Of a stretch of 64,000 nt of DNA, positions 1 through 64,000 are shown piece after piece. Source of the DNA: a bacterium (GTDB lineage: Bacteria > SM23-31); contig JANQEH010000194.1 in NCBI GenBank assembly GCA_028278455.1, forward strand, positions 1,059 to 65,058. Reading direction: 5' to 3'. Every line of letters begins with the position of its first letter. The stretch's first letter is position 1. The notes below the pieces were generated by a model, which searched no databases, was not told where the DNA came from, and saw only the letters and a program-made list of their open reading frames with translations. Position numbers and translations under genes: made by a program.

Positions 1-154
1 CATCTTTCAGCTCGTAATAATCATGCCAGCGGTTAAAGTCGAGCTTCACCTTAAAATGGGGATCTGACGATCCCTGGCCGAATCCCGGCGATGCGTTAGA
101 TAGAACACAAAGCGCCAGAATCGCTATTATGATCGTTTTTATATTTATCTTCAC
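1..154 (-). CDS. secreted protein, 5' fragment (continues past left edge), M14-peptidase-like N-terminus
   Basis: Minus-strand ORF with GTG start at 152-154 and AAGGAG 8 nt upstream. It translates MKINIKTIIIAILALCVLSNASPGFGQGSSDPHFKVKLDFNRWHDYYELKD..., a signal peptide followed by the 'YHxYxEL'-type start of M14 domains. Too short for the ORF track. Confidence 0.4.
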   Translation of the reverse strand, partial: MKINIKTIIIAILALCVLSNASPGFGQGSSDPHFKVKLDFNRWHDYYELKD

Positions 155-211
155 TTTATTTACTCCTTTGTATTATCCAATTATTTTATTGAATAAATCT
201 ATAATTCGAAA

Positions 212-2161
212 TTATTGTCTCGGCAATGTTAATGTTATATTTGCGGTACCACCCTTCTGGGAAACAACCTTCAGCTCAATGTTCTGACCGGATCTGCCTT
301 TGACCAGCCATTCATATTCGATGACTTTTCCTGATCCGTTAAGCTTTGTGAAGTACTCGGTTTTTCTGTTTCCCGATATAATGTCACTAGGATCCACACC
401 GAGCTGAACCATTGTACCCCTAACTGAACGTGAAGCTACACCATGCTGCAGCGAAGTCGGCAGAAAACCATTATTCCGGATTTTCGCCTTAATTCTGAAT
501 ATTCCGCCGCCGTGGTTAGTTACTTCTGTGTCTGCGATCTCGATATCTGCGAAAAGTGATGCAAGGTACACTGCAAATTCAGCATGGGATTGGCCCAGTT
601 CAGCGATCTTTGATGCAGGAGGATTTGTTACCGAATATGGCTTGAATCCCCCAACCTCAACGTCTCCTAATTCAGGGTGTGAAACTGACTGCCAGTCCAC
701 AAATCCGTCTATACCTTCATTATCCATCCATTTTATCATGCTCATATCCAGAGCATTCCCTGCTCCTTGTCCTGCTCCGCCCCTTGCAGCACCGGGGCGC
801 TGTCTCATCTGACGCGCCATCTGCGGATTAGCTGCAGGCTGCTGCCTGTTCTGTCCCTGTCCGCCGCCGCGCCTTGCCTGAGTTTCGATCCCCCAGCCTG
901 TTGTAGATAAGGATAATACACCATACTGGAAATAGCCATACTGAAAGAATGTCCCTTCAGGTTTTCTAACAAATGGAGTATTATTGATACCTGTCATTTC
1001 TTTATATTTACTGCTTACTGTATTAAAGTAAGAAATATCATCCATATTAACCGTGGTTGCCGCTCTCCTGCCTGCCGGCCTTCTGGCATTAGATTGCTGT
1101 TGCTGCTGGCCGAATCCTCCGAATCCTCTGAAAAACCTTCGTCCTCCGCCTTCCCCGGCGATCCTGACATTACCTACGGCCTCATAGCCTGCATTTCCGC
1201 TTTCGGCGAATTCAAAAAGTCCAAGGAGTTTCTCACTGCTCATCTCGCCTCTCGAACCCGGGGGACTTACAAGATTATCACTTGCACCAAATGTCAGGAT
1301 TACCGCGATATTACGCTTTTCGAGTACGTAATCCATTAGTGCTCTCGATTCGTTCTCGCTTATCATGTGCCATCCGGCACCTTTTTTATAGTAGGGATAC
1401 GCATGCTGGAAATTCCTGTTCAGGTCTACACCACCCTTTGCATCTTCGTTAATGAAACCATCTCCATCATTATCGAGACCTTCCCAGAAAACCTTGTATT
1501 CGCCTTTTTCGCCCTTTTTTGGATCGGCTTTTTTCATCAGTCTCGGTTCGGCCGGATCGATCATGTAATCGCCTTCGATATCCTTTACACGCATGGCCGT
1601 AATAAAACCGTCATTATTTATATCGTCAGGACCGTCTTCATCTATCCTGCCGTCATTATCATCATCATAAGGTTTGGTATTTGTCTTTTGTCCCGTTTGC
1701 AGCCCTGCGAACATCATTTCGGTACCGTCAGGATTCACTCTCGGCACAATGTAGAAGGTATAATTATCGATCCTCTGTTTCACATCATCATTTGATTCGT
1801 AGTTTGTAAGAAGGTACTCGATCGTGAACAGTGCAAGCTCGCTTCCTATCAGCTGATCTCCTTCAAAACCAGCGCCTATGAACAGTGCCGGCCTCTCATC
1901 CGCCGGAGCTCCCTGACCTCCTGCTATCTCAACTGCCCAAACCGTTCTGCCTTCGAGTGTTTCTCCGAGGGGTACAAGCTCGGCTATACTTGAATGAGCA
2001 TTGACGAGTTCTCTTAATGCCCTTGTCATCTCATCATAATTGTGGTACTTTGAATAGTCGGCTGCGCTGCCGACAGACGGTGAAGAAATAAACAGCGCCG
2101 TCAGAAGCAGCATAGACAATCTACCCAAAGGTTTTCTGAAGAGTAAAAGTAAACCTCTCAC
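212..2161 (-). CDS. secreted M14 carboxypeptidase-family protein, probably non-catalytic
   Basis: 649-aa ORF with GTG start and AGGAGG SD. Signal peptide present. M14 hallmarks: YHNYDEM, GRTVWAVEI, PRVNPDG, GVDLNRNF, SENESRAL. Asp-rich Ca-binding-like inserts (DDDNDGRIDEDGPDDINNDG, DNDGDGFINED). Two G/Q/R-rich low-complexity linkers. Confidence 0.8.
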   Translation of the reverse strand: MRGLLLLFRKPLGRLSMLLLTALFISSPSVGSAADYSKYHNYDEMTRALRELVNAHSSIAELVPLGETLEGRTVWAVEIAGGQGAPADERPALFIGAGFEGDQLIGSELALFTIEYLLTNYESNDDVKQRIDNYTFYIVPRVNPDGTEMMFAGLQTGQKTNTKPYDDDNDGRIDEDGPDDINNDGFITAMRVKDIEGDYMIDPAEPRLMKKADPKKGEKGEYKVFWEGLDNDGDGFINEDAKGGVDLNRNFQHAYPYYKKGAGWHMISENESRALMDYVLEKRNIAVILTFGASDNLVSPPGSRGEMSSEKLLGLFEFAESGNAGYEAVGNVRIAGEGGGRRFFRGFGGFGQQQQQSNARRPAGRRAATTVNMDDISYFNTVSSKYKEMTGINNTPFVRKPEGTFFQYGYFQYGVLSLSTTGWGIETQARRGGGQGQNRQQPAANPQMARQMRQRPGAARGGAGQGAGNALDMSMIKWMDNEGIDGFVDWQSVSHPELGDVEVGGFKPYSVTNPPASKIAELGQSHAEFAVYLASLFADIEIADTEVTNHGGGIFRIKAKIRNNGFLPTSLQHGVASRSVRGTMVQLGVDPSDIISGNRKTEYFTKLNGSGKVIEYEWLVKGRSGQNIELKVVSQKGGTANITLTLPRQ

Positions 2162-2324
2162 ACCTTCCTCCTGATTTAGTTGTTAATGATTGGAATATTG
2201 TGCAGTATTTTTATATTGATAAATACATAAAATGTTATTAAATATTCAATAGAAGAAAATCTTTTTTTCTGAGCCTGTATCTACAGGATAAAACCAACCA
2301 AAACAAGCAGTTGTTGAGGTAATT

Positions 2325-2777
2325 ATGAGAAATTTTCTATTTTTAATTCTTCCATTATTTCTGCTTTTTATAAATTGTGAACAATCTACTCCAGGTGAAG
2401 CTGAAAGGGCAGCTGTGATAAAGGTGCTCGAAGATCAGGTTGAAGCATGGAACAGAAAGGATATTGATGCCTATATGGAAGGATATTGGAAGTCTGATGA
2501 TCTGACATTTGTATCGGGTGGTAATATCAATAAAGGCTGGCAGGCCGTGCTAGATTCCTACAGGGAGAGATACAAACCTGAAATGATGGGAATATTAACG
2601 TTCGATAACCTGAACGTGAATTTCATGTCCCCTGATGCTGCTTATGTTTCTGGTACCTGGGCTCTGCAAAGAGAACCTGATGATCCTGGGGGGAGATTCA
2701 CTCTTATTTTTAAAAAACTTGCCGAAGGATGGAGGATCGTATACGACCATACTTCATCAAAAGAAAAAAACAATTGA
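2325..2777 (+). CDS. SnoaL-like/DUF4440 (NTF2-fold) protein with signal peptide/lipobox
   Basis: 150 aa. N-terminal LFLLFINC lipobox-like signal. VLEDQVEAWNRKDIDAYMEGYW...GRFTLIFKK..GWRIVYDHTS is typical of DUF4440/SnoaL-like domains. Confidence 0.6.
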   Translation: MRNFLFLILPLFLLFINCEQSTPGEAERAAVIKVLEDQVEAWNRKDIDAYMEGYWKSDDLTFVSGGNINKGWQAVLDSYRERYKPEMMGILTFDNLNVNFMSPDAAYVSGTWALQREPDDPGGRFTLIFKKLAEGWRIVYDHTSSKEKNN

Positions 2778-2840
2778 ATTATTGATTGTAAAATATTATT
2801 TTTAAATAATTTAATGTCTAATGATTAACAGGATAACAAT

Positions 2841-4481
2841 TTGGCATATCCGTTAATTAAAAGCCTCTTGTTTCTTTTGATCTTTTCATCATCCGAAATC
2901 ACTTCAAATATCGACCAAAGTCAAACTGCCTTCACCCCGGTCAATCCTTCCGGTTCACCTGTGTATATCTCTGAAGCAGAGCTTTATAACGATTCCAACG
3001 AAGGATTGAAGATTTCCTGCAGTATAACTAATAAAAGCAGCAGTCAGATCACCGGATTGAACCTGGCTTCAGTTTTATATAAAAAAGGTGAAGATATTCC
3101 AAAGATAATCAGCCTGAGAAAACCTGTATTAATCGACGCCGGAAAAAGACTTAGAATTTCATGGAGCAGACCTGAATTGCAGGATTATTCTGCAGGTGGA
3201 CTGATAGCGCCTTATTCAATCGAATTTGAAAGAGGCAGTCCATGGCATGTAAAAAGGTCTCCGGACATTAAAAACCGGCGTAATATTCTTGACTATCCAG
3301 ACGTAGGGGCTGTTTCAAGATTCACATCTCAACTCGGTGTTTTCGTCACGAACAGGCAGGAGATTCTAAATGAAGGCCAGCCGCTTGCGGTGGTAAGGGA
3401 TTCAGCGGACAGTATTCAGAGGATAGCCCAGATCAGGCTATTGAGAAAAGCCGGAAACAGGGGCGGATTTGATATACTGCATATCTATCCCGGGAAGGAA
3501 ATTGACAGGAATGACAGGGTAAGGCTTCTGTTTCCGGAAATGTCACGGCTGAACCTAAATTCCAAGAGCTGGCTTTTTTCCGGAATAACTGCTATAATTG
3601 CCGGTGGATACTTTCATTTCATGGGAGACCACAATCAGAGTAAATATGATGATACTTTTGACAGTGCGGGGAAGAGTTTTTATGGAGACCGGGTAGAGTC
3701 ATACAACAGGAAAAGAGATGCCGCATTCATTATGGGCGGACTGAATATAGGGGCTTCGGTTGTAACTCAGTTGATCTGGGGAAGGCATAATAAACATCTT
3801 TACAGTGGTATTAATTGCTGCAATACTTCAACAAAATCCCTGGTAACTTTCGGAATCCTCTCTTTCGGTTCTGCTCTTTATTTTGACAATGTAAAATACT
3901 CCAAGGAAAAGCGTCTGCCTGATGCTCTTGATCCTGCAGGGATATTATATTACAGACAGCAGATCATTATAAACAGGTATAGAAGAAATGTAACCATGCT
4001 TTATGGCTCTGCGGCGTTTTCGGCAGCATTAATCAACCATTTTCTGAACAGAAATGAGATGGATGTTTACCGGGATAGAAGCAGATGGGCATGGCTTAAA
4101 TGGAATCCTGTCAGTAAGACCAACCTTATTTATACCGGTGCGGCCGCAGCAGCTGCTGCCTATTTCATTACAAGAAGGAACACGGATAATGATAACCGGA
4201 AAAATGCCTGGACCGACATTGATAGAACTGCGGCGGAGAGTGATCTTAAAATCCATCAACACAGAGGTAATGCCGTATTGATCGGAGCGGGCACATTTCT
4301 TCTTTCAGGTGTCATATCCCAAATTACCGGGAACGATCATATTAAGGACAGTTTTACCGGTGATCCCCTGATACCTTTACCGGGATTCCTCATAAATAGA
4401 AAATTCAAGACGAATATTACGGTCGAACCGGGAAGAAACTCACCCGGATTGACAATTGCCCTGAACCTGCAATTTAAATAG
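2841..4481 (+). CDS. hypothetical membrane-associated protein
   Basis: 546-aa ORF with TTG start. N-terminal hydrophobic segment, then a soluble region, then several hydrophobic segments (e.g. LFSGITAIIAGGYFHF, YTGAAAAAAAYFI). No family recognised. Its stop overlaps the next gene's start. Confidence 0.5.
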   Translation: MAYPLIKSLLFLLIFSSSEITSNIDQSQTAFTPVNPSGSPVYISEAELYNDSNEGLKISCSITNKSSSQITGLNLASVLYKKGEDIPKIISLRKPVLIDAGKRLRISWSRPELQDYSAGGLIAPYSIEFERGSPWHVKRSPDIKNRRNILDYPDVGAVSRFTSQLGVFVTNRQEILNEGQPLAVVRDSADSIQRIAQIRLLRKAGNRGGFDILHIYPGKEIDRNDRVRLLFPEMSRLNLNSKSWLFSGITAIIAGGYFHFMGDHNQSKYDDTFDSAGKSFYGDRVESYNRKRDAAFIMGGLNIGASVVTQLIWGRHNKHLYSGINCCNTSTKSLVTFGILSFGSALYFDNVKYSKEKRLPDALDPAGILYYRQQIIINRYRRNVTMLYGSAAFSAALINHFLNRNEMDVYRDRSRWAWLKWNPVSKTNLIYTGAAAAAAAYFITRRNTDNDNRKNAWTDIDRTAAESDLKIHQHRGNAVLIGAGTFLLSGVISQITGNDHIKDSFTGDPLIPLPGFLINRKFKTNITVEPGRNSPGLTIALNLQFK

Positions 4482-5869
4482 TGGATACTTTTATCATGAC
4501 AAGAAACCGATATCTTTACGCGATCACGACATTGTTATTCTTTTCCGTTTTCCATTCCTGCTCCCGGGGCGGATCAAAATACCTCCCGTATGCAGAAAAA
4601 ACAGCTGGCTGGCTATCTTCCGTTGCAATTGAAGAAGACAACGCCGTATACTGGCCGCCTCAGCCGGATACAACCAGAACAGGTAACATCTCTTTATATC
4701 ATGGGAGCCCGGGGCCTGTGCTCTTCTTCCTCGAATTATACAAAGCTTCCGGAGATGTCAGCGCAAAGGAGCAAGCTGTTAAAGGAGCAGAATGGCTGAT
4801 AAAACAGGCTCACAAAGAAAAAGACGGTTATTTCTGGACAAATATCATCTACCAGGATAAACCATTTCCTGACGCCGGGTTGTATACTGGAACTGCCGGA
4901 GTCGGGACAGTTTTTCTGGAAATGTACTCTGAGCTTAAGGATGAGAAATACAGGGAATATGCAAAGGGAGCGGCAGATTACCTTAATGCAGCCGCTGTCA
5001 AAGAAGATTCCGGAAAGAGATGGAGTCAGGTTGTCGATATAATATCCGGTACAGCCGGAACCGGAATGTTCATGGTCCGGGCTGCAGAGGTATTGAATGA
5101 ACCCGTCTATCTTGAAACCGCCGTTGAAGCAGGGCTTTATCTTATGGACCAGGCTATAATTGAAGATACGGGAAACAAATGGGCAATTTATAAGGGATAT
5201 GATAAGATCTATCCTAATTTTTCCCACGGAACTTCAGGGATTGCTTATTACCTTGCGCTTCTATTTAAGAAGACAGGAGACCAGAGATTTCTCGACAGCG
5301 CTCTAAAAGGCGCAGAATGGTTAATAAATAACAGGGAGAATCCCGGAGAGGGTGTCGCCTGGTATCATCATGAACCGGATGCAAAGGACCTTTACTATGT
5401 AAGCTATTGTCATGGACCTCCCGGCACAGCACGGCTCTTTTATCAATTGTATCTAGATACAAATGACGAGAAATGGCTGGACCTTGTTAAGGAGTCGGCA
5501 AGATGGCTGATGAATCCTGACATACATGAACACGAGCATGATGGATACTGGAATGTCAGCCAGTGCTGCGGTACTGCCGGAATCGGCGATTTTTTTGTTA
5601 ATATGTATAAGATCACAGGTGAAGAAACTTATTATTCATGGGCGGAGAAAATGGTAGTTGAGCTGTCTCACCAGGCGACAGAAGAATCCGGAGGTCTGAA
5701 ATGGTATAACGCTGAACACAGGACCATTCCGGGTGAAAAATACACTCAGACCGGCTGGGCCCAGGGAGCCTCCGGAATAGGTTTATTCTTTTTAAAAATG
5801 TTTGCGATAGAAAGCGAAAAACAGTCGTATAATGTACTTGCGCTGCCGGACTGTCCTTTCGACTGGTAG
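4481..5869 (+). CDS. LanC-like (lanthionine synthetase C family) protein, predicted lipoprotein
   Basis: Repeated LanC GxxG helix-repeat motifs: GTAGVGTVFLEMY, GTAGTGMFMV, SHGTSGIAYYL, YCHGPPGTARLF, QCCGTAGIGDFF, WAQGASGIGLFF. GVGTVFLEMY / SHG / CHG / CCG positions match the LanC active-site layout. A likelier start is the ATG at 4496 (MTRNRYLYAITTLLFFSVFHSC, signal plus Cys). Confidence 0.7.
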   Translation: MDTFIMTRNRYLYAITTLLFFSVFHSCSRGGSKYLPYAEKTAGWLSSVAIEEDNAVYWPPQPDTTRTGNISLYHGSPGPVLFFLELYKASGDVSAKEQAVKGAEWLIKQAHKEKDGYFWTNIIYQDKPFPDAGLYTGTAGVGTVFLEMYSELKDEKYREYAKGAADYLNAAAVKEDSGKRWSQVVDIISGTAGTGMFMVRAAEVLNEPVYLETAVEAGLYLMDQAIIEDTGNKWAIYKGYDKIYPNFSHGTSGIAYYLALLFKKTGDQRFLDSALKGAEWLINNRENPGEGVAWYHHEPDAKDLYYVSYCHGPPGTARLFYQLYLDTNDEKWLDLVKESARWLMNPDIHEHEHDGYWNVSQCCGTAGIGDFFVNMYKITGEETYYSWAEKMVVELSHQATEESGGLKWYNAEHRTIPGEKYTQTGWAQGASGIGLFFLKMFAIESEKQSYNVLALPDCPFDW

Positions 5870-5975
5870 AAAATAGTTGAATTTCTATTGGTATTTGAAT
5901 CCCGAAATTCATATATTCACGGCTGCAGTACCTGTTTATAACTGAATTTATGTCCAACATAACGTAAGTGGTAAT

Positions 5976-6482
5976 ATGGGACTGTTCAAAAAAAGATCAA
6001 AAGATTCGGATGAAAAGGGATTAGTACTCACCAGTACAGAGTTTCAAAACGGGGGATTGATCATGCGCAGGTACACATGTGACGATGTTGATATGTCACC
6101 GCCTCTTGAATGGGGCAATGTCCCGCCCGGAACAAAAAGCTTTGCCCTGATCTGTGACGATCCTGATGCGCCTTCCGGTACATTCGTTCACTGGGTTATC
6201 TTTAACATCCCGCCGAATGAAAGGATCCTCTTGGAGCAAATTCCCGGAGATGACATATTGTCTGACGGGACGAAGCAGGGAAAGAACGATTTCGGGAAAA
6301 CCGGATACGGAGGGCCTTGTCCGCCACCCGGCGAACCTCACAGATACTTCTTTAAGTTCTATGCCCTGGATATAATGCTCGACCTAGAGCCCGGCATAAC
6401 CAAGGCCGATCTCGAGGAGGCAATGAGCGGACATATTATCCAGAAGGGCGAATTAATGGGTAAGTATAAACGGAAGGCATAA
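5976..6482 (+). CDS. YbhB/YbcL-family phosphatidylethanolamine-binding (Raf kinase inhibitor-like) protein
   Basis: CDDPDAPSGTFVHWVIFNIP and GYGGPCPPPGEPHRYFFKFYALD are PEBP signature blocks. Confidence 0.85.
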   Translation: MGLFKKRSKDSDEKGLVLTSTEFQNGGLIMRRYTCDDVDMSPPLEWGNVPPGTKSFALICDDPDAPSGTFVHWVIFNIPPNERILLEQIPGDDILSDGTKQGKNDFGKTGYGGPCPPPGEPHRYFFKFYALDIMLDLEPGITKADLEEAMSGHIIQKGELMGKYKRKA

Positions 6483-6597
6483 TTCACAAGAATAAATACT
6501 TTTTTGATGGTTATTGGTTAAATCGATAACCGAAACACAATTGTGCTCAGTTCCTGTTAAACAGATTTGCACTCTTATTATTTAATATGGACTATAA

Positions 6598-7518
6598 ATG
6601 AAAAATAATACTGTTATCAAAGTCGAAGGTCTAAAGAAATCCTACGGCAGCAATAAAGCGGTCGATGATGTTTCCTTTGAGGTTTCTCATGGCGAGATAT
6701 TCGGGATGGTCGGGCCTAACGGCGCCGGAAAAACCACAACTATTGAGTGCATTGAAGGTTTAAGAAAATTTGACGAAGGATCTATCGATGTGCTCGGATA
6801 TGATCCTCAGAAAGAAGGCTCAAAGCTTAAACCAGTGATCGGCATACAATTACAGCAGTCACAGCTTCAGGAGCATATCAGAGTATGGGAAGCTCTTGAC
6901 CTGTATTCTTCGATCTATCCAAAGAGTACTGATTGGAATATTATCCTCGAACAGCTCGGATTGACAGAGAAAAGGAATGAATATTTCTCGAAACTGTCAG
7001 GGGGACAGAAGCAGAGGCTCTTTATTGCCCTTTCGCTGGTCAATGATCCGGAGATAGTTTTTCTCGACGAGCTGACTACCGGGCTCGATCCACAGGCGCG
7101 CAGGGCCATGTGGAACCTTGTCAGGTCCATGAAAGATAAAGGCAAAACTGTATACCTGACAACTCATTTCATGGAAGAGGCCGAAAAACTCTGCGACAGG
7201 GTGGCGATAATTGACCACGGGAAAATTATTGCAATTGACACTCCTTCCGAGCTGATCAGAAAATATTCCCACAATGAACGGATAGAATTCACACTGGTTG
7301 ATGATAACATTGATGTAGACCTGGGTGGAATTGAAGGACTGACTAGTTTTGACAGAACAGATAACAGGATAATTATATACGGGAACTCCGCAGATCTGAC
7401 TCAGAAAGTAGTGAATCACCTGACTGAAAAAAAGATCGCATTCAGCGATTTCCGAAGTGAAAAATCAACACTCGAAGATGTTTTCCTGAAGCTTACCGGC
7501 AGGGAAATGAGGGATTAA
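6598..7518 (+). CDS. ABC transporter ATP-binding protein (ABC-2/DrrA-like)
   Basis: Walker A GPNGAGKTT, signature LSGGQKQR, Walker B IVFLDELTTGLD, H-loop TTHFMEEA. Confidence 0.9.
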   Translation: MKNNTVIKVEGLKKSYGSNKAVDDVSFEVSHGEIFGMVGPNGAGKTTTIECIEGLRKFDEGSIDVLGYDPQKEGSKLKPVIGIQLQQSQLQEHIRVWEALDLYSSIYPKSTDWNIILEQLGLTEKRNEYFSKLSGGQKQRLFIALSLVNDPEIVFLDELTTGLDPQARRAMWNLVRSMKDKGKTVYLTTHFMEEAEKLCDRVAIIDHGKIIAIDTPSELIRKYSHNERIEFTLVDDNIDVDLGGIEGLTSFDRTDNRIIIYGNSADLTQKVVNHLTEKKIAFSDFRSEKSTLEDVFLKLTGREMRD

Positions 7519-7529
7519 GGAAAAAGAAT

Positions 7530-8273
7530 ATGAAAAGCCTATGGAAACTGACAGTTATTGAATTCAAAATGTTCTACAGAGAACCTATTGCGATGTTCTT
7601 CACCCTGGTCTTTCCCCTTATGCTGCTATTTATATTCGGCTCGATCTACGGAAATGAACCTACTCCATTTTTCGGAGGTGTGGGATTTATAGATACTGCC
7701 GTACCGGCATATTCAGCGATGATCATAGCAATGACCGGACTCATTTCTGTAACCCTGATATTTTCATCATACCGGGAAACAGGAATACTGAGAAGGCTGC
7801 ATGCAACACCGCTGAGGCCCCAGACTATCCTTAGCGCAATCATGATCATCGTATTCATGCTTACAGTAGCAGGTATGGTAATCCTGATAATTGCAGGTAA
7901 ACTCGCTTACGGCCTGAAGTTTCTCGGGAATCCCCTGAAAATGACAATAGCGTTCATACTCAGCAGTATGAGTTTTTTCTCGATTGGTTTTGTCCTATCG
8001 GGTGTTTTGAAGACCGCACGTGCTGCACAGATAGCGTCAAATGCCGTATATTTTCCGATGATATTCCTCTCCGGGGCCACTATTCCGAGAGAAGTTTTGC
8101 CTGAGCATCTCAGAACAATCAACCAGGTTCTTCCGTTGACACATGTAGTGAATCTTTTACGTGGATTATGGGTAGGCAATGGATTTACGGATCATATTAA
8201 AGAGATCATAATTCTGACGTCTATGATGGTCATCTTCCTGGTCATCTCGTTCCTTACATTCAGATGGGATTAA
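7530..8273 (+). CDS. ABC-2 type transporter permease
   Basis: 247 aa with about six hydrophobic helices. Lies 11 nt downstream of the ATPase, the typical ABC-2 arrangement. Confidence 0.8.
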   Translation: MKSLWKLTVIEFKMFYREPIAMFFTLVFPLMLLFIFGSIYGNEPTPFFGGVGFIDTAVPAYSAMIIAMTGLISVTLIFSSYRETGILRRLHATPLRPQTILSAIMIIVFMLTVAGMVILIIAGKLAYGLKFLGNPLKMTIAFILSSMSFFSIGFVLSGVLKTARAAQIASNAVYFPMIFLSGATIPREVLPEHLRTINQVLPLTHVVNLLRGLWVGNGFTDHIKEIIILTSMMVIFLVISFLTFRWD

Positions 8274-8373
8274 TTTTCGTTTGATAATTATTTTCAAGTT
8301 TGTTAATCTGGAAATAAAACTGAAACATTACTCCCCGTAGACTATTGGGAGATATTATGGTAACTGGTTGCCT

Positions 8374-9048
8374 ATGTGCATGAGATTTGCGAGGGAGAGC
8401 AAGCTTTCTCTCATTGAAAAAGCATTCGATATAAACAAAGTCCTGACAAAGATCGAACGGAGCTATAACGTTGCTCCCACTCAAAGGGTGGTCTCGGTGA
8501 TAAATGACGGAGGAACGAACATTCTTACCGACTTCAAATGGGGACTTATCCCCTCATGGGCTAAAGACGATTCCTTTGCAACAAAACTCTGCAATGCCCG
8601 GTCCGAAACGATCGCGGAGAAACCGAGCTTCAGGAGCGCATTTCGTGAACGAAGATGCCTTGTTATCGCCACAGGATACTACGAGTGGTATACTGAAGGA
8701 AAAATGAAGATCCCCGTGTTCTTTCATCTGAAGACGAAAGAACCGTTCGGGATCGCAGGGATCTGGGAAACATGGAAATCCCCTGAGAACGAAACAGTTG
8801 AGACCTGTTCAATAATCACGACCGAAGCAAATGAGACGGCAAAACAGATTCATGACAGAATGCCTGTAATTATGCCTTATGATAGAATACCTGACTGGCT
8901 CGATCCATCCAACAGGAATAAAGATTCTCTGCTCGATATGCTGAAACCATATTCCCCGGAAGAAATGGGGATGTACAGAGTATCTCCGATAGTAAATTCG
9001 CCGAGAAACAATGCACCCGAATGCGTTCAGGAAGCTGAAGAATTATAA
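8374..9048 (+). CDS. SOS response-associated peptidase (SRAP/YedK family) abasic-site processing protein
   Basis: MCMRFA N-terminus (Cys2 nucleophile), YNVAPTQ, FKWGLIPSWAKD, NARSETIAEKPSFRSAF, RCLVIATGYYEW. The track ORF begins at TTG 8368, but the ATG at 8374 places Cys at position 2 as the family requires. Confidence 0.85.
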   Translation: MCMRFARESKLSLIEKAFDINKVLTKIERSYNVAPTQRVVSVINDGGTNILTDFKWGLIPSWAKDDSFATKLCNARSETIAEKPSFRSAFRERRCLVIATGYYEWYTEGKMKIPVFFHLKTKEPFGIAGIWETWKSPENETVETCSIITTEANETAKQIHDRMPVIMPYDRIPDWLDPSNRNKDSLLDMLKPYSPEEMGMYRVSPIVNSPRNNAPECVQEAEEL

Positions 9049-9065
9049 AAGGTTGAAAAAATACT

Positions 9066-9437
9066 TTGAAATGGAAAAAAGTATCACCTGAACTTGTCGA
9101 ACTTCTCGCTGATTCCCTTGAACACGTCCATTGCGAGAAAAAGATGATGTTTGGCTGCCCTGCTTACTTCATAAACAATAACATGTTCTCGGCAGTACAT
9201 CAGGATAGTATCATTTTACGTCTTTCTGAAGAAGACAGGGAGGCAATTTTTGAAGAATATGATGAGATAATGATCTTTGAGCCCATGGAAGGAAGAAAGA
9301 TGAGAGAATATGTCGTTGTTCCTGAGCCGGTTTACGGAAAAGCATCTGAATTAAATTCCTGGATTCAGCGTTCTGTAGATTTTGTATCGGCAATGCCTCC
9401 AAAAGAGAAGAAACCACGAAAAAAGGTGAAGAAATGA
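9066..9437 (+). CDS. TfoX N-terminal domain protein
   Basis: KKMMFGCPAYFINNNMFSAVHQDSIILRL...REYVVVPE...LNSWIQRS matches the TfoX_N pattern (MFGG.g.f..g.mFa...d.l.lK). Lys-rich tail. Confidence 0.65.
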   Translation: MKWKKVSPELVELLADSLEHVHCEKKMMFGCPAYFINNNMFSAVHQDSIILRLSEEDREAIFEEYDEIMIFEPMEGRKMREYVVVPEPVYGKASELNSWIQRSVDFVSAMPPKEKKPRKKVKK

Positions 9438-9715
9438 AATCTATACCGGATCCTGACCTGTTAAAGGAATTCAGTAAGATCCCCGGAGTGGGGACAAAGC
9501 TGGCATACCGGCTCTGGGAACTTGGTGTAAGATCTCTGGATGATCTTGCCGGAAGGGATCCCGAAGAGCTTTACATGAGGATGTGCTCTATGGCAGGAAG
9601 GGATGTGGATAAATGCGTTTTATATGTTTTCCGCTGTGCAATTTACTTTGCATCAAACAGAGATCATGAACCTGAACTTCTGAAATGGTGGAATTGGAAG
9701 GGGAGAAAATTATAG
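9434..9715 (+). CDS. helix-hairpin-helix protein (TfoX C-terminal / Cdd1-like)
   Basis: IPGVGTKLAYRLWELGVRSLDDLAGRDPEELY is an HhH motif. ATGA overlap with the preceding TfoX_N gene. Confidence 0.6.
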   Translation: MKSIPDPDLLKEFSKIPGVGTKLAYRLWELGVRSLDDLAGRDPEELYMRMCSMAGRDVDKCVLYVFRCAIYFASNRDHEPELLKWWNWKGRKL

Positions 9716-9823
9716 TATCTGTTTTATTACCTGTTTTTTAGGAACAATCCTGATTTTCCGACCGTATTATCTCACATAATAATATTCCTGGACCTTTTAA
9801 TTATCTGCTTAAGGGAAACATAA

Positions 9824-12208
9824 TTGAGAAAATTACTTTATATATTTTTTTTGATTACAGTTATGATTTCAAGACCTGAAAATTCGACCTCTCAATCAAG
9901 GTTGTATGGTGTGGGAGGAAATATCAGGGAAAGTGAAAAAAACACTCTCCTGCCCTATTCACATGTCAGGGTATTAGGAACTTCAAAAGGAACTGTTGCT
10001 AATGAGAAGGGCTACTATTTTATCGTTCTGGAACGGGGAATTCACAGGCTTCTCTTCAGCTATATCGGTTATAATTCAGATACACTTACAGTAGAGATCT
10101 CCGATATGAACCTTACTGAAGACATATTTCTTGAACCATCCGCCGCGATGCAGAGGGAGATAGTGGTCAGCGCCTTCAGACATAATCCTGCTGAACGGAT
10201 TATCTTGAGAGCTATAGAAAAAAAGCATGAGATACTGGAGAAACTCAATAATTATAATTTCGAGGCATATTCAAAATCAGTCTTCAATATAGATGTAACT
10301 AATAAAGGTAAAAGGGATACACTTATCGTGGGTATTCTTGAAACCCAGTCTTCCGGATTCTGGTCTCAGCCCGATAAATACAAGGAGATCGTTAATGCAA
10401 GAAAGCAGACTGATAATTTCAATCCCGCACAGAATGCCTTCAGCCCAGGTATTATTCCAAACCTGAATGATGATGTAATAACGTTTGACAGGAACCTTGT
10501 TATCGGCCCCATAAACCGCAAATCACTTGATTATTATTCATTCGAGATGATCGATACAACTGCGATCAACAATGTTAACATCTTCAGGATAAATATGGAA
10601 CCGCGTAAGGATAATATTCCGCTTTTTAAGGGTATTATTAGTATAGCGGATTCCACCTACTCTGTAATGGACATAGATGTTACTTTTAATGAAGCATTCC
10701 AGCTCCCACCACTTAAGAACTTCCGCATAAGGGAAAAATTCGCATTATATGAAGGCTACTTCTGGCTTCCGGTTCATATAACCTACGAATTCGACCTGAC
10801 ATTTATGAATTTTCTGCCAAAAATAAACAATATAATGTTCAAACAGACTTCTGTTATTCATGATTACTCGATAAACAATACCGATTTCGACACCGGGATA
10901 TTTGATGAAATGGTAGTCAGCATCTCTCCCGATGCTGATGATGCGGATTCGCTTACATGGGCATCAATGCAGGCAATTCCGCTGACAGAGAAAGAAAAGC
11001 ACGTATATAAAGAGATCGAAGAGGAAATGAATAGCCCCTTCGGGAGGACAGTTAAATTCATATTCCAGTCTCCCCTGAATTTTAGTGATCTGCCAATTAC
11101 CGAATTCTCGGATTTTTACAGGTTTAACAGGGTGGAAGGTCATTATCTGGGATTAGGACTCCATATTAACAATTTTTTTCCGGGAACAACCGTTACTGCC
11201 GCTGGTGGATATGGTTTCTCGGACAAGAATTTCAAATACAGGTTTGAAATCGAGCGAACAATTATATCTGAAAGTGATATTTCACTTGGTTATATGGCTT
11301 ATGAGCAGATAAATACTACATTTCCTGAATTCATCTTTGGGACAACTTCCAATACATTTCTTGCACTTTTTGAAAAAGTAGATTACTACGATTATTTTCT
11401 TACCGAGGGATGGAATATCTTCACCAGATGGCGTCCTCTGCCGCGAACACTGCTCGGGTTTTCTTATATAGAAGAGAAGCATATAAGCCAGAAAAAGAAC
11501 TCTGATTATTCTTTGTTTGGTTCTGGAAGCTATCGTTACAATCCTTCCATTCTCGACGGTGACTACAGGGGATTCGGATTAACTTTGAATTTTGATTCAC
11601 GCAAGTTCATGGATATCGGGATTACTGAAGTGCCTCTGAGTGGAAAGAACGGCTGGATAATAAACGCTGATCTGAAACATGCTCAACCTGATATCAGGAA
11701 CAGCGATCTCGATTTTACCAGACTGTTTTTTTCGATCCGCAGGGATCAGTTTACAAGAGGATTCGGATACTATGTCTTAAAACTTGTAGGAGGATTTTCT
11801 GGCGGGGATCTTCCACCGCAGTATTATTTTACACTTCCCGGTTCCATATCCGATTATTCCAGTTTCGGGGCTTTCAGAACTATTAACATCAATGAATTCT
11901 CCGGAGATATGATGACAGCCCTGCATTTTGAATATAATACAGGAAGCTACCTCTTCCGTACACTTAAAATCCCGTATTTCAAGAGCAGGCACTACGATCT
12001 TATATTCTTCACGGCTGCGGGTAGCACAGATATTTCCAAATCGAATATAACACACAGTTCATTTCCTGTACGGATTACAGAAGAGACATTCTGGGAGGCG
12101 GGAGTAGGACTCGGTGGGATCTTCGTATTCAGAATGGATTTCACATGGCGCCTGACTCATAAAGATGAAAATAAATTTGTAATTAGACTCGGTTCATCAT
12201 TATATTGA
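9824..12208 (+). CDS. outer-membrane-type protein with CarboxypepD_reg-like N-terminal domain (DUF5686-like)
   Basis: 794 aa with TTG start and a signal peptide. VRVLGTSKGTVANEKGYYFIVLERGIHRLLFSYIGYNSDTLTVEI is a CarboxypepD_reg-like fold. The remainder is long and beta-rich, ending ...FVIRLGSSLY. The DUF5686 assignment is from memory. Confidence 0.6.
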   Translation: MRKLLYIFFLITVMISRPENSTSQSRLYGVGGNIRESEKNTLLPYSHVRVLGTSKGTVANEKGYYFIVLERGIHRLLFSYIGYNSDTLTVEISDMNLTEDIFLEPSAAMQREIVVSAFRHNPAERIILRAIEKKHEILEKLNNYNFEAYSKSVFNIDVTNKGKRDTLIVGILETQSSGFWSQPDKYKEIVNARKQTDNFNPAQNAFSPGIIPNLNDDVITFDRNLVIGPINRKSLDYYSFEMIDTTAINNVNIFRINMEPRKDNIPLFKGIISIADSTYSVMDIDVTFNEAFQLPPLKNFRIREKFALYEGYFWLPVHITYEFDLTFMNFLPKINNIMFKQTSVIHDYSINNTDFDTGIFDEMVVSISPDADDADSLTWASMQAIPLTEKEKHVYKEIEEEMNSPFGRTVKFIFQSPLNFSDLPITEFSDFYRFNRVEGHYLGLGLHINNFFPGTTVTAAGGYGFSDKNFKYRFEIERTIISESDISLGYMAYEQINTTFPEFIFGTTSNTFLALFEKVDYYDYFLTEGWNIFTRWRPLPRTLLGFSYIEEKHISQKKNSDYSLFGSGSYRYNPSILDGDYRGFGLTLNFDSRKFMDIGITEVPLSGKNGWIINADLKHAQPDIRNSDLDFTRLFFSIRRDQFTRGFGYYVLKLVGGFSGGDLPPQYYFTLPGSISDYSSFGAFRTININEFSGDMMTALHFEYNTGSYLFRTLKIPYFKSRHYDLIFFTAAGSTDISKSNITHSSFPVRITEETFWEAGVGLGGIFVFRMDFTWRLTHKDENKFVIRLGSSLY

Positions 12209-12237
12209 TTGTGACAATAAAATAAAAGGACTAGTCA

Positions 12238-14046
12238 ATGGAATATCAACAGACTACTGCCCCTCCAAGGAGGCAGAAAAATATAATATTGAAATTCTTT
12301 ATCGGATTCTTCGCTGTACTGGGAATCGTGGCTTCGATTTTATTTGTATTACTACTGATGGTGGTCTTCACAGTAAGCTCCCCTGTTTCGATTCCCGGGA
12401 AAGTGATTCTTGAAGTCAACATGTCAAGCGGATTTCCGGAGTATGTATCGGAGGAACCGGTATCGAGAGCAGTATTCGGCCATCCTTTCACACTTCGTGA
12501 TCTCGTCGATGCTTTAGACAGAGCTTCATACGATTCACGCGTAACAGGACTTGTCGCAAAGGCTGGAGGACAGCTTGGTTTAGCACAGATCCAGGAGATA
12601 CGAAGCGCAGTTAAAAAATTCCGAAGATCTGGAAAACCTGCAGTCGTATATACTGAATCTTTCGGTGAGTTACAGTCCGGCAACGGATCTTATTATCTTG
12701 CGACAGCATTTGACGAAATCTATCTGCAGCCAACAGGAATGCTTGGGCTAATGGGGCTGTCAAGTGAAGCCATGTTCCTTAAAGGCGCTATGGATAAACT
12801 CGGTGTCGTCGCTAAAGGGGGGCAGCGTGAAGAATATAAGAATGCATACAATCAGTATACTCAAACGGAGTATACCAGACACCATCTCGAGGCTACAAGT
12901 TCGATACTGGATGCTCAATTCGGGCAGATACTTGACGGCATAGCTGAATCAAGAGGCTTACCCTTGAGTGATTTAAGACAATCAATCGATAACGGGCCGT
13001 TCTTCGCAGAAGAAGCGCTCGAAATGGATCTCGTTGACGGCCTTGGATACCGGGATGAAGCTGTAGAAAAAATACGGGAGATTACTGGCGGAAGGGCAAA
13101 GACATTCTCAATAAGAACATATCTTCAGGGTGCCGGCAGAAGGAACAATAAGGGAGAGGAGATCGCGTTGATCTATACCAACGGCACGATACTGAGCGGT
13201 GGTAGCGGATATGATCCCATTATCAGCGGTGAAATAGCCGGGGCAGCTACGGTAGCCCGTGCTTTTAGAGATGCAGTAGATAAAGACGTCAGCGCGATCA
13301 TTATGAGAATAAATAGTCCCGGAGGTTCTCACATTGCATCTGATGTAATAAGACGTGAAATTATAAGAGCAAGGGAAAAGGGTATCCCGGTCATTACCTC
13401 TATGGGTGATGTCGCCGCTTCCGGAGGTTACTACATCGCGGCTGAAACAGACAGGATACTTGCGCAGCCGGGTACACTGACCGGCTCAATAGGGGTTTAC
13501 GGATTTAAGCTGGTTACAAAGGAACTCTGGGAGAAATTCGGTATTTCATGGGACTCATACCAGACAAGCAAGAACGCAAATGCCTTTTCATTTATCGAAG
13601 ATTTTTCATCAGATCAACTGGAAATATTTCAGGCAGGATTGGACAGGATCTATGAAGATTTCACGGGTAAAGTCTCTCGCGGCAGGAATATTCCTTTAGA
13701 AAATGTGCTCGAAATAGCAAAAGGGAGAGTATATACCGGTGAAAGAGCTGTCGAAATAGGGCTTGTCGATGAAGTCGGAGGTTATCCCGAAGCGATCGCA
13801 GCCGCGAAGGAAGCGGCTATGATTCCGGAGGATTCACCTGTTAAGATCAGGATATTCCCAAGAGAGAGATCGACATTTGAACTCCTTTTTGAAAGCGGAT
13901 ACATCAAAACCGGCAAACAGGAGAAAACAACATTGAATAAACTTTTATCTGTGGTTAAACCCCTGACGTCTATACTTGGTGAACTGAGTCTTAATCCGTA
14001 CCAGAACGTTCTCCGTGCACCCGGACTGGAAAACATCAGGTACTAA
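12238..14046 (+). CDS. sppA: signal peptide peptidase SppA, 67K type
   Basis: N-terminal TM helix and two ClpP/crotonase-like halves. The second half has RINSPGGS and GDVAASGGYYIA motifs. Confidence 0.85.
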   Translation: MEYQQTTAPPRRQKNIILKFFIGFFAVLGIVASILFVLLLMVVFTVSSPVSIPGKVILEVNMSSGFPEYVSEEPVSRAVFGHPFTLRDLVDALDRASYDSRVTGLVAKAGGQLGLAQIQEIRSAVKKFRRSGKPAVVYTESFGELQSGNGSYYLATAFDEIYLQPTGMLGLMGLSSEAMFLKGAMDKLGVVAKGGQREEYKNAYNQYTQTEYTRHHLEATSSILDAQFGQILDGIAESRGLPLSDLRQSIDNGPFFAEEALEMDLVDGLGYRDEAVEKIREITGGRAKTFSIRTYLQGAGRRNNKGEEIALIYTNGTILSGGSGYDPIISGEIAGAATVARAFRDAVDKDVSAIIMRINSPGGSHIASDVIRREIIRAREKGIPVITSMGDVAASGGYYIAAETDRILAQPGTLTGSIGVYGFKLVTKELWEKFGISWDSYQTSKNANAFSFIEDFSSDQLEIFQAGLDRIYEDFTGKVSRGRNIPLENVLEIAKGRVYTGERAVEIGLVDEVGGYPEAIAAAKEAAMIPEDSPVKIRIFPRERSTFELLFESGYIKTGKQEKTTLNKLLSVVKPLTSILGELSLNPYQNVLRAPGLENIRY

Positions 14047-14138
14047 ATTTTATAGATCATTAAGAATTAGTAAGGGTAGGTAATTCAGCTAAATTCAAAA
14101 TATTCGGCAAAAAATTGATCATGATGAACAGTAGGAAT

Positions 14139-14183
14139 TTGATTTATCAGATACTTTATCCTGATTTAACCCTGATAAATCAA
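14139..14183. terminator. possible bidirectional hairpin between convergent sppA and SDR genes
   Basis: TTGATTTATCAG / CTGATAAATCAA forms a 12-bp perfect stem around a 21-nt loop. There is no clean U-tract, so it is weak as an intrinsic terminator. Confidence 0.3.
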
Positions 14184-14257
14184 GTTTCTACATTAAAAAT
14201 GGTGATCAACCGCTAATAAAATAAAGACCGCAAGCGAATTGTTATTGAATCAATTTC

Positions 14258-15019
14258 CTATTCATACTTACTGGCAAGCCCACCGGCTATCTCGCCGCCG
14301 TCTATTACAAAAGCCTGTCCTGTGATATAAGCTCCGTTTTCCGATGCCAGAAATGCGAACAATGCAGCAACTTCTTTTGGTTTTCCGAGCCTTTCCAGGG
14401 GGATTTTACTCGCGCATTCCTTGAGCATTTCCGGTGTATATTCTGCTTCCTGCATCGGTGTTAAAATGTATCCCGGGCAGACCGCATTGTCGCGTATCTT
14501 CGGAGCGAGTTCCAACGCCATCGACCGGGAAAGCTCGATCACACCTGCCTTGGAACAGTTATAGTCAATATATAGCGGATAACCCATTATACCGTTGGTA
14601 GAACCCATATTCAGAATAACTCCGCCATTCTCGTTTTTCAGCATATACCTGGCTGCTTCCTGGGCGACATAAAACACTCCATCGAGATTCACACTCATGA
14701 CCTTACGCCATTCATCCGGTGTTATATCGAGAAACATATGACGAATACTTATACCGGCATTATTGATCAGGATATCGATACCGCCGCAAATCTTTTTAAG
14801 TTCTATAAATGCTGTCTTTACATGATCAGCATCAGACACATCCGCATGGATTGTACCTGCTAGATCGGGAAGTTCTTTGATTATCTCTTCGATCGCATTA
14901 TCGTCTATATCGACAACAACCACTTTCGAGCCGTCCGCGAGAAACCGTTTTGCAACAGCGGCTCCTATTCCGCTTGCACCTCCGGTGATCAATACTCTTT
15001 TATCCTTTAAACCACGCAT
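14258..15019 (-). CDS. SDR-family oxidoreductase (3-oxoacyl-ACP reductase-like)
   Basis: TGGASGIGAA cofactor motif, NNAGI, and catalytic S...YNCSKAG (YxxxK). Confidence 0.85.
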   Translation of the reverse strand: MRGLKDKRVLITGGASGIGAAVAKRFLADGSKVVVVDIDDNAIEEIIKELPDLAGTIHADVSDADHVKTAFIELKKICGGIDILINNAGISIRHMFLDITPDEWRKVMSVNLDGVFYVAQEAARYMLKNENGGVILNMGSTNGIMGYPLYIDYNCSKAGVIELSRSMALELAPKIRDNAVCPGYILTPMQEAEYTPEMLKECASKIPLERLGKPKEVAALFAFLASENGAYITGQAFVIDGGEIAGGLASKYE

Positions 15020-15171
15020 GTCCTTCTCCGGGAAAGTATTAAGTGTATTTTATTAGATATAACAATATTATAAAAATAATACATATTTATCAAACAGAAA
15101 AATACCGATTTCGTAATATGAGAATGATTCAAATATTGATTCTATTCAGAAAAATGGGTAAATTATAATAC

Positions 15172-15224
15172 TATTGGGGATGGAGTCTCCCATTGACCGC
15201 CCATAACGGCTGATGACTCCTGCG
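15172..15224 (+). promoter_or_regulatory. fluoride riboswitch (crcB RNA motif)
   Basis: GGGGAUGGAGUCUCCCAUUGACCGCCCAUAACGGCUGAUGACUCC fits the crcB motif. P1 is GGGG/UCCC. The conserved GAUGG, ACCGCC and GGCUGAUGA blocks are present. The pseudoknot pairs GGAGUC with GACUCC. It lies about 85 nt upstream of crcB. A TATAAT hexamer sits at 15164-15169. Confidence 0.85.
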
Positions 15225-15307
15225 GTTCGGGAACCCGCTGACGAGAATGCGCTCTGATGTAAATAATGCGATTCCAGCAATTCTCTATTGATTTGATCCT
15301 GTGAAAT

Positions 15308-15712
15308 TTGAACCTTATGAAGAAGGACTCCATAATGATCAAGAAACTCATGTGGCTGGCTCTTGCCGGTGCCCTGGGTACTGTTACGAGATACGCGGTC
15401 GTAGGCGTTATCCGCAAATTCTCCACCCTTACCCCGCTATGGGGAACCTTGATAGTCAATGTATCCGGATGTTTTATGGCAGGTCTGCTCTGGGCCCTTT
15501 TCGAAAACCGTTACCCTGTTTCAGGAGAAACGAGAGTTATAATACTGATTGGATTTCTCGGCGCCTTTACCACCTTTTCTGCATTGATCCTCGAAAGCAG
15601 CGAGCTGATCCGGTCCGCAAAATGGTTCATGGCAATGATAAACATCGTCTCGCATAACACTCTCGGATTTGCCGCAATGTTCGCCGGTATCATCCTGGGG
15701 AAGTCCCTGTAA
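15308..15712 (+). CDS. crcB: fluoride ion channel CrcB/FluC
   Basis: LALAGALGTVTRY, GTLIVNVSGCF and GFLGAFTTFSA are CrcB motifs. There are four hydrophobic helices. The true start may be the ATG at 15317 or 15335 (MIKKLMWLALAG...). Confidence 0.85.
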   Translation: MNLMKKDSIMIKKLMWLALAGALGTVTRYAVVGVIRKFSTLTPLWGTLIVNVSGCFMAGLLWALFENRYPVSGETRVIILIGFLGAFTTFSALILESSELIRSAKWFMAMINIVSHNTLGFAAMFAGIILGKSL

Positions 15713-15739
15713 AGACTTCCCCGTGAGAACTTCAGAAAA

Positions 15740-16105
15740 TTAAATTTCCTTTTCTGTGGTACTACTGTCATATTCCTTCTTTGCTATTTTGTAATAGATA
15801 AAGATTGCGGCTGCTGGAAATACAATCAACAAAACAACCAGGAATTCCGGGCTTATAATACTCGAAAAACCCAGTCTCAGTCCGATTGGAATGAAGAAAG
15901 CCATTATAAAAATCAGCCATTTGAGATAGACCATCGGATGCTCGCGGGGTCTTTTCCAGAACAGCTGGTTGTCCTTCTCATCAACCATTCCCTGATCAAT
16001 GAGTTTCTGCTTTATCCGTGCATCAGTAAATATCTTAGAGATTATTATAGCTGTTACAGCGATAATAACTGCAACAAACAGTATAATGTTAGGATATAAG
16101 TCCAT
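15740..16105 (-). CDS. hypothetical small membrane protein
   Basis: 121 aa with three hydrophobic helices. No family recognised. Confidence 0.45.
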   Translation of the reverse strand: MDLYPNIILFVAVIIAVTAIIISKIFTDARIKQKLIDQGMVDEKDNQLFWKRPREHPMVYLKWLIFIMAFFIPIGLRLGFSSIISPEFLVVLLIVFPAAAIFIYYKIAKKEYDSSTTEKEI

Positions 16106-16286
16106 TTTTTCTCCTGTCTCATTTTTTCTAACCTGTTCTTTTCATTGCTTTATCCGGATAATTTGGTACCTTACATAAAGCTTTATTGTTCTTAATCCGA
16201 TTAGACTCATGACCAGAAAGAAAGTTGCGTTTAATCTTTATTAATGATCTGCGCAACTAATAATCATTATAAAGGTCTGATATCTT

Positions 16287-16901
16287 ATGTATGCTGTTGA
16301 AGATGAAAACAGATTAGTTCACGAGATAATCGAAGGTGATAAAGAGAAGTACCGAATCCTGATCAGGCGTTACCGCAGGCTAGTTTCAACTGTTGTATCC
16401 GGAATGATCAGCAACAGGGATGACCGTCAGGAGCTTGGACAGGAAATCTTTGTCAAGATCTATAAAAACCTGTCCACTTTCAAGTTCAGGTCAAAATTGT
16501 CAACATGGATAGCTCGAATCGCCTACAATACATGCATCAAATATCTTAGAAAAAAACGTATACCTCTCTTGGAAGATACCTCAGAAGAAAAGTTAAAGAA
16601 TCCTGATAATCTTGAGTCGCGAATAGATACTTTTGTTTCTGATGGTCTTTCACCGGACCGTATTCTCGAGGAGAAACAGATCATAGAAATGCTGAGCAGG
16701 GAGATTGAAAATCTGCCGGTCAAGTATAGAGTTGTTATTTCATTTTATCATGTTGAAAATATGTCTATGGGTGAAATCAGCAGCATTACCGGATTGCCTG
16801 AAGGTACGGTAAAAAGCCAGTTGTTCAGGGCCCGGAAGATATTAAAAGAAAGGATATTAATGTTATACCGAAATGAGGAAATATGTCAAAAGAACATTTA
16901 A
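16287..16901 (+). CDS. ECF-type RNA polymerase sigma factor
   Basis: Region 2: QEIFVKIYKNLSTFKFRSKLSTWIARIAYNTCIKYLRKK. Region 4: MSMGEISSITGLPEGTVKSQLFRARKILKE. Confidence 0.85.
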   Translation: MYAVEDENRLVHEIIEGDKEKYRILIRRYRRLVSTVVSGMISNRDDRQELGQEIFVKIYKNLSTFKFRSKLSTWIARIAYNTCIKYLRKKRIPLLEDTSEEKLKNPDNLESRIDTFVSDGLSPDRILEEKQIIEMLSREIENLPVKYRVVISFYHVENMSMGEISSITGLPEGTVKSQLFRARKILKERILMLYRNEEICQKNI

Positions 16902-17392
16902 CAGATGATGATCTTCAGGCATATATAACTGGAGAATCTGAAATCCGAAACAGATTTGAAGATCACCTGAATAATTGCAGATCCTGCCGTATCCAATTGA
17001 TATTGTATAAACAGGTTGTCGACACTTTAGACCGGGAAACCGGGGATATTTTCTCAAATGGCCTGGAAGATTCAATACTTAATACGATAAAAAATATTGA
17101 TCCGAAGAATAATACGATCAAGGATATTTTGTTTTACCTTGTTCCGGCGGCTGCAGGTTTTTTAGCAGCATCAATACTTTTCATGAAGAATGATGCTGTT
17201 TCTATCTGGAGTGAAATATTACCCGGCCTGATCAGGGATATTTCTTCTTCATTATATCTTAACTCAGGAGTTAACAATACGGATTTATTTCAGGCAGGAA
17301 TCTTAGTCATATTCCTGATATTTCTTCTAATATACAGCAAAATAGACAGGATTTTTTTTAATGACAAACTGAATAATAGCGATGATGTTTAG
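16883..17392 (+). CDS. putative anti-sigma factor (zf-HC2-like, membrane-anchored)
   Basis: Overlaps the sigma gene by 19 nt. It has an HLNNCRSCRIQL H-x3-C-x2-C motif followed by two TM helices. Confidence 0.6.
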   Translation: MSKEHLTDDDLQAYITGESEIRNRFEDHLNNCRSCRIQLILYKQVVDTLDRETGDIFSNGLEDSILNTIKNIDPKNNTIKDILFYLVPAAAGFLAASILFMKNDAVSIWSEILPGLIRDISSSLYLNSGVNNTDLFQAGILVIFLIFLLIYSKIDRIFFNDKLNNSDDV

Positions 17393-17431
17393 CCTGATAA
17401 TAACTCTAGTAAGGTATCTAATGCAGTTAAT

Positions 17432-17470
17432 GAAAACAAAAAGGGATGTGCTGGCACAAACACATCCCTT
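17432..17470 (-). terminator. rho-independent terminator (usable on both strands)
   Basis: AAGGGATGTG / CACATCCCTT forms a 10-bp stem. On the minus strand it is followed by TTTTGTTTTC, downstream of the porin gene. It also lies 49 nt after the plus-strand anti-sigma gene. Confidence 0.6.
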
Positions 17471-17494
17471 AATGATTTATATGCGATGAAACGA

Positions 17495-18769
17495 TTAGTT
17501 CTGTTTGAAATTATATGCCACCATTAAATAAGTCCACCAACCCGGTTCATCGTTCTTATCGATCCTCTTGGGTACATCACCCGGCAGAAAAAATGATCCG
17601 CCAAGCTGAACATCCACTGTTTCACGAAAATTATACATATAAGTAAGATCAAACTCGTTTCCAAGATACTGATTATCATAAAAATCTTTTTCCGCATGAT
17701 TGAAATAATGCCAGTCTGCCCTCAATGAAGCATTCTCGCTGAATGTCAATCCGCCGGTTACAAAGAAATCGCTCAGTCCGAATCCGAATACGGAATTAGG
17801 GAAACTTGTGAAATAATCCATGTAACCATAAAACTTATGGTTAGTAGCGTACAGGGTGTTGAAAGATTTCATCTTATCATCGATTGGATCATCGTCACCG
17901 GAAAGATAATCGAAACCTAAACCGATAAACGGTTTCTTCTCATGATCAAACTTATAATGTCCTCTTGCGCCGAACATAAATGCACTGACATCGAGTCTTC
18001 TGTCAAGCGCTACCTCATACTCTTTACCAAGCTGAAAAGCAGCTTCGACCTCATAATCAAACATGTCGCGATTTGCAGTATAATCGAATCCTGTTGTAAA
18101 CCTGATTAACTGTCTGTCGTCTTCGTTCACTCCGCTCGGAACCCTGTTATTATTAAAATTCAGGAAACCGAAAAGGTTAATCTTCCTGATCTCGCTCTGC
18201 TTTAATGAATAGAAAAGACCTGAGAAATATTCATCAGGATCGTAGTCGGTATTGGGAGTATTCTCGTTAACCTTGGTATGAAAGAATTTCATGTTATAAG
18301 TCTCGCCATGGTAGCAGAGCATTGCACCGTCAAACGAACGGCCTGTATTACTCCACCCGACTGCTCCTACAAGACGCTGGTTACCAAGTATTATTTCCAT
18401 GCGGCCGAGTTTCAGATTAAACTCTTTGTCGAACAGGTTCTTGATATGGATATATCCCTGATGCAGGTCGAATCTGTCTGCTACAGCTTCCATTGTGCTG
18501 TATTCCTCTCCGAATTTTCGCGCATCCTGTAGCTGTATATATCCGGTAATATCATTACCGCTGTCAAGCATAACACCAAATCTTGTTCTAAGAAGCTCGA
18601 AATTGTTACCTGCTACAGCATTCTGAAAATTAGCTGTACTGAAACTTCCCCCATTTTTATCATATTCAGCTCTGTATCTTACCTGAGCATTGAATTTGAT
18701 CTCCTGAGCGAACAATGAACTACAAAAAACCAATAGAATAAAAAAAGCCAATATACTTTTTCTCATCAA
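17495..18769 (-). CDS. alginate-export-family outer-membrane beta-barrel porin
   Basis: Signal peptide ending FAQE. LKLGRMEIILGNQRLVGAVGWSNTGRSFDG matches the alginate_exp family core motif. Ends in an aromatic-rich beta strand. AGGAG SD. Confidence 0.65.
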   Translation of the reverse strand: MMRKSILAFFILLVFCSSLFAQEIKFNAQVRYRAEYDKNGGSFSTANFQNAVAGNNFELLRTRFGVMLDSGNDITGYIQLQDARKFGEEYSTMEAVADRFDLHQGYIHIKNLFDKEFNLKLGRMEIILGNQRLVGAVGWSNTGRSFDGAMLCYHGETYNMKFFHTKVNENTPNTDYDPDEYFSGLFYSLKQSEIRKINLFGFLNFNNNRVPSGVNEDDRQLIRFTTGFDYTANRDMFDYEVEAAFQLGKEYEVALDRRLDVSAFMFGARGHYKFDHEKKPFIGLGFDYLSGDDDPIDDKMKSFNTLYATNHKFYGYMDYFTSFPNSVFGFGLSDFFVTGGLTFSENASLRADWHYFNHAEKDFYDNQYLGNEFDLTYMYNFRETVDVQLGGSFFLPGDVPKRIDKNDEPGWWTYLMVAYNFKQN

Positions 18770-19030
18770 TTACTCCTGTTAGTTATTCAACGTTTAAAAA
18801 ATTGCGTTCCCGGTTTATAATATACCTTTAGGGAGAATGGCTGTATTTTATCAAATCTCAGTCATTAGAATCCTATATACGCCTGCACTTGAATTATGTT
18901 CCTTAAACTCAAGAATGATACAAAATAGTTGATGTTTTATTCCAACATAATTCCTGCATGAATAATTCCCGGTATTATCGGCGGCAGTGCTCTACACGAT
19001 TCGGATGGATATCAGGCATGAATATAAATA

Positions 19031-19696
19031 TCAGAAATTGATCTCTGCTTTGAAGAATCTCCTCTGGTCTAATGGATTAAATCCCATATTGAAACCGATT
19101 TTTCCCGGTTCATCCCTTTTTACTCTACTGTTGTGCCTTTTCGCCTTTATTGCTGCATGAATACTACTGACTACATGATTTAAAAATACACCCGAATAGA
19201 AATACGTAGTCCTGTTCTGAACGTTATCCGCATCTACTCTGAGATCATAGAATTTTGTCCTGTTCTCTACAGTATCCCATATCCAGATGTTTTCAGGTGT
19301 TTCGTTCAGTACTTTATTGAAATACCTGTCCTGCCTCATGAATTCGTTATAAATGTATATCGAGTTATAGCGCGAAATTGTAACGAAATAATCCTTGCTC
19401 TTGCCTGAAATATCCACACCGGCATGGTTTGCTGCGAAAGCTCTGTAATCCTCTTCAAGCCAGTCTGAATAAAGCTCATTCCCAAGGGCAAAACCGATCA
19501 TTATTGCCTCTGTAACGATAAAATATTTTGCGAATCCGAGTTCACCGTCAACGTATTTCTGTCCCAGGCCCGGAAGCAGAAGCGAATAGAAGAATGCTTT
19601 TGCCGGGGATCTGTGATCGTCTTGTGAATGCGCTGGTACGCTCAACAGCGCTATAGATGCAATTAAAATTACCAGTGTTATTATCCTGTAATTCAT
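19031..19696 (-). CDS. DUF5683-like secreted/membrane protein (paralog 1)
   Basis: Signal peptide, SLLLPGLGQKYVDG motif and C-terminal NHVVSSIHAAIKAK. Shares these blocks with the adjacent gene. Confidence 0.5.
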   Translation of the reverse strand: MNYRIITLVILIASIALLSVPAHSQDDHRSPAKAFFYSLLLPGLGQKYVDGELGFAKYFIVTEAIMIGFALGNELYSDWLEEDYRAFAANHAGVDISGKSKDYFVTISRYNSIYIYNEFMRQDRYFNKVLNETPENIWIWDTVENRTKFYDLRVDADNVQNRTTYFYSGVFLNHVVSSIHAAIKAKRHNSRVKRDEPGKIGFNMGFNPLDQRRFFKAEINF

Positions 19697-19701
19697 GAAT
19701 T

Positions 19702-20466
19702 CTACCTTCTATATTGTAAATTGATAACCGGAATTATCTCCATGGTCCTGTAATATGGCTGAAAACCTATATTGCCTTTGATTTTTGAGCTTTTAAGTTT
19801 TGCGCTGATTGCCGCCTCTGCCGCACTGACAACACGGTTCACGAGCAGTAAATTCGCAAGCAGCTCAGCTCTTTTATAATTCTTGTTACTGTCATCCTGT
19901 CGCATCATATAAAACAATCTCATCTGGGATTCCCAGGGATCACCGGCTGTATCGGGCCATCCTGCGAGAAATTGATTGTATTTCCCGATCATCTCGTAAT
20001 ACTGCTGGTTCTTTGCCCCGGGTAAAGTATGGGAAAAAGTCGATCCCGGGGGAAGGTTGTCCTTCCATTCCCTATATGCAGCCTCGTTCCAGTGTGTATC
20101 CGCATATTCCCGGAATTCATTCTCGATCTTTTCGCCTTCATTATTGTAGCTGTTCCAGCCTATGATCATAAGGATTTCGGCGCTAATAAAACCCAGGGCC
20201 TTATACTTATGACCAAGGTAAAGCTGTCCCGCACCGGGCAGTAACGCTGAAAGAGCAACAGCTTTCAAGATAGATTTATTCTTCCCGGAACCGGAAGGCT
20301 GGAAATCATATCCGAAATCTGTTGTGGGAGAGTCATCCCATTTTTTTTCTGCCAATGCTTTCAAATAATCCTCGGACGGTCGTTCTAGCGGGGATCCTGA
20401 CTGGGCAAAAAGGCAGGTCACAGTAAATAATAGCATTAATAGTATTTTTACAGATAATTTTATCAT
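19702..20466 (-). CDS. DUF5683-like secreted/membrane protein (paralog 2)
   Basis: SALLPGAGQLYLGHKY motif and C-terminal NRVVSAAEAAISAK. I moved the start to Met19 of the track ORF (MIKLSVKILLMLLFTVTCLFAQS, a clean signal peptide), which removes the overlap with the upstream gene. Confidence 0.5.
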   Translation of the reverse strand: MIKLSVKILLMLLFTVTCLFAQSGSPLERPSEDYLKALAEKKWDDSPTTDFGYDFQPSGSGKNKSILKAVALSALLPGAGQLYLGHKYKALGFISAEILMIIGWNSYNNEGEKIENEFREYADTHWNEAAYREWKDNLPPGSTFSHTLPGAKNQQYYEMIGKYNQFLAGWPDTAGDPWESQMRLFYMMRQDDSNKNYKRAELLANLLLVNRVVSAAEAAISAKLKSSKIKGNIGFQPYYRTMEIIPVINLQYRR

Positions 20467-20477
20467 ATTTAACACTC

Positions 20478-23426
20478 TTAGAAATCGTAACCGAATAATA
20501 TTGTCAGAAAATATTTCCATGTTTTGCCCTCGAGCCGGTTGAAAGTCTCGAATTCATCGAATCCGTATGCCGCATTGAAGCCTACCTTCGTCGGATAAAT
20601 ATAGAACGAGAACATATCCAGCCTGATGCCCAGGTCAATACCTTTTTTCATGTCGTCATATGTGATTGAACCATCGTTCCACGCATTTCCTGCCTGGTAA
20701 CTCGCAGAAGCATACAGTTTATCGAAGTACCATGGGCCGAATTGTCTTCCTATTTCCTTTAAAACCGGAAACCGGTAAGTGATTGTTGTGTTCAGCTTCT
20801 TCCTGCCCTCTATACTGTAAAAGGAGTATGCCTTTATCCCGGTCAGTCCACCTGAAAAGAAATTAAGAAAATCATCCACAGGACGATCAATGAAACCACC
20901 CTCTATATGTAATGAAAGTGAACTCCTGTCCAAAAGGAACGGTGTGCCAATATATTCTTTATAATCGAATATAAGTTTATGATAGTCGTAGTTTTTATAT
21001 ATTTCATCTAATCCATAGTCCTTAATTATAAAATCTTCAAATATTTTATCATAATTAAGCCAATAATCTATAAATATCCTTCTTCCATATGAAGGATTGA
21101 TCTCCATATCCATTCTCGACACGACATTGTCATAACGCCAGTTTATATTGAAATTCAAACCCTTGTAATAATCATATCTTAACGGTCTTTCAACGTGACC
21201 GGGGATTTCAAGATCAATATTTGACCACTGTCTACCGTATACAGCTTTGACCTGGTATTCCTGTTCTTCTGTTATTTTCTGCCGTAATCCGAAATCAACT
21301 TCCCAGAAACCAAGGTCTATATTAAATGTCCTGTTCGGGAGCTCAAAGAAAGAGGTATGACGCGTCAGATTATAGAGTTCAAGGAAGATCGTCTGCCTGA
21401 ACTTCTTAAAATCGAATAGGGCGAACATGTCTCTGTCTTTCTGTTTGTTAATTGCGGCGCCTGCAAAGAAAGTGTACTTATCCAGAGCGTCTCCGCCGTA
21501 AGTATAAACACCCAGTTTAGGTTTACCGTAATCGAGCATGATCCTCGGCAGAAAGAAAATATTCAGGCTTTCGTATTCATAAGGTTTTATCTCGTATTCA
21601 GGGAAATTGACAATCCCGGTATCCTTATCGGACTTCCTGTTCCTGTATTGCTCTATAATTTCATCCTCTATCCCGGTATACCTGATGTTATCGATCAGAG
21701 CCAGTTTGTAACCTTCCAGCGTAAAAAGTGAATATATCAGCTGTCCCGTTGAATTGACCGCGGGCATAAATGCTCCCCCGAGCACGTTTGTAACAGCTTT
21801 GATCGATCCTGAATCAAGATCATATTCGTAGATATTGTAAATCCCTGTTCTATCGGAACTGTAATATATCTTTTTCCCATCGGGTGCAAATGACGGATTT
21901 CTTTCATCTTCAAGGCCGTCGAGCAGGTATTTAAACTCAGAACCGTCCGAATTCATTATTGCCAGATCCCTGCCGAACCGCGAGCCAACCGAGACAACGA
22001 TCCTGTTTCCGTCAGGTGAGACCGACGACATATAAAGTTCTTCGAAATTCGAAAAATCCGTAAGCTTTGTAAGTTCTTTTGATTCGATCCTGTATGAATA
22101 TAAATTCGATGTACCGTCTGTTCCCCTGACGAAAAATACAGTGGAGCCATCCGGTGAAAATGTGGGATATATCGCCCGCATAGACTCAGTGATGCATTCT
22201 TCATTGCGGGTATCCGGATCATACAGGTACAGATCGTAAAAATGCGAATGGTCTTTGTTTTTTCTGTGCTTAGAGTAAACTAATTTATTGATATTCTCAT
22301 TATATGCCGGATGTGAATCTACATTTATCATCAGTCTTTTCCGGCTGTTCTCATTGACATTCTGAATATACAGAGAAGTAGCCGAAATATAATCACTCCT
22401 GTCATTTGAAATATAAGCAACATTATCCGAATCGCCTATCCACACCGGGAAAATGTTTGAAGAGCCGCGTACATTAAACACCCTACCCTGTTCAGGATCC
22501 TGCCTGATTTTGTATGCCTGGGCATTATATTTATCCTCGAGTTCCCTTCTCCACCTGTTATACAGCTCCTTTGCGTCTATTCCCGTAGCTTTCTTAAGAG
22601 CCTTCTCGATCCTGATAGAGAACATACCGCCCATCAACCGGGTAATTCTCTCGAGTACATCATCACCGAATTCACGGGCAAGAAAAGATACGAAAGAAAA
22701 TCCCTGATTATAGACTGATTCATTCCCGATACTCGATTTTCCGAAGACTCCCATTTCCGTCATAGAATACAATTCATTATTCAGAGTACGCAGCCTTATG
22801 ATCATATCCCTGTGGGAATCCCAGCTCTCGAAACCCATTTTCATGGTCTCATACTGGGCTGTCCCCTCTGCATACCAGTTAGGCATCACGATCCCGGACA
22901 CAGGATATGAAATCACTCTCTTTGGGAATCCGTACAGCACATCCGGTCGTCTCTCATCCTCATAATCCATAACCTGCAGATATATCGAAGGGATCCTTCT
23001 CGGCATCTTCTTTGAAGCCTGGAGCTGGATCATATGGGTGAATTCATGAGTTATTACATTCCTCAGCCAACTGCTCGAACCACGCAGAATAAAATCCATT
23101 GGAGTTGCCCAGATTTCGATTTTGTTATCGTAAAAATAGGTTGCTCCGTTAGAATAATCATCATGATCCCGCACGATGAAATGGATCTTTGAATCCGGTT
23201 CATATTTATATACTTTCGTTATCGGATCATATATCTCTTCGGCGATCTCGGCGATCATCCGGGGAGTCCGGAATTCTCCATTGTGATAGTGGATTACGTA
23301 ATGTTCAGTTTCAATTGTCTCCCATTTGAGTTCGGGGTGATTATACTGCTCAAACTGAGCAAATGCCGCCGAGCTGACGACCGCAGACAGCAATACCGCA
23401 AATAATATTCTTACAGTGGTTTTCAT
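20478..23426 (-). CDS. outer-membrane chimera: HExxH metallopeptidase-like domain + TolB/PD40 beta-propeller + C-terminal beta-barrel
   Basis: 982 aa with a signal peptide. HEFTHMIQL zinc motif. PD40 repeats: PTFSPDGSTVFFVRG, VSPDGNRIVVS, PSFAPDGKKIYYSSDRTG. About 350 aa of alternating beta-strand sequence ends in ...TILFGYDF, with the terminal aromatic typical of outer-membrane proteins. Confidence 0.7.
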   Translation of the reverse strand: MKTTVRILFAVLLSAVVSSAAFAQFEQYNHPELKWETIETEHYVIHYHNGEFRTPRMIAEIAEEIYDPITKVYKYEPDSKIHFIVRDHDDYSNGATYFYDNKIEIWATPMDFILRGSSSWLRNVITHEFTHMIQLQASKKMPRRIPSIYLQVMDYEDERRPDVLYGFPKRVISYPVSGIVMPNWYAEGTAQYETMKMGFESWDSHRDMIIRLRTLNNELYSMTEMGVFGKSSIGNESVYNQGFSFVSFLAREFGDDVLERITRLMGGMFSIRIEKALKKATGIDAKELYNRWRRELEDKYNAQAYKIRQDPEQGRVFNVRGSSNIFPVWIGDSDNVAYISNDRSDYISATSLYIQNVNENSRKRLMINVDSHPAYNENINKLVYSKHRKNKDHSHFYDLYLYDPDTRNEECITESMRAIYPTFSPDGSTVFFVRGTDGTSNLYSYRIESKELTKLTDFSNFEELYMSSVSPDGNRIVVSVGSRFGRDLAIMNSDGSEFKYLLDGLEDERNPSFAPDGKKIYYSSDRTGIYNIYEYDLDSGSIKAVTNVLGGAFMPAVNSTGQLIYSLFTLEGYKLALIDNIRYTGIEDEIIEQYRNRKSDKDTGIVNFPEYEIKPYEYESLNIFFLPRIMLDYGKPKLGVYTYGGDALDKYTFFAGAAINKQKDRDMFALFDFKKFRQTIFLELYNLTRHTSFFELPNRTFNIDLGFWEVDFGLRQKITEEQEYQVKAVYGRQWSNIDLEIPGHVERPLRYDYYKGLNFNINWRYDNVVSRMDMEINPSYGRRIFIDYWLNYDKIFEDFIIKDYGLDEIYKNYDYHKLIFDYKEYIGTPFLLDRSSLSLHIEGGFIDRPVDDFLNFFSGGLTGIKAYSFYSIEGRKKLNTTITYRFPVLKEIGRQFGPWYFDKLYASASYQAGNAWNDGSITYDDMKKGIDLGIRLDMFSFYIYPTKVGFNAAYGFDEFETFNRLEGKTWKYFLTILFGYDF

Positions 23427-23434
23427 ATTCTCTT

Positions 23435-26400
23435 CTATTTTATAACTGCTATTTTTATGACTTTTCTGGAAGTTGTACTGCTATTCTTCGCAATTACCTC
23501 TGCGAGATAAACTCCGCTTTCTATGCCAGTCAGGTCCCAGGTAACTTCATTATCGGTTTCCGGTATACCCGGCCCCTCCAGTTCTGCTACAAGTTCGCCC
23601 ACCTGAGTAAAAATCTTAATTTTGATTTCTGCAGCCGATGTCAGGTAATACCTGATCTTTGTCCAGTTCTCGATATTGGGATTAGGCCAATTATAAACCT
23701 TTCCTGACGGCATCAATTGGTTTTCCTCAGCCGGATCTACTGGAAGCGCTATCCTAACAAGCTCCTCCTCATTATGCCTAAGATGTGCATTGTTTCTACC
23801 AAGTGTTCCCCAAGAAATAATTTTATCATTGTAGGTTGTTTCAAGGTCCCAGAGATACAGAAAACCATTTTCATCGAGTGCTGAAAGTTCCATGTTATCT
23901 GAATCCGCACTCCTCAGTATAGTCAGTGAGCCCTCTATCCTTCCGCCAGCAACGAGCGGAAAACCGTTCTTAATATTGCCGTCTTCGCCGATTGCAACTA
24001 CGTTTCCATCACTTGTCCCGAAAATAATGTCCTGCTTGTTGTCTCCGTCTATATCACCGAGAACAGGACTGGTTGTGACCGTTCCTTCTAAACCTTTTTC
24101 ATATAAATTAACTGGAAATTCTGTAATGATACTGCCATTCCTGTTAACTGCAAAAACTTTGTTTTCAGATACTATAATTATATCCCGGTATCCATCCCCG
24201 TTGATGTCTCCCAGAACAGGTTCATATTTTATGGATATATTCAGATTTACCTCTTCAGGTGAGCTCCCGTAAAGGTCATCAATTAGAAGTTTCCCTTCAT
24301 TATTTAACAGGATAAGTTCATTTGCTGTACCTGAGAATGCACTTAAAATCGGTGAAAACGGATTTGATATTTGATAACTTGAACCTGTACCGCTCTGGTT
24401 AATGATTTGATGTGAGTTTCCAATCGGATTTATGCCGATCGTAACAGCCTGCAGAGTAGATCCCGTTTGGAATTCACCTCCGGTAATACCAGTTACTCTG
24501 TTACTGCCAACGTTGAATACACTTTCCTGGAAACCGTTTCTGTCAAAAAATCTTATTCTTCCGTCTTCATGTCCTGTAACAAGCCATTGTGTTATCATTA
24601 AAGGCGCCGAAACCGGAGAACTTAGATTCCATGATGTTACAAGGTCTCCGTAATTATCGCTGTTATTATCCTCAAAACTATATAGATGAATTTTCTCCAT
24701 ATCAGTCGCGATAAACAGCTTATTATCCAGGGTTGTTGGTAGAATATTGTTTAACCTGACAGCCGGCTGAGTTACTATAGACTCACCGATATCAATAAAT
24801 AGCGGTATACCAAAAGTACTTGTGTCAGCCAGTAAATTGATGTAATCAGAAGTACTGCCGTTATTGAAGAGTGGCTGATTATGGCCATCCAGAGCAAATA
24901 CTTCTCCTACCCTGTTAGCAGCTATAATTTTAACCTCATCAACTGAACCTGAATTAATAAACATCGGGGCCATTTCTGAAAAAGATCCCCCAAGATATTT
25001 CGGGAAGCCTTCGAAATAATAGTTTCTGTTGACTGAAAAAGTCATGTTGTTACTGCTGGAGCTGATATCTGTAATATTGATATGGCTGTTTCCGCGGTAA
25101 TTACTCAGCGTGGAGGGTGCAGTTTCAGGGGTGAAAGATGTATTGTTACCGTCATAGAAAGCGTCCCACGGCAGTCCGTTTTCAGGAGTAAGTGTTCCAG
25201 GGATAATTCCGGGAAATACTTCTCCGATATCCTGTGAGCCGTCAGCTTCCTCCAGATCGACTCCCCTGTGGTATTTGTTCACGTTAACTTTATTTTCAAT
25301 CAGTCCACCGGCGATCACTCTTTCATCAATATGCCAGATCAGAATACCTGATCCGGGAATATCCGTGTCGTAATCGTCAACTTCAATTACTACACCCGAA
25401 GCGGCAATTGTAACATTGATTGAATCACCGTCGGAATCAGTTTGCCTGTTCTCAATCAGGTAATACTCCGTAGGCGAGATCGGGACTTTATATATTTTTG
25501 TTCCGGATATAGCATTTGGGGGTACAACCTGAAAATTTGAACCTTCAGTTATCTCCACCGGTATCTCCCATCCGAGGAAAACTTTACTCCAGGCGCATGG
25601 TTCTGCAGGGATTATCCCGTCAAAATTTGCGAAGCCAACTCCCATCAAACCCCATTTTCCTATTGCAGGCCTTCCGTTCTCAGTGTTAAAAAGTGAAGGC
25701 AGCCCCAGAACATGCCCGAACTGATGTGCAACTATCCCGTTCAGGCCTATCTCATAATCTCGTTTTGATTCAGTTTCCGGTACGAGAACCGCATTCGTTA
25801 CATATCCGGTACCGCCGTCAACAGAAATCCCCTCATAATCAGCCGCTCCGCCGCCGATTGTGTTCTTAAGATCAATAAGGTTCAGAAATACAGAGGGTAT
25901 ATCGTGCGGTGTCGGATCAAGCGCTTCCTCTTCGAGGGCATATTCACTGCCGACTCCGGCATGAAAAATTATCACCGCATCATAATCGGAAAATACAACT
26001 GCGGGATCATTATCCGCTATTTGAACCGCATCCTCGATCAGCTCAGCAAGCCTCTGATCAAGTTCAGCCTCAGTTGTATTCGGATTATAATACTCCATCA
26101 TGTTCGGCAATGTGTAAGAAGACCTTTCTCCATCCGGGAAAAGCGAATATGTCAGGCCGAGTTTTCCACCGGATACCCGGGCATAATACTTTTTTAAAGC
26201 CTCTAAATGATCGGTAAAATACTGCCTGTCATGAGGAGGAGGATCGACAATAGCATCCGAAGTATCAGAATAGTCAAACTTCCCGTTACCAGTGGTCAGG
26301 ATATTTTCATCTTCCTGGAAGTCTACTCTTATGGCAAGAATATTGTAAGAAGGTTTCGGCCTGGTCCTGTCGATGCTGTTTTGATTTAAGGAGGTTGAGA

Positions 26401-26497
26401 GGGAACTTTTTTTCAGCACCGGCCTGATCTTTGCTGTTTGAGAAAACAGGCTAACCGGCAGAAAGATCAGCAGCAATACAAAAACAAATTTCTTCAT
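23435..26497 (-). CDS. M6 (immune inhibitor A-like) metalloprotease-domain T9SS cargo with FG-GAP/VCBS-like repeats; active-site Glu replaced
   Basis: IVAHQFGHVLGLPSL...GKWGLMGVG is the M6-domain core. GDINGDGYRDIIIV and GDIDGDNKQDIIFG are FG-GAP-like repeats. The C-terminus, YNWPNPNIENWTKIRYYL...GVYLAEV...IKIAVIK, is a T9SS type-A sorting domain. Confidence 0.75.
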   Translation of the reverse strand: MKKFVFVLLLIFLPVSLFSQTAKIRPVLKKSSLSTSLNQNSIDRTRPKPSYNILAIRVDFQEDENILTTGNGKFDYSDTSDAIVDPPPHDRQYFTDHLEALKKYYARVSGGKLGLTYSLFPDGERSSYTLPNMMEYYNPNTTEAELDQRLAELIEDAVQIADNDPAVVFSDYDAVIIFHAGVGSEYALEEEALDPTPHDIPSVFLNLIDLKNTIGGGAADYEGISVDGGTGYVTNAVLVPETESKRDYEIGLNGIVAHQFGHVLGLPSLFNTENGRPAIGKWGLMGVGFANFDGIIPAEPCAWSKVFLGWEIPVEITEGSNFQVVPPNAISGTKIYKVPISPTEYYLIENRQTDSDGDSINVTIAASGVVIEVDDYDTDIPGSGILIWHIDERVIAGGLIENKVNVNKYHRGVDLEEADGSQDIGEVFPGIIPGTLTPENGLPWDAFYDGNNTSFTPETAPSTLSNYRGNSHINITDISSSSNNMTFSVNRNYYFEGFPKYLGGSFSEMAPMFINSGSVDEVKIIAANRVGEVFALDGHNQPLFNNGSTSDYINLLADTSTFGIPLFIDIGESIVTQPAVRLNNILPTTLDNKLFIATDMEKIHLYSFEDNNSDNYGDLVTSWNLSSPVSAPLMITQWLVTGHEDGRIRFFDRNGFQESVFNVGSNRVTGITGGEFQTGSTLQAVTIGINPIGNSHQIINQSGTGSSYQISNPFSPILSAFSGTANELILLNNEGKLLIDDLYGSSPEEVNLNISIKYEPVLGDINGDGYRDIIIVSENKVFAVNRNGSIITEFPVNLYEKGLEGTVTTSPVLGDIDGDNKQDIIFGTSDGNVVAIGEDGNIKNGFPLVAGGRIEGSLTILRSADSDNMELSALDENGFLYLWDLETTYNDKIISWGTLGRNNAHLRHNEEELVRIALPVDPAEENQLMPSGKVYNWPNPNIENWTKIRYYLTSAAEIKIKIFTQVGELVAELEGPGIPETDNEVTWDLTGIESGVYLAEVIAKNSSTTSRKVIKIAVIK

Positions 26498-26654
26498 TTC
26501 ATCCCTGAGCTTCTGTGTTAATATGGACTATTTCCTGCGTAATACGGTAAAAAACAATAACAGTTATATCTATAGACCGATTCCTTTAGAATTGCCGCTG
26601 CAGAATATCCCCGCTGATCCGGATATCCTGCAGCCGAAATTTCTATTTTCTACT

Positions 26655-27743
26655 TCAATTTGGATCCAGTATGAAGCTTAACGAGAACCGTATGGTATCC
26701 GCAAGCGGATGCTCGTCGTCCCCCGTCGTATAAATGTAGCTGAAATCAAACTGATACAGGCTGTATCTAATACCAGCCCCAAATGTGGCAAAACGTCTTT
26801 TCCCGATATCTTCATAAAAATAACCCGTTCTAAGCATGAACATATCGTTATATGTATATTCAGCGCCGCCGGCTACGTTCATTCTCTTAATTACTTCACC
26901 AAAACCACCGTCAGTCCATGCTGTAAAAATAGCTTTGTAGAACGGATCGGATGTAAAAGTTGTATCTGTCGCAGTTTCCACCCTGTTTACTCTTACGAGC
27001 TGTTTATTGACGTCAAATGTGAGATTCAGTTCATTATGTTCTCTCTCGAGAGCTTTATAAGCGAAACCGAGCTTCAGATTTGTCGGTATGGGATCTGCCT
27101 GTGCAGCGTCTACAAATGTTATCTTAGGGCCGAGATTCTGCAGGTTTACACCCATCGTCAGTTTTTTCAGCCAGCTCGGGGTCCACAAAAGGCCAAGGTC
27201 AACCGCTACTGATGATCCCGTGCCGTCTGTTTCCTGTGCACCGACGTTTACATCTGTCAGTTTCATATAAATGAATTTGAAGCTGGCACCTACAGAGAGG
27301 TTCTCCGATAATTCGGTACCGTACGATATTCCGAAAGCAAAGTTATAGCTATCGAAAGTCCCTATGGTGTTACCTTCCTCGTCAGTCCATGCCTGCTCTC
27401 CAAGGTTTAAAAAGATAAGATTTGCACCGAATGTTCCTATATCCTGAAAATGCTGTATATAACTTGCGAAATCATAATACATATCTCCAAGCTTGAACTG
27501 TGGAAGCCAGTTTGAATGCATTCCTGAAAACTCTTTGCCTCTGAGTTTTCCGAGTCCTGCCGGATTCCAGTAGGTCGCATAAGCATCATTCGCCAGAGCT
27601 ACACCTGTCTCACCCATTCCGCCTGCCCTGGCACCGGGTGCGATCATTAAAAATTCAGCCGTTGCTTCACTCTGTGCGAAAACATTTCCGCTCATCATTA
27701 AGAGTACGGCAAAAACTGCCAGTAATGACAAGTTCCTTCTCAT
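26655..27743 (-). CDS. porV: type IX secretion system outer-membrane protein PorV
   Basis: The N-terminus AEFLMIAPGARAGGMGETGVALANDAYATYWNPAGLG is the PorV/LptO signature. 362-aa beta-barrel, directly downstream of porU. Confidence 0.8.
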   Translation of the reverse strand: MRRNLSLLAVFAVLLMMSGNVFAQSEATAEFLMIAPGARAGGMGETGVALANDAYATYWNPAGLGKLRGKEFSGMHSNWLPQFKLGDMYYDFASYIQHFQDIGTFGANLIFLNLGEQAWTDEEGNTIGTFDSYNFAFGISYGTELSENLSVGASFKFIYMKLTDVNVGAQETDGTGSSVAVDLGLLWTPSWLKKLTMGVNLQNLGPKITFVDAAQADPIPTNLKLGFAYKALEREHNELNLTFDVNKQLVRVNRVETATDTTFTSDPFYKAIFTAWTDGGFGEVIKRMNVAGGAEYTYNDMFMLRTGYFYEDIGKRRFATFGAGIRYSLYQFDFSYIYTTGDDEHPLADTIRFSLSFILDPN

Positions 27744-27854
27744 GTTTGTTACCTCCTTAAAAAACAGTGGTTTATAGCGTTTTTTTCAATTTCAATTAAC
27801 TGATTATATTTTAACTTACACATAAGTTGCAATTTTTATTCCATTTATTATTAA

Positions 27855-30800
27855 TTATCTCATTATTACAAGTTTTCCAAGTTTTTCAATCTGCTGTCTT
27901 TCACCGTTTATATCTGTCTTAACGATCAGTTTATACAGATAAGTTCCATTTGCCACCAGATCGCCGTCCTGATCCCTGCCGTCCCAGACGTCCGATACAA
28001 AAAACGTGCTGTTTCCCGTATGCTGGTTATCGATGATCTTTATCAGTCTTCCTCTCAATGTGAAGATCTTGATTGTAATTTCAGCTCCTGTATTAATTTG
28101 ACAGGTAAACTGGGTTTCATCGTTAAAGGGATTAGGATAATTCATCACATTTTCAATTATCAGCCTGTCTTCTGACGAAACATATACAATCCCGCTGTAT
28201 TTGGAAGAGTTATTAAAACTGTCCCATGCTCTTACGGTAATATTATGGGGACCGGTAGTCATCCCGCTAAGGCTGTATCGTGCTTCACCTTCGGTATAAC
28301 TTCCCTCATAATATTCAAAATACCTGCTCAGATTTATCGTATTCGGATCATTATCGAAAGATAATTCGATCTTATGCCCGACTTCGCCTGTTGTATTTAT
28401 ACCTACAGGATCAGACAACTTCAGCTTAAATTCCGCATTTTCAGGTACCAGATCTCCCGAAACGAATTCTCTTTCATCAAAAAATATCTCGATCTCCGGC
28501 CCTGTTCCATCGGAAACACCCTCTGCAGTGCCTCCAACCGGAAGTTCATCCAGAAAAACCGAAGCATCACCATTCTCATCCCAGGCATAAAGGCTGATTC
28601 TTCCTTTCTTCCCACCGTATGTTATGTCCTTTGGAACAATAAAATCCATACTGAAACCGGGATTATTTCCGGAATTGAATCCGATCTTGCCTTTGAACAA
28701 TCCCGATCCGGGAAGCTTATAATAAACCGGCTGGTTATTTTCCATATAATGAACGGCATCCTTCTCCGAATCGAAAACTGACAGGTATACCTTCCCATCC
28801 AAAGAACTGTTTTCGTTCACACTTCCGGTTACACGCACTGTCGCAAGTGCCCTTAGAGAATCCGGTTCAACGGAAACGATATTGATCCTGTCTTGCGGCA
28901 GCCTCAGTTTCATTGCCGGATCCCCGAGGAGTATATATTTCTGACTGTTCAGTAGAGGCACAGAAATTTTAGCGAGCATAATTGCCTCTCCAAAGGAAAG
29001 AGTACTCCTGCTGGTTTCAAAAAAGTTGTTGTAGAATGCCCATGCAAGCTCAAAATTAGAGCTGGCAAACACATCCCTCGCAGATGAGATAAGGGCTATG
29101 GCTCCTTTATCCGGTTCAAAAAGCATCAGTTCTGCCATGCTGTCCTCATCAGGCATATCCCATCGTGCGAATGCGCATGAAGCAAGGTAAAAGAATAATG
29201 GTTTATTCTCATTATCCAATCTAGGCATATCTATCTCACGGTGGAGAAGCCATTCATGAGCAAGAAGCCTTTCATTGCCGTGTCCTATGTAATTGAGGAT
29301 CAAAGTCCCTTCATTTATCTGATCGACAAGATCATTCTGAGCTCCCGGCTTCCTGATGCTTGATGAGGTTACACTTCTTTCAGGTTGATACTCCATCAGG
29401 TAGATCTTTCTTTTTTCGAGATATTCCGGCATGTATTCTGCGTTTGCGATCTGCTCAGATTGTCTAGTATGTAGAGCTTCGAAATTCGATGTGGTCGTTA
29501 CTTCATCATCGGCTGTGAATGTTATAGTATTTCTCCAGGGCCCATATTCAGGATCGGTTTCATATTTTATTATTTTCTGAATCAGGTCTTCGGCCATAGA
29601 AGGCGACTGGGCCGGAAGCCTTCCAATAGCAACATCCAGATACTGATCGTTTCCGTTTACATATCCGTAAAAATCATCCGTCACTCTCGTTGTAAGATGG
29701 TATATGCTGTTGTACTGAAAAGCGGGTATCCACATCCGGGTTGAATTCTCTGAAGCAGAATGATAATCGAAATGTCCGTCACCTACCAGAAGAACATAAA
29801 GAGGCGGCTCGTTATCCTGACCCCTCCAGTTATCGAATGCATATTTAATGAAATCTCTTATTGCGGCAGGATCAACCAGTCCTCCGGAAAATTCATTGTA
29901 GATATTCTCTACAGTAATTACCTCAACATCAAGAGTGTCGCGGGATTCCCTGTGCTCCTCTAACGGCAGCACCTGATCATACATATCTTCTGCAGTAATT
30001 ATAATCATATCCGGAGACACCTGCCTTGTCCTCAGATCAGAATTCTCTTTCGCGGTAATAGAGGTGACCGGTTTGTACCGGCTTCTATCAACCGCGTAAA
30101 AAACCTGGTATTCATTTTTCAGGGTGTCGGAGAAAGTGAAACTGCCTGACTGCCCGGAAGAGTATTCTGCCGATTTTACATTCGAGTAGTCAGTAATATT
30201 GTAAATATCTATATTATTACTGGAGAATCCATTTATTGAGAAACTTTTAACAGTGCCATCACCGTCGACAAGAAATTTCAATGTATCACCTGAAGCTGTA
30301 AGATTTCTTGTATAGACAATTTCAAACCAATCGAGATAAATATTACCCATGGAGTTCGTGCTTGAATTAGAAATTTTCAAGGTAATTCCCTCTCCGGTAT
30401 TCTGAGTTCTGTTGAATCTGAAAAGACGCTCAGCTTCACCATAAAAATATGTATTAAGTTCAGAATTCCCGTTCACACTTGCATTGATCTGGTTTCTGAC
30501 TTCAGCATGAGATGCTGTCATTACCCTGAAATTCATGTTTGAGCCGGTTAAATAACCGGGAAGACTTACATCCGCCTGGAAAAAATCACCGGGAAGTAAT
30601 TCTTTCATATACCAGTTGCTTCCGGATTGATAGATATTCTCTTTTTCGTATTCGCAGTAAACAAGTGCTCTTCCCGTAGTTTCCGGTGATCCGGTGTTAC
30701 CTTCAACCGGTACACCAGCCATTCTTTTTCCCCTGTCACCACCGTAAGTAAACCAGTAATAATTTGTTTTTGAATAGAGATTGGCAGTATGTTTTATCTC

Positions 30801-31802
30801 GTTTCTACTGCTGTTCCATTCCCAATATTGTGTTCCTCTTCCATAAAAAAGTATGTAATCACCTGAATCGAAATTCCCGTCATCCTCACCGATCACTCTG
30901 ATAGCATTCTCGATCAAACCATCCGGCCTCGAGGCAGACAAACCTTCGGGCAGCTGACCGCCTCCGTTGTTATATAGCTTAATCGTACGAGGATCGATGT
31001 TTGACGGTGATATTCCGGAACCGGTCAGATCCTGGTATGTAATTCTGTAGATGCCTTCCTGCACAACAGGAATCACATACCAGTCGCCGGTATTAAGAAT
31101 TGACCCTTTTCTTAATCCTCCGGAGGGTTGTTCAGCGCTCCAGGTTTCCTCTGTTAAACTGTTAACAAGAATTTTATTCAATCCTAAATCGACTTTCTTT
31201 CGAATACCGACTGCGTCAGGTGTAACACTGCTAACATTATATTCTATCCGAAAACTGATCCTGATCAGGAGTTTTATGCTGTTAGTTTCAGAGTCATATA
31301 TTACCGGGTAGACTTTTACAGGAAGTATTTTATTCAGCCTGACCATAACAGTATTCTCAATAGATATATGCTCTGCATCAGGGTAATAGCGGCTCGAACT
31401 GCTGTTGTCTTTTCCCGGAAACCGTTCCGGAGTGATATTGTTAACAGTTATATAATCAATTGAAAGGACGTTGACTTTCGGGGCAGCCTTCCCGGGAATT
31501 GATGTTAATAAATGCCTGTATGGGATTAAAGGATTTCCCGGAACATTCTCAAAAATCCCGTCTTTAACATAGAATTTTGCAATACTTTCACCATTAATCA
31601 TTTCCTCAGTCAAATCAAGCCCGGGAGTGTATTCAATAGTTACACCGGTCTTATCTTCATTAACAATAAAAACCTCTTCCTGTTTATAATCTTGATAACG
31701 CCTTTTAAGCGATAACGAAAAGACCAGTGTCAATACAAGGGCTGTGATGAGTACAGGTCTCGTGAAAAGCGAGAATTCATCTATTTTAATAGGTCTTTTC
31801 AT
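27855..31802 (-). CDS. porU: type IX secretion system sortase PorU (C25 gingipain-family peptidase)
   Basis: 1315 aa. C25 catalytic His context NYIGHGN and catalytic Cys context FFYLASCAFARWD. LLVGDGHFDY block. C-terminal T9SS domain NYPNPFNDETQF...GTYLYKLIV...KLVIMR. Confidence 0.8.
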   Translation of the reverse strand: MKRPIKIDEFSLFTRPVLITALVLTLVFSLSLKRRYQDYKQEEVFIVNEDKTGVTIEYTPGLDLTEEMINGESIAKFYVKDGIFENVPGNPLIPYRHLLTSIPGKAAPKVNVLSIDYITVNNITPERFPGKDNSSSSRYYPDAEHISIENTVMVRLNKILPVKVYPVIYDSETNSIKLLIRISFRIEYNVSSVTPDAVGIRKKVDLGLNKILVNSLTEETWSAEQPSGGLRKGSILNTGDWYVIPVVQEGIYRITYQDLTGSGISPSNIDPRTIKLYNNGGGQLPEGLSASRPDGLIENAIRVIGEDDGNFDSGDYILFYGRGTQYWEWNSSRNEIKHTANLYSKTNYYWFTYGGDRGKRMAGVPVEGNTGSPETTGRALVYCEYEKENIYQSGSNWYMKELLPGDFFQADVSLPGYLTGSNMNFRVMTASHAEVRNQINASVNGNSELNTYFYGEAERLFRFNRTQNTGEGITLKISNSSTNSMGNIYLDWFEIVYTRNLTASGDTLKFLVDGDGTVKSFSINGFSSNNIDIYNITDYSNVKSAEYSSGQSGSFTFSDTLKNEYQVFYAVDRSRYKPVTSITAKENSDLRTRQVSPDMIIITAEDMYDQVLPLEEHRESRDTLDVEVITVENIYNEFSGGLVDPAAIRDFIKYAFDNWRGQDNEPPLYVLLVGDGHFDYHSASENSTRMWIPAFQYNSIYHLTTRVTDDFYGYVNGNDQYLDVAIGRLPAQSPSMAEDLIQKIIKYETDPEYGPWRNTITFTADDEVTTTSNFEALHTRQSEQIANAEYMPEYLEKRKIYLMEYQPERSVTSSSIRKPGAQNDLVDQINEGTLILNYIGHGNERLLAHEWLLHREIDMPRLDNENKPLFFYLASCAFARWDMPDEDSMAELMLFEPDKGAIALISSARDVFASSNFELAWAFYNNFFETSRSTLSFGEAIMLAKISVPLLNSQKYILLGDPAMKLRLPQDRINIVSVEPDSLRALATVRVTGSVNENSSLDGKVYLSVFDSEKDAVHYMENNQPVYYKLPGSGLFKGKIGFNSGNNPGFSMDFIVPKDITYGGKKGRISLYAWDENGDASVFLDELPVGGTAEGVSDGTGPEIEIFFDEREFVSGDLVPENAEFKLKLSDPVGINTTGEVGHKIELSFDNDPNTINLSRYFEYYEGSYTEGEARYSLSGMTTGPHNITVRAWDSFNNSSKYSGIVYVSSEDRLIIENVMNYPNPFNDETQFTCQINTGAEITIKIFTLRGRLIKIIDNQHTGNSTFFVSDVWDGRDQDGDLVANGTYLYKLIVKTDINGERQQIEKLGKLVIMR

Positions 31803-31810
31803 ATTCGTTC

Positions 31811-31843
31811 AAAAAAATGGCGTCAAAGACAGACTTTGACGCC
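31811..31843 (-). terminator. rho-independent terminator immediately upstream of the porU start codon
   Basis: The minus-strand RNA reads GGCGUCAAAG-UCUGU-CUUUGACGCC followed by AUUUUUUUG: a 10-bp perfect stem, a 5-nt loop and a U7 tract. The U-tract ends 8 nt before the porU ATG (31802). Confidence 0.6.
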
Positions 31844-32031
31844 CAAAATTAAAAAACGCCCGTCAAAGTGCATCTGCCTTTTCAGAAATTAATTACGGCT
31901 AAAATGTCTAAACCTTTAACGAACGACTATATAAATGAATCCTTTAATATTCTACACTATTACACTAAGATTTTCCAAGTTATTTATATATTACGTTAAT
32001 GTCAAGATTTTTTTTATGTCTCTTATTAATA

Positions 32032-33030
32032 TCAGTTTTTCGGGAGAAGTTCATAAAAAGTCATCTCCATAATATTCAGAAATCCTCCCCGGTTTGATAT
32101 AAATATGAGACCTGTTTCATTCCCCGATTCATCCGACAGCCATGAAGGGCCGGTATCAACACCGGCATCGAGGGTAGCCTGCAGAGGCTGCAGCACTCTG
32201 CCGTATTCCTTCAAGTATATATCCCAGTTTCCTGATCTTTTCGAAGTGAATGCGATATATTTACCGGTTGTAGACCAAAATGGCAAGTCATCCTGAGCAT
32301 GATGTTCAGTTACTCTCTCGGGAGTCCCGCCACCTGACGGTACAACCCAAATATCACTGTTGCCGTTTCTGATGGAAACATAAGCTATCTGTCCTCCCCC
32401 GGGCGCCCAATTCGGCCTGTAATCATCGTCGGGAGCAGTAGTCAGCTGTGTTGGAGAGCCTCCCGCAACCGGGATCTTCCAAATATCAGAATTCCCCGAC
32501 CGGTTTGAAGTGAATACTATCTGTGATCCGTCCGGGCTGAATGAAGGATATGCATCGTTAGCGGGATCTGTTGTCAATCTTGTCAAACCGGTTCCTGTGC
32601 TGCTGATAAGCCAGATATCCTGATTACCGAGAGAATCCGAAGTGAAAGCTATACTTGTTCCGTCGGGACTCCAGACAGGAGAAAACTCAGCTTTATTACT
32701 TGTTGTCAATTGTGTCAAACCGGTTCCGCTCCTGTTTACTACCCATAGGTCCTTACTCCCGGAATCCTCTGACACGAATACAATCGCATCATTTGTCGGA
32801 GAATAATGGGATTCCGTGTCGTGGCTGTTTCTTAATATAACAGGAGATACTACTCCCATCTCCTCCGGTGGTGCGGTCGGTTCACCATCGGTTTCGTCAT
32901 CTGAGCCGCCGGTTACCACACCAATAGCAGCAGCTGTAATAAGATCCAGCCTTCCGCAATTCACTGAAGAAAAAAATATAATGATCATAATGATCAAAGA
33001 TGATCGAAAACACAATAAAAGATTTTTCAA
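32032..33030 (-). CDS. TolB-like PD40 beta-propeller lipoprotein
   Basis: Signal with Cys (FSSVNCG), then six to seven repeats of the form F/WSPDG..IAF.S.R.GN.DIW. Confidence 0.75.
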   Translation of the reverse strand: MKNLLLCFRSSLIIMIIIFFSSVNCGRLDLITAAAIGVVTGGSDDETDGEPTAPPEEMGVVSPVILRNSHDTESHYSPTNDAIVFVSEDSGSKDLWVVNRSGTGLTQLTTSNKAEFSPVWSPDGTSIAFTSDSLGNQDIWLISSTGTGLTRLTTDPANDAYPSFSPDGSQIVFTSNRSGNSDIWKIPVAGGSPTQLTTAPDDDYRPNWAPGGGQIAYVSIRNGNSDIWVVPSGGGTPERVTEHHAQDDLPFWSTTGKYIAFTSKRSGNWDIYLKEYGRVLQPLQATLDAGVDTGPSWLSDESGNETGLIFISNRGGFLNIMEMTFYELLPKN

Positions 33031-33063
33031 TTAACTATTACCAGATTGTTATTTTTACCACCT

Positions 33064-35289
33064 TTATTTTTTAATTACCGCCACTTTCTGTGTACCACTG
33101 CCTTTTCCTTCGGCTCCTGCAGCTATGATATATACTCCTGATGAAACAAAGGTACCATTTTCATCTTTGCCATCCCAGTACGCTCTTGTTCCCATCACAC
33201 CACTGTTGTCAGTATTCAGCGTCCTAACATGCCTTCCGGATTGTGTGAAGATCTTCACAGTACTGTTCAAAACAAGGTTCTCGATTGTCAATCCTCTTTC
33301 TGAACCGTCTATAATAAAAGGATTCGGGTATACCCCTATATTAGAAAGATCATCACCGGATTGCCTGTAAGGTGTATGGATTATCGACAGGCCGCTTCCA
33401 GTTCCTATATATGCATCACCCGTCTTTTCATCGAAGTAAATGCTTATGATATTATTATCGATTAAATTGCTTAACTCTTTAGTAAAATGTGTCCAAGTAA
33501 AATTATCAGCCGATAAAACACTCAATCCGTTAGGTGTACCGAACCATTTATTATTTGCAGGATCGACAGCAATAGCGGTTATATAATTGTCTATCACTCC
33601 GTAATACGGTTGGATGGGAAAACCCTCGATATAGTAATTTATACCTTCTTCAGTTCCGATCCAGACACCCTGAGCACGGTCTGCGGCCAAAGCTGTGATT
33701 CTGTTACTATGAAGGTTATCGTTTTCAGTGAACAACTGCCAGATATCATCTGATTTGTCTGAAATGATCGCACCATAATTCAGCATATTCAGACCTTCAT
33801 CTCTTGTTCCGATCCAGAGTTTTCCAGTATTATCAAATGCAAGATCGTTAATAATTGTGCTCCTCAGTCCGTCTGAGGTAGAAAAATAAGTATATTCTCC
33901 ATTTGCCGACACAGATACAAGCCCTCTTCCGTCATTGGCGAATTTGTTTACCAGCCAAATATTACCCGCCGGTCCCTTCCGGATCTTATTGACAATAACA
34001 AAATTAGGTGTGTCCGATCCGGTGAGTTTTCCTTCGGCAGTATCCACATTCGTTACACTTATCGAAATCCCCATCCGCCCAATCATCATGGCTCCTTTCC
34101 CTGGCGTTCCAACCCAAATTCTTCCGTCAGCATCTTCAGCAATACCTGTTGTAGCGTTTTTTGAGAGTCCGTCCATCATAGTATAAGTTGTCCATGTTGT
34201 CCCGTCATATAAATAAAGGCCGCTATTGCTGTTCTGCCCGGATGCAGCCCATAGATCACCATTGCTGTCAATGATCATATCTTCGAAAGTATTGCCTTTC
34301 GGGCCGTTCGGGAAATAATTCTGCCATTCAAGAGAAGATTCGTCATAACTGTATAATCCATTTGTAAGATGCCCGGCCCATAGATCCCCGTCACCATCAG
34401 AAAATAGAATCCTGTTACCAAGAATACCGGGCTGAAGCTCATTCCAGCTTCCCTGATTATCTCTCCTGTATACGCCCTCGAAAACACCGATTCCGCCTGC
34501 TGAATATAGACTGCCGTCAATATTATTAACAGACCTTACACTTGTATTGCCCATTCCATCTAATATAAATGTATTTCCTTCTAACCTGTAAACACCGTTT
34601 CCTGTGCTGACAAAGATAATACCGTCAAGCTCGGTAAAATTATTGATCATTTCACCAGGCAGGCCGTCTGTTGATGTGTAATTGGTCCAGAATTGAGGAT
34701 CTTGGAGGTTTGAAGCTGATTTAGGTGCTGAAGCAATCCCAATATCGGTAGCCGCCCATATCCTGTCAGATGATAAATATAGACTGTTCACTTTTGTATT
34801 TACAGAAAAATCACCCAGAACCCTGAAGTTCGAATTAATCTCTTCCTTATCGATATGGAACAGACTTATACCGAAATCCATGGCAATATATATCGAATTT
34901 TCATCAATTACCAGATCATAAATCTCTAATGGATCAGTATCTACCTGAACTCTCCTGAGAGAGTTGTCTGAAAGATCCATAACATTTAATGATCCATCGT
35001 CCATTGCAAGCCAAAGGTTTCCATTCCCGTCAACTGCGAGTGCAGATATCAGGTTTCCCGACAATCCAGAGGTGTTATTATAAACACGATATGTTTTATC
35101 CTCCAGATCCAGTGAGAATAATCCGCCACCAGTGGCACACCATATCTTTCCATCATTATAGACTGCATCCTTGATCTCACCGAAGAATGTAACCGATTCC
35201 CATGTGTAGACCTGAGCAGAAACAAATGAAGAAGAAAACAGGATCAATGCAGAAAACATATACAGTATGGAATTGATATTTCTTTTCAT
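33064..35289 (-). CDS. double beta-propeller (Reg_prop repeat) protein with T9SS C-terminal domain; PorZ-like
   Basis: At least ten 'G.lW.GT..Gl' Reg_prop repeats: GNLWLAMDDGSL, DRIWAATDIGIA, GDLWAGHLTNGLY, GRIWVGTPGKG, GKLWIGTRDEGL, GVWIGTEEGI, NKWFGTPNGL, AYIGTGSGL. C-terminus GVYPNPFIIDG...GVYII...KVAVIKK. The size and architecture match PorZ. Confidence 0.6.
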   Translation of the reverse strand: MKRNINSILYMFSALILFSSSFVSAQVYTWESVTFFGEIKDAVYNDGKIWCATGGGLFSLDLEDKTYRVYNNTSGLSGNLISALAVDGNGNLWLAMDDGSLNVMDLSDNSLRRVQVDTDPLEIYDLVIDENSIYIAMDFGISLFHIDKEEINSNFRVLGDFSVNTKVNSLYLSSDRIWAATDIGIASAPKSASNLQDPQFWTNYTSTDGLPGEMINNFTELDGIIFVSTGNGVYRLEGNTFILDGMGNTSVRSVNNIDGSLYSAGGIGVFEGVYRRDNQGSWNELQPGILGNRILFSDGDGDLWAGHLTNGLYSYDESSLEWQNYFPNGPKGNTFEDMIIDSNGDLWAASGQNSNSGLYLYDGTTWTTYTMMDGLSKNATTGIAEDADGRIWVGTPGKGAMMIGRMGISISVTNVDTAEGKLTGSDTPNFVIVNKIRKGPAGNIWLVNKFANDGRGLVSVSANGEYTYFSTSDGLRSTIINDLAFDNTGKLWIGTRDEGLNMLNYGAIISDKSDDIWQLFTENDNLHSNRITALAADRAQGVWIGTEEGINYYIEGFPIQPYYGVIDNYITAIAVDPANNKWFGTPNGLSVLSADNFTWTHFTKELSNLIDNNIISIYFDEKTGDAYIGTGSGLSIIHTPYRQSGDDLSNIGVYPNPFIIDGSERGLTIENLVLNSTVKIFTQSGRHVRTLNTDNSGVMGTRAYWDGKDENGTFVSSGVYIIAAGAEGKGSGTQKVAVIKK

Positions 35290-35357
35290 AACAAAACTGT
35301 TGTTGATTTAAAATGATCAGGCAAAGGCATAATATATACATTATTAAGAAAATAAGA

Positions 35358-35390
35358 AAATAAAAAACGGTACTGTAAAGCACCGTTTCA
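35358..35390 (-). terminator. rho-independent terminator after accA
   Basis: The minus-strand RNA reads AAACGGUGCUUUACAGUACCGUUUUUUAUUUUC: an imperfect stem followed by a U-tract, about 30 nt after the accA stop. Confidence 0.55.
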
Positions 35391-35419
35391 TATAAGATAA
35401 TCTGTTTTCACCGGATCTT

Positions 35420-36382
35420 CTACTGTTGAGGCTCGATCCATTTCCCCATTTTTCCATATTTTTCAATTCTTTTTTCTATCAGCTCTTCAGGTGGAAGCTG
35501 TTCCAGCTGCTTTATTTCGCTCAATATCTTCCATTTTAGGGAATCAGCTATTTCATCATAGTTCCTGTGAGCCCCGCCGATAGGTTCCTTAATAATTTCA
35601 TCAACAACTTCAAGATCAAGCAGGTCCTGTGCTGTGATTTTCAATGCATCGGCCATCTGCGAACCTTTTGTCCCATCTCTCAGAAGAATTGAAGCGCATC
35701 CTTCAGGTGTTATCACAGAATACATGGCATTCTCGAGCATGATCACCCTGTCTCCAAGAGCTATTGCAAGAGCTCCACCGCTGCCTCCCTCACCTATAAC
35801 GATGCAGAGTATTGGCACTGGAAGTGTTGCCATTTCAAAAAGGTTTTTTGCAATTGCTTCAGCAATTCCTCTTTCTTCCGCGCCTTTTCCCGGAAATGCT
35901 CCCGGAGTATCGATAAGGGTTACAATTGGGATACGGAATTTCGCAGCGAGTTTCATAAGACGTAATGCTTTACGGTATCCTTCCGGGTTTGGCATTCCAA
36001 AATTCCTGTAAAGATTGTTTTTGGTACCTCTGCCCTTTTGCTGCCCCATTATCATGACGCTCTTACCCTCGATCTTTGCCATACCCCCTACTATAGCTTT
36101 GTCATCTCCAAAATACCTGTCACCATGCAGCTCTGAAAAACTTGTGGTTATCCTCTTAATATAATCCAGTGTATATGGTCTTTCGGGATGCCTTGCCAGC
36201 TGTACCCTTTGCCAGCGGTTCAGTTTTGAATATACTTCTTTCTTAAGGTTTTCACACTTCTTTTCGAGTTTATTTATTTCTTCGGAAAGATCGACACTCT
36301 CAGTTAGAGAATAATCCCTCATTTCCTCTATTTTCTTTTCCAGTTCGATTATCGGTTTTTCGAATTCAAGAATATGAATCAC
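35420..36382 (-). CDS. accA: acetyl-CoA carboxylase carboxyltransferase subunit alpha
   Basis: [64 protein letters not shown] and [10 protein letters not shown]. Confidence 0.9.
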
Positions 36383-38505
36383 TCATCAACCTCTGTATTA
36401 ATTGCACTTCCGGATTTACTATCTTTAAAGATCCGCCTCAGGATCAGTTTAAAGTCGTATAATATACTATAATTTTTAAGATAATGCAATTCAAACGTTC
36501 TACCGTTTAAATTCGGATTTTTCAGGCTCTCGTAAGCATCTATTCCGATGATCCCCGGTTTCAGCAGCGAAATACTTTCGGGTACAGTATCGATATTCGT
36601 CAGGTAACTCTGCCCTACGAAACTGAACTCTCCTTTGAAAATCTGCACCCATAAAGGAAAGAATTTAAGCTTTCCTTTATATTGATTCCCTTTATTCATT
36701 AGAATTTTTACATATATCGGCCTTCCCCTGTCGCCGAAAACAATCTTATGCCTGATAGAGAGTCTGTTCTTAAGTTTTACAATGACATACACAGGCAGTG
36801 AAATTAATATCAGTGCTGATGACAAAGCCAGGTCCAATAGTCTCTTGCTTATTTTTCCCGAAGAATCCAGATACTTATATTCAAGGTCTACCAGTGGAAG
36901 ATCTACCAGTGGTATCACAGAGGATTTACCGATAATCAACTCAAGGCTTGATGGGATAAGTTTAAAATTGACCTTTCCCGGTTGACATCGTATCACCGTG
37001 TCTATGATCCTGTCATAAGAATGGCTTTCTACCGGAAAAATGATATCCGTTATCCTGTGTTCCCTGATAATTGAATTAATCTCATTAAGCTCTCCCAGGA
37101 CAGGAGGATGCAGGGCATTTCTATCACCACCCACAGAGATCATTCCCGCTACCTCCATTTCATGACTCAGGTTACTACAGAATGTATCGTATATTTCTCT
37201 GCTTTTTTCATCCGAACCTATAATAAGTCCTGTTGATCTATAGACCTCCTGCCTGATGTTGAACAATCCTGACCGGGCTATCAGCTTAGATAAACTGAAG
37301 AACATGAATCTCCAGCCCGGAAGAAACAGTAAATTCAACAATCCGAAAGTAAAAAATACAATCCTGGAGAACATAATGTCCCCGGAAAAAAACGCAAAAA
37401 GTATTATAAGTACAGATCCTGTCACAGCCCCTGCCGCGCTTCTTGCAATTGAGAACAGGTTTGATGGATACACACCGTGAAAAAGGAGTGAAACAGTCAT
37501 AATTATTGTTGCAAGGCCCAACTGTATAAGATATCCCCTGTAGTCACCATATGGAGGAATAGTGATAAACTCTCCGAACCTTAAATAAACTGCCGCAAGA
37601 AATGACATATTGATGAAGCAAATATCTACAGCAGGTATAGCCATTTTCTGAAAAAACTGCCCAATAACTGAAACCAGCCCCCTCACCCATATTGCAGATT
37701 TGATGAGCCAGAGCGGAGTAAATGATCTCTTTGAGTGTATATGTTTTTCAGCAAAAATCTCCATGGCTGAATAAAACAGCCTGATTCGGCTCCATTCGGA
37801 ATTTTTTGAGCTTTCACCCTTATAATGAACTATCGAAGTCTTCGGATAGTAGTATATCTTCCAGCCTGATTCCTTTATCTGGTAACACCATTCAAGATCT
37901 TCGCCATACATGAAATAGTCTTCATCCATATATCCTGCTTTGTCCAGCACTTCTCTTTTTATGGTCATAAATGAACCGGAGATTGCGTCGACTTCTGTAA
38001 CCTGATCAGGATCCAGATAGGTCAGATTATATTTCCCGAACAGTTTGCTTTGCGGGAACAGCCTGCTCAAGCCGATAAGACGGAAGAAGGATATCCATGG
38101 CGCGGGAAAGCTTCTTCTGCAGCTCAACTGGAGAGATCCATCCGGATTAAGCACCTTACATCCGATCATGCCGGCATCTTCAAGCTCGTCAAAAGCATCA
38201 ATGATTATTCTGAATGTATCCTCTTTAACGATAGTATCCGGATTCAGAAGAGTGATATACTCTCCTTTAGCTTTTTTCAGAGCTATATTATTTGCTCGTG
38301 AAAATCCGAGATTGATTCTATTCTCAATGAGGTTTACTTCGGGGAAGTTCTTTTTTATAAATCTTGCGCTGCCGTCTCCCGAACAGTTATCAATTACGAA
38401 GATCTCGTGCTTTATATCCTTAAGAGATATTCTTACGGATAGAAGACACTGCTCAAGGTATTCTTTCACATTATAATTAACTATTATAACGCTTAGTTTA
38501 ACCAT
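36379..38505 (-). CDS. fusion protein: family-2 glycosyltransferase + WbaP-like polytopic region with degenerate phosphoglycosyl-transferase domain
   Basis: N-terminal GT2: [32 protein letters not shown]. The middle has about six TM helices. The C-terminus, [23 protein letters not shown]...[17 protein letters not shown], resembles the Bac_transf domain. Confidence 0.7.
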
Positions 38506-38509
38506 AATA

Positions 38510-39235
38510 TTATAAGCGGCCTACCAGACTGAGAAATCTAAGTTTCCATACCATAAAAATCGCCTCAAAGATAATCTTGCGGGACATTTTTGATTGTCCC
38601 TGCACCCTGTCAATGAAAACAATAGGTATTTCCTTTATCCTAAATCCCTTTTTCCAGGCCTTGTAAGTCATTTCGATCTGGAATGTATAACCGTTTGAAT
38701 GGATTTTATCAAGGTCTATCGCTTCCAGCACCTCCCTCCTGAAGCATTTGAATCCTCCTGTTGCATCCTTGACTGTCATACCTGTAATGATCCTGGTATA
38801 GACATTAGCACCATAGCTTAAAATCAGCCTTCTCAATGGCCAGTTAACAACATTCACTCCCTGTATATACCTCGATCCGAGAACAAGATCATTTTCCTTT
38901 ATAGATTCCAGAAAATTCGGTATTTCGGTAGGATTATGGGAAAAATCTGCATCCATTTCAAAAATGAGATCAAAACTATTCTCAATAGCATACTTAAATC
39001 CACAGATATATGCCGTTCCAAGCCCCATTTTTCCTTCACGTTCAAGAAGGTGTATCCTGCTGTCTTCATCCTGTAATTTCTTTACTGCCTCTCCGGTCCC
39101 GTCAGGTGAATTGTCATCTACTATCAGAATCTCAAGGGAAAGATCTTGTGATAATACGGTCTTGATAATCCTATTTATATTATTGATCTCATTATAAGTT
39201 GGAATTATTATCAGTGTTTTCATACGGACATTCAT
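38510..39235 (-). CDS. polyprenol-phosphate mannosyl/glycosyl transferase (Dpm1-like GT2)
   Basis: IIIPTYNE, VDDNSPDGT, MDADFSHNP and GSRY. The start may be Met5 (39223). Confidence 0.8.
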   Translation of the reverse strand: MNVRMKTLIIIPTYNEINNINRIIKTVLSQDLSLEILIVDDNSPDGTGEAVKKLQDEDSRIHLLEREGKMGLGTAYICGFKYAIENSFDLIFEMDADFSHNPTEIPNFLESIKENDLVLGSRYIQGVNVVNWPLRRLILSYGANVYTRIITGMTVKDATGGFKCFRREVLEAIDLDKIHSNGYTFQIEMTYKAWKKGFRIKEIPIVFIDRVQGQSKMSRKIIFEAIFMVWKLRFLSLVGRL

Positions 39236-39242
39236 TATTAAA

Positions 39243-40163
39243 TTAATTTACCCTGTGCAAAGAAAGATAATCCATTTTAAATATAGTTAATCCTTCAACA
39301 ATATTATACATTTTTATTTTAAGATCATTCTCAGTACCAGAAATATCCAATCCTATCTTTAAAGGTCTTAGAGCGGTCTGCTCCAGTACATCCGTTGTAA
39401 CAGGATGGATCAGTCCTGTATCTAAGCTGAATAAATCTGCGATACATTTAGTAAATTTCAATCTGCTGCACCATTCGCTTCCGGCAGTGTTATATATTCC
39501 AGAGAAATTCCCGTCAATTACTCTCCATACAGCCTCAGCAAGATTCCTTGCCAGTGTCGGATTCCCCCATTGATCATCGACTATCCTGATCCTGTTTCCT
39601 TCTTTAAGGTTTCTGATAACCCATGTGACGAAATTTTCCCTGCCTTTCAGGCGGTCAACATCATAAAGTGTTGAAGTCCTGAGAATTGACCAATCAATGC
39701 TGCTGCTTTTAACCAGATTCTCTGCCGCCAGTTTTGCCTTTCCATAATAATTCAAAGGCGATCCAAGGTCATCCGGACCATATATCTCTTTCTTCCCATC
39801 AAAAATATAGTCGGAAGAAATATGAATTAACTTTGAATTTATCCTTTTAGCATATTTAATAATACTGTCAAGACCTTCCACATTGATCCGCCAGCAGTGT
39901 TCTTTACTGTCCTCGCATTCATCAACCTTAGTGAATGCGGCAGTATTAATTATCACCCCAGGCCTGATCTCCTCGATCAGGGATCTTACAGAGCCGCTAT
40001 CGGTTATATCTGTTTTCCGGTAGTCATAATTAGTACCATGTACAAGTGAGAAATCATCAATATCTATTCCGCAAAGAAAGTAATCATCAGGTTTAGAACT
40101 GATAATATACTGCCCCAAAAGGCCATGACATCCTGTTAAAAGTATTTTCGATCTAAGATCCAT
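39243..40163 (-). CDS. RmlD-like NAD(P)-dependent sugar-nucleotide reductase (dTDP-4-dehydrorhamnose reductase family)
   Basis: ILLTGCHGLLGQ, INTAAFTKVDECE, HISSDYIFDG and YGKAKLAAE (YxxxK). Confidence 0.7.
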   Translation of the reverse strand: MDLRSKILLTGCHGLLGQYIISSKPDDYFLCGIDIDDFSLVHGTNYDYRKTDITDSGSVRSLIEEIRPGVIINTAAFTKVDECEDSKEHCWRINVEGLDSIIKYAKRINSKLIHISSDYIFDGKKEIYGPDDLGSPLNYYGKAKLAAENLVKSSSIDWSILRTSTLYDVDRLKGRENFVTWVIRNLKEGNRIRIVDDQWGNPTLARNLAEAVWRVIDGNFSGIYNTAGSEWCSRLKFTKCIADLFSLDTGLIHPVTTDVLEQTALRPLKIGLDISGTENDLKIKMYNIVEGLTIFKMDYLSLHRVN

Positions 40164-40210
40164 ATTCTTTCTTTAATATTTCTCCTGTTATTGTCAGGAC
40201 TTCGGAACAC

Positions 40211-41161
40211 CTATTGATCCAACCGCTCAAAATCAGAATTGCCAATAATTTCTCTGAGTCTATGAAGGCCGCCGCTGCTTTTCTGTGTTGCCCTGATACC
40301 GGCGACTTTATTGGCAAAAACACATGACTCCAGCGGATCGCTCCCGATCATATATTTATAAGAGAATGCTGATGAGAATATATCTCCACAGCCTGTCGGA
40401 TCGACCGTTTCTCCATATTTATATATCGGTATCTTTTCTGATCTTGTTTTTCCGGATGATTTCCAGATCAGTAAAACTCCTTCAATATCGAGAGTAATAA
40501 GAACTACTTTCACGCTTTTCGAAAGAAGGAACCTCCCGAAATCAGCAAGTTCTTTAAGGTCTCCCATCACTGTGCCTGACAGTATCTCTGCCTCTGTTCT
40601 ATTCATCTGCATAACATCCCCGCTATCCTGCCAGAGATCCCAGTTCAGGTTCTTTCGGTAATACCTTTCCCCATTCTTCCTGAATCCAAGGAAAAGACTA
40701 TGCAAATCCACTACGAGAGGCATATCGAGTCTATTTCTCAGCGCTTTAAAAGTCCTGCGATCCATCTCGATACCACTTACAAAATTCAAAAGAAAAAGAT
40801 CAACTTCCGGAACCGGAAATAATTCATCGATCCTGTATTTCTCCGGAAGATTGGTTGAATACTCAATTCTCTCGGTATCAGAATAGTATTTTAAAGTTAC
40901 TGTGTTATTTCTGCCGGGGTATTTTTTTATATGATCGAATTTGACAGACCTGTATTTACTGAATTCTCCGATGATTCTGTCATAGTCTTCCTCCCCTATC
41001 TTACAAACTGGGTATATCGAATCTTCATCCGACAGTAATTGTGCAAGAGTGATTATGTTATAATACAATCCGCCGAGTGCAGTCTGAGGCTTCAGAGCAT
41101 TCGGACTATAAACCTCATCACAGCATACAGTACCGAGAACGGCTATTGACCTTTTTATCAT
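40211..41161 (-). CDS. PfkB-family carbohydrate kinase
   Basis: DPTGCGDIFSSAF matches PfkB signature 2 (DTxGAGD). Ribokinase-like length. Confidence 0.7.
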   Translation of the reverse strand: MIKRSIAVLGTVCCDEVYSPNALKPQTALGGLYYNIITLAQLLSDEDSIYPVCKIGEEDYDRIIGEFSKYRSVKFDHIKKYPGRNNTVTLKYYSDTERIEYSTNLPEKYRIDELFPVPEVDLFLLNFVSGIEMDRRTFKALRNRLDMPLVVDLHSLFLGFRKNGERYYRKNLNWDLWQDSGDVMQMNRTEAEILSGTVMGDLKELADFGRFLLSKSVKVVLITLDIEGVLLIWKSSGKTRSEKIPIYKYGETVDPTGCGDIFSSAFSYKYMIGSDPLESCVFANKVAGIRATQKSSGGLHRLREIIGNSDFERLDQ

Positions 41162-41164
41162 GGA

Positions 41165-41635
41165 TTATAACTTGAAACCATTGTTTCTGAATTCTTCAAG
41201 TTTTGTTTTTACGACATTATTATTCAGTGCAATTATCCTTGCGGCAAGCACGGCAGCATTTTTGGATCCCGCTTTGCCTATCGCAACTGTACCAACCGGA
41301 ATTCCGGGAGGCATTTGTACTATAGAATACAGGGCATCTACACCGCCGAGTGGTGATGCATCGATGGGAACACCGATAACCGGCAGGTCAGTATGGGCGG
41401 CAACCACACCCGGCAGGTGTGCTGCCATTCCTGCGCCGGCTATAATGACGTTATATCCATTCTTTTCAGCATTCTGCGCAAATTCAGTAGACTCGACTGG
41501 ATTCCTGTGTGCAGAAAGGACCTTGATCTCGGACTCAATCCCGAAATAATCCAGATAATCAGCGCAAGGTTTTATAACATCACGGTCAGATTCACTGCCT
41601 ATCATTATCGCAACTTTTGTCATCTTCGACTCCAA
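41165..41635 (-). CDS. purE: 5-(carboxyamino)imidazole ribonucleotide mutase
   Basis: VAIMIGSESDRDV...VLSAHRNP...IIAGAGMAAHLPGVVAAHTDLPVIGVP. The start may be Met5 (41623). Confidence 0.9.
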   Translation of the reverse strand: MESKMTKVAIMIGSESDRDVIKPCADYLDYFGIESEIKVLSAHRNPVESTEFAQNAEKNGYNVIIAGAGMAAHLPGVVAAHTDLPVIGVPIDASPLGGVDALYSIVQMPPGIPVGTVAIGKAGSKNAAVLAARIIALNNNVVKTKLEEFRNNGFKL

Positions 41636-41789
41636 TTAATTATTAATATGATTAGTTTTAAAATATCCTGAACAGGCAAAAAAATTACTAATTATTACCT
41701 ATATACGCAAGGAGTTTTTAGGCATGTAATCAATACTATTATTAAAAAACGAATTTTTTAGAATTAAGTAATGAACCTTTAGCGGAAAA

Positions 41790-42365
41790 ATGATGCTTAA
41801 TAAGAAAACGCTATTCTTAACCTGTACTGATCATATGCAGAATAAACTGATGTATTGTCTAATGTTTCCATCCTCTACCCAGAGATATTACAGATTATTT
41901 TTCCATTCCGGAGCAGTAATACCGGTAACGGTAATTTTGATCATCGCTACCTGGGGATCCAGGTTGGAAGAGGTTCCGGATCCGGAACGTTTTCAGTCTG
42001 GATTCTTCGCAGAACCCTTCTTACTCTTTATATCTTTGACTTTAATACTTATAATAATGATGACAAGATCAAGACCACAGCGACTCGCAGAGGCAAAATA
42101 CCTTTACAGCCTGCAAATAAAGAAAGAATATGTGATTAAACAACTTATCACAAGTTCTCTTGTATTTGTATTTTTAATCTCACTTGTATCACCCGGATTT
42201 ATATCCGGGCAAAGTTTCTGGTATGTAATCGCTATACTGGTCCTTGCTGTCTATCTTTTTTCCAGAATGAACCACAGAATGATATTCAGCTGGATCGACA
42301 GGAATCATTTATACAGATCGGAAAAACCAGGAGAATTTGTTCGTAATCGCGGGACAATAGCCTGA
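41790..42365 (+). CDS. hypothetical membrane protein
   Basis: 191-aa ORF with three to four hydrophobic segments. No family recognised. AT-rich. Same frame as the next ORF, separated by a TGA. Confidence 0.35.
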   Translation: MMLNKKTLFLTCTDHMQNKLMYCLMFPSSTQRYYRLFFHSGAVIPVTVILIIATWGSRLEEVPDPERFQSGFFAEPFLLFISLTLILIIMMTRSRPQRLAEAKYLYSLQIKKEYVIKQLITSSLVFVFLISLVSPGFISGQSFWYVIAILVLAVYLFSRMNHRMIFSWIDRNHLYRSEKPGEFVRNRGTIA

Positions 42366-42434
42366 GCTTATTCAGGTAGATTTACAGTTCTGTTAAATCC
42401 GTTTATACTGAAAAACCTGGACAGATCATCGAGA

Positions 42435-42638
42435 GTGCAGAATAAATCAGTTATGATAATTACCTTGAAATTTCTGTTCTTTTCATATCTTGTGTCTCTT
42501 AATAATGATAACATCCGGGATTCTGCAAACATTTTATATTACATATTTGCAGGATATTCATTCGTCTATTTATACTTCTCAACATGGTATCTGATGAATG
42601 ATTTTGAACCACACGATTCATATTTTTTATCCCTGTAA
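42435..42638 (+). CDS. hypothetical small membrane protein (doubtful)
   Basis: 67-aa ORF with GTG start (ATG 5 codons in) and two hydrophobic segments. Confidence 0.2.
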   Translation: MQNKSVMIITLKFLFFSYLVSLNNDNIRDSANILYYIFAGYSFVYLYFSTWYLMNDFEPHDSYFLSL

Positions 42639-42688
42639 GAAGGAAGGATATATACTTCGGTTCAATAATCCCGGCAGGTATATGGTTA

Positions 42689-42994
42689 TTGTCGGTAACG
42701 CTGTTTCTGACAATACTGATTTCAGTATCCGGAAATGACATGAAGATCCCGGCAATAATCTTAATAAAGTCAGTAGCTGTATCAATTATCTTCCTTTTCT
42801 CCGGATATAATATTGCTATCGCATGGTATCCCCTTATCGAAAGAGCGAGAAAATATATGCTATATGGTCTTTTCATATTCTGTTTATTCTCCGTAGTTCT
42901 TCATAATTTTCTATATATCTTCTGGCTGATTTATCTCTTTCTTTCCTTTATTTTTTACATGGAAGCTAAATTTTATCGAATTTCAGGTACTTAA
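42689..42994 (+). CDS. hypothetical membrane protein
   Basis: 101-aa ORF with three hydrophobic helices. Ends 15 nt before the ABC ATPase gene. Confidence 0.3.
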   Translation: MSVTLFLTILISVSGNDMKIPAIILIKSVAVSIIFLFSGYNIAIAWYPLIERARKYMLYGLFIFCLFSVVLHNFLYIFWLIYLFLSFIFYMEAKFYRISGT

Positions 42995-43009
42995 CTGGAA
43001 TTTAAAAAT

Positions 43010-43756
43010 ATGTATGAGAGTGATAATAATCTGCTAAAAATTAACAATTTAGATGTCTCCTATAACGGAGACAATGTGATCAATGATCTTTCCCTGATTG
43101 TTTCTTCCGGTTCATTTATCGGGTTAATCGGATCTAACGGGGCTGGAAAAACTACTCTTCTTCTTTCCATCTCCGGTCAATTTAAACCTTCCAGTGGTAT
43201 TATCAGTTTCAGAAATTCGGATATCTACGAAAGAAATTATGAATACAAAGGTGAAATCGGGTACGTAAGCGAGAATCCGTTTTTCTACAGATTTCTCACT
43301 GTGGAAGAGCACTTATATTTTATTTCGGGTATCAGAAAGGTTGAAAGAAATAATAAGAGAAGAACTGTAGACGAAATTATTTCGCTTTTCAGACTGGGAG
43401 ATATCAAGGACAAATCTACATCCGCTTTATCTCCTGGTATGCAGAAGAAACTAGCCAACGCCTCGGCATTTATCGGGGATCCCCTGATACTGTTCCTGGA
43501 TAAAGCCTTGAACGGTATTGACATCGAGAATTCATTCAGAATAATACAAGCATTGACAGGATATGTCGATAAAGGCGGAACGGTGATCCTTTCCACTCAT
43601 ATACCGGAAGTGATAGAAAAAATATGCAACAGATTCCTTGTGATGAAAGACGGTAAGATAATTGCTGATGTGGATGCCCATGAACACAGATATACCGGCT
43701 CACGTACCGGTCATAAAGACCTCGAGGATTATGTAATTACACCACTTAATTCCTGA
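43010..43756 (+). CDS. ABC-type ATP-binding protein with degenerate catalytic motifs
   Basis: Walker A GSNGAGKTT is intact. The signature is LSPGMQKK rather than LSGGQ. Walker B is ILFLDKALNG, with Lys165 where the catalytic Glu is expected. The H-loop STHIPE is present. Confidence 0.75.
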   Translation: MYESDNNLLKINNLDVSYNGDNVINDLSLIVSSGSFIGLIGSNGAGKTTLLLSISGQFKPSSGIISFRNSDIYERNYEYKGEIGYVSENPFFYRFLTVEEHLYFISGIRKVERNNKRRTVDEIISLFRLGDIKDKSTSALSPGMQKKLANASAFIGDPLILFLDKALNGIDIENSFRIIQALTGYVDKGGTVILSTHIPEVIEKICNRFLVMKDGKIIADVDAHEHRYTGSRTGHKDLEDYVITPLNS

Positions 43757-43852
43757 ATTTTCATTTTTTCCGATTGAAAAGAACTTATAACAACACCTGT
43801 GCCTCTTGAATAAAACAAATTTGACTATTCATTCATATTTAGATCCACCATC

Positions 43853-46516
43853 CTACTCAGGAATCTCCTCCTGTGGGCGGAGGGAATCTGCCACATGGTG
43901 TTTTTTGACAGATCGCTTTTCACCCAGGAACATTATCCCGACCTGTTTTTCCACATTGGATATAATATGCATATACTGTTTGCTCTTGTCCTCGAAATTG
44001 GAAGGAAGATTCTTTGTATCGATAACCATCACAACATCCCTGATCCAGCTGTCCGGGTAACTTTCCTTGAGAAATTCATCGATATCGTTTGGGCATTCCC
44101 TGAACATCTCCTTATCGAATTTTGTCCCTTCCGAACCCGGAGTGATCGAAAAATTGATAATCCTGCTTTCCCTGACGTCATTTCCAAAATGTGAACCGAG
44201 TGAAGGTTCGGTAAAGTTCTCATCCCAGAGCTTTCTTGCAACCTCAACCAGTGCCAGTGTATGGTAAATCTCCGTATAGGATACTTTTATTCCATGATAC
44301 GGAAGGCTGCTTCCCCATCTGCCGGGCCCTATCAGGATAAATCTCTTACCATGGAGGTTGTTATTTATCTTTCCGATGATCCTCGCTACTGAATACATCT
44401 TCTGCTCATCAAGCTCATAATATTTATCAACATCAACATAGACTATGTATTCGATATTCGGCTGATAACCACTGACGACACTTTTATGAACCCTGCAGAC
44501 CAAGTTTTCTTCCGGCAGTTCTGCGGGGAAATCATAAGACGCATCTTCGCTCAATCCTGTAAGCTGCCTGCACTGAACTATAGCAAGTGAATAGTCCCAG
44601 ACAGTCCTGTTCGTATCAGGATCTTTTTTCTGAATGAAGTCAAGAGTGAATTCCATATCAGCAGGGTTGTATTTCTCAGCCAGTATCTGCAGCATCCTGT
44701 TGGTCATCTTATAAAAAGCTGTCTTTTTTAATCCTCCGAAAGTGAACACATGCTTATCGGTTTCAAGTTTTGTCGCAAGTCCGATCCCTTCGGTATAATA
44801 ATCCTGGTGTGCAGTTGAAAGGAAATAACGTCCCATAGTGGTTATAAAATCCTTAACCTCCGGATGATCATCTTTGATCCGGTTAAAATAATCGAACAGT
44901 TCGGATTTTGTGACTGATTCAATCGTATCAGTTTCAAGGTCAAGCAGATCGAACTTCTTTTGTGCAGATTTAAATACCTCGTGAAAATTTATTATCGTAG
45001 TATAATCAGGATTATGAGGATATACAACCTTGATCTTGTATCCCTTCATATCCACAATACCTGTTCCCAGACCTGCTCCTATTCTGAGAACCGGATCATC
45101 CCATTTAATATTCCCTACATTGACCTTGTTGTTATATGAAAGCCCGACTCCGGCCATCGTGGGGAAAAAATACTTTCCATACCGCTTTCCCTCAACGATC
45201 TGGATAAGCACAGACATTCTCTCATCTATATCAAGCAGTCCTCTTTCACGTCTGTAAATCAAAGCTTCCGGCCGCAAAGCAGAGGCATAAACCATCAATA
45301 TTCTTTTTATAACTATATCCAGTCTTTTTTCCAGGTCTTCATCGGGATTATCCGAGAGCTTTTGATTTGCCACAAAATAACTGTCATATTTACCACTGAA
45401 AGCGCTGGCGCTATCTTCCAGAAGACTCGATGATCTAACTATGACTGGCTGATGGCCAATCTTCTTCAGAAGTTCACCAAGCTTGATTCTGATAATATCC
45501 GGTATGGACGTCTCGAGGATCAGTTTTCTTACATGAGGGTATTCTCTTTCCAGCTCTTCTTCAGTTATCGTACCCTCTTTCAGCCTGTGCCTGAAAGATG
45601 AGAAGTTATAAGTATGTGATGAGAGGCATTCATAAAAGACATCGGTCGTCAGGTAATATGAAGTGGGGATCCTGATCTTGTCGGCAAATTCCTTGAGTTC
45701 ACTCTGCATTATCTTATATGCAAGTATCATTCCTGCCGCTTTCTGCCCTATTTTCCCCTGCCTGTTTGGGAGGGAGATGTGGCTTTCGAGAAAACTGCAG
45801 ACATCCGAGAACGAGAAGTATTTTTTTGCAGCAAGTTTATAGTAATGGAGGTCTGAGATGAAAGTCTCGATGATAGTTTCTAAAGCTTCCATTTTATCCG
45901 TCTCCGGGATCTCATGCTCATGATCGATCAGAATTCTCAGGAAAGGCACTATCTCACTGTTAGTCATATTCTTAATAACATCGACATTCCTTGCTTTTTT
46001 TACAAGACGTGATAGATGTTCATCAGGTGTGAGTATGCTGCTGAATACATCCTCCAGCTCGAGATAAGAGAGAAAATTTGCCGCATGATATACTATAGCC
46101 CTGTACCGTTTTTCCGTTGATAGTTTCTTCCATTCTTCTATATCGGAATCTTTAATAATGCCAAGTTTAAGTAAGACTCGTTTTAGCTCCGCAGTAATCA
46201 TCCTGCGGAAATTTTTGTGGATCAGTGAGTTTCTGTTAATCCTTTGACGAAGATAGAAAGCTTTAAGTTTTTTGGTTTCTTCAGGCTCAATCGGAGTCAC
46301 ATCCAGTGTATCACTGAGAATGGATTTCAGCTCCTTCAGGCTAAGATGCTCTTCCGCCAGCACAGAGATATTGCTACCTGCGCTGATCTCAATCTCCTTT
46401 TTCTTAAGCCTTTCGTATAGTTCATTCAGAAATGTTCGCTTATCTTCCGGTTCGAGAGAAAGCAGTATCTCGTCAATAATATTACTATCAACGTTAATAT
46501 TCAGTTTTCCAAGCAT
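43853..46516 (-). CDS. PEP/pyruvate-binding (PPDK_N, ATP-grasp-like) domain protein, 887 aa
   Basis: GQKAAGMILAY and VIVRSSSLLEDSASAFSGKYDSYF are PPDK_N motifs. The N-terminal ~290-aa helical region is unrecognised. A conserved C-terminal block reads LIGPGRWGSS...PSLGSHFGND. I saw no phospho-His swivel motif. Confidence 0.7.
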   Translation of the reverse strand: MLGKLNINVDSNIIDEILLSLEPEDKRTFLNELYERLKKKEIEISAGSNISVLAEEHLSLKELKSILSDTLDVTPIEPEETKKLKAFYLRQRINRNSLIHKNFRRMITAELKRVLLKLGIIKDSDIEEWKKLSTEKRYRAIVYHAANFLSYLELEDVFSSILTPDEHLSRLVKKARNVDVIKNMTNSEIVPFLRILIDHEHEIPETDKMEALETIIETFISDLHYYKLAAKKYFSFSDVCSFLESHISLPNRQGKIGQKAAGMILAYKIMQSELKEFADKIRIPTSYYLTTDVFYECLSSHTYNFSSFRHRLKEGTITEEELEREYPHVRKLILETSIPDIIRIKLGELLKKIGHQPVIVRSSSLLEDSASAFSGKYDSYFVANQKLSDNPDEDLEKRLDIVIKRILMVYASALRPEALIYRRERGLLDIDERMSVLIQIVEGKRYGKYFFPTMAGVGLSYNNKVNVGNIKWDDPVLRIGAGLGTGIVDMKGYKIKVVYPHNPDYTTIINFHEVFKSAQKKFDLLDLETDTIESVTKSELFDYFNRIKDDHPEVKDFITTMGRYFLSTAHQDYYTEGIGLATKLETDKHVFTFGGLKKTAFYKMTNRMLQILAEKYNPADMEFTLDFIQKKDPDTNRTVWDYSLAIVQCRQLTGLSEDASYDFPAELPEENLVCRVHKSVVSGYQPNIEYIVYVDVDKYYELDEQKMYSVARIIGKINNNLHGKRFILIGPGRWGSSLPYHGIKVSYTEIYHTLALVEVARKLWDENFTEPSLGSHFGNDVRESRIINFSITPGSEGTKFDKEMFRECPNDIDEFLKESYPDSWIRDVVMVIDTKNLPSNFEDKSKQYMHIISNVEKQVGIMFLGEKRSVKKHHVADSLRPQEEIPE

Positions 46517-46834
46517 ATTTGTCCGCGGATTAAAATTACGTTCTTTATTCTATCCTCTTACTAGAAGAAAATATAATACTTACATGAAATAATAACAAGG
46601 ATTCTTGAAAATAGGTTCTATGTCTATTAAATGTAGATTAATTTAATAATTGGCAGGAAGAAAGTTCAAGAAAATTCAAATCTTTTCAATAGAAAATATT
46701 TAATGAAGAGTTGAGGTCTCTGACCGTCATTATAATTGCATAGTTACAGTGAAAATTGAATTTGTTCAATTGCAGGGGATCGAACGATCAGCTCTAATTA
46801 ATTAAGAATAGATTTCAGATAGAATATGAGATTT

Positions 46835-47008
46835 CTATTTCAGTATAAGGTCGGTATTACAACATGAAAATTTACATGTAATTTCTGTGTGGTCTTCGTG
46901 TGAACAGTCCTTGTCAACTTCATTACATTCTTTGATCACTTTTATTTCGAGGCCGCATTTTTCACATAGGTAAATGTCGCCTTCATGCATATTATGACAG
47001 GTCGCCAT
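46835..47008 (-). CDS. desulforedoxin-like small Cys-rich metal-binding protein (57 aa, not in ORF track)
   Basis: Hand translation: MATCHNMHEGDIYLCEKCGLEIKVIKECNEVDKDCSHEDHTEITCKFSCCNTDLILK*. An AAGGA SD lies 6 nt upstream. EGDIYLCEKCG...SCC matches the desulforedoxin / Dfx N-terminal pattern GDvYkCelCG...vCCG (recalled from memory). Confidence 0.5.
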   Translation of the reverse strand: MATCHNMHEGDIYLCEKCGLEIKVIKECNEVDKDCSHEDHTEITCKFSCCNTDLILK

Positions 47009-47149
47009 AGTATTCCTTTCTTTCAGATTCTGTGATGTGACCGGTTTTTATGAAATGGATTTTGATCATCAGTAAATCCAGGGACAGCCGTTGTTCTGCC
47101 CCTGGATTTACTTGTATCTTGGTATTCATTTGATAGAAAATATTATAAA

Positions 47150-47326
47150 TTATACTGAGGCAGCATCCCAGTCTTTTTTGCTTACGAACTTTGTCAGGTT
47201 ACGACCGTCGGATGTTTTGGCTTTGAAAGCAAATCTTTCATTTCCTGCCTTACCGTATTTGACCTTTTCAGTAACATCAGCATCTACTTTTTTTCTTAGT
47301 TTTACATCATAAAAAGTGGCTTTCAT
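47150..47326 (-). CDS. small basic protein, 58 aa (not in ORF track)
   Basis: Hand translation: MKATFYDVKLRKKVDADVTEKVKYGKAGNERFAFKAKTSDGRNLTKFVSKKDWDAASV*. A perfect AGGAGG SD lies 7 nt upstream. A hairpin (GTAAATCCAGGG/CCCTGGATTTAC, 47072-47111) lies downstream. Confidence 0.5.
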   Translation of the reverse strand: MKATFYDVKLRKKVDADVTEKVKYGKAGNERFAFKAKTSDGRNLTKFVSKKDWDAASV

Positions 47327-47571
47327 ACTAATTCCTCCTGTATTTTATGTGTTCTGCCTGTAAAATAATAGTAATTTCTGAATATTAAAAGCCCTAATGG
47401 CAATCAAAGCGATGAAAGGTTGCACTGCGATATTTATAATATTGCCATGAAAGTCCGAAAGAAATCTTAATATGATCCCCCTGATTTTCAGGTAAAACCA
47501 AGATAATGCTTTATTATTCATTTTTCAAATGGTTTTTTTATTTATTTACGATATTTTACCAAAAATCCGCC

Positions 47572-47832
47572 TTAATTCGGGGTTTTTTTTGAAAATGGAT
47601 TGAATTTCTTCAGGGCAGTAATCATTTTAGCCATTCTGCCTATCATATGGAAGAAAGAGGATGATACTATTCCTGCAACACCCGCCGAAGTAATTCCAAC
47701 GGGACATGCGGTCAGCGGTGTTCCACAGCAGATGCAAGTCCCTCCGAATGAAAGATAGAATAACGAGGCTACAAAACCAACTTTTAGCAGGATGGAACTT
47801 TTTATTGCAGATATTTTTTTTGGTATATTCAT
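47572..47832 (-). CDS. small Cys-rich membrane protein
   Basis: 86 aa. A hydrophobic stretch contains GGTCICCGTPLTACPVG, a vicinal CC followed by Pro inside a predicted TM segment. Basic C-terminal tail. Confidence 0.45.
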   Translation of the reverse strand: MNIPKKISAIKSSILLKVGFVASLFYLSFGGTCICCGTPLTACPVGITSAGVAGIVSSSFFHMIGRMAKMITALKKFNPFSKKTPN

Positions 47833-47877
47833 ACTTAACGGATCATTGCCTGTTTTGAAAACCTGGTACAGTTCATA

Positions 47878-48270
47878 CTATTTTTGTTCAGGGGTAAGAA
47901 ATTTATCGACTTTCTTCAGTAATGTATCAATTTCAAAAGGTTTTACCAGATAATCACTGACATTTAACTTTAATATCTTGTCTACCACATTTTTATCAAC
48001 TGTCCCTGTAAACATAATAACGGGTAGAGAATTGATCTTTTTATCCCTGCTCCTTCTTATGCGTTCCAACACACCGATCCCGTCCATTTCCGGCATTTCA
48101 ATATCAAGCAAAATAAGATCCGGCTTGAATTTGATGATCTTCTCAATTGCTTTGTATCCGTTTTCTGCCTCTATAAAAGAAGCATTTGGATATATCAGAG
48201 AAAGGCTGTAAATAGCCTGTTTTCTTAGCGCTTCGACGTCATCTACAATCAATACTCTTTTTTGCGTCAT
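47878..48270 (-). CDS. single-domain response regulator (CheY-like receiver)
   Basis: VLIVDDVEALR, DLILLDIEMPEMDG, PVIMFTG and YLVKPF. Confidence 0.85.
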   Translation of the reverse strand: MTQKRVLIVDDVEALRKQAIYSLSLIYPNASFIEAENGYKAIEKIIKFKPDLILLDIEMPEMDGIGVLERIRRSRDKKINSLPVIMFTGTVDKNVVDKILKLNVSDYLVKPFEIDTLLKKVDKFLTPEQK

Positions 48271-48280
48271 AATAATATGT

Positions 48281-50125
48281 TCAGCTCACATAAGGAAGAT
48301 GAATTATAAAGGCAGTTCCAACTCCGGGTTCCGTGTCCAACGATATCCTACCGTTGTGATCTTCAATTAATTTTTTCGCTATTGACAGGCCGAGACCCGT
48401 TCCCTGCGATTTTCCCCTGGTAACAAAAGGCTCAAATATCGTTTCCAATATATCAGGATCTATACCTGGTCCATTATCTTTTATCTCAATCGTAACAAAT
48501 CCGTTATCTTGTTCCGTTTTTAATTCAAGTGTGTTATCCTTTTGAGCGGCTTCAATGGAGTTGCGAATTATATTCTCCAATACTCTTTTGATCTTTTGAA
48601 TGTCTATCTCTACTTCAGGATCAAAATCGCTCTGTCGGATAACTTTAAATTCATTGCTTTGAAGATCATTGGATAAATATAACAAAATCTCATTAATAAC
48701 AGAAGATAATTTTACTTTATCGATGTTTAGATTGGTCTTCCCTCTTGTATAGTCCAGTATATCCATGGTCATCTGATTCATCCTGTCTACTGCTTCATCA
48801 ATATACCTCATCATGTCATTCTTTTTATTCTCATCGATATTTGGCATCTGCAAAACCTGTGTCATCCCCTTTATAACCTGCATCGGACTTTTGAAATCAT
48901 GAACGATCGAGCTCGCCATTTTGCCTACAGTTGACATCTTTTCCGCCTTCACAAGATCATCCTGTGCTTTCTTCAGATCTTCGAATGCCTGTTCCAGCTC
49001 AACATTTTTGTCAAGCAGTTCCTTGTTCAGCCCTGTGATCTTTTCAATATTTTCTTTCAGTTTTTTCCTCATTTTTTCAAATGCTATAGTTAATATCGAT
49101 ATCTCGTCTTTTGAATCCTGTGATGATGAAGAACAATCAATCTTTGTATCATATTTCCCCTCTGAAATTTCCCTGGTGCCTTCCACAAGACAGTTAATAG
49201 GTCTCGTGATCCTCTGTGATATCGCAAGGCTCAGAATAAAAGATAATATTACTATTCCCGCAGCAAGTGTAAAAATAACCTGACGGATATAGGAGAGCAC
49301 TTCCATTTCTTTACTGAGAGGCCTTGATAGTATGTATTTTGATTCAAACCAATCTGTCAGTTCACCGGTTTTTGCTATATGATTTTCATTGTTCAAGAAG
49401 AGTCTGATAAGGTTATACTCATTTTCTCCAAAAACACGCGTGTCCATATCTTCGTCATACGATATGAGTTCTTTATAAAGATTATTTCTGATCTCTCCTG
49501 AATCCGAGAAAGATGAAGCGGTGATTTTATCTTCTGTGAAGAAACTGATATCGGAATCTGTTAAGTCTTTTAGAATGATTGAAAACTCGTCATTAATGCA
49601 GTCTCCAAGTACGAGAACACCCTCAATACTGCCGTCAATCATTATAGGAGAAGTGGCGATCAGAAATAGTTTTTCATTAAGAAGCCAGAAACCGGTTTTC
49701 GATATTGTTCTGTCTATATTAAGAGCAATACTTTCTTCCAGATCAATCTCAGGGTCAGGATTATCGACCATCAAAGGAGTAACCATCTTGTTCTGATCGT
49801 CAACAACAACAAACAGTTCAACATCCTCATTGCTATTTGAATATTCATTCAATTCTATCAGTATTGTCGCAGCATCAGTTTTCAGCGCTGCTTTCAGCAC
49901 TGGCAGATCGGCAATATTTCCCGCCAGAGTACTTAAGAGAATTGTGCGGTCCATAATCAGAGTGTTAAATAGAGCTTCCGTTTTTATCAGGTCATTACTG
50001 ATCTCCGCTTCGATTCTGTTGGAGATCCTGTCATTCAACAGGAGTAATCCGGTTATGGTCGTAAGCAATATAATTAGTGAAGCGGTTAAGAATATCTTGG
50101 TGCGAAGTTTCATTTTAGAACTCAA
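48281..50125 (-). CDS. sensor histidine kinase (periplasmic sensor domain + HAMP + HisKA/HATPase)
   Basis: Two TM helices flank a ~260-aa periplasmic domain. HAMP: ISQRITRPINCLVEGTREISEG. H-box: HDFKSPMQVIKG. N box: NIIRNSIEA. G boxes: DNGPGID and GTGLGLSIAKK. TTG start, with an alternative ATG at 50113. Confidence 0.85.
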   Translation of the reverse strand: MSSKMKLRTKIFLTASLIILLTTITGLLLLNDRISNRIEAEISNDLIKTEALFNTLIMDRTILLSTLAGNIADLPVLKAALKTDAATILIELNEYSNSNEDVELFVVVDDQNKMVTPLMVDNPDPEIDLEESIALNIDRTISKTGFWLLNEKLFLIATSPIMIDGSIEGVLVLGDCINDEFSIILKDLTDSDISFFTEDKITASSFSDSGEIRNNLYKELISYDEDMDTRVFGENEYNLIRLFLNNENHIAKTGELTDWFESKYILSRPLSKEMEVLSYIRQVIFTLAAGIVILSFILSLAISQRITRPINCLVEGTREISEGKYDTKIDCSSSSQDSKDEISILTIAFEKMRKKLKENIEKITGLNKELLDKNVELEQAFEDLKKAQDDLVKAEKMSTVGKMASSIVHDFKSPMQVIKGMTQVLQMPNIDENKKNDMMRYIDEAVDRMNQMTMDILDYTRGKTNLNIDKVKLSSVINEILLYLSNDLQSNEFKVIRQSDFDPEVEIDIQKIKRVLENIIRNSIEAAQKDNTLELKTEQDNGFVTIEIKDNGPGIDPDILETIFEPFVTRGKSQGTGLGLSIAKKLIEDHNGRISLDTEPGVGTAFIIHLPYVS

Positions 50126-50765
50126 TCGTTAATTCGAGATCCTCATTATCTGTTACTGTCACAGGGATCTCTTTCACCGGGTGTTTTTTACTCCATGCAA
50201 CAAGAGTGTATTTGCCCGGTGGGATATCCATTATCTCAAATGATCCGTCATCTCTTGTTAAACAGTAATATTTGTTCGGTACTACTATTATGTAAGCGTG
50301 CATATGAGAATGGATCTCACAGAATACCTCGACAATACCGGATTTATCGAAGAGTACAGACTTTGATTTTCCCTTTTCATATCTGCCTAGATCGAATTCC
50401 TTTGTCTCACTCAAAGAAAACACATTATGATATATCATGTCCATATTCGGAAAAGCCACCTCTGTTCCAACTGTAATTGTAAGAATATTGGGATGGAAAG
50501 TCATGTTTTTTTGGGCAATGGCAGCGTTCTCTACTGGATCAGGTTGTTCACTCCCGGGAAAGTCCTTTATAAAAAGAACAGCCATAGGATCGCTTTGTGC
50601 AGCAGCCGGTGTTGTTGTTACATCTTTTTTGTAAAGTGCGCTTAAACCCGAAGGCTTACGGGCTGCCTGTTGATTTATAACAACCTTACCTTTTATTCCG
50701 GCTGCATACACCGGCAAATTATAAATTACCATTAGACTGAGAATTATTATCTTTATGCGGAACAT
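50115..50765 (-). CDS. periplasmic cupredoxin-like protein (amicyanin-type Cu ligands) fused to CarboxypepD_reg-like domain
   Basis: Signal peptide. ITVGTEVAFPNMDMIYHNVFS...FCEIHSHMHAY gives His + C-x2-H-x2-M, the type-1 copper ligand spacing. The C-terminal DDGSFEIMDIPPGKYTLVAW is a carboxypeptidase-regulatory-like beta-sandwich. Confidence 0.65.
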   Translation of the reverse strand: MFRIKIIILSLMVIYNLPVYAAGIKGKVVINQQAARKPSGLSALYKKDVTTTPAAAQSDPMAVLFIKDFPGSEQPDPVENAAIAQKNMTFHPNILTITVGTEVAFPNMDMIYHNVFSLSETKEFDLGRYEKGKSKSVLFDKSGIVEVFCEIHSHMHAYIIVVPNKYYCLTRDDGSFEIMDIPPGKYTLVAWSKKHPVKEIPVTVTDNEDLELTIEF

Positions 50766-50774
50766 CGATACCCC

Positions 50775-51950
50775 CTATAATTCCGTTTTGATCTGAAAGG
50801 CGTAGAATATAATTTTATCCATCACATCATCTTCATAGTAGTTATACTGCGCTACAGCTTTCAATATAGTCTTCCTTGAATATTTATATCCCCCCCCGAA
50901 TTCAAATCTTGTTATATTGTGATCCCAGGTCTCTTTACTGTTATTTCCGGCATTGATTTTTTCAAAAATGATCCTGCCCCATCTGGCTGCTATGTAAAAC
51001 CTTGGTTTGATCTTATACTTACCTTCAACAAAGAATGAATCCAGGCTGATTTCATCTCTATTGGATCCAATGTCATAAGTATTGTGAATGAATTCCGCAT
51101 GCGTTTCAAGATAACCCGCTGTATATTCCAGATCAGTTATAATACTTGTTGATCTGTAATCTTCAGTTTTGGTTCCAGAAGGTATATTCGTTGAGTTTGC
51201 TTTTAAATATGAAGATATTCCATACCCGATACCCGCCTTGATCCCGGGTCCCTTATTAACACTCAGTTTTCCCATAAACTGGAATCCATCATTAGAGTTT
51301 GACGGTGGATTCACCAGTGATCCGTCTGTAACCGCAAGCTTATAACCGATCCAGGAATTATTTCCGGATACCTCTACTCCGTTATTCCAGCATGCTTCAT
51401 AAATAATGTTATTCCCGTTCTTCGCTCCTTTCAGGGATAAAAGATCCTGAGCCTCAATTACTGTGCCTTTAGGCAGGCCGGTTCTGTATTGATACATTAA
51501 CGGAGAGCCGATCAAGTCGTTCTTCTCAAGATAATTTCTTTCGGGAAAGCTGCCAAGAGTGCTCGGTATTTTTCCAGCTTTGATGTTTAGTTTCGATGTT
51601 GGACTGTATAGGAAATATGCCCCGTCTATACGGATCTTGTCATCATACATCACATCAATACCGTCATCGTACAAAACTTTGACGAAAACACCAAGTTTAT
51701 CAGTCAGCCAGCTGTTTATGAACCATTTTGCCCTGATCTGGTTAAACGGATTATCGCCGCGGTTATTATCGTTGACAGCCGTTTTATCACCTGCAGAACC
51801 TGTCATTTCAAAAAAATAGACAGAATTCACCTGTGATCTTGCCGGAAAACTGCACAGCGAAATCATAAAAATAATTAAAGATATTCCGAGTATTTTATTA
51901 TTCAATATCTTGTTCTTCTTTACTTTTAACGATAAATCGATTTTCGACAT
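50775..51950 (-). CDS. putative outer-membrane beta-barrel (porin-like) protein
   Basis: 391 aa. N-terminal hydrophobic signal, then alternating beta-strand pattern throughout. First gene of the porin-cupredoxin-HK-RR string. Confidence 0.5.
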   Translation of the reverse strand: MSKIDLSLKVKKNKILNNKILGISLIIFMISLCSFPARSQVNSVYFFEMTGSAGDKTAVNDNNRGDNPFNQIRAKWFINSWLTDKLGVFVKVLYDDGIDVMYDDKIRIDGAYFLYSPTSKLNIKAGKIPSTLGSFPERNYLEKNDLIGSPLMYQYRTGLPKGTVIEAQDLLSLKGAKNGNNIIYEACWNNGVEVSGNNSWIGYKLAVTDGSLVNPPSNSNDGFQFMGKLSVNKGPGIKAGIGYGISSYLKANSTNIPSGTKTEDYRSTSIITDLEYTAGYLETHAEFIHNTYDIGSNRDEISLDSFFVEGKYKIKPRFYIAARWGRIIFEKINAGNNSKETWDHNITRFEFGGGYKYSRKTILKAVAQYNYYEDDVMDKIIFYAFQIKTEL

Positions 51951-52049
51951 TGCAAGAAAATCTTTTTTTTCGTATTTTGTTTGTCCTGTTTTATCCTGTT
52001 CTTTATATATACAAATTAATTTTTACAGAATCAAAATATTTTCTTTTCA

Positions 52050-52133
52050 GCGAGAGTGGCGGAATTGGCAGACGCGCTAGACTTAGGATCTAGTAGGGTA
52101 ACACCTGTGGGGGTTCGAGTCCCCCCTCTCGCA
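52050..52133 (+). tRNA. tRNA-Leu (anticodon TAG)
   Basis: Cloverleaf folded by hand. Acceptor GCGAGAG/CTCTCGC. 3-bp D stem GCG/CGC. Anticodon stem CTAGA/TCTAG with loop CTTAGGA. 15-nt variable arm (type II). T arm GGGGG-TTCGAGT-CCCCC. Discriminator A. CCA is not encoded. Confidence 0.9.
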
Positions 52134-52148
52134 CAATAAAAAACAAAA

Positions 52149-52182
52149 AAAGCCTTCATAAAATTCCTGTGAAGGCTTTTGT
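52149..52182 (+). terminator. rho-independent terminator after tRNA-Leu
   Basis: AAGCCTTCA-(loop)-TGAAGGCTT followed by TTTG. Coordinates are accurate to about 1-2 nt. Confidence 0.6.
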
Positions 52183-52245
52183 ACATAATTATAACTTTGT
52201 ATTTCGATTATTAATTATAGAAAAAGTTAGTTTTTTCTATAATAA

Positions 52246-52416
52246 TCATACTACTTCATTGATCACAGCCCCGAGAAGGGTGTTCTTATCATTCTGCAAT
52301 TTTGATTTTGTATTCAGTTCAGCGACTTTCTGATTCTGGTCAGACTGGATCTGCTGAGCCTGGTTCAAGATCGAAAACATCTGCTGACTGTTCTGTGAGA
52401 TTGAAGATGCATTCAT
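52246..52416 (-). CDS. possible small Q/N-rich protein, 56 aa (doubtful)
   Basis: Hand translation: MNASSISQNSQQMFSILNQAQQIQSDQNQKVAELNTKSKLQNDKNTLLGAVINEVV*. No well-placed SD. Low complexity. Confidence 0.2.
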   Translation of the reverse strand: MNASSISQNSQQMFSILNQAQQIQSDQNQKVAELNTKSKLQNDKNTLLGAVINEVV

Positions 52417-52506
52417 TAGTATAATGGTCCTGTTATAATTCCTCTACTTCTATATCGGCGCAAATGCTGAAAGATTTAAAAGAAAAATCAAGAAAATTCC
52501 ATTTTA

Positions 52507-53019
52507 TTATTTGACCGCCGCTAAAGCTTTTTCATAGTCGGGTTCTTCGACTATTTCCGGAACAAGCTGATTATAAATCACATTACCATCTGCATCTGCA
52601 GCAACTATTGCCCTTGCATTAAGGCCTGCGAGAGGGCCGTCAATTATCTTTGTACCGAAAGCCTCACTGAAGTCTTTATTTCTAAGCTCTGAAAGGGAAT
52701 CAACATTCTCAATACCTTCAGCTCCGCAGAATCTGCTGTGAGCAAATGGAAGGTCAGCTGATATACAAAGAACAACAACATTTTCCAGTTTACTTGCTTC
52801 GACATTGAATCTTCTCACAGATGCTGCGCATACATCAGTATCAACTGACGGGAAGATATTAAAAATTATCTTCTTTCCTGCATAGTCTTTTAATGAGACA
52901 TCGGAAAGATCAGTTTTTGTAAGCACGAAATCCGGTACTTTTGTTCCTACACCTGGGAGATCACCGGAAGTATTGATTGTGTTGCCTTTTAGTGTTACCT
53001 GTGCCATTTTATTCTCCAA
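52507..53019 (-). CDS. tpx: thiol peroxidase (atypical 2-Cys peroxiredoxin Tpx)
   Basis: VTLKGNTINTSGDLPGVGTKVPDFVL...FPSVDTDVCAASVRRFN...SADLPFAHSRFCGAEG. The start is probably Met5 (53007). Confidence 0.9.
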   Translation of the reverse strand: MENKMAQVTLKGNTINTSGDLPGVGTKVPDFVLTKTDLSDVSLKDYAGKKIIFNIFPSVDTDVCAASVRRFNVEASKLENVVVLCISADLPFAHSRFCGAEGIENVDSLSELRNKDFSEAFGTKIIDGPLAGLNARAIVAADADGNVIYNQLVPEIVEEPDYEKALAAVK

Positions 53020-53160
53020 TATTTTAAAGAAAAACTTTATATTTGACTAGACAAACAAAATTATTCTAAAGAAAAATCCAATTAATTGATAAGTATGATT
53101 ATTTAAACAAAAAGCACCCCGAATTCCACATCAAAAAGGTAAATCCTGTGGATTATGCTA

Positions 53161-53811
53161 TTAATCAAAGGTGTGTTTAATAATCTCTCCTTCAACCATA
53201 AAAAATACATCTTCACATATATTCGTTGAGAGATCTGCGATACGTTCCAGATTTTTCGAGATCCTTATATACTGCATGCAGTGTTTTACAGTATCGGGAT
53301 TATTTCTCATAATAGCTATCATTTTTCTGATATTTTCCATGTTTTTCAAGTCTGCTTCTTCATCTTTTACCAGTACTTGCTTTGCGAGTTCTGCATCTTC
53401 CTCTATAAATGCTTCTATAGAATCCTTAAACATCTCACCTGGTTCATTATATATGATTTCATAATCTTCGAATTCTTCCATTTCCGGTTTTTTAAGTAAC
53501 GACAGGCCGCTCTCGCTGATATTGTAAGCAAGATCAGCTACTCTTTCAAGGTCATTGTTCATCTTCAGGATCATCAGTATTGTCCTCAGGTCTTTTGCTT
53601 TAGGTTCATATTGCGCTATCAATCCTGTACAAAGCCGATCAATACTTACTTCAAGATCATCTGCCTTTGGTTCATCTTCAAGAATAACTTTCTGAAGTAT
53701 CTCCTGATTGCGGATTCTGATACCTTTAATACTGCTGTCTATCATCGATTCAACATGTACTGCGAATCCTATGATCTCCCCTTTTAAAGCATTCAATTCG
53801 TCTACAAGCAT
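53161..53811 (-). CDS. phoU: phosphate signalling complex protein PhoU
   Basis: 216 aa with two PhoU repeats (DLERVADLAYNI and NLERIADLSTNI). Immediately downstream of pstB. Confidence 0.9.
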   Translation of the reverse strand: MLVDELNALKGEIIGFAVHVESMIDSSIKGIRIRNQEILQKVILEDEPKADDLEVSIDRLCTGLIAQYEPKAKDLRTILMILKMNNDLERVADLAYNISESGLSLLKKPEMEEFEDYEIIYNEPGEMFKDSIEAFIEEDAELAKQVLVKDEEADLKNMENIRKMIAIMRNNPDTVKHCMQYIRISKNLERIADLSTNICEDVFFMVEGEIIKHTFD

Positions 53812-53822
53812 TTAATTTCCCT

Positions 53823-54581
53823 TTAACTGAATCTTCCAGTTAAGTATTCTTCTGTTCTTTTATCACCCGGTGAGGTGAAAAGTGTCTTTGTCCTCCCGTA
53901 TTCAACAAGCTCTCCGTGATACAGAAATGCCGTAAAGTCCGAAACTCTTGCGGCCTGCCCTATGCTGTGTGTAACAAGAATAATTGTAACACTTTTTTTA
54001 AGCTCATATATCAGTTTTTCAATATTCTTGACCGCTTTCGGATCCAGTGAAGATGTTGGTTCGTCAAGTAAAAGTATTTCCGGTTCCATGGCAAGAGCTC
54101 TTGCCATGCAAAGCCTCTGCTGCTGCCCTCCGGAAAGATCAGAGCCTCTATCATGAAGATCAGATTTTACTTCATCCCATAAAGCAACCTTCTGCAGGGT
54201 CTCTTCAACGATCCTGTCCTTTTCAAAATTTGTAAGTTTGATTCCGTTAAGATTATAACCGGAGATTACATTCTCATATATACTCATATTCGGAAACGGA
54301 TTGGGATTCTGAAATACCATGCCAATCTTTTTTCTGACTATCTCGGGCTGCATACTGTAAAGGTTAATCCCGTTTAGCAAAACCTGACCCTGGATTCTCG
54401 TCTTGGGCACAAGTTCATGCATCCTGTTTATACACCTGATTAATGTTGTTTTTCCACAGCCGGAAGGCCCGAGGATCGACGTTACATTTAACGCTTCAAA
54501 ATCAAGATTAATATTACCCAGGACTTTCTTTTCATTATAATACGCTGAAAAGTCCATTATGTTCAAAACTGAGTTTTCCAT
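53823..54581 (-). CDS. pstB: phosphate ABC transporter ATP-binding protein PstB
   Basis: LGPSGCGKTT, LSGGQQQRLCMARAL, LLLDEPTSSLD and VTHSIGQA. I moved the start to Met30 of the track ORF (MENSVLNIMDFSAYYN...), consistent with PstB N-termini. Met38 (54557) is an alternative. Confidence 0.9.
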   Translation of the reverse strand: MENSVLNIMDFSAYYNEKKVLGNINLDFEALNVTSILGPSGCGKTTLIRCINRMHELVPKTRIQGQVLLNGINLYSMQPEIVRKKIGMVFQNPNPFPNMSIYENVISGYNLNGIKLTNFEKDRIVEETLQKVALWDEVKSDLHDRGSDLSGGQQQRLCMARALAMEPEILLLDEPTSSLDPKAVKNIEKLIYELKKSVTIILVTHSIGQAARVSDFTAFLYHGELVEYGRTKTLFTSPGDKRTEEYLTGRFS

Positions 54582-55411
54582 TTCTCCGTAACAAACTTTG
54601 AAAATAGATTTAGCACCAGAATAAAAACTATAAGTATAAAAGAAGCTCCCCAGGCTAAATTCTGCCAATTTTCAAATGGGCTGATAGCATACTTGAAAAT
54701 GATCAAAGGCATCGCACTCACAGGCTTAAAGATATTCATATTCATAAATGGATTTCCGAATGCCGTAAAAAGTAAGGGAGCCGCTTCGCCAATTACACGG
54801 GATATACTCAATAGAATACCTGTAACGATTCCGCTAATCCCTGCCGGAATAACAACTTTCAGAACTGTGATCGAATACGGCACTCCAAGCGCAAGTGATG
54901 CTTCTTTCAGACTGTCGGGAACAAGGTTCAAAGTTTCCTGTGTAGTTCTTATAATAACCGGCAGCATCATTATAGCCAGTGAAATACCTCCGGCAAGGGC
55001 GCTGAAACCGCCAGTCTGCTTTACAAACCATATATAGACTATTATACCGATAACTATAGAAGGAATACCCTGTAAAATATCGGCAGACACCCTAACCCAG
55101 TATGAAAACCTGCCTTCTGCCCTCTCTGATAAAAAGATTCCCGTCAGCAATCCAACCGGAATCGAAAAAAAGGAAGCAAGAATGATAAGTAAAAACGTCC
55201 CTGAAATGGCATTGGATATACCTCCTTGTCCTTCACCAACCGGAGCAGGAACGTTAAAAAAGAAATCCCAATTAATAGAGCCGATCCCTTTCATAGTTAT
55301 CAAAACCAGTATATATATCAGCGGGACTATGGAAATGACTGTAAGAATGGTTATTACAGCGCTGAATAATCTGTTCTTATAAATCCTGTATTTTTCCATT
55401 TCCGGGATCAC
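54563..55411 (-). CDS. pstA: phosphate ABC transporter permease PstA
   Basis: 282 aa, six TM helices. EAA-type loop: SLKEASLALGVPYSITVLKVVIPAG. Operon position matches. Confidence 0.9.
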   Translation of the reverse strand: MIPEMEKYRIYKNRLFSAVITILTVISIVPLIYILVLITMKGIGSINWDFFFNVPAPVGEGQGGISNAISGTFLLIILASFFSIPVGLLTGIFLSERAEGRFSYWVRVSADILQGIPSIVIGIIVYIWFVKQTGGFSALAGGISLAIMMLPVIIRTTQETLNLVPDSLKEASLALGVPYSITVLKVVIPAGISGIVTGILLSISRVIGEAAPLLFTAFGNPFMNMNIFKPVSAMPLIIFKYAISPFENWQNLAWGASFILIVFILVLNLFSKFVTEKWKTQF

Positions 55412-56313
55412 TTCTCACCCGCCGGTCTATACATTCGTTTTATAATCCTGCTGCCTGCCATATTTATTATCAATGTTATCAGGAACAGTATTAGGCCTAT
55501 CTCAAACAATGTTGAGAAATAAAGATCGCCTGATGCTTCGGCAAATTCATTTACGATTACGCTTGCGAGTGTATTTCCCGGGCTGAAAATATTCTCAGGT
55601 ATGATATTCATGTTACCGATCAGCATTGTAACAGCCATGGTTTCACCCAGAGCTCTGCCCAGTGAGAGAAATATTCCTGCAAATATACCTGTTCTGACAT
55701 AAGGCAGAATAATGTTCTTTATTACTTCATACTTATTTGCCCCAAGTGAGTATGCTGCTTCTTTAATATCCTTGGGAGTCATGCTCATCACTTCATAAAT
55801 TATCGCCGATGCATAAGGAATAATCATAATAGCGAGTACTAATGAGGCACTGAAGATACCTACTCCATATGGCATCACACCTATTTTCATTTCCAGGTTT
55901 CTGATTAAGGGAACGAGAAATATAAGCCCCCAGAATCCGTATATCACCGATGGTATAGCCGCCATTATCTCTATCAGGCTTTTTAAAAAAGATCTGAACA
56001 TACCATTATTGAGATATTCGGAGATATATATAGATATCGATAGAGAGAATACCATTGAGATAATCAGTGCAGTGAATGATGTAAGTAAAGTACCTGTAAT
56101 GAACGGCAGAGCTCCGAAGATATCAGCAACAGGATCCCATTGTGATCCTGTAATAAATCCAATTCCAAATTCTCTTATCGCCTGCAAGGACGAGTGAAAC
56201 ATAGTAATAAAAATTGCCCCGATCAAAAAGAGAGTTATTGAAGAAGCAATATTAAGCAGTTTTTCGAAACTTAGTTCGACAAAAGTATATTTTGACGGGG
56301 CGTTGTTTTTCAC
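55408..56313 (-). CDS. pstC: phosphate ABC transporter permease PstC
   Basis: 301 aa, six TM helices. DIKEAAYSLGANKYEVIKNIILPY loop. 4-nt overlap with pstA. Confidence 0.9.
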   Translation of the reverse strand: MKNNAPSKYTFVELSFEKLLNIASSITLFLIGAIFITMFHSSLQAIREFGIGFITGSQWDPVADIFGALPFITGTLLTSFTALIISMVFSLSISIYISEYLNNGMFRSFLKSLIEIMAAIPSVIYGFWGLIFLVPLIRNLEMKIGVMPYGVGIFSASLVLAIMIIPYASAIIYEVMSMTPKDIKEAAYSLGANKYEVIKNIILPYVRTGIFAGIFLSLGRALGETMAVTMLIGNMNIIPENIFSPGNTLASVIVNEFAEASGDLYFSTLFEIGLILFLITLIINMAGSRIIKRMYRPAGEK

Positions 56314-56338
56314 ACTTGCCGGATCTATTGATATTTTT

Positions 56339-57397
56339 TTATCTGTTTATCCTGTTAAATACAGGCTCATTATTATATGTGATCGTCTTCAGTATATTTT
56401 CAGCTATCAGAACTGCCTCTTTCGGTAGCGGTGCATAGTCGAGAACTTCTGCATACTTCTGTCCTTCATGGATCATCCACCAGACTAACCTGACCAGTTC
56501 TTCAGCCCTGCTGATATCCCGCTCTACTTTCTCTAGTTCCTTATAAATTAAAACCCATGTCAATCCTGTAATCGGATACCCGTTCACAGCATCTGTATTC
56601 GTCAAAGAGATTTTCGTATCCTTCAGTATCTCAATATTCAGTGCCAGGCTGGTAGATTCAATTGACGGTACCACAAATCTTCCTGATTTATTCTGTATCC
56701 GTGCAACAGGCATTAAATTTTGTACTGCATAGGCCAGTTCAACATATCCGATACTTCCGGGTATCTGCTTTACTAGTCCTGAAACTCCCTCATTTCCCTT
56801 TGCTCCCAGACTCGATGGCCAGTTTACAGATTTTCCTGTACCAACCTTCTGCGCCCATTCCTCGCTCACTTTTGTTAAATAATCCGTAAAGATCGCTGTT
56901 GTTCCGCTGCCGTCAGATCTCCTCACTACAATTATATCCATATCCGGCAGTACAATTCCCATATTCAGTCTTCGGATCTCCGGATCATCCCATTTATTGA
57001 TATTACCAAGATAAATATTACTTAAGACTTCCGGAGTCAACCTTATTTCAGGATTATCAGGGAGTTTATATGTGACAGCTACCGGACCGAGGACTATCGG
57101 GATATGCAAAACTTCAGCCTTTGCATTTCTCTGCTCCTCCTCAGTCATATAAACATCGGTCGCTCCGAAATCCACTGTTTTGTTTATCATCTGTCTTATC
57201 CCGCCTCCGGAACCGATTGACTGATAATTAATCCTGACTCCGAAGGACTTGTAGTAAATGTTAAACACCTTGGAATACAGGGGGTATGCAAATGTCGCGC
57301 CGGCCCCGAGCAATTCTGTTTCCTGTGCCGATGCTGAATCACCATATACAATCGGGAAAATTAATATGATAGCAATTAACACACTTAAGATTTTCAT
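56339..57397 (-). CDS. pstS: phosphate-binding protein PstS
   Basis: Signal peptide. LLGAGATFAYPLY, YQSIGSGGGIRQ and RSDGSGTT are PstS/PBP motifs. Confidence 0.85.
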   Translation of the reverse strand: MKILSVLIAIILIFPIVYGDSASAQETELLGAGATFAYPLYSKVFNIYYKSFGVRINYQSIGSGGGIRQMINKTVDFGATDVYMTEEEQRNAKAEVLHIPIVLGPVAVTYKLPDNPEIRLTPEVLSNIYLGNINKWDDPEIRRLNMGIVLPDMDIIVVRRSDGSGTTAIFTDYLTKVSEEWAQKVGTGKSVNWPSSLGAKGNEGVSGLVKQIPGSIGYVELAYAVQNLMPVARIQNKSGRFVVPSIESTSLALNIEILKDTKISLTNTDAVNGYPITGLTWVLIYKELEKVERDISRAEELVRLVWWMIHEGQKYAEVLDYAPLPKEAVLIAENILKTITYNNEPVFNRINR

Positions 57398-57503
57398 TAT
57401 ACCATATACTCCATTTTATTAATTTCAAATTTGGTTCAATAATATATTCGGGTGAGAAATCTATCAATTAAATTTTGAGCTGTCGGGTAAATAACAACTC
57501 CTA

Positions 57504-57542
57504 TATTAAGTTAATATTAATTCTCTGTTAATTTTCTGTTAA
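57504..57542 (-). promoter_or_regulatory. Pho-box-like array upstream of pstS
   Basis: Read on the minus strand: TTAACAgaaaaTTAACAgagaaTTAATAttaacTTAATA. That is four hexamers with an exact 11-bp period (plus-strand hexamer starts at 57504, 57515, 57526 and 57537), 107-145 nt upstream of the pstS ATG. The two best boxes overlap the last codons and stop of phoR. Confidence 0.5.
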
Positions 57543-59282
57543 TTCTATCGATCTTAGCTCTAACGGTAGTTCAATTCTGACTGTCGTTCCTTTATTCTGC
57601 TCACTTTCTATATTAATCTGGCCGTGGTGCTGAAGCACAATATGCTTAACAATAGAAAGTCCCAGACCTGTTCCGCCGAGTTTTCTCGACCGGGATTTAT
57701 CGACAACATAAAATCTTTCGAATACTCTTGGGAGGTGGTCTTCCGGGATCCCTACTCCAGTATCCTGGAGAAAGAACACAACATTTTTTCCCTTCCTGCT
57801 AACTGTAATGTTGATCTCTCCTTCTTCCGTATAATTAATTGCATTATCAAGAAGGTTTATGAATAATTGCTCCAACCTGAAGGCATCCGCCTCTATTTTC
57901 TCCGGCCCGTCATCAAATATCAGATTCACACCGAAATCCTTATCCTTTAGCTTCTGTTCAAACAGTTTAATAACATTCTGCAGCAGGTTTTTAATATCAA
58001 TCCCGGTAGTCTCAATTATACCTGTCCGGCTTTCCAGCTTAGAAAGTTCTAGAATATCTTCCACCAGGGTAATAAGCCTGTCTGTATGCCTGTTGATAAT
58101 ATCGATGTATTGATTATTCAGGCCGTTACCTTCTTCTTTCATTGTCTCGATATATCCTTTAATTGCAGTAAGAGGTGTACGTAATTCATGAGAAGCATTT
58201 ATAACGAACTCTCTCTTCATTGTATCGAATTTCTTTATTTCGGATATATCAGAGATAACAACGATCAACTCCTCCTTTACTGCAAGATATGTAATACTGC
58301 AAAGCAAGTCTCTGTTATTAAATTCAATCTCAGTTGATAAAGACCTTTTTTCCCTTTCTGCATTTTTCAAAAGTTCGATAAATACATAATTTCTGCTTAT
58401 TTCCCAGTAATGTTTATTGCTTATATTATCACATCCGAAGAATTCGAGAAAGCTATTGTTATAATGAATTACCCTGCCCTCTTTATCCAGTACGAGTAAT
58501 CCCTCATTTATCGATGTCAGAATAACATTAAGGTCTTCTTTTTGTTTTGTAACCTCATGGAAAAGAATCTTCAGGTCATTTGCCATAGAGTTAAAACTGT
58601 CCATCAGCCGCTTAAACTCATCATCCTTTTTCAGGAATATCCTTGTATTAAAATCTCCCGAAGCTACTTTATCCTGCGCTTCGGCAAGCTGCCTGATCGG
58701 ATATGAGAGCGACCTTGCAAAGATCCATGATACCAGTACTGTTACAAGAAGTATCAACATTAATGACTTGGCTATATCTCTTCGTAGATCTGCAAGAAGC
58801 AGCTCGATATTCTCATGAAATTCGCTAATCCTTATCACCGTAAGAACTTCATCTCCCTCAATGAGAGGAAGTGCGAAATACATCATTTCCCTGTTTACGG
58901 TTTCACTATACCTTATCGATTCTCCTTTACCTTCTTCAAGCGCCTGGATTATTTCCGGCCTGTTGGCATGGTTTTCCATAGTCTCAGGATCACGCTCAGA
59001 ATCTGCGACAACCAGACCATCGGTATTGATAATTGTAATTCTAAGCTCGAGATCCTCAGCTATATCTCTTACGAAATCGTTGATTGATGAAAGTTTGTTA
59101 TCCGTATAATAAGGATAAATAGAGTATCTTACCGATACAGCGATCTTCTCAAGTCTTTTTCCCTGAATGTTGTAATGGTAATCTCTAAGTGTGTTAAATG
59201 CGAAAAGAGGTATAAAAACCGCGAGCAAGATAATTAAATACAGATACCTGCTAAAGAGTTTTGTAAATATAGTTCTTTTCAT
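57528..59282 (-). CDS. phoR: phosphate regulon sensor histidine kinase (PhoR-like)
   Basis: Two TM helices with an extracytoplasmic domain, HAMP and PAS (INEGLLVLDKEGRVIHYN). H-box HELRTPLTAIKGYIETM. GTGLGLSIVKH. 4-nt overlap with phoB. Confidence 0.8.
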   Translation of the reverse strand: MKRTIFTKLFSRYLYLIILLAVFIPLFAFNTLRDYHYNIQGKRLEKIAVSVRYSIYPYYTDNKLSSINDFVRDIAEDLELRITIINTDGLVVADSERDPETMENHANRPEIIQALEEGKGESIRYSETVNREMMYFALPLIEGDEVLTVIRISEFHENIELLLADLRRDIAKSLMLILLVTVLVSWIFARSLSYPIRQLAEAQDKVASGDFNTRIFLKKDDEFKRLMDSFNSMANDLKILFHEVTKQKEDLNVILTSINEGLLVLDKEGRVIHYNNSFLEFFGCDNISNKHYWEISRNYVFIELLKNAEREKRSLSTEIEFNNRDLLCSITYLAVKEELIVVISDISEIKKFDTMKREFVINASHELRTPLTAIKGYIETMKEEGNGLNNQYIDIINRHTDRLITLVEDILELSKLESRTGIIETTGIDIKNLLQNVIKLFEQKLKDKDFGVNLIFDDGPEKIEADAFRLEQLFINLLDNAINYTEEGEINITVSRKGKNVVFFLQDTGVGIPEDHLPRVFERFYVVDKSRSRKLGGTGLGLSIVKHIVLQHHGQINIESEQNKGTTVRIELPLELRSIELTEN

Positions 59283-59989
59283 TCTTCAATTTTGTATCCT
59301 ATCCCTCTGATATTCTTTATAATTTTTCCTTCTTCACCAAGCTTTGACCTGAGATGCTTGATATGGACGTCCACGGTCCTGTCTATGACAACTTTATCGC
59401 TTCCCCAGAGAGAGTTGAGGATCTGCTCCCTTGAAAAAACATTACCTTTACGACAGGCCAATATTTCAAGTATTTTGAATTCCGTTGTGGTTAGATTTAC
59501 CAGGTCACCGTCTACAGTTACCTGGTATTTCATGGAGTCAATTAATATCTTGTTTCCGACTTTTATTTTCTCAGGTTCTTTATACTCAACAGACCTTCTC
59601 AAAACAGCCTTCACCCTTGCAACAAGTTCTTTCGGGGAAAATGGTTTCCCAACATAATCATCGGCTCCAAGCTCAAGGCCAAGGACTCTGTCCATCTCTT
59701 CTGTCTTGGCCGTAAGCATAATTATCGGTATCGAGGATACCAAACCGCCGCTGTTTTTAAGTTGTCTGCATAGTTCGAGTCCATCTGCGTCAGGAAGCAT
59801 CAGATCCAGTATTATCAGATCCGGGAGCTTTGTTTCAATTGTTTCCATGAAACTCCCGGCATCGACGAATTCTCTGACTTCGAAATTGGATTTCTTTAAG
59901 TGGAGGGCGACAAGATTACTAATATCAGGTTCATCTTCAATTATTGCAATATATTTGCTCATACCTTCCCTTGAATATACTTTAGACAT
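59279..59989 (-). CDS. phoB: OmpR/PhoB-family response regulator
   Basis: The receiver has DLIILDLMLPDADG and PIIMLTAK. The winged-helix C-terminus has LTTTEFKILEIL...VDVHIKHLRSKL...IRGIGY. The start is probably Met10 (59962). Confidence 0.85.
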   Translation of the reverse strand: MSKVYSREGMSKYIAIIEDEPDISNLVALHLKKSNFEVREFVDAGSFMETIETKLPDLIILDLMLPDADGLELCRQLKNSGGLVSSIPIIMLTAKTEEMDRVLGLELGADDYVGKPFSPKELVARVKAVLRRSVEYKEPEKIKVGNKILIDSMKYQVTVDGDLVNLTTTEFKILEILACRKGNVFSREQILNSLWGSDKVVIDRTVDVHIKHLRSKLGEEGKIIKNIRGIGYKIEE

Positions 59990-60101
59990 TCATGACGCAA
60001 TCATCATATCTTCACAAAAATATACTGAAATCTTTAAATTAAGTAAATAATCCTGCTATTTCAATGCTAAAAGGAAAGCATACAATTTAATTCATGTAAA
60101 A

Positions 60102-60118
60102 TTAACACAAAATTAACA
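60102..60118 (+). promoter_or_regulatory. second pair of TTAACA direct repeats (possible Pho box, plus-strand orientation)
   Basis: TTAACAcaaaaTTAACA with 11-bp period, followed 12 nt later by TATATA. It lies in the phoB-upstream gap but faces away from phoB. Confidence 0.3.
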
Positions 60119-60449
60119 TTGTATCAAAAGTATATATTGGAAAGAAGGAAAGGGAGCGAGGTTGATTACTTTTACCTTTAATAATGTGATTTTGCAACTT
60201 GTTATTCATACGATCATCATATTAAGCAATACCGGTCCCGGTTCAGGTTTATCATCATTATCGCATCAGACCGGCAGTTCAAGCTGCAATTTTAGCCGAG
60301 AAATTGTTATTCATCACTTTTCAGGCTTCCGGCTAAATTCACCACCTAAGCACCATTTAAGGCAGTCAGCTAACCTCCCCCACTCCCTTGAAGCGGTCAA
60401 CGGATTCGAGAATCAAAGCTTGGGGTAAACATTTCAAATAACTAATATT

Positions 60450-60854
60450 CTATGCATTCACACTGGATTTATGAAGCTTTGAAGTGATCACTTTAGAAAG
60501 ATCTGCCAATGTGAAAGGTTTCTCAAGAAAATCCACTATGTTAGAGCGTATCAATTCTCTTGATTTTTCATCTGTAGGATAACCACTTGTCAGAATTATC
60601 TGTACGTCAGGATCAATCTCTTTCAGCATTTGAGTAGTTTCTTTTCCACCTATCCTGGGCATCTTTATATCCAGCAGAACGAGTTCGAACTTTCTTTTTT
60701 TCGATTTAAATATCTCCAGGGCATTTTCACCATCCTCAGCCACAACTGTATCATATCCAAGATGTTCAAGATAGATCTTCAGCATCCTCCTGAGCTCTTC
60801 TTCGTCATCAACAATGAGTATTCTTCCATTGCTATTTAAACCGTTATTCATCAT
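60450..60854 (-). CDS. single-domain response regulator (CheY-like receiver)
   Basis: RILIVDDEEELRRML, LVLLDIKMPRIGG, IILTSGY and FLEKPF. Confidence 0.8.
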   Translation of the reverse strand: MMNNGLNSNGRILIVDDEEELRRMLKIYLEHLGYDTVVAEDGENALEIFKSKKRKFELVLLDIKMPRIGGKETTQMLKEIDPDVQIILTSGYPTDEKSRELIRSNIVDFLEKPFTLADLSKVITSKLHKSSVNA

Positions 60855-61231
60855 ATCTTTTCTTGATCAGTTTTTTGTTCCAAATTCATCAATTCCACAC
60901 AGTTGTTTCATTGTCTGATAAAACGGCAAGAAGTATACCAGATTTTCGATATTTCATTGGCGGATTTGACATCTTGTTACAGAATAATGAGTTACCTTTA
61001 TAATATTTCTGAATCCTTCAGAAAAGCCGGTAAATAATTATTGATAAGAAATTAAAGGAATGTGGATTTTTATACGATTTTTTGATTGAAAATCAACAAT
61101 TGTAAAACTACCCAAAACTTACCTTGAATACGTATTATATAATACCCAATTAAAAGAATATACTATACCTGCCGATTAATAAAAAAATAGATTATTTTAA
61201 AGACCACTTTTGGAACTGTGCCGCAATAGCT

Positions 61232-61597
61232 ATGCGTGATTCTATTATTAATATATTCTTACTGTTATTGTTTAGCATATTCAACGGTTGCAATTCATCA
61301 TCTGACAAGTATATATCCATACCTGAATTATAAGAGTACTGCAAATTGCCGGGGCAGGCAGTTAAAATGCTACCCTGTGAAAATGAAATCGCTAAGGTTA
61401 TAGGATATATTGACTACGAAAGTGTTTTTAACCGGAATGAATATCCGCAGCTTCCCTATGAAAAATTCGTTATATCAGACTCAAAGACAACATTCAGACT
61501 CGAGGTTTGGGTAACAGGGGATAATAATTCAGGTATATTCAATAAAATAACAGAAAACAGAAAAGAAGAACCTGTTTACCTGACAGTAAAAATTTAG
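61232..61597 (+). pseudogene. small lipoprotein gene interrupted by an in-frame TAA
   Basis: The ATG at 61232 encodes MRDSIINIFLLLLFSIFNGCNSSSDKYISIPEL, then TAA at 61331-61333. The same frame continues EYCKLPGQAVKMLPCENE... to the stop at 61597 (this is the track ORF 61346..61597). A signal/lipobox and a mature part in one frame, split by a single stop. Confidence 0.5.
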
Positions 61598-61712
61598 GGA
61601 ATCGATCTTTATAAAGATTCTTCAGGGGAAAGACGCATAAAATAAACATTAATGATGAAGACAATATTTCGTTTAAAAAGACTAATGAAAAATTGGGTAC
61701 AGGACAGTTAAA

Positions 61713-62160
61713 ATGAGGATGAGATCAGAATTTATATTTTGAGTAATAATTATTCAGCTTCTTTTTTTCGCTTCAGTTTCGTTTTCGCAGGAAATAACGC
61801 TGAACGGGGCTATAGAAGCAGCTCGGTCATGGAACAGCAGGCTGACACTTACAAATCAAACGCTCTTTACAGGGCTGTAATATTCACTGTATCTGAAGAT
61901 CCTGTACGTGGACAATATGTGATCACGGGTGAAAATAACAGGATACTCGCTTTGTACTGAATTTCCAACCAAGTGGATTTATTGCAGTTGCTGCTGATCG
62001 TGGTATGAAACCTGTGATAGCATATTCGAGAAGCTCGGATTTTGATCCCGAACCATCTACTCGGAATTTACTCCTTAAAATGATACAGGCTGATCACAGG
62101 CTAGTTCATGACAACCAGGAAAATGATTATGATCCGATAGAGAATATAAATATCCTATAA
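61713..62160 (+). pseudogene. remnant of a C10 (streptopain/PrtT-type) cysteine peptidase gene: propeptide region only, one in-frame stop and two frameshifts
   Basis: Frame 1: MRMRSEFIF-TGA(61740)-VIIIQLLFFASVSFSQEITLNGAIEAARSWN..., a signal peptide and the propeptide start. Frame 2 continues ...IFTVSEDPVRGQYVITGENNRILALY. Frame 3 continues NFQPSGFIAVAADRGMKPVIAYSRSSDFD..., the 'GFviVsaDdr..PvlaYS' Spi-inhibitor/C10 propeptide motif. It ends at 62160 with no catalytic domain. Confidence 0.55.
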
Positions 62161-62392
62161 ATAACTCCCATCAAGGTGGGAGGAAATATTGCATAACAGT
62201 CACATTCTCTCTCTTTTATTAAATATCGTAAATGCTATTTCTCCTCTAGATTAGAAAAGATTATTGATTATTCCTTCCAATTTTAAACACAACACTTAAC
62301 AATGCACATAAATCATCAAATAATACTTGACTACTAAATATCTTATTATTTTTTTGGTGCAAAAAACACATCCACAATAAGGTGATTATCTT

Positions 62393-63004
62393 ATGAAACC
62401 TGAGAACAAGAAAAAAGATATCCCCCAAATTAATGAAAAAGAGGCTTTTTTATCTTTAAAAGGAAGTGCTTCATCCACAAGAACCACCTTTAAAATATCA
62501 AAAGAAGCTAATAATTCTCTGAAATGGTTATCAGAAAATTTCAATATCGGACCAAAAGAAATCTTTGAATATATTTCAAAAGTACCAGACGTTATTTATC
62601 AGGCCGCAGCGTTAGCAAGATATGAAGGGCAGAAATCAAAATTATATTCTATCAGAAAGTCATTTGTTATTAATATTAATGCATATAATTCAATACTAAG
62701 CTCATCAAAAGAGTCTAATATACATCGTGATGCGATATTAGACGAAGTGATTAAGATAATCAAGAAAGCTGTTGAAATACAAGCTCAAAAAGAACGTGAT
62801 AATCTACAAATAGCTATAGACATGGCAAAAAAATGTGTTATTGATAAAGAGCTTAAACATTTAAAAAATTTATTTGGAGATGATCATCCTATTGTACTTC
62901 GATTTAATATCATTAGTACAATAGCTGGAAATCTATGCTCAGCAATAGAAAATTATTTGGAAAAAGGTATTCCTATTGATCCAGACGATATCAGTCAGTG
63001 TTAA
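62393..63004 (+). CDS. hypothetical protein, 203 aa, partner of NYN nuclease
   Basis: ATG start with AAGGTGA SD. Lys/Glu-rich and mostly helical-looking. The N-terminal TTFKISKEANNSLKWLSENF could be a strand-helix (RHH-like) element. No family recognised. GC is about 30%. Confidence 0.55.
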   Translation: MKPENKKKDIPQINEKEAFLSLKGSASSTRTTFKISKEANNSLKWLSENFNIGPKEIFEYISKVPDVIYQAAALARYEGQKSKLYSIRKSFVININAYNSILSSSKESNIHRDAILDEVIKIIKKAVEIQAQKERDNLQIAIDMAKKCVIDKELKHLKNLFGDDHPIVLRFNIISTIAGNLCSAIENYLEKGIPIDPDDISQC

Positions 63005-63016
63005 TAAATGTATTAA

Positions 63017-63589
63017 ATGATTTTAATAACAATTGTGGATAAGCTATTGAGAAATACAATAAAACCAAAAACCATGATATTTATCGATGGTGCAAATCTT
63101 CATTATGGTACAAAAGAATTTAAAATAAAACTTAATGAAGATTGGAGTCTTGATTTGCTTGCCTTAATTAAAAAGGTAAATGATAAAAGATTGTTAGGAT
63201 CGGTTTATTACTTTATATCAATGCCTAGAAAACCTTCTGCCAAAAAAATTAAATACAGAGATTTCCTGAAAAAAAATGGAATAAGAGTAATTGAAATCCC
63301 CCTTCACTATCCGCCAAAAAGAAAAGCCCGGGAAAAAGGCTTAGATGTTGCATTGGCAACTAGGCTCATTGTAAAGGCTCTTGAGGGGAAATTTGATACT
63401 GGTATAATAATCAGCGGTGATAAAGACTATATATACGCTGTTAAAGAATGCCGTAAAAGGGGATTAAAAATCGAGGTGACATCATTTCAAAGCAGATTAT
63501 CCCTAGATCTAAAAAAAGTGTGTGATAAAATCTGGGTAATTGATGATTTTTATGATGAAGTTAATCAAAAAAAACAGCCCCAATCCTAA
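63017..63589 (+). CDS. NYN-domain (LabA/DUF88-like, PIN-fold) ribonuclease
   Basis: MIFIDGANLHYG, GLDVALATRLI and IIISGDKDYIYAV carry the four conserved NYN acidic residues. Lies 12 nt downstream of the 203-aa ORF. The start could be Met20 (63074). Confidence 0.75.
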   Translation: MILITIVDKLLRNTIKPKTMIFIDGANLHYGTKEFKIKLNEDWSLDLLALIKKVNDKRLLGSVYYFISMPRKPSAKKIKYRDFLKKNGIRVIEIPLHYPPKRKAREKGLDVALATRLIVKALEGKFDTGIIISGDKDYIYAVKECRKRGLKIEVTSFQSRLSLDLKKVCDKIWVIDDFYDEVNQKKQPQS

Positions 63590-63786
63590 ATAAGGGAGGG
63601 CTGCATATCTTAAGCTCCAGTATCTCTTTCGAGGTTGAGCCTGTATAAATTATAATATCGGCATACTTTAATGTCAAATCAAGTAAAATTTATTATTTCT
63701 TTACTATTATTATCTATTACTTGTTTAAACTGAATTTTGTTCCCGGCGTTAGGTTTCTGATTTAGAGTGTTCAACAAATAAGATAC

Positions 63787-63822
63787 GGCTTCCATTCTAC
63801 GTTGGAAGCCTTCTTCATTTGT
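63787..63822. terminator. bidirectional terminator hairpin between NYN cassette and sod
   Basis: GGCTTCCA-ttctacgt-TGGAAGCC forms an 8-bp stem, extended by CAACAAAT/ATTTGTTG. Both flanks are T-rich. Confidence 0.5.
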
Positions 63823-63834
63823 TGAGTAAAATCG

Positions 63835-64000
63835 TTATTTTGCAACTGCTGCGAATCTCTTCGCTACATCATCCCAGTTGAAAATATTGAAAATATTTTC
63901 GACATACGCTGGACGCTTATTCTGATATTTCAGATAATACGAATGTTCCCAAACGTCGACGATTAGTAATGGTACAGCACTGAACTGTGTTACATCATGG
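63835..64000 (-). CDS. Fe/Mn superoxide dismutase, 3' fragment (gene continues past right edge)
   Basis: Hand translation of the minus strand: ...[45 protein letters not shown]. This contains the D-x-W-E-H-x-Y-Y SOD signature. Confidence 0.85.

What the first reader, a model, noticed from the sequence alone, without database searches (positions are those of the whole stretch)
62393..63589. AT-rich two-gene cassette of an unknown 203-aa protein plus an NYN (PIN-like) nuclease: candidate uncharacterised toxin-antitoxin or defence module
Seen in the sequence:
- Two same-strand ORFs are separated by 12 nt.
- GC is about 28-33% in lines I counted by hand, against about 45% in core genes.
- The pair sits between two decayed genes on the left and a strong bidirectional terminator on the right.
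- The second protein keeps all four NYN acidic residues (FIDGAN, GLDVAL, SGDKDY), so it is predicted to be an active nuclease.
- The first protein matches no family I recognise.

Inference:
- Its N-terminus (TTFKISKEANNSLKWLSENF) could form a ribbon-helix-helix-type strand plus helix, as in VapB/CopG antitoxins.
- The layout resembles VapBC, with NYN replacing PIN and a partner two to three times larger than usual antitoxins.
- A small, low-GC, self-contained nuclease cassette in a decaying region is the typical setting of mobile TA and anti-phage modules.
Basis: partly seen in the sequence, partly recalled or inferred. Interest (0 to 1): 0.7.

Follow-up and report, generated by a model that had tools for sequence, protein, structure and literature searches.

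The report
Swappable-nuclease module with double-RHH partner
A small low-GC two-gene operon pairs a predicted RNA-cutting NYN enzyme with a member of an undescribed family of DNA-binding proteins that elsewhere sits in front of other small toxin-like nucleases in anti-phage gene islands, so it is most likely a toxin-antitoxin or defence-type module, though no activity has been shown.

Summary
Two co-directional ORFs, 62393-63004 (203 aa, "A") and 63017-63589 (190 aa), lie 12 nt apart in the lowest-GC stretch of the window (30.4% against 40.1%).

- **ORF2** is a full-length LabA-type NYN domain with the acidic active-site residues intact.
- **ORF1** is not an orphan. It belongs to an unmodelled family of at least 238 clusters at 50% identity, with no Pfam, NCBIfam or PADLOC hit.
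- **Fold of A:** a confident AlphaFold model shows two ribbon-helix-helix motifs in one chain (TraY/VirC2-like), a helical C-domain and a conserved acidic tail (PIDPDDxSQ).
- **Partners of A:** in 17 of 22 other lineages, A is followed by an 85-aa DUF4258-like (BECR RNase toxin-like) gene. Many of these loci lie beside BREX, McrBC, TIR/STAND or restriction genes. Other partners include PADLOC candidate PDC-S32 (AbiJ-like).
- **The NYN pairing** is a lineage-specific swap, seen only here and in one relative, where it is under strong purifying selection (dN/dS 0.06).
- **Operator candidate:** the hexamer ATTACT is enriched upstream of family genes (22 observed, 3.8 expected).

The toxin-antitoxin or defence reading is supported by association only. 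Toxicity, neutralisation and defence are untested.

A conserved candidate antisense sRNA overlaps the NYN 3' end.

The parts
62296..62392 (+). Upstream control region of the operon. It holds a promoter-like site TTAACA-17-AATAAT (62296-62324), ATACTTGACTACT (about 62323-62337) resembling the TACTTGACA box of homologous loci, and an AAGGTGA Shine-Dalgarno-like sequence 8 nt before the ATG.
   Evidence: Consensus scan only, 10 of 12 matches. There is no exact ATTACT/AGTAAT family motif here, only two 1-mismatch copies. Weak.
62393..63004 (+). Gene A, 203 aa, a member of an unmodelled family. Layout: variable N-terminus; RHH motif 1 (strand 28-36, STRTTFKIS); linker helix; RHH motif 2 (strand 86-94, RKSFVINI...HRD); helical C-domain (112-191); conserved acidic tail GIPIDPDDISQC.
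   Evidence: 238 family representatives at E<=1e-3 and 86 at E<=1e-10. Alignment A2. AF2 pLDDT 88.7, pTM 0.76. Foldseek hits to single-chain RHH proteins. No Pfam, NCBIfam or PADLOC hit. The C-terminus is conserved in L001.
63017..63589 (+). NYN (LabA/COG1432-type PIN-like) nuclease gene, 190 aa. Predicted metal-binding residues are D24, D110, D135 and D137. The true start may be M20 (63074), because residues 1-19 are not conserved in homologs.
   Evidence: Pfam PF01936 E 1.2e-19. PADLOC HEC-09 1.7e-16 and NYN 2e-16. Profile against PDB gives 2qip at 8.5e-12. AF2 pLDDT 86.6; Foldseek gives 2qip TMt 0.84 and the MARF1 NYN domain. dN/dS 0.06 against L001.
63567..63642 (-). Candidate sRNA of about 76 nt. 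It has a 5' hairpin with a GAAA loop, then an intrinsic terminator (CAGCCCUCCC...GGGGCUG plus U8). It is antisense to the last 23 nt of the NYN ORF and to its 3' UTR. Whether it belongs to the module is unproven.
   Evidence: MFE -26.5 kcal/mol, z -3.0. The 56-nt core is 100% identical in L001 while the flanking coding DNA is about 79% identical. No Rfam family.
63649..63677 (-). Promoter of the candidate sRNA: TTGACA-17-TATAAT.
   Evidence: It is the only perfect sigma-70 consensus in the 64-kb window, with 0 expected in 100 shuffles. In L001 the same position reads TTAGCA-17-TATAAA, which is weaker.
63787..63810 (.). Hairpin that passes the terminator scan on both strands, between the cassette and the convergent sod gene. 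It is the likely end of the A-NYN transcript and of sod.

Best explanation
The cassette is a two-gene conflict module of the toxin-antitoxin or abortive-infection kind.

Payload: a LabA-type NYN metal-dependent endoribonuclease. Fold and active-site residues are shown; the activity is inferred.

Partner: gene A, which belongs to an undescribed family of about 200-aa proteins. These proteins have a single-chain double ribbon-helix-helix DNA-binding domain, a helical C-domain and a conserved acidic tail.

Proposed roles of A:
- It binds operator half-sites at its own promoter and represses the operon. This is inferred from the fold and from the ATTACT/AGTAAT enrichment upstream of family genes.
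- It also keeps the nuclease inactive, by direct binding or through its tail, until a stress or infection signal removes it. This is inferred only.

Evolution: the family behaves as a constant 'head' gene with exchangeable nuclease partners. The usual partner is an 85-aa DUF4258/Ntox49-like BECR RNase. In the window's lineage that partner was replaced by NYN, and the pair has since been inherited vertically at one chromosomal site.
For: Operon and NYN gene:
- The two genes are co-directional with a 12-nt gap and share an anomalously low GC and GC3.
- NYN domain, fold and acidic residues are confirmed.
- NYN is under strong purifying selection against its 83%-identical homolog in L001, and A's C-terminus is also retained there (dN/dS 0.06).

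Fold of A:
- The tandem RHH fold is predicted with high confidence.
- It matches TraY-type relaxosome chains (probability 0.98-0.99), VirC2, single-chain Arc and viral RHH proteins.

Partners of A across lineages:
- In 17 of 22 other lineages A is followed, within 6-35 nt in all but one (L015, where a 227-aa ORF lies between), by an 85-aa protein with invariant H6, R10 and R14.
- 12 of 13 such proteins match Pfam DUF4258 over its full length, below the curated cut-off, with best E 7.3e-5.
- DUF4258 is listed as a BECR-fold type II toxin family with antitoxin-toxin gene order (PMC11980606). It is equated with Ntox49, whose conserved residues are H and K/R.
- Another partner is PADLOC PDC-S32 (AbiJ_NTD4), E 1e-55.
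- The three closest A homologs all carry the DUF4258-like partner, so the NYN pairing is a replacement.

Neighbourhoods of family loci:
- BrxA/BrxB, McrBC, SNF2 plus DUF1156, iSirtuin/STAND plus TIR, NERD, HIRAN and a DDE transposase.

Operator candidate:
- ATTACT/AGTAAT is the most enriched hexamer in the 160 nt upstream of A genes: 22 observed against 3.8 expected, z 9.9, in 13 of 19 lineages. Controls gave 4 and 1.
Against: - No experiment supports toxicity, neutralisation or defence for any member of either family here.
- A is conserved along its whole length whatever its partner is. That fits a generic regulator better than a partner-specific neutraliser.
- In the common three-gene form, the variable third gene could be the real antitoxin or immunity protein. 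The window has no such gene.
- The window's own upstream region lacks an exact ATTACT copy.
- The window locus lies among core genes (pho regulon, sod) and its synteny is conserved in the one relative available.
- HEC-09, the PADLOC NYN candidate, gave no protection against the phages tested.
- No member was found on phage, plasmid or viral contigs.
- The DUF4258 matches are below Pfam's gathering threshold.
Confidence: 0.5

Rival explanations
1. A is only a transcriptional regulator, like the omega repressor of omega-epsilon-zeta systems or like BrxR/CapW-type regulators. It switches a stand-alone nuclease effector on and off and does not bind or neutralise it. NYN activity would be limited by expression level, by substrate specificity or by the antisense sRNA.
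For: - A has a full-length conserved architecture and tail regardless of partner type.
- The upstream hexamer is conserved.
- PDC-S32 and HEC-09 are single-gene candidates in PADLOC, so such payloads can stand alone.
- A conserved antisense sRNA overlaps the NYN 3' end.
Against: - Tight coupling (gaps of 6-35 nt) and antitoxin-then-toxin order with a small BECR-like protein are typical of neutralising antitoxins.
- A is about 100 aa longer than a DNA-binding domain needs to be.
- There is no evidence for any sensing ligand.
Confidence: 0.25
2. The pair is an ordinary chromosomal regulator plus a LabA-like RNA-processing or regulatory NYN protein, inherited vertically, with no toxin or defence role.
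For: - The same locus and the same neighbour (sod) occur in the relative L001/L028, with strong purifying selection.
- The flanks are core genes.
- The best structural match is the uncharacterised LabA-like VPA0982, and the function of the NYN.COG1432 group is unknown.
Against: - GC is 10 points below the genome and GC3 is 0.20-0.26.
- A's family is patchily spread over Latescibacterota, Desulfobacterota, Marinimicrobia, Balneolaceae and others. It is attached to toxin-like partners in defence islands.
- The NYN pairing is unique to this lineage, which indicates module shuffling rather than an ancient housekeeping operon.
Confidence: 0.15
3. The cassette is a decayed remnant. An original A / DUF4258-like / third-gene system lost its toxin, and the NYN gene is an unrelated neighbour that happens to abut A.
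For: - The surrounding 1.5 kb is gene-poor and holds a peptidase-propeptide fragment.
- NYN relatives elsewhere lack A.
Against: - The gap is 12 nt, the strand is the same and the composition is shared.
- Both genes are intact and retained together in a diverged relative with dN/dS 0.06.
Confidence: 0.07

Closest known systems
VapBC-type type II toxin-antitoxin modules (PIN-domain RNase toxin with an upstream RHH/AbrB/Phd antitoxin-repressor)
   Same: A small bicistronic operon. The upstream gene has an RHH-type DNA-binding domain. The downstream gene is a PIN-superfamily metal-dependent nuclease with four acidic residues.
   Different: - The nuclease belongs to the NYN (LabA/COG1432) branch, not VapC.
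- The partner is 203 aa with two RHH motifs in one chain and a folded helical C-domain, unlike a 70-90-aa dimeric antitoxin with a disordered tail.
- The partner family is shared with non-PIN toxins.
DUF4258 (PF14076)/Ntox49 BECR-fold toxin modules (Gerdes 2025, PMC11980606; Zhang et al. 2012, PMC3482391)
   Same: A's family is the usual upstream neighbour of an 85-aa DUF4258-like protein, in antitoxin-toxin order. The window's module looks like the same chassis with a different nuclease.
   Different: - The window has no DUF4258-like gene.
- The 85-aa partners score below Pfam's threshold.
- DUF4258 toxins themselves are uncharacterised. Their reported fusions are with MqsA-type antitoxins, not with this family.
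HEC-09 (PADLOC candidate; NYN protein embedded in Hma systems; bioRxiv 10.1101/2024.01.29.577857)
   Same: It is homologous over the NYN domain (E 1.7e-16), with conserved aspartates as in MARF1.
   Different: - HEC-09 is a single-gene candidate embedded in Hma systems. No Hma, BREX or RM genes flank the window cassette.
- HEC-09 showed no defence against the phages tested.
LabA / VPA0982 (PDB 2qip), NYN.COG1432 group
   Same: It is the best sequence-profile and fold match (E 8.5e-12; TMt 0.84) and is a single-domain protein of similar size.
   Different: LabA-like proteins are generally regarded as chromosomal regulatory or RNA-metabolism proteins of unknown activity. None is described with this partner.
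TraY / VirC2 / single-chain Arc: single-chain double-RHH DNA-binding proteins
   Same: The predicted fold of A residues about 28-125: two beta-alpha-alpha motifs in one chain forming a pseudo-dimer.
   Different: - This is structural resemblance only, with Foldseek E about 0.1 and 9-16% identity.
- There is no relaxase or conjugation context.
- A carries an extra C-terminal domain of about 80 aa and a conserved tail.
Panacea/PanA (DUF4065) 'hyperpromiscuous' antitoxin domain (from my own knowledge: Kurata et al., PNAS 2022)
   Same: One conserved upstream protein family is paired with several unrelated toxin or effector families.
   Different: The fold is unrelated. Promiscuity here is inferred from about 23 loci only, and no neutralisation has been shown.

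Membership tests
NYN domain (Pfam PF01936; LabA/COG1432 group) | Score above Pfam's gathering threshold over the whole domain | tested here: met
   71.6 bits against a cut-off of 24.2, profile positions 1-142 of 145.
NYN domain (Pfam PF01936; LabA/COG1432 group) | Four conserved acidic residues predicted to bind the metal ion | tested here: met
   D24, D110, D135 and D137 are present. D24, D135 and D137 are invariant and D110 is kept in 6 of 7 homologs. The definition is taken from PMC5499597.
NYN domain (Pfam PF01936; LabA/COG1432 group) | PIN-like alpha/beta fold without a helical insert after strand 2 | tested here: met
   The AF2 model (pLDDT 86.6) matches 2qip with TMt 0.84 and rmsd 2.6 A, and also the MARF1 NYN domain 5yaa.
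NYN domain (Pfam PF01936; LabA/COG1432 group) | Ribonuclease activity | not testable with these tools
   Requires an enzyme assay.
Type II toxin-antitoxin system | Two small adjacent co-directional genes forming an operon | tested here: met
   12-nt gap, same strand, shared composition. Co-transcription itself has not been shown.
Type II toxin-antitoxin system | The antitoxin carries a DNA-binding domain and autoregulates the operon | tested here: inconclusive
   A double RHH is predicted. ATTACT is enriched upstream of family genes. The window has no exact copy upstream, and there are no binding data.
Type II toxin-antitoxin system | The toxin arrests growth and the antitoxin protein neutralises it by binding | not testable with these tools
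   Needs expression and rescue assays and interaction assays. No multimer prediction tool was available.
Type II toxin-antitoxin system | The gene pair recurs as neighbours in unrelated genomes | tested here: not met
   A-NYN occurs only in the window and in L001/L028, which are one lineage. Other NYN relatives have other neighbours. A recurs instead with a DUF4258-like partner in 17 of 22 lineages.
VapBC | The toxin is a VapC-type PIN domain | tested here: not met
   Pfam assigns NYN and gives no PIN/VapC family hit.
VapBC | The antitoxin is of a VapB family (AbrB/SpoVT, RHH/CopG, Phd/YefM), about 70-90 aa | tested here: not met
   A is 203 aa with no Pfam antitoxin family. Only 3 of 61 family members touch RHH_1 or RHH_3, at E about 2e-3.
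HEC-09 (PADLOC) | Match to the PADLOC HEC-09 profile | tested here: met
   E 1.7e-16, profile positions 3-176 of 203. The generic PADLOC NYN model scores equally well (2e-16).
HEC-09 (PADLOC) | Embedded in an Hma or other multi-gene defence system | tested here: not met
   The neighbours are a pstS/phoR/phoB-like cluster, a CheY-like regulator and sod.
Defence-island resident | Known defence genes within a few kb | tested here: not met
   Not met for the window. Met for many homologous A loci: L005, L006/7, L009, L012 and L029.
DUF4258-type TA module | A DUF4258/Ntox49 toxin gene downstream of the antitoxin | tested here: not met
   No such ORF exists in the window cassette. It is present in most homologous loci.

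The most novel reading that the evidence does not exclude
Gene A could define a new, widespread, 'promiscuous' control protein for small nuclease effectors. In this reading it is a single-chain double-RHH repressor with a conserved operator half-site (ATTACT) and a conserved acidic C-terminal tail that acts as a degron or sensor. It would license interchangeable RNase payloads (DUF4258/Ntox49-like, NYN, AbiJ-like) in defence islands across many phyla. In the window's lineage the system would have a third layer: a strongly promoted antisense sRNA convergent with the NYN 3' end, making it a hybrid of protein-controlled and RNA-controlled toxin regulation.
Probability: 0.2. Interest if true: 0.75.

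Novelty: new variant of a known kind. Interest (0 to 1): 0.55.

Why it matters
- **An undescribed protein family.** If confirmed, a family absent from Pfam, NCBIfam and PADLOC (at least 238 clusters at 50% identity) would become a recognisable marker of small nuclease conflict modules. These lie in uncultured Desulfobacterota, Latescibacterota, Marinimicrobia, Balneolaceae and other lineages.
- **First tests for two nuclease families.** LabA-type NYN proteins and DUF4258 proteins are both experimentally uncharacterised in bacteria. This would give a first testable toxin or effector context for them.
- **A natural partner swap.** It would be a case of one controller with several unrelated nucleases. 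That helps in asking how antitoxins or regulators can be generic.
- **A cautionary point.** The window's instance shows that such modules can settle among core genes and be inherited vertically. Filters based only on defence islands would miss it.

Tried and rejected
- **Orphan status of ORF1.** The word-indexed search found only the query itself. The exhaustive HMMER search overturned this.
- **Locus search.** The search for related loci with the 61-sequence alignment failed for lack of a conserved stretch. An 11-sequence subset worked.
- **A on mobile elements.** No relatives on viral contigs, phage records or plasmid records.
- **A-like partner beside other NYN genes.**
  - L027's upstream 201-aa protein is an unrelated membrane protein.
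  - L002 has a P63C gene and an IS fragment upstream.
- **Sequence search of PDB with the A profile.** Only noise-level hits, among them McdB and the RHH regulator Reg576.
- **Operator repeats in the window's own upstream region.** Only short AT-rich matches at chance level.
- **Mobile-element boundaries around the low-GC tract.** No convincing direct or inverted repeats, and no nearby tRNA.
- **Fusions of A with a C-terminal domain of about 155 aa (P0032-like).** No Pfam, PADLOC or PDB match.
- **sRNA candidate.**
  - No Rfam family at gathering or E-value thresholds.
  - No viral match.
  - No significant trans pairing with the A or NYN translation-initiation regions, z from -1.7 to +0.7.
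Full report
**1. Observation**

- The window has two co-directional ORFs at 62393-63004 (203 aa, here "A") and 63017-63589 (190 aa), separated by 12 nt.
- The cassette has 30.4% GC. The window mean is 40.1%, with an SD of 3.2% for windows of the same size.
- It lies in the lowest 0.7% of such windows. GC3 is 0.20 and 0.26, against 0.36-0.45 in neighbouring genes.
- The low-GC tract runs from about 60855 to 63836.
- To the left, 1.5 kb has no ORF of 130 aa or more. One frame (61963-62157) holds a fragment of the Spi/Inhibitor_I69 propeptide of C10 peptidases (E 1e-5).
- Further left are a CheY-like regulator, a PhoB/PhoR-like pair and a PstS-like gene. To the right is a convergent Fe/Mn superoxide dismutase gene.
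- A hairpin at 63787-63810 passes the terminator scan on both strands.

**2. The NYN protein**

- ORF2 matches Pfam NYN (PF01936) at E 1.2e-19, end to end.
- It matches PADLOC's HEC-09 and generic NYN models at about 2e-16.
- A profile of seven homologs finds the LabA-like VPA0982 structure 2qip at E 8.5e-12.
- The AF2 model (pLDDT 86.6) superposes on 2qip with TMt 0.84 and on the MARF1 NYN domain.
- D24 and N27 (FIDGAN) and D135 and D137 (SGDKDY) are invariant among the seven homologs; D110 (GLDVAL) is kept in six of seven.
- The first 19 residues are not conserved in homologs, so translation may start at M20 (63074).
- NYN.COG1432 proteins have no established biochemical function (PMC5499597).

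**3. Protein A is not an orphan**

- Pfam, NCBIfam and PADLOC give nothing for A. The word-indexed search found only the query itself.
- An exhaustive HMMER scan of 1.84 billion representatives found 238 clusters at E<=1e-3 and 86 at E<=1e-10. Nearly all are 185-220 aa and align along their whole length.
- The alignment shows four conserved features:
  - SVRTTFxLS, at about residues 28-36;
  - RKTxVISKxxLxxLNxxSKxxxISRD, at 88-113;
  - DDPIxxRF...NLxxAIE;
  - a C-terminal GxPIDPDDxSQ.
- AF2 with this alignment gives pLDDT 88.7 and pTM 0.76.
- The predicted elements are strand 28-36, helices 37-50 and 54-62, a linker helix, strand 86-94, helices 95-108 and 112-148, and two more helices. The last 12 residues have low confidence.
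- That is two ribbon-helix-helix motifs in one chain, followed by a helical domain.
- Foldseek against PDB returns chains E, F and G of the F-plasmid relaxosome (probability 0.98-0.99, TMt about 0.5). From their size I take these to be TraY, which is known to have two RHH repeats (PMC5102898).
- Other PDB hits are DndE, VirC2 and permuted single-chain Arc.
- Against BFVD, Foldseek returns 100-120-aa RHH proteins of Sulfolobales viruses.
- E-values are modest (0.1 against PDB, 2e-3 to 1e-2 against BFVD), but the hits agree with each other.

**4. Genomic company of the A family**

I read the downstream genes of family members on about 22 other lineages.

- **Usual partner.**
  - In 17 lineages A is followed by an ORF of about 85 aa beginning MNxxxHAxxRxQQRGIP. 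The gap is 6-35 nt, except in L015, where a 227-aa ORF lies between.
  - H6, R10 and R14 are invariant in this ORF.
  - Twelve of 13 such proteins hit Pfam DUF4258 over its full length, below the curated cut-off, with best E 7.3e-5.
- **What DUF4258 is.**
  - It is catalogued as an uncharacterised BECR-fold type II toxin family with antitoxin-then-toxin order (PMC11980606).
  - It is equated with the polymorphic-toxin domain Ntox49, whose conserved residues are H and K/R.
- **Third gene.** A variable third gene usually follows: Mrr_N-containing, ankyrin-repeat, a 180-aa family, and others.
- **Exceptions.**
  - A plus a PADLOC PDC-S32 / AbiJ_NTD4 protein plus a ResIII helicase.
  - A plus Mrr_N plus the 180-aa family.
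  - A fused to an unknown 155-aa domain.
- **Neighbourhoods.** These include BrxA/BrxB, McrBC, SNF2 plus DUF1156, iSirtuin/STAND plus TIR, NERD, HIRAN and a transposase.
- **Hosts.** They span Latescibacterota, Desulfobacterales, Thermodesulfobacteriota, Neomarinimicrobiota and Balneolaceae.
- **Mobile elements.** None was found on phage, plasmid or viral records.

**5. The A-NYN pairing is lineage-specific but maintained**

- Only one other lineage carries the pair: L001/L028, which are 99.9% identical to each other.
- There, A's C-terminus (NYLDKGIPIDPDDYSQS), an 83%-identical NYN and the same sod gene occur in the same order.
- NYN dN/dS between the two lineages is 0.06, with dS about 1.6. 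The gene is functional and has been kept through substantial divergence.
- The three closest A homologs all carry the DUF4258-like partner.
- More distant NYN relatives have unrelated neighbours.
- The simplest history is that a chassis of A plus a small RNase had its nuclease replaced by NYN. The module then settled between core genes.

**6. A candidate operator**

- In the 160 nt upstream of A genes from 19 lineages, ATTACT/AGTAAT is the most enriched hexamer. It occurs 22 times against 3.8 expected (z 9.9), in 13 lineages.
- Control regions gave 4 copies (inside A) and 1 copy (far upstream).
- TTGACA-type -35 boxes come next in the ranking.
- The copies flank or overlap the -35 box, often as direct or inverted pairs. 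This fits autoregulation by a DNA-binding protein of conserved specificity.
- The window itself has only two one-mismatch copies (AATACT, ACTACT) around TTGACT near 62321-62337. The point is therefore inconclusive for this locus.

**7. Mechanism**

*Shown:*
- the operon-like layout;
- the NYN fold and active-site residues;
- the double-RHH prediction;
- the family's association with toxin-like and defence-candidate partners;
- purifying selection on NYN.

*Inferred:*
- NYN is an RNase whose uncontrolled activity is harmful.
- A represses the operon through its RHH domain.
- A also restrains the nuclease.
- The conserved, probably disordered acidic tail mediates turnover or partner contact.

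*Main weaknesses:*
- A is conserved along its whole length whatever its partner is, which fits a generic regulator as well as a neutraliser.
- In the three-gene relatives, the variable third gene might be the real immunity factor.
- No experiment exists for either family.
- The NYN candidate HEC-09 showed no defence in its one published test.

I put 0.5 on the TA or defence-type module with A as repressor and antitoxin. I put 0.25 on A as regulator only, 0.15 on a housekeeping pair and 0.07 on a decayed remnant.

**8. Comparison with known systems**

- The module works like a VapBC-type system, with a PIN-superfamily nuclease plus an RHH partner. It fails membership, because it has a NYN rather than a VapC domain and no VapB family match.
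- It shares its chassis with DUF4258-type modules but lacks DUF4258.
- It is homologous to HEC-09 but is not embedded in a defence system.
- The controller family itself appears undescribed.
- I rate it a new variant of a known kind.

**9. Side observation**

- Immediately right of the NYN stop, on the minus strand, lies the only perfect TTGACA-17-TATAAT in the 64-kb window (0 expected).
- About 76 nt downstream is a hairpin followed by U8 that overlaps the last 23 nt of the NYN ORF.
- The RNA folds at -26.5 kcal/mol, z -3.0.
- Its 56-nt core is 100% identical in L001, where the flanking coding DNA is about 79% identical. L001's promoter is weaker (TTAGCA-17-TATAAA).
- No Rfam family matches.
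- It is a plausible sRNA, convergent with and antisense to the 3' end of the NYN message. Its role, if any, in the module is unknown.

Noticed in passing
window 63567-63677 (minus strand): Candidate sRNA of about 76 nt. It is driven by the only perfect sigma-70 consensus promoter in the window and ends in a hairpin plus U8 that overlaps the NYN stop. Its core is 100% conserved in L001, and no Rfam family matches.
   Followed up: partly
window 61963-62157 (+ frame), within the gene-poor tract 60855-62392: Fragment of the Inhibitor_I69 (Spi) propeptide of a C10 cysteine peptidase, covering profile positions 55-88 of 98 only. It is a pseudogene remnant. The neighbouring small ORFs at 61346-61597 and 61739-61960 match nothing.
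   Followed up: partly
160 nt upstream of A-family genes in L005, L013, L015, L017, L023, L024, L029, L033 and others: The hexamer ATTACT/AGTAAT (often GATTAC) recurs as direct or inverted copies around a TACTTGACA -35 box: 22 observed against 3.8 expected. It is a candidate operator shared across phyla.
   Followed up: yes
P0029, P0032, P0103, P0139, P0152 (L033:437-1462): Some family members carry a conserved extra C-terminal domain of about 155 aa (WDFG...VWI...GxIGDxxGWxRQFKxPW) with no Pfam, PADLOC or PDB sequence match. In L033 the gene lies next to a PIN_10 plus DUF433 pair.
   Followed up: partly
L004:6965-7513 and L006:7006-7542 (also L007): A protein of about 180 aa with no Pfam hit, carrying a shared G(A/G)(S/Y)GDWHG motif, recurs as the last gene of A-headed operons, with or without the DUF4258-like gene. 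Mrr_N-containing and ankyrin-repeat proteins fill the same slot elsewhere.
   Followed up: no
window 15167-15229 (+) and 52050-52134 (+): A fluoride riboswitch (crcB motif, 42.9 bits) and a tRNA-Leu are the only Rfam gathering-level hits in the window.
   Followed up: no
L002:3142-4985: The 39%-identical NYN homolog sits downstream of a P63C-domain protein, with an IS-type transposase fragment between them. This is a different and possibly mobile context for the same NYN subfamily.
   Followed up: no
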